Below are positions 1-29,590 of a DNA stretch of 29,590 bases, in pieces (position 1 is the stretch's first letter; every line of letters starts with the position of its first letter). The position numbers and the translations under genes were made by a program. Below the pieces are notes generated by a model. It searched no databases, was not told the origin of the DNA, and saw only the letters and a list, made by a program, of their open reading frames with translations. Source of the DNA: a virus. Lineage: Duplodnaviria > Heunggongvirae > Uroviricota > Caudoviricetes. The DNA lies in the IMG/VR virus record IMGVR_UViG_3300021431_000002; one strand, given 5' to 3'.

Positions 1-103
1 TACACTACCCTCTAAATAGAGGCACTATTAGTTTCCAAGTGAGCCATGTTGTACACCATGCGTCTCGAAACCTAACTATCATCCTCGAATGATTAACCTT
101 TTG

Positions 104-174
104 TAGCCTAGCTAGGAATCGAACCTAGTTTCTCTGCGTGAAAGGCAGTACTCCTACCAATATAGGACAAGGTC
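104..174 (-). tRNA. tRNA-Glu(TTC), degenerate/possible pseudogene
   Basis: GACCTTG-TC-CTATATTGGTAGGAG-T-ACTGC CTTTCAC GCAGA-GAAA-CTAGG TTCGATT CCTAG-CTAGGCT-A. Perfect T arm, but two acceptor mismatches, one D-stem mismatch and one anticodon-stem mismatch. No CCA. Confidence 0.7.
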
Positions 175-253
175 GTGTTAAAAACAAGTATAGAGGCGTA
201 TTTCTATGCCACTTAGTCCAAAGACTAAGAAACGCATATACTTGAAGCATGTT

Positions 254-343
254 TGTCACTTGTGGGAATCGAACCCATATCCGTAGGGCTGGCTTCCCTA
301 CCGCTTTGAATCTTTATGCGCACACCATTAAGCTATCCGCAAC
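254..343 (-). tRNA. tRNA-like relic with TCA triplet and long extra arm (Sec-like geometry, degenerate)
   Basis: TAGCTTAATGGT D-arm-like start; ...GATTCAAAG...; GTAGGG-AAGCCAG-CCCTAC extra arm; TGGG-TTCGATT-CCCA T arm; ~90 nt. Acceptor and anticodon stems are only partly paired. Confidence 0.35.
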
Positions 344-357
344 ACCATTGCTTTTTG

Positions 358-430
358 TAGCCCTAGGGAGGCTCGAACTCCCATTGCCTGCTTGAGAGGC
401 AAGTCTCCTAACCTGTTAGAGGATAGGGCC
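358..430 (-). tRNA. tRNA-Glu(CTC)
   Basis: GGCCCTA/TAGGGCT acceptor, CTCT/GGAG D stem, CTTGC-CTCTCAA-GCAGG anticodon arm, GGGAG-TTCGAGC-CTCCC T arm. No encoded CCA. Confidence 0.92.
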
Positions 431-625
431 ATATAAATATCCACTACGAACTACGAGAGCATGTCTCATGGACTATGACGGTCAACCGAAGTCTTATTAA
501 GTATCACGTGCTACACCGTCAAGACTTTTGTATGTGTAAAGGGAACAGATAAAAATCGTTTTTTCTAAAACCCAAATTTAGTAACTAATTTTTTTAAATT
601 ATTACTTGCTGTGTGTTCCCACTTG

Positions 626-696
626 TAGCGCATAGGGGAATCGAACCCCTGTTCTCACATCGAAAGTGTGGTGTCCTACCACTAGACGAATGCGCC
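626..696 (-). tRNA. tRNA-Glu(TTC)
   Basis: GGCGCAT/ATGCGCT acceptor, GTCT-AGTGGT-AGGAC D arm, CCACA-CTTTCGA-TGTGA anticodon arm, AGGGG-TTCGATT-CCCCT T arm. No encoded CCA. Confidence 0.92.
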
Positions 697-700
697 ATTT

Positions 701-854
701 CTGAAGGGTGGGTAGTTTGTACCTACATTCTTGGAGTAGTAAATCCACTCATGTCCTAACATTTGAACGACCTGCAACACATCTGAATTTATAATGTTAC
801 TGTTTCAAACACTGTTCGCATTGGTATTGAACCATCAGTGTGCCACCCCTTCAA
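701..854 (-). ncRNA. Candidate ~150-nt structured ncRNA (Y RNA/YrlA-like architecture)
   Basis: Begins just after a -33/-7 promoter and ends 4 nt before tRNA-Glu. The ends pair (TTGAAGGG-G-TGG / CCACCCTTCAG: 10 WC pairs, 1 GU, one bulged G). A T-loop-like TGG-TTCAATA-CCA follows the 5' strand, with further internal helices. Confidence 0.55.
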
Positions 855-859
855 CGATG

Positions 860-891
860 CAAAGATATGAAAAAAAATTGGAATAACCAAA
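860..891 (-). promoter_or_regulatory. Bacteroidota-type -33/-7 promoter for the ncRNA/tRNA cluster
   Basis: TTTG (891-888), 20-nt spacer, TATCTTTG (867-860). Confidence 0.85.
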
Positions 892-927
892 TTTTTCGCT
901 AACTTTTAACATATTTAAACGTTTTAA

Positions 928-955
928 GGGTGAACATTCCGTAGATTGTTCACCC
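928..955 (-). terminator. 9-bp hairpin, possible terminator
   Basis: GGGTGAACA / TGTTCACCC inverted repeat; U-tract weak. Confidence 0.4.
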
Positions 956-1025
956 AATATTATATATAATAAACATTATTTGCTAAATAAGGTATATATA
1001 ATAATTATATGATACGAATCTACAC

Positions 1026-1109
1026 TTAACCTACGCACACGCCTCCTAGTCTTGGATATTCATACCCAAGTTCATAAGGCTGTTCTATATGCAGATTAAA
1101 TGTAATCAT
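1026..1109 (-). CDS. Possible 27-aa small ORF (not in ORF track)
   Basis: ATG at 1109 after an A/T-rich leader; MITFNLHIEQPYELGYEYPRLGGVCVG*. No family recognised. Confidence 0.25.
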   Translation of the reverse strand: MITFNLHIEQPYELGYEYPRLGGVCVG

Positions 1110-1181
1110 ATTATTATTAAAATTTGTCGTTTATTATAAATATAAATGTTTTTTAAAAAGTTTCAAGAGAAAATAAAAAAA

Positions 1182-1628
1182 TTATTCTCTTTCGTGTTTA
1201 GATGCTTCATACTCTTCCCAAGATGCCCTAATTTCTGGGGTTATTTCTTGGTAGATATTTGTTCCCTTTGCAATGCCATAAACTTTTTTAGTCCATCCAA
1301 AAATAGTAGACATTGTGCTACCAATCTTAAACCACAATTCGTTTGTGTGACTAGCATCAGAGATTTCCCATACTTGATGTACCATTGGGTACTCATGACC
1401 CATACCATCATCCAAAATACAGAATACCGCATCACCCCTTTTCACATCTATTGGAACACAAGGCGTTATTTTGCAGTACTCCATGTGGTTTATCAATGGC
1501 TGCATAGATGTTCCAGCTTCCCAATGTAAAACAGTTTCGCCATTTTTCAAGGCTTCTGCTATTTCCCATGAGTCTTGAACAACCCTCATTCCATCTATTT
1601 CTCTCGGTTCATTTACAATCTTTTTCAT
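1182..1628 (-). CDS. S24/S26-family peptidase-like protein
   Basis: GTSMQPLI (catalytic Ser motif), GDAVF and PMVHQV (His at the general-base position). ATGA overlap with the upstream gene. Confidence 0.55.
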   Translation of the reverse strand: MKKIVNEPREIDGMRVVQDSWEIAEALKNGETVLHWEAGTSMQPLINHMEYCKITPCVPIDVKRGDAVFCILDDGMGHEYPMVHQVWEISDASHTNELWFKIGSTMSTIFGWTKKVYGIAKGTNIYQEITPEIRASWEEYEASKHERE

Positions 1629-3013
1629 AAATTATTCAATAATTTTTTAAAGTTCTCGTCTACACTTTTTCTATACGCTTTATTGGAAACAATTCTACGT
1701 ATATCACCTAAACCGCTAAGTTTAGACATTGTGCTTAAATCTTCACTGATTATAGTTAATGACTTATCCAATGAATCAAAATAGGTGTCTAATGTATTGA
1801 CAATCATATCAATAGACCCAACACTTCCATTGAAATTCAAATTGGGAATGGGTGGAAAGGAAGGTAATTTCATATGATACCCTCTCATTCTGTCCACTGC
1901 TGCCTCTGCACGTCTGCGCTGTTCCTTTATGCGTTTTTCTTCTTCGGCTATCTTACGTTTACGCTCTTCTTCAATTTTACGTGCTTTCTCAGCCTTTTTT
2001 CTAGCCTTTTCTGCTTTTAAAGCCTCATATTCCTCAACGGTGTATGCCCCTAGTTCATCCCAACTAATTTCAAAAAATTCTGTTGGGTTAATACCTTCTA
2101 GATATTTAGGTTCTACGCCAAAACACCTATCAATTGAATCATAATAGCCATGTTGTGCGTTTCCATATTCCATTTTGAGTCTAATCATAACAAAAATAGT
2201 ATCTTCAGAAGAGATAAAATTAGCATGATTGAACAATAAATTTTTGGGATATACTAATTCAATATCAAGATTTGTATTATCATTGATTACGAATCCGTTT
2301 CCAAATACAATAGGCTCTTTACTTGTAACTCTAATTGTGTCGATAAAATGTTTCTCTGTAATAAGATGCCCACTAGGTGTTAAAACATACCCATCTAAAT
2401 AATCTTTAAACCCATCTAGTCTAAGTAATATAAATCTAATTGTGTTATCAATATCACTAACTGGTGTTGTAGAAAGATTATTTTTATCAAACGGGATTTT
2501 TTCTTTCACCCTAGTCCAAGGAAGATTTTTTGGGAATAATTGTAGCCCCTTCTCATACTCGATTCCATGATAATCACAATCATTTTTAGAGAGGGTAAAA
2601 ACAATCCCTTGTTCTCCAGAAATTTGTTTAACAATCACAGAATTAATGCTAGTCCCGTAAAAATCGTCTACGACTTTTACTAACTTATAGACTTTCTCCT
2701 CCATTTCAAATCCATCACAAGAAACCCCTTTCAAAGAATAATTTTCCCCTTCAATAAATTTAGGGGAAAATTTCTCTGATTCGTCAATAACACCTAAGTT
2801 AGTGAAATCAACAGCTTCAAATAGATTTTTAGGCTGAGTATATAATTTCTCTACTTTTTCTTTACTATTTGTATCCTCTATAGTGTTTTCAACTGTTAGC
2901 CAATCCATAACATATTTCATATCATCCATAGGACTTAAATATTCCAATTTTTTTGAAAAATTAATTAGGATATTTTTAGGCCTTTCAATACGTGGTGGAG
3001 TCACTTTTCCCAT
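1625..3013 (-). CDS. Hypothetical protein, 462 aa, with charged coiled coil near the C-terminus
   Basis: Long ORF, TAATG-coupled to telA; E/K/R-rich helix (KAEKARKKAEKARKIEEERKRK). Confidence 0.85.
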   Translation of the reverse strand: MGKVTPPRIERPKNILINFSKKLEYLSPMDDMKYVMDWLTVENTIEDTNSKEKVEKLYTQPKNLFEAVDFTNLGVIDESEKFSPKFIEGENYSLKGVSCDGFEMEEKVYKLVKVVDDFYGTSINSVIVKQISGEQGIVFTLSKNDCDYHGIEYEKGLQLFPKNLPWTRVKEKIPFDKNNLSTTPVSDIDNTIRFILLRLDGFKDYLDGYVLTPSGHLITEKHFIDTIRVTSKEPIVFGNGFVINDNTNLDIELVYPKNLLFNHANFISSEDTIFVMIRLKMEYGNAQHGYYDSIDRCFGVEPKYLEGINPTEFFEISWDELGAYTVEEYEALKAEKARKKAEKARKIEEERKRKIAEEEKRIKEQRRRAEAAVDRMRGYHMKLPSFPPIPNLNFNGSVGSIDMIVNTLDTYFDSLDKSLTIISEDLSTMSKLSGLGDIRRIVSNKAYRKSVDENFKKLLNNL

Positions 3014-4314
3014 TATTCTTCAAGAAGTCTATCTTTTCCTTTCAATTCTTTTGCAATAACCCTCTGGGTTGAAGTGGCAACACCAATTGCAGTCTGAGAC
3101 ATCTGTTTTTCGAGTTTAAACAACTCTGCCTCAGCAGCAGCACGTTTCTGAGCACCCTCTTGCTGTGCTTTCTGTACACCCTCAACGGTAGCAAGAAGGT
3201 CTGCTGTTGTTTTACGAAGAGTCTCAATGTCGATTACTGTACGCTGATTCTGTTTAGCAACCTCAATGGCTTGCGTCTTCATCATTTCAGCGTTTTTCTT
3301 GAATATCTCGTTTGTTGTTTCAGAAACCTTACTACTTATCTCAAGCGTCTGTTTCTGGTCATACAAGGCAACAGCCAATGAAAGCTGATTCTTCCAAAGA
3401 GGAATTGTCATAGCAATCTGTTGCTCAGTATTATTAGCGTTCATGATATTTGTACGCTGGATAATACGAATCTGTGTCAATGACTGCTTGAATGCATAAC
3501 GAAGCATTGTAAGGTCTGTGAGACGTTTATCAAGAGAATTCTTATACTCTTCCACATCGCTAATCTGATAGTCATCATACTCTTCAGAATTAGTCTTCAT
3601 ATCATCAATGAGTTTGTCAAGTTCTTGAGACTTTATCTTACCAGCGATGATAAGCTCTCCAAGTTGCTCTACATAGTCGACATTATTCTCAAATTGTTTC
3701 TGCAAGAGATTGTTATCACGAATCGAAATCTGACGAGCAGTTTCCAATTTCTTCACAATACCATCAATATTTTTTTCAATGGTATCATATTTTGCTTTAA
3801 TTTGTTCTACGCTAACAACAAGTTTACGGAGTCCTGGAATCTTCCTCAAAAACCTTTTAACAGCACTAGGTGCTTCAAGGTCATCAATATTAACTTCATG
3901 CAACTCGCCAAGAAGATTTGAAATGAGTTCTGCTGATTCGATGCTGTTTTTTGAGTCGAAAGTCTGTTTCAAAAAGTCACTAGAATATGTATCCATTGCT
4001 CTCTGAAGGTCAGAACCATAACTAGCAATGCTAGTCAAGTCTTTTTCGTCAAGAACCTTTGCAATCTCGTTGTAATATGCTTTTTTCTGGCTTGAAATTG
4101 TTGTCAAATCTATCTCCCCATCATCAGACAACCTTGTTCTTGGCACATTAGGTGTTTCGCTTTCACCGTTAAGTTCGTTTTCTACTTCTTGGGTGATTGC
4201 CTCTACCTCTGCCTTTTTCTCTTTTGCATTTCGCTTAACAGTAGCTTTACGCTTTGGTTTAACTTCCTTTACTTCTACGTCGACTAATGTCTCTTCATTT
4301 ACCTTTTTTGCCAT
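3013..4314 (-). CDS. telA: Toxic anion resistance protein (TelA/KlaB family)
   Basis: SIASYGSDLQ, L..LL..L, QIKAKYDTIEKNIDGI, L.RDN..L, QIRIIQRTN, MTIPLWKNQL..A, LRKN-like FKKNAEMMK and VIDIETL motifs typical of TelA. Confidence 0.85.
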   Translation of the reverse strand: MAKKVNEETLVDVEVKEVKPKRKATVKRNAKEKKAEVEAITQEVENELNGESETPNVPRTRLSDDGEIDLTTISSQKKAYYNEIAKVLDEKDLTSIASYGSDLQRAMDTYSSDFLKQTFDSKNSIESAELISNLLGELHEVNIDDLEAPSAVKRFLRKIPGLRKLVVSVEQIKAKYDTIEKNIDGIVKKLETARQISIRDNNLLQKQFENNVDYVEQLGELIIAGKIKSQELDKLIDDMKTNSEEYDDYQISDVEEYKNSLDKRLTDLTMLRYAFKQSLTQIRIIQRTNIMNANNTEQQIAMTIPLWKNQLSLAVALYDQKQTLEISSKVSETTNEIFKKNAEMMKTQAIEVAKQNQRTVIDIETLRKTTADLLATVEGVQKAQQEGAQKRAAAEAELFKLEKQMSQTAIGVATSTQRVIAKELKGKDRLLEE

Positions 4315-4352
4315 TTTATTCTTTTAATTAGTTATTATTCAAAACTTTTGTG

Positions 4353-4383
4353 CAAAGATATATATTTTTTCTCTAATTCCAAA
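4353..4383 (-). promoter_or_regulatory. -33/-7 promoter of the telA operon
   Basis: TTTG (4383-4380), N19, TATCTTTG (4360-4353). Confidence 0.8.
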
Positions 4384-4492
4384 AATTTCTATATTAAAGA
4401 ATGTTAATCTAAGCACCTATTTTATCGTATTTTTTTTTACTACAACTCATATTTTTAAAAAATGGGCAACGTTTTGGAAATATCAGCTACTT

Positions 4493-4529
4493 AAAAAAAA
4501 AACAAAAACCGCCCAAATTAATGAGCGGT
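4493..4529 (-). terminator. Intrinsic terminator after ssb
   Basis: ACCGCTCA-TTAATT-TGGGCGGT followed by a long U-tract. Confidence 0.85.
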
Positions 4530-4536
4530 AATTTGT

Positions 4537-4980
4537 TTAGAATGGCAAATCATCATCGCCATTACTTTCCACAACCTCTTGAGTTACTGCTGGAGCTGCT
4601 GCTTTCGCTGTAGGTTTTGGCGTTAACTTGCCAGTCTCAGTTACAGCATCATTTGTTTGAGTCCCACCGCTGTTACCATTATTGCCAAAATCTACTCTGT
4701 CGGCAAAGACATCAACAGATACGGCATTTTCACCATTTTTTGTGGTATAAGTAGAGAATTTAGGCACTCCCCTTACCACAACTGAACTACCTTTCTTAAA
4801 ATGTTCAGCCATTTTAACGGCACGGTCTCCACTCCAAAGTACGTTTACCCAAGTGGTTATGTTTTCTCCACCAATGTAGTCATTGGTTGCGACTCTTAAA
4901 GAAACAAATTGGTTTCCTTTGGTGGAAGTCTTTAGTTCGGCATCAGCCCCTAATCTTCCATTTACCTCGATGTACGTCAT
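4537..4980 (-). CDS. ssb: Single-stranded DNA-binding protein
   Basis: GRLGADAE OB-fold start, TTWVNV, KGSSVVVRG, acidic C-terminal DDDLPF tail. Confidence 0.95.
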   Translation of the reverse strand: MTYIEVNGRLGADAELKTSTKGNQFVSLRVATNDYIGGENITTWVNVLWSGDRAVKMAEHFKKGSSVVVRGVPKFSTYTTKNGENAVSVDVFADRVDFGNNGNSGGTQTNDAVTETGKLTPKPTAKAAAPAVTQEVVESNGDDDLPF

Positions 4981-4991
4981 TTCTTAAAATA

Positions 4992-5255
4992 TTAATTTGT
5001 TAGAAAAATTATTAGATTTTTAGAATCATCACTAAGTGACCAACCTTGTTTTTGCATCGTTTCTAGTTCTCCACTAGTTATTTTAGACTTGGCTAAATCA
5101 CTCACGTTGATTTCGTAATAATAATCCAAAGTTGATTTGTCCATTTGCAGTTTAACCTCAACAAATTTTGCTATATTGGCTAAATCTACTGCACTTATTT
5201 TATTATAAGATAAAGTATTGTTGTTAAAAACTGTTTTTATATCCTCTAAACTCAT
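4992..5255 (-). CDS. Hypothetical protein, 87 aa
   Basis: ORF directly downstream of the promoter at 5276. Confidence 0.75.
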   Translation of the reverse strand: MSLEDIKTVFNNNTLSYNKISAVDLANIAKFVEVKLQMDKSTLDYYYEINVSDLAKSKITSGELETMQKQGWSLSDDSKNLIIFLTN

Positions 5256-5275
5256 ATCTCATATGTTTCGTAGTG

Positions 5276-5307
5276 CAAAGATATGTTATTTTTTTTTAAT
5301 TTCCAAA
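5276..5307 (-). promoter_or_regulatory. -33/-7 promoter for the ssb unit
   Basis: TTTG (5307-5304), N20, TATCTTTG (5283-5276). Confidence 0.8.
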
Positions 5308-5314
5308 TTTTTCT

Positions 5315-5353
5315 AAAAAAAAATGAGAGAGAATTAAAAATCCTCACTCATTT
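5315..5353 (-). terminator. Intrinsic terminator overlapping the rtcB stop
   Basis: AAATGAG...CTCATTT stem with inner pairs, followed by a U-run. Confidence 0.65.
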
Positions 5354-6708
5354 ATCTTTTTGGTATCTGAAGCTTTTATGTTCATGCGAGGTTTCATCAT
5401 ATACAGAACACTGACTGTAGGTTCTATCAGTTTGATTATTTCCTCATAAGGTTTATACGCTGCTGGGGATTCATCTAATGTTGAAGCGTCTGCTGTAGTA
5501 GTGTATACTCCTGCTGCCTCCATAGTAGCCTTAAAATCTTCAATATTAAGCTGTTCTTTTGCTTTACTGCGACTGAGGCATCTACCACAGCCATGTGGGG
5601 CTGTATAGTTCCAATCCTCGTTTGACTTACCCTCACAAATTGATATACCATCCATCATATTAAACGGTATGATAACTCTTTCGCCCTCGTAAGCACGAAT
5701 AGCGCCTTTACGAATCATCATATTTGGCTTACCCGTCAATGCCTTAAGGTCATAGTCGATGTAGTTGTGTGTTGTGTGTATCGTATCAATCACATTAACT
5801 CCCTTCGCCATTTTTCTGTATATCTCAACAACTTGCTCAATGATAACATCATGGTTCAAACGAGCATATTCTTGGGCAAGTAACACATCTACTAAATAGC
5901 CCATAAGATTTTCCCCACTAAGGTATCCAGGAATCTTCTTTGAAAGGTACTCTTCTTTTGCAGCCTTTAACTCAGTGCTCAAATTCCTTTTATCAGTGTT
6001 TTTGAGTTTCACCGAATCAGTAAGTGCTTTCATTTCCTCTTTGGTAATGGTCATACTCTTGGCAATTTTATTCCAATAGTTAAACACCTTCAACCCTAGG
6101 TTACGAGAGCCACAATGAACACATACGCAATATTTGCCTAATTCATCGTTAACATCATATTCAAGGAAATGATTACCTCCACCAACTGAGCCAATAGACT
6201 TGAGAAACGTTCCATAATCCATATTGAACTTTCCGCACCAGTTTTCCAAATCTCTCTCGTTGGAAAATTCTACTCGATATGGTGCAAGTTGCGGATAACA
6301 CGAACACATACGGTTAAGTACAGAGTTGAAACGTTTAATAATGGTTTTAATATCAGCTTTCTTTTTATCATTAATATCAAAACCAAAAGGTATTACCTTT
6401 CTGATTTTATGCTCAAACTCTTTCATATCTTCTGCCGACAATTCCCTATCAAAGAAAACTGCTGAAATCGTGCAACCAATATCACAGCCTACGTGCTCTG
6501 GATTAACATGGTCTTTTTCAAGATTAATTGGGCAAGAAAAACCAATGACAATACCTTTACCATCATGGCAATCTGGCATTATCCTTATTTTTCTATCCTT
6601 AAATGCAATACAATCTGCAATGCGATATATAGTTGATAATGCTGATTCCTCAACGTTATCTGTAAAAACCTTTACGTCCTTACAATATTGTCCTTTTATC
6701 TCAATCAT
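5344..6708 (-). CDS. rtcB: RtcB family RNA 3'-phosphate/5'-OH ligase
   Basis: IMPDCH, VGCDIGC, GSVGGGNHFLE, HCGSRNLG, HNY, RKGA, IIPFNM, APHGCGR and DESPAAYK motifs. Confidence 0.95.
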   Translation of the reverse strand: MIEIKGQYCKDVKVFTDNVEESALSTIYRIADCIAFKDRKIRIMPDCHDGKGIVIGFSCPINLEKDHVNPEHVGCDIGCTISAVFFDRELSAEDMKEFEHKIRKVIPFGFDINDKKKADIKTIIKRFNSVLNRMCSCYPQLAPYRVEFSNERDLENWCGKFNMDYGTFLKSIGSVGGGNHFLEYDVNDELGKYCVCVHCGSRNLGLKVFNYWNKIAKSMTITKEEMKALTDSVKLKNTDKRNLSTELKAAKEEYLSKKIPGYLSGENLMGYLVDVLLAQEYARLNHDVIIEQVVEIYRKMAKGVNVIDTIHTTHNYIDYDLKALTGKPNMMIRKGAIRAYEGERVIIPFNMMDGISICEGKSNEDWNYTAPHGCGRCLSRSKAKEQLNIEDFKATMEAAGVYTTTADASTLDESPAAYKPYEEIIKLIEPTVSVLYMMKPRMNIKASDTKKINE

Positions 6709-6769
6709 ATTATATATTAATCTTGTCTATATACTTTTCAATTTTATCTTTCTGTCTCATTGGAAGAAA

Positions 6770-7207
6770 CTATTTTAACTTTTTCAACTCATTTAATGCG
6801 TATTCACAAGCATTATACAACTTTTCGTCCTCAAATATCTTTTTCAGAATTTTGTCCTTACGTTCATCAGATGTTGAAAGTTTATAACCTTTAATAAGTG
6901 CTAATACCGTAGCAAATGGTCTTGTGTTCACCGTAATAAACTCTTTATTACCCATTTTACGATACACACTAACAGATTCAAATTCGTCAACCCAAGCTGG
7001 ACGATTAGCTTTTATTTCTGCTAGCCTTACACTAGCACCACCTTCATCGAAATATTCCCATGCTTCGTTAATGTTAGTTGTGAGTTGATATTCCACATAA
7101 CTCATGAGGACTCCATCACACATTTTCCGTTCTGTTGACCAATTTTTAAAATAGCTAGTTACGCCATCTTTATCGATAAATTTGATTAAAAATCTACTTT
7201 TTGCCAT
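6770..7207 (-). CDS. Hypothetical protein, 145 aa
   Basis: Co-directional ORF in the rtcB transcription unit. Confidence 0.75.
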   Translation of the reverse strand: MAKSRFLIKFIDKDGVTSYFKNWSTERKMCDGVLMSYVEYQLTTNINEAWEYFDEGGASVRLAEIKANRPAWVDEFESVSVYRKMGNKEFITVNTRPFATVLALIKGYKLSTSDERKDKILKKIFEDEKLYNACEYALNELKKLK

Positions 7208-7216
7208 ATTTAATAT

Positions 7217-7456
7217 TTATAATTTTATTACTCCACATTCAATACAAGATGCAAGCCACTTTTGTTTTATGGGGTCTCCATTGAGAGCTTCCATAATCCA
7301 TGCTTGCCTTGTTTGCCTACTTTTCTCACGTAAGAATTCCCTTTCCCATGAGAATAAATCGTCCTTCTGTTCCTCGCAGAGTGCCCCATAAGCAGCTTCT
7401 CTAGCTTCTTTACGCATCTTTTGGCGTTTTATTAACTTCTGTATAAACTTAATCAT
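7217..7456 (-). CDS. Hypothetical protein, 79 aa
   Basis: First ORF after the promoter at 7476. Confidence 0.7.
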   Translation of the reverse strand: MIKFIQKLIKRQKMRKEAREAAYGALCEEQKDDLFSWEREFLREKSRQTRQAWIMEALNGDPIKQKWLASCIECGVIKL

Positions 7457-7475
7457 AGATTTATTGTTTCTGCTG

Positions 7476-7507
7476 CAAAGGTACGAAAAAAATCTGAGAC
7501 AGCCAAA
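7476..7507 (-). promoter_or_regulatory. -33/-7 promoter for the rtcB unit
   Basis: TTTG (7507-7504), N20, TACCTTTG (7483-7476). Confidence 0.8.
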
Positions 7508-7523
7508 ACAATCTCAGATTTTT
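7486..7523 (-). terminator. Intrinsic terminator after nadE, overlapping the next promoter
   Basis: AAAAATCTGAGA / TCTCAGATTTTT 12-bp perfect stem ending in a T7 run. Confidence 0.75.
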
Positions 7524-7548
7524 AACTTTATTTAAACGTAAGAGTATG

Positions 7549-8460
7549 TCAAATACCCATTAACGAACCATTTTTCTCAAGAATATTACCGTTGTATACG
7601 TCAATGACGAAAGGACGCTGCTTGCGTTTAAACTCTGAGCGCACAGAACGCATTATAACTGCTTCTACGGTATCCTTACCATGCTTTTCGCAAAGTGCCT
7701 TAAATACGCCATGATTAAAATATTCTGCAATCACAGAAGACTTAATACGGTCATCAAGTCCAACCCATGCATGAAGGATTTCGTCAACATCGTCATATGT
7801 CTTTCCAGGAGCAATCTGTGCCAAATCTCCACCAGCTTTTACTCCGTTTCCATCCGTAGGGATAATCTCAATTGCTGCATCAAGTGCTTTAGATTCCTTA
7901 TAGATGTTCTCCTTCATCCACTTTGCAAGACCATATACCTCATGCTTCCATAAACATCCAATGGGATTGAAATCACCATCATCGCCATGAATGGTCCAGA
8001 ATCCAAGGAAATGTTCTGTAAGGTTATCCGTGTCAACGACAATACCGCCAACCTTTGATGCTATATCGTATAGCGTGACCATACGCAAACGTGCCTTAAT
8101 GTTACCTTGCGAAATTGGAGTACTATCCAAATCACTAGAATCCTTGCAAAAACTTTCAACTGCTTCAAACGTTGACTGGAGATTAACCTCCTTAAACTTT
8201 GTACAGAATTCATTTCCAGTTAAGGTTGCTGAACTGATTTCATCTGACCCATTTGTTGAGCAAGGCATACTAATCCCAATCAAAGGAATGTTCGATGACT
8301 TGCACAAAGCGGCAACGACTGTCGAATCGATTCCACCACTGATGCCAAGAACAAGCGTCTTGATATTATTCTTCTCACAATAAGACTTAATGCCATCAAC
8401 AAGAAGATTATACACGTTCTTGTAATCCAATGGCTCTGCTCTGTAACAACTAATTTTCAT
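7549..8460 (-). CDS. nadE: NH3-dependent NAD+ synthetase
   Basis: LGISGGIDS PP-loop, QGNIKARLRM, TDNLTE, GFWTIHGD and NPIGCLWKHEV motifs; no glutaminase domain. Confidence 0.92.
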   Translation of the reverse strand: MKISCYRAEPLDYKNVYNLLVDGIKSYCEKNNIKTLVLGISGGIDSTVVAALCKSSNIPLIGISMPCSTNGSDEISSATLTGNEFCTKFKEVNLQSTFEAVESFCKDSSDLDSTPISQGNIKARLRMVTLYDIASKVGGIVVDTDNLTEHFLGFWTIHGDDGDFNPIGCLWKHEVYGLAKWMKENIYKESKALDAAIEIIPTDGNGVKAGGDLAQIAPGKTYDDVDEILHAWVGLDDRIKSSVIAEYFNHGVFKALCEKHGKDTVEAVIMRSVRSEFKRKQRPFVIDVYNGNILEKNGSLMGI

Positions 8461-8463
8461 ATG

Positions 8464-8979
8464 TTATTCGTTTATTAATTTTTCTACTGTTTCTTTTTTC
8501 TTTTTTTCCAAATCATGCGCCATCACAGTTTTGCTGCATTTTTCGATAAAACTAGACAAACCGTTGTCACTACCATCACTGTTAATACCAACACAATATT
8601 TTAGATATTTATCACTTCTACCTTCATCATACCCAGACGACCCAAAACTGATAGTTAATTTAAGATTGCGTTTTTTATCTACGGTAATAAATGCTCTAAT
8701 AGCAATATATGAATGAGTTTTATGAGGAATATTAAGCATAAACTTATCATATGGTACAGTTGTAGCATATTCATCGCTTTCAATAAACTTCTTAAACCTA
8801 GATTCTAGTGTAGTCAGCCAATTCAAAACAATATGGTCTCTTACACATTGATTTACTAAGTAATTGTAATCCAAATTAACAGACTGTTTTATTTTATCTT
8901 CATCTGTTTGAAATTCATCATATGATTGTTTTAGTGCGTAGACTAATACTATGACGATTAACGCTATAAACAATTCCAT
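8464..8979 (-). CDS. Hypothetical protein with N-terminal transmembrane segment
   Basis: MELFIALIVIVLVYAL hydrophobic N-terminus. Confidence 0.75.
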   Translation of the reverse strand: MELFIALIVIVLVYALKQSYDEFQTDEDKIKQSVNLDYNYLVNQCVRDHIVLNWLTTLESRFKKFIESDEYATTVPYDKFMLNIPHKTHSYIAIRAFITVDKKRNLKLTISFGSSGYDEGRSDKYLKYCVGINSDGSDNGLSSFIEKCSKTVMAHDLEKKKKETVEKLINE

Positions 8980-8984
8980 AATAT

Positions 8985-9635
8985 CTACGATTTAATAATA
9001 GAATCAATATTTGCTTTCAGCTCATTATAATTAGGTGCAACATAGTCTGTATTTACTAAGTTCCATCCCAATAGTGCAGTATCATTATCTTTGTCGTATT
9101 CCACGAGCACATATACCTTGTTCTCGCCATTCTTAAAGGAATCTTTCATGTCCTTTGCATAATCAGTTTCTTTTGATGACAATGGTTCTCCGTTTTCGCC
9201 TTTTACCCCTAATGAATTCAGTAATTTCACGCAAGACTTTATTTCATTGCTTGAAGATAATACAAATTCAAATGAGACATTGTTTTCTCTTACATGATTC
9301 TGAAATATTTTAGCCTTACTCTTAAGAATATGAAACTGAATAGACACCTCGTGTGTTTCTTTATTCTCTGGCTTCGCATATCTCACAATGATGTCATCGG
9401 TATCAGCATAATGCTTCCCAGCGATAAGCATTGTGGCAGCAAATGCCCTATCTGTAGAGAATTCTTTAGAATCAAAAATTATTGGTTCTGTAGTAATCTC
9501 CACACCATCTATTTTGTTTAGAAAAATGTTGGCTGTCTCTTTTTCAGCAGCAATTTTTTCTTTTTCTAATTCCTCTTTAGTCTTACAATGTGTTCTAGCC
9601 CACTCTCTGAGCCAATCGTCTGTTAAGTATTTCAT
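8985..9635 (-). CDS. Hypothetical protein, 216 aa (start revised to MKYLTDDW)
   Basis: The ORF-track start (9677) lies inside the promoter; the first ATG after the -7 box is at 9635. Confidence 0.75.
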   Translation of the reverse strand: MKYLTDDWLREWARTHCKTKEELEKEKIAAEKETANIFLNKIDGVEITTEPIIFDSKEFSTDRAFAATMLIAGKHYADTDDIIVRYAKPENKETHEVSIQFHILKSKAKIFQNHVRENNVSFEFVLSSSNEIKSCVKLLNSLGVKGENGEPLSSKETDYAKDMKDSFKNGENKVYVLVEYDKDNDTALLGWNLVNTDYVAPNYNELKANIDSIIKS

Positions 9636-9646
9636 ATATTTTTTTG

Positions 9647-9678
9647 CAAATATACGAAAAAAAATTGAGATAGTCAAA
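9647..9678 (-). promoter_or_regulatory. -33/-7 promoter for the nadE unit
   Basis: TTTG (9678-9675), N20, TATATTTG (9654-9647). Confidence 0.8.
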
Positions 9679-9695
9679 TACTACCTCAATTTTTT
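9657..9695 (-). terminator. Intrinsic terminator after tyrS, overlapping the next promoter
   Basis: AAAAAATTGAG-GTAGT-ATTTG-ACTAT-CTCAATTTTTT: 16-bp stem (1 GU) ending in a T-run. Confidence 0.75.
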
Positions 9696-9709
9696 AACAC
9701 TATTTAATA

Positions 9710-10990
9710 TTACCCTACTACTACAAGACAGTGGTCTTTTTTACCCTTTGTTAATAGCAGATATTTACCATTGATAAGGTATTTACTAGAAACAACTTCC
9801 TTTTCGACATTCGCTTTAATCTTATTAATCGAAAAGCCATTTCCCTTAATAAGTTTACGAGCCTCTGACTTGGAAGGAACTTTCTCATGCATATTGGCAA
9901 GGTCAATGACGCTTATACCATCAGCAAACGTATCTTTAGATACTTCAACCGTTGGCACTTCTGACTTTATGAATTCCCAAGCATTATCGTCAATATCGTT
10001 AATGTCAGCACCGCCAAATAAGAATTCAGTTGCTTGCTCAACACCATTAAGGGCATTCTTTCCATGAATCATTTCTGTCATATACTCAGCCAATGTTTTC
10101 TGCAAAAGACGTTTGCTTGGATTTTCACGGTGCTCCTCAATCATTTTATTGATTTCATCAAGAGGAATTAACGTAAATTTTTTGATAAAAGATTCAGCAT
10201 CTATATCTGTAGTGTTAATCCAATATTGGTAAAAACGATATACAGATGTTTTATTAGGGTCAAGAAACACGGCATTACCCTCAGTCTTGCCAAACTTTCT
10301 ACCATCTGCACAAGTAATTAAATCCCAAGTAAGACCGCAAACATCATCTTTACCAAGCATCTTATGAACTAGGTCTTGCCCAGTTACCATATTACCTAGA
10401 TTATCAGTGCCAGCAATTTGAAGTCTGCATCCATATTCTTTGTAAAGGTGGACAAAATCATAACCTTGTAGTAACCCATAGGAGAACTCTTGGAATGATA
10501 TTCCTGAACCTTCTCGTTCAAGCCTCTTCCTCACATTTTCTTTTGCCATAAGGTAATTAACCGTTATTTTTTTGCCAACATCACGAATGAAATCAAGAAA
10601 CTTATAATCCTTGTACCAATCCCAATTGTTAACCATTATTGCCGAATTTGATTCACTTGAATCAAAGTCAATAATTCTAGAAATCTGTTTTTTAACGCAC
10701 TCAACATTATGAAAAACTGTATCCATCGAGATTGCTTTACGTTCCTCACTCTTACCGCTAGGGTCTCCTATTGCACAAGTTGCGCCACCAACAAGTATGA
10801 TTGGTTTATGCCCATACTGCTGCATTATCTTAGCAACAATAAGACCAACCATATGGTGTACACCCAATGAGTCAGAAGTAGGGTCAAGACCTAAATAAAA
10901 AGTTGTTGGCTTACTAAAACACTCTTCAAGATTACCAAAGGTCTGCGAAATTAAACCTCTTTCTTTAAGTTCTTTGATTAATGGATTCAT
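9710..10990 (-). CDS. tyrS: Tyrosyl-tRNA synthetase (divergent HIGH motif)
   Basis: YLGLDPTSDSL, LVGGAT..IGDPSGK, EFSYGLLQGYDF, KFGKT, YQYWIN and a C-terminal S4-like domain (SKSEARKLI..NG...N). Confidence 0.93.
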   Translation of the reverse strand: MNPLIKELKERGLISQTFGNLEECFSKPTTFYLGLDPTSDSLGVHHMVGLIVAKIMQQYGHKPIILVGGATCAIGDPSGKSEERKAISMDTVFHNVECVKKQISRIIDFDSSESNSAIMVNNWDWYKDYKFLDFIRDVGKKITVNYLMAKENVRKRLEREGSGISFQEFSYGLLQGYDFVHLYKEYGCRLQIAGTDNLGNMVTGQDLVHKMLGKDDVCGLTWDLITCADGRKFGKTEGNAVFLDPNKTSVYRFYQYWINTTDIDAESFIKKFTLIPLDEINKMIEEHRENPSKRLLQKTLAEYMTEMIHGKNALNGVEQATEFLFGGADINDIDDNAWEFIKSEVPTVEVSKDTFADGISVIDLANMHEKVPSKSEARKLIKGNGFSINKIKANVEKEVVSSKYLINGKYLLLTKGKKDHCLVVVG

Positions 10991-11958
10991 TTTTTATTTT
11001 TTAATATTTCGTTTAACAATAAATTTTTATCTTCGAAAACATTATATGGATAATCAATTCCCAAATTACTATAATATAAAAGTTTAATATTATGCTTTTG
11101 ACATAGTTCTCTTTTTGCTAAATCGCATTTTACTGTATAATTATATTTTTCTTTTGCATCTTCCAAACTAACACCGCCAAATCTAACAACGCCAAAATGC
11201 TGTATTCCTTGGCACTCTATTGCAATGTTATAATCTGGAAGATAAAAATCTAAAGATTTCATTCCTAGCCACTCAAAATCTTTTTTATTCGCTTCAAATT
11301 TTGATTTTATTCCATTTTTATCTAGCAATATTTGTATTTCATTTTCTAAAACACTCTGTCCGCATTTTGGGCATCCATGTCCTTTAAAAAGCATATAAGG
11401 TGTTTGCCAAAACTCTCCGTGAACAGGACACATTAACTTTATCCTTTCATCGACATTTTTATAGTCAATATGTGACAAATCATATTTTCCATTAAATTTT
11501 TTGTCAATGATTTCTTTCACTTTTTTTAAAGGGAGTTTTAATTTTTCTTTTCTTTTTTCAATCGCGCATATTGGGCATCCTCTTCCCTTTTTGTGATTTG
11601 TTGGAGAAACTTCAAAAATATTTTTACACTTTTTACAAATAACAAGTATTTTTTTATTCATACTTTCATATTCAACTAAAGAGTAGTCATATTTATCTCC
11701 ATGCACTTTTTTAAAAGTGGATAAAATATCTTCTTTCTTATTTAACCTACATTTAGGACACCCTTTGCCAAACTTATGCTGACTTGGTAATTGCCAAAAT
11801 ATGCCATGTTCTTCTCCACAATCTTTTTCATGGCATATTATAGGAACTTTACCATCATTTCTTCTGTTTTCTAAATCAACCAATGAATAATCATATTTGT
11901 TATGATGTTTGTTGGCACAATCTTTTTCCCATTTTGTTTGATTAATTTTGTTACTCAT
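10987..11958 (-). CDS. Free-standing homing-endonuclease-like protein (Zn-ribbon repeats + Vsr/DUF559-type nuclease domain)
   Basis: Three YDYS..Y...K..IIC..H/C...GCPxC repeats; C-terminal LDFYLPDYNIAIECQGIQH. Confidence 0.8.
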   Translation of the reverse strand: MSNKINQTKWEKDCANKHHNKYDYSLVDLENRRNDGKVPIICHEKDCGEEHGIFWQLPSQHKFGKGCPKCRLNKKEDILSTFKKVHGDKYDYSLVEYESMNKKILVICKKCKNIFEVSPTNHKKGRGCPICAIEKRKEKLKLPLKKVKEIIDKKFNGKYDLSHIDYKNVDERIKLMCPVHGEFWQTPYMLFKGHGCPKCGQSVLENEIQILLDKNGIKSKFEANKKDFEWLGMKSLDFYLPDYNIAIECQGIQHFGVVRFGGVSLEDAKEKYNYTVKCDLAKRELCQKHNIKLLYYSNLGIDYPYNVFEDKNLLLNEILKNKK

Positions 11959-12004
11959 AGTTCAATTATTACCATCTTATTCATTATATAAATATTAGTA
12001 ATAA

Positions 12005-12166
12005 TCAGAAAGACTCTACATAAACCATTAATCTTTTTTTCCTCATAATGGTTTCAGAAATTGCAGCCATTTGTGTGCTGCTAATTCCATATTTTTTAGA
12101 AGGGGTTGTTGTTTTCCCTCTTTTCCTTTTCCTACTTGATTTACTTTTCTTGAAAAAAAAGAACAT
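12005..12166 (-). CDS. Small basic protein, 53 aa (not in ORF track)
   Basis: MFFFFKKSKSSRKRKRGKTTTPSKKYGISSTQMAAISETIMRKKRLMVYVESF*; first ATG after the promoter at 12195. Confidence 0.5.
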   Translation of the reverse strand: MFFFFKKSKSSRKRKRGKTTTPSKKYGISSTQMAAISETIMRKKRLMVYVESF

Positions 12167-12194
12167 AGTTTATACAAATATTATTTCGTTTTTG

Positions 12195-12225
12195 CAAATA
12201 TATGAAAAATATGCCACTTAACAAA
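12195..12225 (-). promoter_or_regulatory. -33/-7 promoter for the endonuclease-tyrS unit
   Basis: TTTG (12225-12222), N19, TATATTTG (12202-12195). Confidence 0.75.
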
Positions 12226-12245
12226 ATATATTAACACGTTTTAAC

Positions 12246-12280
12246 AAAAAATGAGCACCAATTCACATTGATGCTCATTT
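12246..12280 (-). terminator. Intrinsic terminator after the DUF2828 gene
   Basis: AAATGAGCATCAAT-GTGA-ATTGGTGCTCATTT 14-bp stem with GNRA loop, then a U-run. Confidence 0.85.
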
Positions 12281-12297
12281 AAGATTATATGTTATTC

Positions 12298-13974
12298 TTA
12301 GAGATTAACATATGTAAGAATCTCTTGGTTAAGAGCCTTCGCAACCAACTCTTCCGCAGTCATTTGTCGTACCTCACCAGTTTTCTCGTCAACAACTTTA
12401 GTCTCTCCCATCAACATAGTAATGATTGAAGGGTCAAAACCACTAAGGAAAGTACACCCAGGCTCGATACTTTTACCCTCATAATGGGTGTTACCATGTC
12501 TAGAAGCGCAATCCCACCAAATGAACTTCATGTTGTCCACGAACTCTTCAGGGAATACAGTCTTCAACGACTTCACAGAATACTCATAGTTAGTTGGCTC
12601 TGAACGTTTTGAGCTCCAACCATAATTAACTGGATTGAACTGCATATCGCTCACAACCAAGATAGTTGTAGGATACTGCTCAAGAGGGATTTCTGGATGC
12701 TTCTTCCTAATGTCGATAATCACATCAACTGCTGATTGGAAGTTTGTGCCACCACAACCTACACTAGGTAAGTTCATGATGCGGTCACAGAATGAATCAC
12801 CAACCATATCGTATGGAGTAGAAACATTATCGAACATAATGACCTTATTGTGGAAAGGACCAGTGTTCAAGTCAGAGAAAAACAAAGCAAGCGAACTTGC
12901 AATATCCTCGCAAGTGATGTCATTAAGACCATCCACTCGTTTATTCATTGAACCGCTAGTATCCAAACAGCACCATACGTTCTCAGTAATCTTGCCATCA
13001 GCACGAGCCTTATCAACAAGACCCTTAAACTGTGCGTCAAGAGTATGCTTTACCTCAACTGGTATGGTCTTTGGTGCGCTGTAATAGCCTCTGCTGCCAC
13101 GAGCCTCACGAAGCTTACGTGCAAGCTCGAAAACGTAACCAGTGAACTTAGCAACTGGCTGCTGCATAATCCACTTTGTATAAGTGTCTCTCAAATTGTG
13201 ATTAGAAAGGAACTTGCTAGTCACAAGAAGGTTAAGGGCACGACCTGGAATATGATTCCAATTCAAAGCATCATAGTTACGAGAACAAATGAGCTTTTGG
13301 AATGTATGCGCATTACCACTACTCTTTGTCTTGTTGTACTCCTTGTAAGAAATACCCATGAAAGATGCAAATGCCTTTGCAAGGTCATTCGTTATCTTGT
13401 TCCAATCAGTCGTACACTTGCTACGGCTCTCAATACGAGGCATATACTTCTTAACAAGGTCAACGTGAGTGTCGCAAAGCAAACCTTGTGCGATAATCTC
13501 GAACATTGCCTTTTGATTGATGACATTCAAATCCTCTTTGATGTCATAGAACATAAGAGTCCACATGTCCTTCCATGAACCGACAAGTGGCAATGCCCAA
13601 ATGTTGTTATAGAAAGCCTCTGGCTTCTCTTTTGCAATCCAAAGCAAACGCTTGAACGACTCATCACGAGCACCTTGTCCATTCTGAACCTTATCGGTTT
13701 CATTGTCAGCGTTCACCTTGACCTTACGTGTTACCATACGGAGGTAAAATGGAAAACGCAAAGCAGCCTCTGCATTCTCCTCCCAAATACGAGATTGGTC
13801 AGCAAAGACCTCCTCAATTGGACGGCCTCTGAAATTACCAGCCTTACCAAACTGGTCAACAATTGCGCTGCCAGTCGTAACATTTGTTACTGCACCATTC
13901 TCTGTCAAAGTTGTAGACCTAAAGTTTGCTGCATTAATAAATGCGTTTGTCTTTGTTGCTGTCTTTGTATTCAT
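12298..13974 (-). CDS. DUF2828-family protein (TROVE/Ro-like helical domain + vWA), 558 aa; start revised to MNTKTAT
   Basis: N-terminal TLTENGA motif, D.FGK, GQGAR, WKD, KYMPR, W..IPGRA; C-terminal vWA with MIDAS LDTSGSM, GGTNF and VVSDMQF. The ORF-track start (14130) runs through the promoter. Confidence 0.8.
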   Translation of the reverse strand: MNTKTATKTNAFINAANFRSTTLTENGAVTNVTTGSAIVDQFGKAGNFRGRPIEEVFADQSRIWEENAEAALRFPFYLRMVTRKVKVNADNETDKVQNGQGARDESFKRLLWIAKEKPEAFYNNIWALPLVGSWKDMWTLMFYDIKEDLNVINQKAMFEIIAQGLLCDTHVDLVKKYMPRIESRSKCTTDWNKITNDLAKAFASFMGISYKEYNKTKSSGNAHTFQKLICSRNYDALNWNHIPGRALNLLVTSKFLSNHNLRDTYTKWIMQQPVAKFTGYVFELARKLREARGSRGYYSAPKTIPVEVKHTLDAQFKGLVDKARADGKITENVWCCLDTSGSMNKRVDGLNDITCEDIASSLALFFSDLNTGPFHNKVIMFDNVSTPYDMVGDSFCDRIMNLPSVGCGGTNFQSAVDVIIDIRKKHPEIPLEQYPTTILVVSDMQFNPVNYGWSSKRSEPTNYEYSVKSLKTVFPEEFVDNMKFIWWDCASRHGNTHYEGKSIEPGCTFLSGFDPSIITMLMGETKVVDEKTGEVRQMTAEELVAKALNQEILTYVNL

Positions 13975-14006
13975 ATGCTTATTTTTGTTGTTTTCAAATC
14001 GTAATG

Positions 14007-14038
14007 CAAAGATATGAAAAAAAATTGGAATAACCAAA
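14007..14038 (-). promoter_or_regulatory. -33/-7 promoter of the DUF2828 gene (identical to the ncRNA promoter)
   Basis: TTTG (14038-14035), N20, TATCTTTG (14014-14007); 14005-14039 equals 858-892 at 35/35 nt. Confidence 0.85.
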
Positions 14039-14103
14039 TGTTTTAACACTTTTTTTGCAATAAAATGATATTTATGGTATATAACGTTATAAATAAAATT
14101 AAT

Positions 14104-14583
14104 ATGAATAGAATAGATAATATTATCCAAAAAACAATTAGTGAGTGCGTTAACAGAGAGATACTTTCAGAAAGTGTACTTGATGACATTAAAAACTTGC
14201 TAAAAGCATATAAAGGAAAATCAAACCTATCTAGTGAGGATTTGAGAAAAGAACGTCAGTTAAAAAAGAAAGCTGAAAAAGAGAAAAAAGGAACAAAGAA
14301 ACTTCGTAGAACAAAAAACGGTGGTAAAATGTATTACGACTATAACGACTACGAAAGAAAACATAGAAAAATTAGTAAAGGTGATTCAGATAGCATTAAA
14401 AATACAGTAGACATGGAAAACACCGATATTGCTGCTGTGGCAAGAAGTGTATTTCCAGACCATACAGAAGAGGGTGCTCAATCTCAACTTCGTAAAATTC
14501 TTACTGGAGAACGCCCAATGACAAAAGATGTCGCATCCAAATTAGAGAAAATGATTTCAAGAGGGCAAATTGCTGTTAAATAA
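14104..14583 (+). CDS. Basic protein with C-terminal XRE-like helix-turn-helix; only credible plus-strand gene
   Basis: IAAVARSVF..TEEGAQSQLRKILTGERPMTKDVASKL resembles an XRE HTH. Start taken at ATG 14104; own terminator follows the stop. Confidence 0.7.
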   Translation: MNRIDNIIQKTISECVNREILSESVLDDIKNLLKAYKGKSNLSSEDLRKERQLKKKAEKEKKGTKKLRRTKNGGKMYYDYNDYERKHRKISKGDSDSIKNTVDMENTDIAAVARSVFPDHTEEGAQSQLRKILTGERPMTKDVASKLEKMISRGQIAVK

Positions 14584-14619
14584 AAAGGGAGGTGAATAAA
14601 CACTTCCCTTTATTTTTTT
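14584..14619. terminator. Probably bidirectional terminator between convergent genes
   Basis: AAAGGGAGGTG-AATAAA-CACTTCCCTTT with A/T runs on both sides. Confidence 0.75.
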
Positions 14620-14767
14620 AAAAATCATTACTAATTGTTATCCCCCAAAATAGCCATCCAACATTAATTGCAAGCACTAAATTGGATATTTTTGTTATCG
14701 AAAAGTATGGAATTATGTTAAATGTCCATTCTTTATTCTTCCACCTTGGTTTGCTTACTTGTATCAT
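14618..14767 (-). CDS. Small hydrophobic protein, 49 aa (not in ORF track)
   Basis: MIQVSKPRWKNKEWTFNIIPYFSITKISNLVLAINVGWLFWGITISNDF*; fills the gap between the sigma gene and the terminator. Confidence 0.6.
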   Translation of the reverse strand: MIQVSKPRWKNKEWTFNIIPYFSITKISNLVLAINVGWLFWGITISNDF

Positions 14768-14805
14768 TTTTTAATTAATGGTTAAATGCGCTTCTCTTTA
14801 TTTTT

Positions 14806-15759
14806 TTAAAAATCTTTAATTCTATTTTGGTATTCTTCTTTAAGAGTTTTCATTGCTTTTAGCTCTAATTGTCTAACTCTTTCAGACGTAAGACCTATAA
14901 CATCCCCAATCTCATTGAGTTCATACTCACGTCTAAGCCCATTATCATCATACAAACCAAACCTCATCTGTATAATTTGTTTTTCCCTTGGTGGCAAAAC
15001 ATCCAATAGTGACGAAATTAAAGCTGAATTGAAATCGTTAGAAATAACATTTTCGCAACCATTAATTGCAGCACTTTTTTTATTATATGCTACTACATCA
15101 CCACCAGTGTAATTATCTTCATCATCAGATGAATCCGTATCAATGCTTGAATAATTTATGTCTAGCAAATCATTTTTATCCCTAATATCTTTTCCATATA
15201 CGTTATTGACGATTTCTAGCAACTCATCAGTAGTGGGTTCACGCTCAAACTTTTGCATAAACTTGTTTTTTGCTTTAGAGATAACGTGAAATGTTTTATA
15301 CAGATTGCTTTTTTTAACCAACTCAGCATCACCATATCTATAGACATTAATGGCACGGATAATGTACCACATTGCATAACTTGCAAACTTCACCCCTTTA
15401 GTTACATCATACTTATCAATTGCTTCAATAAGCCCAAAATTAACTTCGTTGATATAATCTGTAAGCGTATCAGTGGTAGAGTAATTCTTAGCTGCTGCAA
15501 TTACTAACCTTTGGTTACACAAAATGATGTGATTTTTAATGGAATCATAGTCACGACAAGCTTTAGAATATTCTTGTTTATTACTAGACTTCTCTAGTCT
15601 TAACTTTTTCTCCCTTGCTTCTTTTAATTTAGTAAACCATTCAATTTCCTCTTCTTTCGTGAAAGCTTTATAATCTTTTATGTCTTTGTAATACCTTGTA
15701 GTGTTTTCTGAGCGGTCTACAAGACCTGTTTCTGCTTTTAGATTTATAACAAATCCCAT
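14806..15759 (-). CDS. Sigma-70 family factor, RpoD-like, lacking region 1.1
   Basis: Region 1.2 RYYKDI; region 2 NQRLVIAAAK..INEVNFGLIEAIDKYDVTKGVKFASYAMWYI; region 3 FEREPTTDEL; region 4 LPPREKQIIQMRFG..ELNEIG..IGLTSERVRQL. Confidence 0.92.
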   Translation of the reverse strand: MGFVINLKAETGLVDRSENTTRYYKDIKDYKAFTKEEEIEWFTKLKEAREKKLRLEKSSNKQEYSKACRDYDSIKNHIILCNQRLVIAAAKNYSTTDTLTDYINEVNFGLIEAIDKYDVTKGVKFASYAMWYIIRAINVYRYGDAELVKKSNLYKTFHVISKAKNKFMQKFEREPTTDELLEIVNNVYGKDIRDKNDLLDINYSSIDTDSSDDEDNYTGGDVVAYNKKSAAINGCENVISNDFNSALISSLLDVLPPREKQIIQMRFGLYDDNGLRREYELNEIGDVIGLTSERVRQLELKAMKTLKEEYQNRIKDF

Positions 15760-15787
15760 TTATTTTAGTGTTTTATTATTTAACAAT

Positions 15788-16312
15788 TTACGCCTTTTTT
15801 TTCAAGATTACAGTTGTTTTATTTCCCTCATCTTTTGGCGCTGACTCAGGAGTTGCAACTTCATCCATCATAACTATGAACTCTAGAATTGATTTTTTAT
15901 TGTCCTCTCTTCTAGCAAGTTCTCTTCCTTTCATTGAAAGGGTAACTCTAACCCTACTTCCGTCTTCAATGAATTTTTTAGCATTGTTGACTTTAGTTTC
16001 CAAATCGTGTTTTGCAATATTTACACTGAGTTGTATCTCCTTCAAAGGCTTCGGCTGCTTATTCTTCTTAGCGGCCTTTTTCAACTCATAAATCATTTTC
16101 TCATAACTGCAAACCCTAACAATTGGAACATCCGACTTGCCTTGCAACTCAACAAGGTCAAGTTCCATATCTTCAGCGATTTTACGAGCTTTAGATATTG
16201 GAACTACCTCACTCTTAATACCTTCTCCAACAATTCTTACATTGCCAATAACTCTGATTTCGTCATTCACACGAAACTTTGAAGAAAAATCGTTTTTCTT
16301 AGCTTTTGCCAT
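15788..16312 (-). CDS. infC: Translation initiation factor IF-3
   Basis: RVNDEIR..VRIVG, A..IA....LDLVE, PIVRV.SYEKMIYE, LKEIQL, HDLETKV..AKKFIEDG.RVRV..KGRE. Confidence 0.93.
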   Translation of the reverse strand: MAKAKKNDFSSKFRVNDEIRVIGNVRIVGEGIKSEVVPISKARKIAEDMELDLVELQGKSDVPIVRVCSYEKMIYELKKAAKKNKQPKPLKEIQLSVNIAKHDLETKVNNAKKFIEDGSRVRVTLSMKGRELARREDNKKSILEFIVMMDEVATPESAPKDEGNKTTVILKKKA

Positions 16313-16562
16313 TTGAATTTTGTTCTAATTCTTTTATTTTGTCTTCTATTTTTTTAATTTTGTCTTTTCGTTCTTGAATTTGTTTTTCTTCTGTCTCAAG
16401 AAAAAACTTCTGAAACGTGAGTTCACGCTTTAGGTACTCCAAAGTAGGAGACTCATTCATACGCCTTTTAGCCTCTTCCTCCACTTTTTCAGCACGTTCA
16501 AGAAATATACGTGCCGATTCCCCAGTTAGTGTCGGAATAGGTTTCCCACTATCGACTGCCAA
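16299..16562 (-). CDS. Hypothetical coiled-coil protein; probable TTG start downstream of an internal promoter
   Basis: The ORF-track N-terminus (from 16652) translates the promoter itself (..RTFA..). The in-frame TTG at 16562 gives MAVDSGKPIPTLTGESARIF...; start uncertain. Confidence 0.55.
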   Translation of the reverse strand: MAVDSGKPIPTLTGESARIFLERAEKVEEEAKRRMNESPTLEYLKRELTFQKFFLETEEKQIQERKDKIKKIEDKIKELEQNSNGKS

Positions 16563-16588
16563 TGCTGTTGGCTCATCGTCATCGGATG

Positions 16589-16619
16589 CAAATGTACGAA
16601 TTTTCTTCGACTTGGCAAA
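16589..16619 (-). promoter_or_regulatory. -33/-7 promoter for the infC-sigma unit
   Basis: TTTG (16619-16616), N19, TACATTTG (16596-16589). Confidence 0.7.
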
Positions 16620-16644
16620 ATTTTTTTTGTTAAATTTTCCTAAT

Positions 16645-17016
16645 TTATTCATCTTTCACTTCTTCCCATACTAAATCAGAATCCTTCGCACGATAATGAG
16701 TGGGTTTTACCCCATCAAACACATGTTGGTGCAATAAAGTTTCTATCAAATACAGATTGTCTGATACATAGTGATATGTGTCAAGCATATATTTTTCCAC
16801 ATCATCTGGATATGCTGCGCCATCAGCGTCTTCCTCCGTTCCCTTAATGGCTTTATCCCTCAAGCCAAGAATCATTGCAATATCATCCAAGATATGTGTT
16901 TGCATTGTTAACATGACTTTCTTATTGATTTTAAGAAAATCATCGTCTTTGTCTTCCACATTTAAAAACCTCACTAGTTTTAAGTGGTCTTCAGTTAGAT
17001 TCAAATGTAATATCAT
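16645..17016 (-). CDS. Hypothetical protein, 123 aa
   Basis: Co-directional ORF with protein-like composition. Confidence 0.75.
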   Translation of the reverse strand: MILHLNLTEDHLKLVRFLNVEDKDDDFLKINKKVMLTMQTHILDDIAMILGLRDKAIKGTEEDADGAAYPDDVEKYMLDTYHYVSDNLYLIETLLHQHVFDGVKPTHYRAKDSDLVWEEVKDE

Positions 17017-17041
17017 ATTTTTAAATTCTTTATTCTATCAA

Positions 17042-17650
17042 TTAGTATCTTCTATGTCCATTTTTCCTAAATCTTTCTTCTGCTTTTCTCTTACGTTCCT
17101 TAACCATCCTACTATATTCTTCTTTGTCTTTGTCTCTCATTTCCAATTCTTTTCTCATCACCTCTAAAGTTTCTTCGTCTCTAGACTTCTGGAAATAGTC
17201 AAAAACGGTACATTTAACATCTTTGAGACAATTGTTAAATATATCTAGTATTTTATCTTTATCTCCGTTTCCGTCAAACCTACTAGAGCCAAGTAAAGGG
17301 CAAGCAATATTTTTCCCCTTATATCTTATGTTGACTAGTTTCAGAACATTTTCTAATGCTTCATATGAAAGGTAATCCTTTTGTTTATCTGGTCTAAAGT
17401 TATATCCTTCTGTTATAAAGCATAAACAAAAAGTAGGCTCATTATCAGATGTACATTCTATAATAGTTCCTAGTTTATCCTTATCTCCATATTTCGTCTC
17501 TAAGTTTTTATTGAAAACATATGGATAATTCAGCATTACTTTCAATTGAACGCCTTGAGACATAGTACAATAAAGATTAGTACCAATTAATATTACGTCA
17601 TATTCGTTGAAATGGTCATATATATCAACATCTTTAATGATTTTAACCAT
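17042..17650 (-). CDS. Macro-domain (ADP-ribose-binding/hydrolase-like) protein with charged C-terminal tail
   Basis: DIY...DVILIGTN...MSQG, G, LSYEALENVL and IACPLLGS..GNGD..I..I match a TARG1/DarG/Poa1-type macro fold pattern. Confidence 0.6.
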   Translation of the reverse strand: MVKIIKDVDIYDHFNEYDVILIGTNLYCTMSQGVQLKVMLNYPYVFNKNLETKYGDKDKLGTIIECTSDNEPTFCLCFITEGYNFRPDKQKDYLSYEALENVLKLVNIRYKGKNIACPLLGSSRFDGNGDKDKILDIFNNCLKDVKCTVFDYFQKSRDEETLEVMRKELEMRDKDKEEYSRMVKERKRKAEERFRKNGHRRY

Positions 17651-18702
17651 TACCCAAACCCTTTTATCACTTTAATTCGTTTGTTTAATGGCTCAGTGGC
17701 TTCTACAACATCTGGATTATAACATGGTTCATCCATGCTAGCTTCAGCTTCTTTCTGAACATTACCGCCTACAGTATAATTCTCTGAGTCTTCTGTAGAG
17801 AAACCAACACGTTTAGCCTCGTCCTCACTAACCCTAATTTTACCGTTTTTTTTGATAAGGTCTTCAAGTCTATCAAACACTCCGACTTCGCTGATACCAT
17901 CTACGTATATACCTTGAATAACTTCTTTCAAAAAATCAAATGTATACCCTTCAGTTTTTGAAACATATCTCTCTATGTCAGCCTTTACAGATTCTTCGTT
18001 AATATCAATTCCACTGTCAGATAGTTTCATTTCTATATACGATTTCCTTATTTCAGCGTTTGGTTTTTTGTACTCGATAACCATATTGAAACGGCTAGGT
18101 CTACACGTAAACCGTTTTTCTAGAATCTCTGGATAATTAGTCGTTGCGATAGTAACCACGTTATCGAATTGTCCATTACCATCAAGAGTTTGAAGCAACA
18201 TTGCGGTCAATCTGTCATCCTTCGCAAGACGCTCAAAATCCTCTATAATTGTAACAACTTTCCTATTAGGTTCTACGCTTCTAAATCTCTCCATTACTAC
18301 CCTATATGATGACAAATCCTCAACACTATCAATGAAGATTACAATACCATCATAGTCAGTAATAAGTTTATTAGCGATAATGTTAATTAATGATGTTTTA
18401 CCATTTCCTGGTAAACTATACAACAGTATATTTCTTTTGTAAACATTACCAAATTTCCTATACCTTTCTTCTGATTGCCAGAACATTTGAATATCATCCA
18501 AAATAGCATTTTGTATATCATTTGGCAATACATAAAGTCTAGGCATAATAACCTCTTTACTAGTTAGATATACTCTGCCATGATAACTATCATAAACTGG
18601 TCTGTAGAAGCCACTAGGCAAAATGTCTTTTGTTTCTCCTATTGGTTCATAATTGTTTCCTTGCTTAAGATAACGTTCATAATTACGCTCTTTATTTTCC
18701 AT
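17650..18702 (-). CDS. AAA+ ATPase (BCS1/FtsH-like ATPase module)
   Basis: ILLYSLPGNGKTS Walker A, IIEDFE Walker B, LLQTLDG, ATTNYPE and RPSRF second region of homology. Confidence 0.88.
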   Translation of the reverse strand: MENKERNYERYLKQGNNYEPIGETKDILPSGFYRPVYDSYHGRVYLTSKEVIMPRLYVLPNDIQNAILDDIQMFWQSEERYRKFGNVYKRNILLYSLPGNGKTSLINIIANKLITDYDGIVIFIDSVEDLSSYRVVMERFRSVEPNRKVVTIIEDFERLAKDDRLTAMLLQTLDGNGQFDNVVTIATTNYPEILEKRFTCRPSRFNMVIEYKKPNAEIRKSYIEMKLSDSGIDINEESVKADIERYVSKTEGYTFDFLKEVIQGIYVDGISEVGVFDRLEDLIKKNGKIRVSEDEAKRVGFSTEDSENYTVGGNVQKEAEASMDEPCYNPDVVEATEPLNKRIKVIKGFG

Positions 18703-18711
18703 ATCTTGAAT

Positions 18712-19779
18712 TTATTTAAAATTTTCGTGTTCTTTAAGGTTTTGAAGAATTTTTTTCTCTTCGTCATTAACTTTACTAGGTATCTTGATTTTAACGATGC
18801 CTATCATGTCTCCGCATGAATTAGTACCATACTTAGGAATACCATAACCCCTAAATCTGAGTTTATGCCCATCACTAGTTCCATTAGGTATTTTCGCTGT
18901 CAGTTCCCTACCATCAACGGCTTTTACATTAATATCACACCCAAGAATAGCATCAATAACATTCAATTCAATTGGGAAATACAAGTTATTACCATCAACT
19001 TCATATTTTCCATAATCTACTATCTGTATTTGAACGATTAAATCACCAACAGTTCCCTTACCGTGAGGTGGGAAATTTCCCTTTCCACCAATTATCACGC
19101 TCATACCATCAAGTAGACCTTTACCTAATTTTATTTCAGTTTCAGTTACTTTCTGAACAATACCATGTCCTTGACAATGCGGACAAGGATTTTCTATTTG
19201 TTTACCGACACCGCCACAAGTAGGGCAAGTTTGCTGCATTGACATAAACCCATTTTGAGAAAATATAAATCCAGTGCCACCACACGTTCTACATATTTTC
19301 TCTTTGGTTTTGTCAGTTTTTCCACTTCCACCACAATGGTCACAAGGTTCAAACCTTTTATATTTTATCTTCTTAGTTATGCCATTATATGCGTCCTCTA
19401 ACGTTAACTTCAATGTGATTCTGATGTTAGTACCCTTAACGTTTCTAGGCTCTCTGCGAGGACTGCCAAAGTCAAAATCCATTCCTCCGAATCCAAAATG
19501 GCGAAGAATGTCTTCCATTCCCATACCGCCAAAATCTGGTCCTCCACTCGTTCTGAAATCAAATTCAGAATGTGGGTTGTCATACTCTTCTTTCTTCTCT
19601 TTATTACCAAGAACTTCATAGGCTTCAGCAGCCTCTTTAAATTTCTCCTCGGCATTCTTATCTCCTGGATTTCTATCTGGATGATACTTTAAGGCTAACT
19701 TCTTATAAGCCTTGCGTATCTCTTCTTGACTAGCATCTTTATTAACCCCAAGAATTTTATAATAATCCTTTCTAGACAT
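18712..19779 (-). CDS. dnaJ: Chaperone DnaJ
   Basis: [13 protein letters not shown] region, four CxxCxGxG repeats, C-terminal domain. Confidence 0.97.
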
Positions 19780-19811
19780 AGTTATTCTTTATCTAAGTTA
19801 TAAATTTATTG

Positions 19812-19843
19812 CAAAGATATAATTTTTATTTTAAAAAGACAAA
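19812..19843 (-). promoter_or_regulatory. -33/-7 promoter for the dnaJ-AAA-macro unit
   Basis: TTTG (19843-19840), N20, TATCTTTG (19819-19812). Confidence 0.75.
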
Positions 19844-19852
19844 TAAAAACGC

Positions 19853-19891
19853 AAAAAATCTGAGAGACTTGTTGGGAAGCCCCTCAGATTT
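19853..19891 (-). terminator. Intrinsic terminator after dnaK
   Basis: AAATCTGAGGGGCTT-CCCAAC-AAGTCTCTCAGATTT (15 bp with GU), then T's. Confidence 0.8.
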
Positions 19892-19921
19892 GCAATTATA
19901 ATTCAGCCTTGCCAAGTCATG

Positions 19922-21817
19922 TTAGCTTTTAACTTCCTCAAATTCTGCATCTTGAACGTCATTAGGCTGTTCTGCCACCTCTTCATCAGATGGCTGCTGT
20001 GCAGTTGACTGATTCTGATTGTTTGCATAAATTCGCTGAGAAATCTCATTCCAAACGTTATTGATAGTACCTTCAATCTCGTTGATTTTCTCAACATTCT
20101 TATCCTTAACAGCTTGTTTCATTTCGCTAACCAAACCCTCAAGTTTGGTCTTCTCATCTGAGGTGATATTATCCTTCTGTTCCTCAATCATCTTCTCTTG
20201 TGAGAAAACAATATTGTCACCCTTGTTTACAGCATCTGCAATTTCACGCTCTTTCTTGTCTGCATCAGCATTAGCCTCTGCCTCTGCTTTCATGCGCTCA
20301 ATCTCTTCCTTAGAAAGACTGCTAGAACCCTCCACACGGATAGACTGTGCTTTACCAGTACCCTTATCGGTTGCGCTGACCTCAATAACACCATTAGCGT
20401 TAATGCTAATCTTCACAGCAATCTGAGGAATACCACGCTTTGCGGGAAGTATACCAGTAAGATTAAACCTACCAATGCTCTTATTCTGACTAGCCATTGG
20501 GCGATTACCTTGAAGAAGGTTAATCGTAACCTCAGTCTGATTATCAGCAGCAGTTGAGAATACTTCCTCCTTATCGCAAGGAATTGTAGTATTAGCCTCA
20601 ATAAGGGTTGTCATAACGCCACCAAGCGTCTCAATACCAAGGTTAAGTGGAGTAACATCAAGAAGAACAATGTCACCAACACCATCTTCCTTGTTAAGGA
20701 CTGCACCTTGAATTGATGCACCCAATGACACAGCCTCATCTGGGTTTACTGCCTTAGATGGGTCTTTGCCAAATACACTTTTAGCAGCCTCTACAACCTT
20801 TGGAATACGAGTAGAACCACCTACAAGGATTACCTCATCAATATCCTTTGTCTCAAGTTTTGAAAGCCTCAACGCTTCCTTACAAAGGTTAACCAACTTA
20901 GTATACAACTTATCGCTCAACTGCTCAAACTTAGCACGAGTAAGCGTCAGATTCAAGTGCTTTGGAACACCATTCACTGGAGCAAGATAAGGCAGATTGA
21001 TGTCTGTTGACGTTGCAGTAGAAAGTTCAATCTTAGCCTTTTCAGCAGCTTCCTTCAAACGCTGCATTGCCATTGCATCGCTAGACACATCAACACCCTC
21101 TTGATTCTTAAACTGTTCAACGAGGTAATCTATAATAACTTGGTCAAAGTCCTCACCTCCAAGATGTGAATCGCCATTGGTAGAAATCACCTCAAACACT
21201 CCACCGCCAAAGTTAAGAATAGATACGTCTGACGTACCACCACCAATATCGTAGACAACGATATTCATGTCCTTATTAGCCTTGTCTACACCATAAGCGA
21301 GTGCTGCTGCTGTAGGCTCATTGATAATACGAAGAACATTAAGTCCTGCAATCTCACCAGCCTCGATGGTTGCCTTACGCTGACTATCATCAAAATAAGC
21401 TGGAACCGTGATAACAGCATCCTTTACCTCTGTACCCAAATAATCCTCTGCGGTCTTCTTCATTTTCTGAAGAATGGTTGCAGAAATCTCTTGTGGAGTG
21501 TACTTACGACCCTCAATATCTACACGAGGATAACCACCATCGTTAACGACCTTGTAAGTCACACGGTCAGCCTCTTTTGAAGCCTTATCGAATGTGATAC
21601 CCATAAAACGCTTGATTGCGTATACGGTATTAGTTGGATTAGTGATTGCTTGTCTACGTGCTGCATCACCAACCTTACGTTCACCATTTACAAAACCTAC
21701 AACAGATGGGGTTGTACGATTACCCTCACTGTTCACAATAACAGTAGGCTGTCCTCCTTCAAAAACACTAACACATGATGTTGAAGTTCCGAGGTCAATT
21801 CCAATAACTTTTCCCAT
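19922..21817 (-). CDS. dnaK: Chaperone DnaK (Hsp70)
   Basis: [55 protein letters not shown] and [11 protein letters not shown]. Confidence 0.98.
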
Positions 21818-21839
21818 AAATCTTATTTTATATTTCTAA

Positions 21840-22100
21840 TTATTTTATTTTAGTCCATTTCGGCTCTAATTTGCCGTTTTCATCTGTAAAAGGTAATCTT
21901 ATTTTAATATGAAATAAATTAGGGTCTCCATATTCAACCATCATTTTATTTCCTACCTTAACCATGATTGGGTTTACTTGTGTTTTTGATATGTCATCAT
22001 AATACCATTTTAACCTCAAAAACCCATCTTCATGGACGGTAAGCAAATATTTAGAACCTACTATTTCGCCATCACAGAGATACATTTCTTTTACTCCCAT
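21840..22100 (-). CDS. Hypothetical protein, 86 aa
   Basis: Co-directional ORF upstream of dnaK. Confidence 0.7.
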   Translation of the reverse strand: MGVKEMYLCDGEIVGSKYLLTVHEDGFLRLKWYYDDISKTQVNPIMVKVGNKMMVEYGDPNLFHIKIRLPFTDENGKLEPKWTKIK

Positions 22101-22127
22101 ATTTAAGCAAATATCGTGCCAAACTAT

Positions 22128-22412
22128 TTATTTTTTAAAAAATTCAATTGCAGCTTCTTTTGAGAAAAAGATAATCTCATTATCATGCGTTTTTACTGTG
22201 GGATAACTAACCACTTTTGAATATGTGTCTGTAAATTTTGGATGAGCATTGATGGTTTTGCCATTTTTATCAAACCCAAAATGGAAATACAATACATCTT
22301 TAGGGTTTCCCATCAAGCCATACTCTTTAACAGTTCTACTACAAATGTATTTCCCATCATTATTATAAAAATACACTTTGTCCCTTAATCTTAAATCTCT
22401 TGCTGTTTTCAT
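22128..22412 (-). CDS. Hypothetical protein, 94 aa
   Basis: First ORF after the promoter at 22465. Confidence 0.7.
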   Translation of the reverse strand: MKTARDLRLRDKVYFYNNDGKYICSRTVKEYGLMGNPKDVLYFHFGFDKNGKTINAHPKFTDTYSKVVSYPTVKTHDNEIIFFSKEAAIEFFKK

Positions 22413-22464
22413 AACAAATCAAACTTCAAAATTTAGCACTAAATGGCACTCTTAAAATTCTATG

Positions 22465-22496
22465 CAAAGATACGTAAAAAAATTGGAATAACCAAA
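22465..22496 (-). promoter_or_regulatory. -33/-7 promoter for the dnaK unit
   Basis: TTTG (22496-22493), N20, TATCTTTG (22472-22465); 33/35 identical to the 858 and 14005 copies. Confidence 0.85.
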
Positions 22497-22513
22497 TGTT
22501 ATCCCAACTTTTT
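22474..22513 (-). terminator. Terminator hairpin overlapping the promoter
   Basis: AAAAAGTTGGGATAAC-ATTTG-GTTATTCCAATTTTT: 16-bp stem with 2 GU, ending in a T-run. Confidence 0.7.
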
Positions 22514-22539
22514 ATATATTTTTAACGCAATTGTATTCT

Positions 22540-22947
22540 TTAAGGAAGATATTCCTCTATATTGGATGTTATATACGCTAGCTTAACCAATATTTCACCC
22601 ATAATTGCATCCTCTGTTAGCATTGTGACATCAGATGTCTCAAGAGAACCAATGGACTCTCCATTTTCAATCCTCTTTTTAGCAATCTCAATGCCAACAT
22701 TTTCATCAAATATGTCATGTGGGTGACAAATTGACATACCCAATGTCAGTTTTCTGCTAAGAAGTTTATTTGATGGATAAGTCAGCACACCATCCACAAA
22801 TGACCCTTCCTTAACCTCTACTGGAACAATCTCTTGAACCATTTGCCGCTCTCTTGTCTGCTCTAATTTACCAACTACAGTAACCGTATGCTTAACTCCA
22901 TTAGAATCTTCACAGATAGCATACATTGAATAAAACTTTGTCTTCAT
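22540..22947 (-). CDS. Hypothetical protein, 135 aa
   Basis: ORF with a G.SICHP.D.FD...G..IA..R pattern; function unknown. Confidence 0.75.
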   Translation of the reverse strand: MKTKFYSMYAICEDSNGVKHTVTVVGKLEQTRERQMVQEIVPVEVKEGSFVDGVLTYPSNKLLSRKLTLGMSICHPHDIFDENVGIEIAKKRIENGESIGSLETSDVTMLTEDAIMGEILVKLAYITSNIEEYLP

Positions 22948-22982
22948 AAATATTAATAGTATTAAATTAAAAAATTATTTTT

Positions 22983-23183
22983 TCAAAACATATTTTTTTG
23001 AATTTTCACTTTCCTAACATATTCATCATTATTTATTAAATCTAAGAATATGCTGTTATATGAAGGTGGAATAGGACCACCATTAACCCAGACTTGTCCT
23101 CTAAAACAAATTATTTCACTACCACTTGGTATTGTGCCATATTGGCATTCGTAAGGTTTAATTAATACATACTTTTCATTCAT
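22983..23183 (-). CDS. Hypothetical protein, 66 aa
   Basis: ATGA overlap with the upstream HAD gene. Confidence 0.7.
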   Translation of the reverse strand: MNEKYVLIKPYECQYGTIPSGSEIICFRGQVWVNGGPIPPSYNSIFLDLINNDEYVRKVKIQKNMF

Positions 23184-23668
23184 AGTTTAATTTTGTCTAA
23201 GGTGTCACTGATATGTTTCAATATCGGTGACATTATTTTATCGACTTCAACCCAATCAACATATGGTCTGTTGCACCCATCCAACCATTTATGCGGGATT
23301 CCAATACCTCTATCATCAATGGAAAAAACGGCAAAAGCCTTGCTCACAGAGTTACCGTCTCTATCTTGCATTGGGTTCTTTCTTAAACCATAAAGTTTTA
23401 TCCCCTCTTTTTCAAGAGTTTCTAATGGTTCTTTTAAAATTTCGTCATACCGCATTGAATTTAATATCCATCCAACGTTGTAGTCTTTAACCCAACGTCT
23501 CATGACTTCAAATCCCTCTGGGTTTAAAACCATTTCATTTTGTTGCCAATTCGAACATTTGGTAAGGGTGTAATCCCAATCAACCTCAATTGGAATTATC
23601 CACCTACCATTTTCGCTTCTTTCACTATAATATAGAACTTCATCTATAATCCCGTCATATTTATTCAT
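23180..23668 (-). CDS. HAD-superfamily phosphatase (BT0820/PNK-phosphatase-like)
   Basis: Motif I VDWDYT (DxD), motif II ILNSMR, NP, motif III/IV SK...IDDR, VDW. Confidence 0.7.
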   Translation of the reverse strand: MNKYDGIIDEVLYYSERSENGRWIIPIEVDWDYTLTKCSNWQQNEMVLNPEGFEVMRRWVKDYNVGWILNSMRYDEILKEPLETLEKEGIKLYGLRKNPMQDRDGNSVSKAFAVFSIDDRGIGIPHKWLDGCNRPYVDWVEVDKIMSPILKHISDTLDKIKL

Positions 23669-23684
23669 ATTTTAATTTTTTCCA

Positions 23685-24257
23685 TTAATCAACTTCAACA
23701 TGTCTTGGAGTATGGTCTAATAAATCTTCTGGGTATCCCTTCCCTTCTTCATCATAACCATTTTCCTTATGTTTCTTCCAATATGCATTGTTTAGTCTTC
23801 TTAATACGCCTTGATTTAAAAACGTGGAATAATCGTTTCTGTCAGCATATTCTACCTCGATGTGATGTTCTACACAGTAGCGGTAAATAAACTCAGCCAC
23901 AGCCCTAGAACGGCTATATCCAGCTCGACAATGGACATAAATAGTATTTGGACAAGACTCTATTATTCTTTCAATGAAATCAACGGCATTTTCTGCTTGT
24001 TCCATTGTCATTGTCCTAAATATATATCCATCATATTCTACATCTGTAGAAACATCATCGAAATCAAGATTCAACACATTTGGATGATTTTTGAAATAAT
24101 GTTTAGTATCCTCTTCATCAAGGTAATACTTCAAACATTTTTCAGTGCCTATTATTGATATGCAAGCAATGTTGGTGCTCTCAATATTGGAATCGTCCAA
24201 ATTCATATCCCTCATTTTCTCATCAAATAAATAATGAGATAAAACTTCTATTTTCAT
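23685..24257 (-). CDS. Cys-dependent (PTP/dual-specificity, CX5R) phosphatase
   Basis: L.LDFDD acid loop and IYVHCRAGYSRS P-loop. Confidence 0.85.
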   Translation of the reverse strand: MKIEVLSHYLFDEKMRDMNLDDSNIESTNIACISIIGTEKCLKYYLDEEDTKHYFKNHPNVLNLDFDDVSTDVEYDGYIFRTMTMEQAENAVDFIERIIESCPNTIYVHCRAGYSRSRAVAEFIYRYCVEHHIEVEYADRNDYSTFLNQGVLRRLNNAYWKKHKENGYDEEGKGYPEDLLDHTPRHVEVD

Positions 24258-24275
24258 TTCTTTTTTTTTAATAGC

Positions 24276-24704
24276 CTATAATCTTCCATCATAATCCACA
24301 AGCACACCATTGGTCATATAACTATCGTAAATATTATAAGACCCATAAATAGAATTGTTAATATATGCATTAGTATAATTAGACGAAAGTCCTATTGCCG
24401 CTGTATCAATAAGTTGTTCATTTAATATATCTTCCCAATGTAATTCATTTACCTTTTTTATATTTTTAGCAGTATCGCCAAAAGATGACCTTTTGTATTT
24501 AAGAAACATGTCTTTTAGTTCATAATAAGTAAGATAATATGCATCCCACTCACTTTTCGCATTCATAAGATTGATAGAAAGATTTGTAAATATAGTAGGA
24601 AATGGGATTATTTTTTCTAGATTTTTAATTTTTATTTTCATGGTATCCAAATCCCATTTTTTATTCGTATATTCTGTCTTTACTCTACTCCAACAATTAT
24701 TCAT
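24276..24704 (-). CDS. Hypothetical protein, 142 aa
   Basis: Co-directional ORF overlapping the upstream small ORF. Confidence 0.65.
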   Translation of the reverse strand: MNNCWSRVKTEYTNKKWDLDTMKIKIKNLEKIIPFPTIFTNLSINLMNAKSEWDAYYLTYYELKDMFLKYKRSSFGDTAKNIKKVNELHWEDILNEQLIDTAAIGLSSNYTNAYINNSIYGSYNIYDSYMTNGVLVDYDGRL

Positions 24705-24855
24705 CTATAAACTCCTCCCCCCAATTTGAAAAGTCAAAATTCAATCTCCTTGTCTCTCTCTTATAACTACCATATGTAACTGATGATAGAATTGAAAGTA
24801 GTAGGAACATTCCTATCGCACTGCCAATTATAAAATTTCTAGCTCTTGTTTTCAT
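24697..24855 (-). CDS. Small single-pass membrane protein, 52 aa (not in ORF track)
   Basis: MKTRARNFIIGSAIGMFLLLSILSSVTYGSYKRETRRLNFDFSNWGEEFIDE*; ATGA overlap with the nuclease stop. Confidence 0.65.
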   Translation of the reverse strand: MKTRARNFIIGSAIGMFLLLSILSSVTYGSYKRETRRLNFDFSNWGEEFIDE

Positions 24856-25697
24856 AACACTTGTCTTAATCTATTTGTAACGTCTTGTAAAGGTATTAAT
24901 TCGTAGTCACCATCATCCTTTAACCATACAATTCTTCTCGCAATTACCTTTAACCCAATATCTTCCAATGGAATTTGGTAGCAACTCAACTGAGCCGTAT
25001 AATATGACAAAGGCTCTTCATATAAATCGCCAAAAGGAGGCAGAAGAAATTTGTTAGCCTCGTGACTAAACTGTTTGGTTAATTCTTTGTTTGTTTTAAA
25101 ATCAAATATACATAATCCACTCTTGGAATCATCCTCTTCATCCTTGTAGTAAAACAATATATCAAACGTACCACAATAGTCTTGTTTTAAGTTTGTAAGT
25201 TCCTTGTTTTTTCCAGTATAAACCTTTGTCTCAGCCAAAACAAAATGAAGATTTGAATGCAACTCATTATAGAATTTTAATATTGCTTCTTCTTTTGGTC
25301 TTGTTGGAATTAACCAATTTTTATCCTTGATAAATTTGCATTTATTTTCTTCAGTTATAAACTCTGGATGACCATTCCTCAACCATCCCAATGATTCCCC
25401 GTAAGCATGTACTAATGTACCAGTTGTCGTTGCTCTAAGATTCTTAAACCTCCATTCATCAAGCCAATGTTGAGGTGTTTCTCCATGCCTCTCAGCATAA
25501 GCAATTGCTTGTGCTTCCGTGTCAAAAGGATATTGGCAGAATTTATGCGTTACCTCCGATACTGAGGGTAATTGCATTCCATTTAGGAAATATTTATGTC
25601 CTTCCTCAATAAATTCAAGGTCTTTGAATTCCTTTAGTATCTTGTTTCTTATAACTGTAACTTCCTTTGGTTCTCCATTAACTACTATTTTTTTCAT
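24852..25697 (-). CDS. PD-(D/E)XK nuclease (RecB/Cas4-like exonuclease)
   Basis: HKY...PSVSEV, GTLVH, E, YCGTFDIL, IFDFKT and QLSCY motifs. Confidence 0.85.
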   Translation of the reverse strand: MKKIVVNGEPKEVTVIRNKILKEFKDLEFIEEGHKYFLNGMQLPSVSEVTHKFCQYPFDTEAQAIAYAERHGETPQHWLDEWRFKNLRATTTGTLVHAYGESLGWLRNGHPEFITEENKCKFIKDKNWLIPTRPKEEAILKFYNELHSNLHFVLAETKVYTGKNKELTNLKQDYCGTFDILFYYKDEEDDSKSGLCIFDFKTNKELTKQFSHEANKFLLPPFGDLYEEPLSYYTAQLSCYQIPLEDIGLKVIARRIVWLKDDGDYELIPLQDVTNRLRQVL

Positions 25698-25849
25698 TAC
25701 TCTATCATTCTTTTTATTTTTGCAACGAGAGGTTTGACATCAACAACATCAGAAGAATTGAAATGCCCCCAACTTCCTAGACAAGAGTAGCCATGCCATG
25801 TTCTATCCGTAATGAATTTAATTATATTATCTGCCTCTTTCTTAGTCAT
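25697..25849 (-). CDS. Small protein, 50 aa (not in ORF track)
   Basis: MTKKEADNNIKFITDRTWHGYSCLGSWGHFNSSDVVDVKPLVAKIKRMIE*; first ATG after the promoter at 25868; TAATG-coupled to the nuclease. Confidence 0.6.
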   Translation of the reverse strand: MTKKEADNIIKFITDRTWHGYSCLGSWGHFNSSDVVDVKPLVAKIKRMIE

Positions 25850-25867
25850 TATTTAACAATTTTTTTG

Positions 25868-25899
25868 CAAAGATATATAAAATATATTAAAAAAACAAA
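25868..25899 (-). promoter_or_regulatory. -33/-7 promoter for the nuclease-phosphatase unit
   Basis: TTTG (25899-25896), N20, TATCTTTG (25875-25868). Confidence 0.8.
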
Positions 25900-25943
25900 T
25901 TTAATTTAAACAAAATAATGGGAACTATATACTTGCTAGCCAT

Positions 25944-25978
25944 AAAAAAAATGGGTGGGTCTCGGTTGACTCACCCAT
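25944..25978 (-). terminator. Intrinsic terminator (second of a tandem pair after the tail module)
   Basis: ATGGGTGAGTC-AACCGA-GACCCACCCAT followed by T7. Confidence 0.75.
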
Positions 25979-26013
25979 TGTGTGGTATTTTCTGTAAAGA
26001 TTAGAAAGTTAAT

Positions 26014-26043
26014 AAAAATGGTGTACTTTTTTGGGGTACACCA
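26014..26043 (-). terminator. Intrinsic terminator (first of the tandem pair)
   Basis: TGGTGTAC-N9-GTACACCA followed by TTTTT. Confidence 0.75.
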
Positions 26044-26056
26044 AATGACATTAGCC

Positions 26057-26833
26057 TCAAATTTTTGTCAAAACTATTCTTCCTTTAATGTTTGTTGGGT
26101 CAGTAGGAACTCTAAGCCTAATACTAGACGCTTTACATAAGTTTGTTTTTCCAACGACATCATCATACAACGAATCACCAACTTTCAATTTCAATAAATC
26201 ATCTAGAGTGATTGTTTTTACAGCTAGAGCCTCACATCCAGATTCTGCTGACTCAACGTATGGTATTATTTCAATTTCTGTTGGAAGCTCTGATTCTGTG
26301 AATATAAGCATTGCAGAACCATGTGTATAGTTTATTGTAGTGGCGAATGCAGAGCTTGTGGATAATAATGTATATCCAATCTCATATGTTTGCTGTACTT
26401 GTCCACTTTGCGTAACACTTGCGGTGAACTCACAACCATCGCTTGAAGTGAAAACAGCATCTCCAATCCTTTCCAAACTGTTCTCATTTGGAGATACTGT
26501 ACATATGTAACTTTGATATTCCCTTCCAGATTGTATTCTTGTATATGTTATCCAATCGGCTGATTTTGCAGCGTCAAAAACTAGAGCAGACTCTTTAATT
26601 GTTGAATAACATAATGCTTGTGTTCCACCACTTGCTGCAACCTCTGTTCCAAGGTCGAAAAACTTATATCTACCACAACTACAACTTGGAACTGTATATG
26701 TTGTTGACGCAGTACATCCACTATCGTCTGTGTAATTTATTGTGTATACAATATCATCATCGGTAGTGTTTTGTGGAAAATTGAATGTTCCACCAGTATT
26801 TGGAACATTCGGAGTTGAATTCCATGTTGCCAT
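26057..26833 (-). CDS. Virion/tail-associated protein with BACON-like Ig domain
   Basis: DWIT...VSPNE...RIG...SVTQSG pattern; Thr/Ser/Cys-rich. Confidence 0.6.
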   Translation of the reverse strand: MATWNSTPNVPNTGGTFNFPQNTTDDDIVYTINYTDDSGCTASTTYTVPSCSCGRYKFFDLGTEVAASGGTQALCYSTIKESALVFDAAKSADWITYTRIQSGREYQSYICTVSPNENSLERIGDAVFTSSDGCEFTASVTQSGQVQQTYEIGYTLLSTSSAFATTINYTHGSAMLIFTESELPTEIEIIPYVESAESGCEALAVKTITLDDLLKLKVGDSLYDDVVGKTNLCKASSIRLRVPTDPTNIKGRIVLTKI

Positions 26834-26859
26834 ATTGTTATATTATTAAACATATTATT

Positions 26860-27444
26860 TTATGCGTTTGTTGCAATACTAAAATGCACTGCACCACCAT
26901 CGCATGTAACTTCTTTATCTGGTACTATCTGATATTGTGGACAAATCATACCATTTTGTGTGACATTAACTGTTGCACATGTAGTGCCATTCATTTTAAT
27001 GTTAACAGAGCCATTTCTACTGTTAAATGTTGTATTTTTAGAGCATTCAATTCTAATATTAGTGCCGCTTGTAGAAGCAGTTAACCAAGTCGACTGTGTT
27101 GATTCATATGTTACATTAGAAGTACAACTGCTATCTGTAATAGTACCAACTTGAGTTAATGCAGAGCTAGCACTAATATTTAATTCAGTTGTTGTAACAT
27201 TTATCTTGCTACAAGTACAAGTTGGAGCACTACCAATACTTATATCACCTTCACAAACCAATTGATTATTTGTATATGCCTTAGACGTTGCAACGCAAGT
27301 TCCATTGACATCAACTGTAATTGAGCCTTTTGGAATTTCATTCACAATTTCATTATATGTTGGACACAAGCCGCTTGCATAAGATGATGAAATACTCCAA
27401 CCTTGGTCTCTAAGCCATTTTATATTTGCTATTTTATATGCCAT
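26860..27444 (-). CDS. Virion/tail-associated protein with BACON-like Ig domain
   Basis: STWLTAS...I.CSKN...SRNGSV.I....VNVTQ pattern. Confidence 0.6.
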   Translation of the reverse strand: MAYKIANIKWLRDQGWSISSSYASGLCPTYNEIVNEIPKGSITVDVNGTCVATSKAYTNNQLVCEGDISIGSAPTCTCSKINVTTTELNISASSALTQVGTITDSSCTSNVTYESTQSTWLTASTSGTNIRIECSKNTTFNSRNGSVNIKMNGTTCATVNVTQNGMICPQYQIVPDKEVTCDGGAVHFSIATNA

Positions 27445-27463
27445 ATCATTTAGCTAATATTAA

Positions 27464-27504
27464 TAAATGGCTGCATTATAATTCTGTTACAACACAGCCA
27501 TTTT
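27464..27504 (-). terminator. 17-bp hairpin after the tail-fibre gene
   Basis: AAATGGCTG-TGTTGTAA-CAGAA-TTATAATG-CAGCCATTT; inner pairs include GU on the minus strand. Confidence 0.6.
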
Positions 27505-27509
27505 ATTAT

Positions 27510-29590
27510 TTATTGTTTATTTTCTTTTAATTCATTAATGATATTCTCAAGCTCTTTAATCTTCTGCTCAAGATATGCAATCTTAAGAAGACTTAAACCT
27601 GTATAATCAACAGCTTTCATGCCATCACTTGAAGTTGATACTATGAATCCAAGGTTTTCCTTTTCAACATCTTGCGCAATCACGCCAATAACAGTCTTCT
27701 TCTCTTCATCACTCTTGAAATTAAATGACTTAATGTTAACGTTTGCCGCATTTACCATTTTAGCATATGAAACATTTTCAATGTTCTCCTTCAGTCTTTC
27801 ATCCGATGTTGCGTAGAAAGCGTTTGCTGTAACATCACCAGTTACACTTAGTTTACCGTTCAAATAAGTGTCACCATTCTGCCTTATCTCAAATGCATTA
27901 TGTCTTGTTGAATTTGATGTACCATTACCCACACTGAATAATGTGTTACCAGCATTACCAAATGTCGTGGAAGCACTAGATGATACATTATACTGACCGC
28001 TAGCGTGCTCTGATTGGTTATTTGCAACTGTGTACCACCCTTCAGCGTGAGAAGAACTACCATTTGCTTTTGTACTTAAACCTTCAGCGTGAGAACCATA
28101 ATGACCACTTGCTGTTGTACCAAATCCTTCAGCGTGAGAATAAGAACCACTTGCTATTGTGTTTTCTCCTTCAGCGTGTGAATAACCACCATTTGCCTTT
28201 GTACTACTACCTTCAGCGTGAGAATAATCACCACTTGCTGTTGTGCTTTGTCCTTCAGCGTGAGAACAACTGCCACTTGCTACTGTTTGATTACCTTCAG
28301 CGTGAGAACATGTACCGCTTGCTATTGTATTACTTCCTTCAGCATGAGAACAATAACCATTTGCTTTTGTGGAATTTCCTTCAGCGTGGGAAGATGTGCC
28401 ATTTGCTTTTGCGCTACTTCCTTCAGCGTGAGAGAAATCACCACTTGCTGCTGCTCCACCACCTTCAGCATGAGAACTTTCACCACTTGCTGTTGTTTCA
28501 TAACCTTCAGTGTGAGAATACAGTCCACTTGCTGTTGCACCATATCCTTCAGCATGGGAATAATTACCACTTGCTGTTGTTTCATTTCCTTCAGCGTGAG
28601 AGAAACCACCACTTGCTTTTGTGCCACTTCCTTCAGCGTGAGAAGAACTACCACTTGCAGTTGCTAAATATCCTTCAGCATGGGAATAATCACCACTTGC
28701 TGTTGTGTTCTGTCCTTCAGCGTGAGAAGAATAACCACTTGCTGTTGTACTATCTCCTTCAGCGTGAGAATGTTGACCACTTGCTATTGTTAGATTACCT
28801 TCAGCGTGAGAGAAATCGCCACTTGCTGTTGTATCTTCTCCTTCAGCGTGAGAAGAATTACCAAATGCTTTTGTACTAGCACCTTCAGCGTGAGAAGATG
28901 CGCCACTTGCTACTGTTTGATTACCTTCAGCGTGAGAAGCTGTGCCATTTGCTTTTGTGTATCTTCCTTCAGCATGTGAAGAGTCACCACTCGCTATCGT
29001 ATTACTTCCTTCAGCGTGAGAACAATCACCACTTGCTTGTGTACTACCACCTTCAGCGTGTGAACAAGTACCACTTGCTTGTGTACCACTTCCTTCAGTG
29101 TGAGAAAAAGGACCAATTGCTTGTGTACCACTACCTTCAGCGTGTGAACAAGTACCATTTGCTATTGTACTGTCTCCTTCAGCATGAGATTGTACACCAC
29201 TTGCTTGTGTATAAGAACCTTCTGCGTGGGAATATATACCACTTGCAACTATATTATAAATAGTACCGTCATCATCATATCCATCGCCTTCAATTACAGC
29301 ACCCTTGCCAATGTTGGTGTCATAATACTGTGATAAGCTGTTTACAAGTCCAACTTTTGTGCTAGCCGTTGGGTTTATAATTTTTATAAAACCACTTGTA
29401 CCTCCACCACCACCTAAATGGTCTTGAAGCTTAATGTCAGTACTTCCACTTGTGATATAAATGTCACCATTCTGACGAATCTCAAATGCATTATGTCTTG
29501 CATTTTCTGCTGTACCATTACCGACTGAGAATAATGTGTTACCAGCGTTACCAAACGTTGTAGAAGCACTAGATGATACATTATATCTAC
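27510..29590 (-). CDS. Tail fibre/adhesin, 5'-truncated by the window (at least 692 codons), YadA-like 14-aa repeats + C-terminal S74 intramolecular chaperone
   Basis: Read by hand with no stop from 29588 to 27510; the ORF track shows only the last 140 aa from a GTG. S-H-A-E-G repeats; FYATSDERLKENI chaperone cleavage motif; C-terminal coiled coil. Confidence 0.9.
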   Translation of the reverse strand, partial: RYNVSSSASTTFGNAGNTLFSVGNGTAENARHNAFEIRQNGDIYITSGSTDIKLQDHLGGGGGTSGFIKIINPTASTKVGLVNSLSQYYDTNIGKGAVIEGDGYDDDGTIYNIVASGIYSHAEGSYTQASGVQSHAEGDSTIANGTCSHAEGSGTQAIGPFSHTEGSGTQASGTCSHAEGGSTQASGDCSHAEGSNTIASGDSSHAEGRYTKANGTASHAEGNQTVASGASSHAEGASTKAFGNSSHAEGEDTTASGDFSHAEGNLTIASGQHSHAEGDSTTASGYSSHAEGQNTTASGDYSHAEGYLATASGSSSHAEGSGTKASGGFSHAEGNETTASGNYSHAEGYGATASGLYSHTEGYETTASGESSHAEGGGAAASGDFSHAEGSSAKANGTSSHAEGNSTKANGYCSHAEGSNTIASGTCSHAEGNQTVASGSCSHAEGQSTTASGDYSHAEGSSTKANGGYSHAEGENTIASGSYSHAEGFGTTASGHYGSHAEGLSTKANGSSSHAEGWYTVANNQSEHASGQYNVSSSASTTFGNAGNTLFSVGNGTSNSTRHNAFEIRQNGDTYLNGKLSVTGDVTANAFYATSDERLKENIENVSYAKMVNAANVNIKSFNFKSDEEKKTVIGVIAQDVEKENLGFIVSTSSDGMKAVDYTGLSLLKIAYLEQKIKELENIINELKENKQ
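27869..27992 (-). repeat. 124-bp direct repeat, copy A (cap module after the SHAEG array)
   Basis: Encodes YNVSSSASTTFGNAGNTLFSVGNGT...RHNAFEIRQNGD; 18 mismatches vs copy B by hand count. Confidence 0.9.
27995..29250 (-). repeat. 42-bp coding tandem repeat, 29 SH(A/T)EG units plus one EHASG variant
   Basis: ccttcagcgtgagaa-like core recurs every 42 nt (one 45-nt unit); first-to-last spacing 1179 = 28x42+3. Confidence 0.95.
29462..29585 (-). repeat. 124-bp direct repeat, copy B
   Basis: Same peptide block as copy A; differences mostly synonymous. Confidence 0.9.

What the first reader, a model, noticed from the sequence alone, without database searches (positions are those of the whole stretch)
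701..854. Promoter-driven ~150-nt ncRNA with Y-RNA/YrlA-like layout
Seen: the element starts a few nt after a -7 box and ends 4 nt before tRNA-Glu(TTC). Its ends form a ~11-bp helix with a single bulged G. A T-loop-like hairpin (TGG-TTCAATA-CCA, 834-822) directly follows the 5' strand. After it come a multi-helix stem (TGTTTGAA/TTCAAATG enclosing GTAACA/TGTTGC) and a GG-containing hairpin (GAGTG-GATTTAC-TACTC). Known: bacterial YrlA Y RNAs are circularly permuted tRNA mimics (terminal Ro-binding stem, then T, acceptor-like and D arms) and occur with Ro60/Rsr and RtcB. Inference: this could be a phage Y-like RNA, released from the tRNA precursor by RNase P. A 6S-like sigma decoy or a structured leader are alternatives.
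Basis: partly seen in the sequence, partly recalled or inferred. Interest (0 to 1): 0.8.

Follow-up and report, generated by a model that had tools for sequence, protein, structure and literature searches.

The report
tRNA-shaped small RNA heading phage tRNA island
The 154-base stretch is a real, conserved structured RNA gene at the head of a giant rumen phage's tRNA island, but it is a tRNA-shaped RNA of a new family and unknown partner, not the Y RNA it was taken for; the phage's true Y-like RNAs lie elsewhere.

Summary
Window 854..701 (- strand) is a real RNA gene. It starts 5 nt after a Bacteroidota-type promoter and ends 4 nt before a tRNA. About 30 sequence variants occur in rumen and gut phage contigs, in short (86-103 nt), intermediate and long (150-169 nt) forms.

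Covariation supports a cloverleaf:
- a terminal stem;
- a D-like hairpin with invariant loop AAAUGUUA;
- a variable hairpin;
- a T-like hairpin with invariant loop GUACAAA that abuts the 3' strand.

Long forms, including this one, add a three-way-junction domain.

The YrlA reading fails:
- Rfam's YrlA model finds nothing here, yet it hits another RNA of the same genome (41 bits).
- Eight "stem + CAGCAA" RNAs, some with the permuted T-acceptor-D layout, lie in the tRNA island. One is at window 541-620.
- These CAGCAA RNAs accompany the Ro60-fold DUF2828 gene in 6 of 6 related genomes. The element is in 2 of 6.

Best reading: a tRNA-derived, non-decoding tRNA mimic processed with the tRNAs, comparable to T4 species 1 RNA. 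Its partner is unknown.

Earlier notes of this scan had not seen this family on other DNA. They had seen CAGCAA-handle RNAs beside DUF2828 genes in many phages.

The parts
860..891 (-). Bacteroidota-type promoter: -33 TTTG (891-888), 20-nt spacer, -7 box TAtcTTTG (867-860). The element starts 5 nt downstream.
   Evidence: The same motif recurs 12 times on the gene strand of the window. The exact 35-mer occurs only twice in the 295-kb genome, here and before the Ro60-like gene. RNA and DNA contigs from many places break at 855-857 and 893-896, as expected of a repeated promoter.
701..854 (-). The RNA gene (long form, 154 nt): terminal stem P1, a three-way-junction insertion, and hairpins A, B and C.
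   Evidence: Homologues are 84% identical in L010, with sharp homology borders at the element's ends. About 30 variants were found. There is one copy in the genome.
847..854 (-). P1, 5' strand (UUGAAGGG).
   Evidence: It pairs with 701-708. Relatives have quite different but complementary strands: GUCCAAA.GGA/UCC.UUUGGAC, GAUGAAGG/CUUUCAUC, AAAUAGAGAA/UUCUCUAUUU, UGGAGGG/CCCUCCA.
701..708 (-). P1, 3' strand (CCCUUCAG).
   Evidence: In the structure-fitted alignment 10 of 11 P1 pairs show changes on both sides.
777..843 (-). Insertion domain, found in long forms only. It is a three-way junction made of stem GCAC.CUGA/UCAG..GUGU (843-835 with 786-777), hairpin GUUC/GAAC (832-814, loop AAUACCAAUGC) and hairpin GUGUU/AACAU (812-794).
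   Evidence: RNAalifold predicted it without input from me. Pair counts: the helices are 89.5%, 100% and 98% paired, with compensatory changes. The domain is absent from the short forms.
753..768 (-). Hairpin A, D-arm-like: a 3-4 bp stem with the invariant loop (C)AAAUGUUA(G).
   Evidence: The loop is invariant in all members. The stem covaries (GCU/AGC, GGU/ACC, GUU/GAC, GUC/GAC).
734..750 (-). Hairpin B (GAGUGG/CUACUC), in the place of the anticodon arm. Its length, sequence and loop vary among members.
   Evidence: Examples are AAUAAG/CUUAUU against AGCAA/UUGCU. There is no conserved 7-nt loop.
712..726 (-). Hairpin C, T-arm-like: a 4-bp stem (GUAG/CUAC) with the invariant 7-nt loop GUACAAA, close to the P1 3' strand (3 nt away here, directly abutting in short forms).
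   Evidence: 100% paired in 31 members, and 3 of 4 pairs show changes on both sides (GUGG/CCAC, ACAG/CUGU, GCAG/CUGC).
625..696 (-). The tRNA that follows after a 4-nt spacer (697-700). It is Glu-UUC by the Rfam alignment and Arg-TCG by ARAGORN. Its 5' processing would set the element's 3' end.
   Evidence: In 13 members a tRNA follows within 4-19 nt. In two minimal forms the element starts 0-1 nt after a tRNA.
541..620 (-). Context, not part of the element: one of eight 'stem + CAGCAA' RNAs of this genome (GGGAACA-CA-CAGCAA ... UGUUCCC). These are the better candidates for Y-like partners of the Ro60-fold protein.
   Evidence: A sister copy in the genome gets a 41-bit Rfam YrlA hit.
12298..14037 (-). 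Context: DUF2828/DUF7788/vWA gene, a Ro60-fold ring protein. The called start overlaps its own promoter (14038-14007), so the true start is probably about 30 codons further in.
5344..6708 (-). Context: RtcB RNA ligase gene.

Best explanation
The element is the gene for a tRNA-derived, non-decoding small RNA. It is the first unit of the phage's tRNA island, which holds about 40 tRNAs, a tmRNA and eight Y-like RNAs.

Transcription starts at the Bacteroidota-type promoter, so the RNA's 5' end lies in or next to the terminal stem. Where the element follows a tRNA in other phages, tRNA-type processing would set that end instead. RNase P cleavage of the next tRNA, 4 nt downstream, frees the 3' end.

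The RNA folds as a cloverleaf in the normal tRNA order: an acceptor-like terminal stem, a D-like arm, a variable arm in the anticodon position, and a T-like arm stacked on the terminal stem. The two invariant loops (AAAUGUUA and GUACAAA) probably meet to form a tRNA-like elbow. Long forms carry an extra three-way-junction domain between the terminal stem and the D-like arm.

It most likely works in trans as a tRNA mimic, bound by a protein or enzyme that recognises tRNA shape. It would then act as a decoy, competitor or adaptor during infection.

Shown here: the gene, its family, its structure and its position. Inferred: the processing, the elbow and the trans-acting mimic role. The partner is unknown.
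For: - Homology borders coincide with the element's ends.
- About 30 variants occur in rumen and gut phage contigs.
- The stems covary while the two loops are invariant. RNAalifold predicted the stems on MAFFT alignments without input from me.
- Arm order and sizes resemble tRNA: a 4-bp D-like stem with an 8-nt loop that begins and ends in A, and a 4-bp T-like stem with a 7-nt loop that abuts the 3' strand of the terminal stem.
- The 5' part of the short forms resembles a tRNA D region in sequence.
- With filters off, the family model aligns end to end on 5 of the 8 T4 tRNAs among its weak hits.
- It always lies on the tRNA strand inside tRNA arrays. Spacers to the next tRNA are 4-19 nt in 13 members, and 0-1 nt after a tRNA in 2 members.
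- The downstream neighbour varies (tRNA, small ORF), which argues against a gene-specific leader.
- T4 rnaC, a stable RNA in the T4 tRNA cluster, has the same plan of terminal stem plus a T arm abutting the 3' strand.
- Metatranscriptome assemblies hold the stretch at 99-100% identity. This is weak evidence, because DNA carry-over is not excluded.
Against: - The tRNA model RF00005 and ARAGORN do not recognise it.
- The loops lack the canonical G18-G19 and T-Psi-C bases, and the terminal stem is 8-11 bp rather than 7. The elbow is therefore an inference.
- No discrete RNA species, RNA ends or partner have been shown. Contigs cannot show them.
- The element is missing from 4 of 6 closely related genomes, so it is dispensable.
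- In most members it starts at a transcription start, which also fits a cis-acting leader.
Confidence: 0.5

Rival explanations
1. It is a cis-acting leader module of the tRNA-island transcript. A promoter-proximal structured RNA would either protect the 5' end of the primary transcript from 5'-end-dependent decay, or modify RNA polymerase for processive read-through of the long, highly structured tRNA array, in the manner of HK022 put or EAR elements.
For: In about 24 of 30 members the terminal stem starts 5-6 nt after the -7 box, at the expected transcription start. The downstream units differ (tRNAs or small ORFs), as expected of an element that acts on the transcript or the polymerase rather than on one gene. 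It heads a region of about 40 kb with about 40 tRNAs on one strand.
Against: In L141 and L143 it sits directly behind a tRNA inside an array. In L010 it lies behind a small ORF about 200 nt from the promoter. The island has many internal promoters of the same type. Two invariant loops in a tRNA-like frame go beyond what end protection needs. No expression platform follows it, since the next tRNA is only 4 nt away.
Confidence: 0.15
2. It is a Y RNA: the RNA partner of the phage's Ro60-fold DUF2828 protein, working with RtcB in RNA repair or quality control.
For: - The DUF2828 protein is predicted to fold like Ro60 over its full length. The 13 best PDB matches are all Ro60/TROVE, and a profile search also puts Ro60 first.
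- RtcB lies 4.5 kb away.
- The element is tRNA-like with paired ends, as D. radiodurans Yrn1 is described to be (PMC4201824).
- Its 35-nt promoter is identical to that of the Ro60-like gene and occurs nowhere else in the genome. In G005 the two promoters are 33/35 identical.
Against: - There is no YrlA hit at E <= 10, while the same model hits another RNA of this genome at 41 bits.
- The Ro motif is absent.
- The 5' strand of the terminal stem is not conserved in sequence.
- It lies 11.4 kb and a dozen ORFs from the Ro60-like gene.
- Four relatives (three of them at least 95% complete) keep the Ro60-like gene and RtcB but lack the element.
- The stem + CAGCAA RNAs, some with the true permuted layout, are present in 6 of 6 genomes and fill that role better.
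Confidence: 0.08
3. It is a decaying tRNA gene or other relic with no function of its own.
For: It has a tRNA-like plan without a conserved anticodon loop. It is absent from several close relatives. Odd tRNA-like genes are common in these arrays.
Against: Two loops are invariant across about 30 variants while every stem covaries, which is the signature of selection on structure. The family spans at least two phage lineages with different terminal stems.
Confidence: 0.04
4. It is a 6S-like decoy of the sigma factor and RNA polymerase.
For: The phage encodes its own sigma-70-type factor, and the RNA is about 150 nt long.
Against: There is no Rfam 6S hit at E <= 10. The conserved structure is a multi-branched cloverleaf, not a long rod with a central open-promoter-like bubble.
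Confidence: 0.01

Closest known systems
Phage T4 species 1 RNA (rnaC) and species 2 RNA (rnaD), small stable RNAs of the T4 tRNA cluster
   Same: They are encoded inside a phage tRNA array on the tRNA strand, 1-6 nt from their neighbours, and are 119-139 nt long. rnaC folds with a terminal stem and a T arm abutting the 3' strand. The T4 record annotates them only as small, stable RNAs, with no function given.
   Different: There is no sequence or model similarity: the family model scores at most 10 bits in the T4 region. T4 rnaC keeps a canonical T loop (GGUUCGAAUCC), whereas this family has GUACAAA. The hosts and phage lineages differ.
Bacterial and phage YrlA Y RNAs (Rfam RF02553; Chen et al. 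2014, PMC4201824; Thermus phage phiLo Yrl1/2, PMC12135203)
   Same: Both are small RNAs with paired 5' and 3' ends and a tRNA-like module, in a genome that also encodes a Ro60-fold protein and RtcB.
   Different: The arm order is not permuted. There are no canonical T and D loops and no GNCGAAN0-1G or CGAA bulge motif. The gene is not adjacent to the Ro60-like gene and does not follow that gene's distribution. The RF02553 model does not match it, but does match another RNA of the same genome.
Deinococcus radiodurans Yrn1
   Same: As described in PMC4201824, the stem-loop between the D-like and T-like parts takes the anticodon-arm position, with the ends forming the long stem. That is the same order as here.
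   Different: Yrn1 is encoded beside rsr and carries the Rsr-binding motif in its stem. Neither holds here.
Transfer RNA
   Same: A four-way junction with arms in tRNA order and of tRNA-like sizes. The 5' part resembles a D region in sequence. It is placed and spaced like a tRNA gene in the array.
   Different: There is no conserved anticodon loop. The terminal stem is 8-11 bp. The loops are non-canonical. It is not detected by RF00005 or ARAGORN. Long forms carry a 67-nt extra domain.
Stem + CAGCAA 'handle' RNAs seen beside DUF2828 genes in earlier notes of this scan (I know of no published description)
   Same: They share the tRNA island and the strand, and also have a covarying closing stem around a tRNA-like or variable body.
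   Different: The element lacks the GGRWAC-NN-A-CAGCAA handle and occurs in only 2 of 6 genomes. The handle RNAs occur in 6 of 6 genomes, at 4 to 8 copies each.

Membership tests
YrlA / bacterial Y RNA (Rfam RF02553) | Match to the RF02553 covariance model | tested here: not met
   No hit at E <= 10 on window 1-1200 or on 697-860. The same model gives 41.4 bits, E 3.8e-7 and a full-length match (1-114) on G000 259293-259418, so the test can detect Y-like RNAs in this genome.
YrlA / bacterial Y RNA (Rfam RF02553) | Nearly invariant T and D stem-loops with tRNA-type loop bases | tested here: not met
   The proposed T hairpin's closing pair is kept in 4 of 11 relatives. The conserved loops are AAAUGUUA and GUACAAA, not GG- or TPsiC-type.
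YrlA / bacterial Y RNA (Rfam RF02553) | Permuted order: 5' stem, (V), T arm, acceptor-like stem-loop, D arm, 3' stem | tested here: not met
   The order is D-like, variable, T-like.
YrlA / bacterial Y RNA (Rfam RF02553) | GNCGAAN0-1G motif near the 5' end (PMC4201824) | tested here: not met
   Absent from the window's copy. Present in 3 of 30 members, against 1.6 expected from shuffles.
YrlA / bacterial Y RNA (Rfam RF02553) | Encoded next to, and co-occurring with, the Ro60 gene | tested here: not met
   It lies 11.4 kb away. The Ro60-like gene is in 6 of 6 genomes and the element in 2 of 6.
YrlA / bacterial Y RNA (Rfam RF02553) | Bound by the Ro60 protein | not testable with these tools
   This needs a pull-down or gel-shift assay with the DUF2828 protein.
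tRNA (RF00005) | Recognised by tRNA models | tested here: not met
   ARAGORN and RF00005 find nothing at the element, even at E <= 10, in either the long or the short form.
tRNA (RF00005) | Cloverleaf topology in the order acceptor, D, anticodon, T | tested here: met
   Four-way junction with covarying stems: a 4-bp stem with 8-nt loop, then a variable arm, then a 4-bp stem with 7-nt loop abutting the 3' strand. The terminal stem is 8-11 bp, not 7.
tRNA (RF00005) | Conserved 7-nt anticodon loop | tested here: not met
   The loops of hairpin B are 5-11 nt long and unrelated in sequence.
6S RNA (RF00013) | Long rod with a central bubble, and a match to the Rfam model | tested here: not met
   No hit. 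The structure is multi-branched.
T4-type stable RNAs of phage tRNA clusters (rnaC/rnaD) | Non-tRNA stable RNA gene inside a phage tRNA array, a few nt from its neighbours | tested here: met
   Stability of the RNA itself has not been shown.
T4-type stable RNAs of phage tRNA clusters (rnaC/rnaD) | Sequence or structure homology to rnaC or rnaD | tested here: not met
   Family model R2 with filters off scores at most 10.3 bits, and none of its hits falls on rnaC or rnaD on their strand.
Stem + CAGCAA handle RNAs (a lead from this scan's notes) | Closing stem followed by the CAGCAA motif (here GGRWACNNACAGCAA) | tested here: not met
   The element and its family lack the motif. Eight other RNAs of the genome carry it.

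The most novel reading that the evidence does not exclude
This is a new class of phage tRNA mimic, with a modular build of a tRNA-shaped core plus an optional three-way-junction domain. It would be made at the start of infection from the tRNA-island promoter, to occupy or redirect a tRNA-recognising factor of host or phage. That factor could be a tRNA-targeting defence nuclease, RNase P, or the phage's degenerate TyrRS-like protein. The mimic would thus be a second RNA-based arm, beside the Ro60-like protein with its CAGCAA RNAs, of the phage's tRNA protection and repair programme.
Probability: 0.2. Interest if true: 0.8.

Novelty: new variant of a known kind. Interest (0 to 1): 0.5.

Why it matters
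Non-tRNA stable RNAs inside phage tRNA clusters are already on record: T4's rnaC and rnaD are annotated simply as small stable RNAs. Here is a second, unrelated family of the same kind. It has about 30 natural variants, clear covariation, two invariant loops and three size classes, which gives a ready-made mutational map for experiments.

The element sits in giant rumen phages that also carry a Ro60-fold protein, RtcB, a tmRNA, about 40 tRNAs and true Y-like RNAs. This genome can therefore be used to separate what Y-like RNAs do from what other tRNA mimics do.

The work also corrects the record: the Y-like RNAs of this phage are the stem + CAGCAA RNAs, not this element.

Tried and rejected
- Rfam at gathering and at E <= 10 on the window, on the element alone and on a short form gave nothing but the tRNAs and chance hits.
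- blastn of window 1-1200 against GenBank phages matched only the tRNA. tblastn with the neighbouring 462-aa protein found only weak Lak-phage matches.
- MAFFT of short and long forms together misaligned them, so the two classes were analysed separately.
- The model built from short forms finds long forms only through their 3' core. P1 of the long forms is therefore not properly aligned in A5.
- Laying RNA-library contigs on window 1-1700 showed cover of the element. It cannot show ends, strand or expression level, and parts without cover mean nothing.
- No Y-like RNA was evident beside the Ro60-like gene. The 340-nt gap downstream holds a terminator-like hairpin, a promoter and a small ORF.
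- phmmer of the DUF2828 protein against PDB sequences found nothing. Only the profile search and the fold search showed Ro60.
- A literature search for DUF2828 gave no phage paper. The catalogue of 10,006 candidate viral RNAs (PMC10690425) holds no searchable supplement, so I cannot say whether this family is listed there.
- I considered hammerhead, HDV-like, K-turn/box C/D and sarcin-ricin readings of the CUGAUGG...GCGAAC segment by eye and dropped them. The core residues do not fit, and the ribozyme families in Rfam gave no hit on the element.
- My first fetch of the Ro60-like promoters in relatives used coordinates too far upstream and missed them. The second fetch found them.

Full report
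**Where the window lies.** The window is the last 29.6 kb of a 295,155-bp IMG/VR phage record with direct terminal repeats. All credible genes run on the - strand. The window encodes:
- a DUF2828/DUF7788/vWA protein;
- RtcB, TelA, SSB, a NAD synthase and a TyrRS-like protein;
- IF3, a sigma-70-type factor, DnaK and DnaJ.

Promoters are of the Bacteroidota type (TTTG, about 20 nt, TAnnTTTG) and recur 12 times on the gene strand. Runs that hold the stretch are sheep and cattle gut metagenomes. Just below the window begins a tRNA island. Rfam finds 38 tRNAs and a tmRNA between about 150 and 266 kb of the genome, nearly all of them from 225 kb on, plus three more tRNAs in the window. All are on the - strand, and there is no Rfam hit at gathering level for any Y RNA. 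In the direction of transcription, the element is the first unit of this island.

**The observation.**
- On the - strand the element runs 854..701. It starts 5 nt after the -7 box (867-860) and ends 4 nt before a tRNA (696..625).
ARAGORN shifts the anticodon stem by one base and calls it Arg-TCG.
- The ends pair (UUGAAGGG/CCCUUCAG).
- On its own the sequence folds no better than shuffles (z = -1.6), so the case rests on relatives.

**Relatives.**
- The neighbouring 148-aa protein led to 16 related loci. One of them (L010) holds an 84%-identical copy, and the similarity starts and stops exactly at the element's ends.
- Reading the same intergenic region in the other loci showed a shorter RNA (about 95 nt) behind the same promoter. 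It shares the paired ends, an AAAUGUUAG box and a GGUACAAAC hairpin.
- A strict pattern built from these two boxes found 7 IMG/VR stretches and 31 metagenome stretches, giving about 30 distinct sequences.
- They fall into short (86-103 nt), intermediate (108-130 nt) and long (150-169 nt) forms. The window's copy is a long form.

**Structure.**
- RNAalifold on plain MAFFT alignments, with no input from me, predicts in the short forms a terminal stem P1, a 4-bp hairpin with loop AAAUGUUA, and a 4-bp hairpin with loop GUACAAA that abuts the P1 3' strand. Each short form also folds a variable hairpin between the two.
- In the long forms RNAalifold adds a three-way junction between P1 and the first hairpin. 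It consists of a stem GCAC.CUGA/UCAG..GUGU enclosing the hairpins GUUC/GAAC and GUGYU/ARCAU.
- On the 11 long forms this comparative model has 84.3% of cells paired and a covariation score of 0.200, against 0.140 in shuffles (0 of 500 as high) and at most 0.10 for slid partners.
Its 'T-loop' hairpin keeps the closing G-C in only 4 of 11 sequences. The same bases form GUUC/GAAC, which is ACUC/GAGU in L145, a change on both sides of two pairs.
- On 31 members aligned to a model of the short forms, 88.3% of cells pair (66.8% in shuffles). 24 of 28 pairs show changes on both sides, and the score is 0.455 against 0.164. That alignment is fitted to the structure and leans towards it.
- P1 differs almost completely between groups yet stays complementary. 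The single bulged G is not conserved: other members have G.G, G.A or a U-A pair there.

**What the fold resembles.**
- The core is a four-way junction in the normal tRNA order: terminal stem, D-like arm (4 bp including U.G, with an 8-nt loop that begins and ends in A), a variable arm in the anticodon position, a 6-7 nt linker, and a T-like arm (4 bp, 7-nt loop) stacked against the 3' strand.
- The 5' part of the short forms (GGGAUAGAGCUUAAAUGUUAGAGCG) reads like a worn tRNA D region. Compare UAGCUCAGUUGGAUAGAGCA in an RNA of the same genome.
- With filters off, the family model aligns end to end on 5 of the 8 T4 tRNAs among its weak hits.
- The tRNA programs do not accept the element. Hairpin B has no conserved loop. 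I therefore regard it as a tRNA-derived mimic, not a decoding tRNA.
- That the two invariant loops touch, as D and T loops do, is my inference.

**Test of the Y-RNA reading: the protein.** The premise about the protein holds.
- A profile of 67 diverse homologues puts Ro60 first among PDB sequences (E 4.7e-4, vWA part).
- An AlphaFold model (pLDDT 89.5, pTM 0.90) matches Ro60 over its full length. The 13 best PDB matches are frog and human Ro60, Deinococcus Rsr and the Ro60 of Thermus phage phiLo (best E 4e-10, TM 0.54/0.58).

**Test of the Y-RNA reading: the RNA.** The RNA does not fit.
- There is no RF02553 hit at E <= 10.
- There is no GNCGAAN0-1G motif. It occurs in 3 of 30 members, against 1.6 expected by chance (motif from PMC4201824).
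- The arms are in unpermuted order.
- The Ro60-like gene lies 11.4 kb away.
- In five relatives (four at least 95% complete) the Ro60-like gene and RtcB are always present. The family model and a relaxed loop pattern find the element only in G005.
- One point in favour remains. The element's 35-nt promoter is identical to that of the Ro60-like gene and unique to these two places among about 33 similar promoters. The pair is 33/35 identical in G005 and less alike in two genomes without the element.

**The phage's real Y-like RNAs.**
- Earlier notes of this scan describe 'stem + CAGCAA' RNAs beside DUF2828 genes in many phages. I treated this as a lead and tested it.
- The pattern GGRWACNNACAGCAA occurs 8 times in this genome, against 0 for the reversed control. 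All 8 are on the - strand in the tRNA island. Each is closed by the complementary strand 65-146 nt downstream, and the stems covary.
- One copy is at window 541-620, just past the tRNA that follows the element.
- Some carry a T arm, an acceptor-like hairpin and a D arm in the permuted YrlA order. One of these gets a full-length RF02553 hit of 41.4 bits (E 3.8e-7, below the gathering score of 69).
- The five relatives have 4-7 copies each, with controls at 0. Most arrays that hold the element also hold these RNAs.
- The genome therefore has Y-like RNAs that follow the Ro60-like gene, and the element is not one of them.

**Position and processing.**
- In 13 members a tRNA follows within 4-19 nt.
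- In 7 or so members a small ORF follows instead.
- In L010 the element lies behind a small ORF.
- In two minimal forms from another phage lineage it begins 0-1 nt after a tRNA.
- In about 24 of 30 members P1 begins at the expected transcription start.

This pattern fits a self-contained unit handled like a tRNA: RNase P acting on the next tRNA frees its 3' end, and tRNA-type cuts free it where it lies inside an array. That is inference. Metatranscriptome assemblies contain the stretch (for example a 269-nt contig covering 707-975 at 100% identity), but contigs cannot show ends or exclude DNA.

**Most likely mechanism and rivals.**
- tRNA-derived mimic made with the tRNAs and acting in trans through its tRNA-like shape, partner unknown: 0.5.
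- cis-acting leader (5'-end protection or processive antitermination): 0.15.
- Y RNA of the Ro60-like protein: 0.08.
- Relic without function: 0.04. This is contradicted by invariant loops combined with covarying stems.
- 6S-like decoy: 0.01.

**Comparison and novelty.** The closest analogue by position and plan is T4 species 1 RNA (rnaC), which sits 6 nt from rnaD in the T4 tRNA cluster. It folds with a terminal stem and a T arm against the 3' strand, but shows no homology to this family. The family is not in Rfam 15, and I found no paper describing it. It may be hidden in a large unannotated catalogue that I could not search. I rate it a new variant of a known kind.

Noticed in passing
window 541-620 (-); G000 265332-265404, 261615-261742, 261188-261297, 259300-259445, 248726-248853, 244338-244409, 242282-242346 (-): Eight RNAs share the handle GGRWAC-NN-A-CAGCAA and are closed by the complementary strand. 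Several carry T arm, acceptor-like hairpin and D arm in the permuted YrlA order. One gets a 41-bit Rfam YrlA hit. Five relatives have 4-7 copies each, with controls at 0. These are the likely partners of the Ro60-fold protein.
   Followed up: partly
window 625-696 (-): The tRNA next to the element is ambiguous. Rfam's alignment gives loop CUUUCGA (Glu-UUC, with a C.A mismatch at the top of the anticodon stem). ARAGORN shifts by one base and calls Arg-TCG. The same ambiguity recurs in L010, L013, L146 and L162.
   Followed up: partly
window 858-892 and 14005-14039 (-): The exact 35-nt promoter occurs only at these two places in the 295-kb genome: before the element and before the Ro60-like gene. 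It belongs to a family of about 33 similar promoters. In G005 the two corresponding promoters are 33/35 identical.
   Followed up: partly
window 12298-14130 (-): The called start of the Ro60-like ORF overlaps its own promoter (14038-14007). Residues 1-30 of the model have pLDDT below 50, and relatives start at MNTKT about 20-40 nt after the promoter. The true start is probably further in.
   Followed up: partly
window 1026-1109 (-): A 27-codon ORF (MITFNLHIEQP...) lies between the 148-aa gene and the element's promoter. It is conserved at the same place in nearly all related loci.
   Followed up: no
window 928-955 (-): An 8-bp hairpin (GGGUGAAC ... GUUCACCC) lies just upstream of the promoter. 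It is conserved, with changed but still complementary arms, in the related loci. It may be a terminator or a promoter-linked element.
   Followed up: no
L006:7104-7180, L007 about 3134-3210, L008 about 6830-6905: A tRNA-like sequence (GUCCGUAUAGUUUAAAAGUAGAAC...CUCUCAA...GGGGCAGUACCU) has a Glu-CUC-like anticodon loop but a non-canonical T loop. ARAGORN does not call it. It follows the element or the promoter directly.
   Followed up: no
related loci L005, L008-L018, L137, L146, L147, L154, L158, L159: ARAGORN repeatedly reports 'tRNA-???' genes with a two-base anticodon (tt) at the same place in the arrays. It also reports CTA-anticodon ('Pyl') tRNAs in L143 and L160. These are possible unusual or suppressor tRNAs.
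   Followed up: no
G000 about 243189-243516 (-): A phage-encoded tmRNA lies inside the tRNA island (Rfam RF00023, 78.8 bits).
   Followed up: no
window 11959-12195 (-): The transcript leader and small ORF downstream of the Ro60-like gene fold much better than shuffles (z = -4.4). This is partly long A-run/U-run pairing, and the meaning is unclear.
   Followed up: no
window 814-832 versus hairpin A of the short forms: The GUUC...GCGAAC hairpin of the long-form insertion resembles the D-like arm plus GCGAA of the short forms in sequence and in distance from the 5' end. MAFFT aligned the two. The insertion may have arisen by partial duplication of the core.
   Followed up: no
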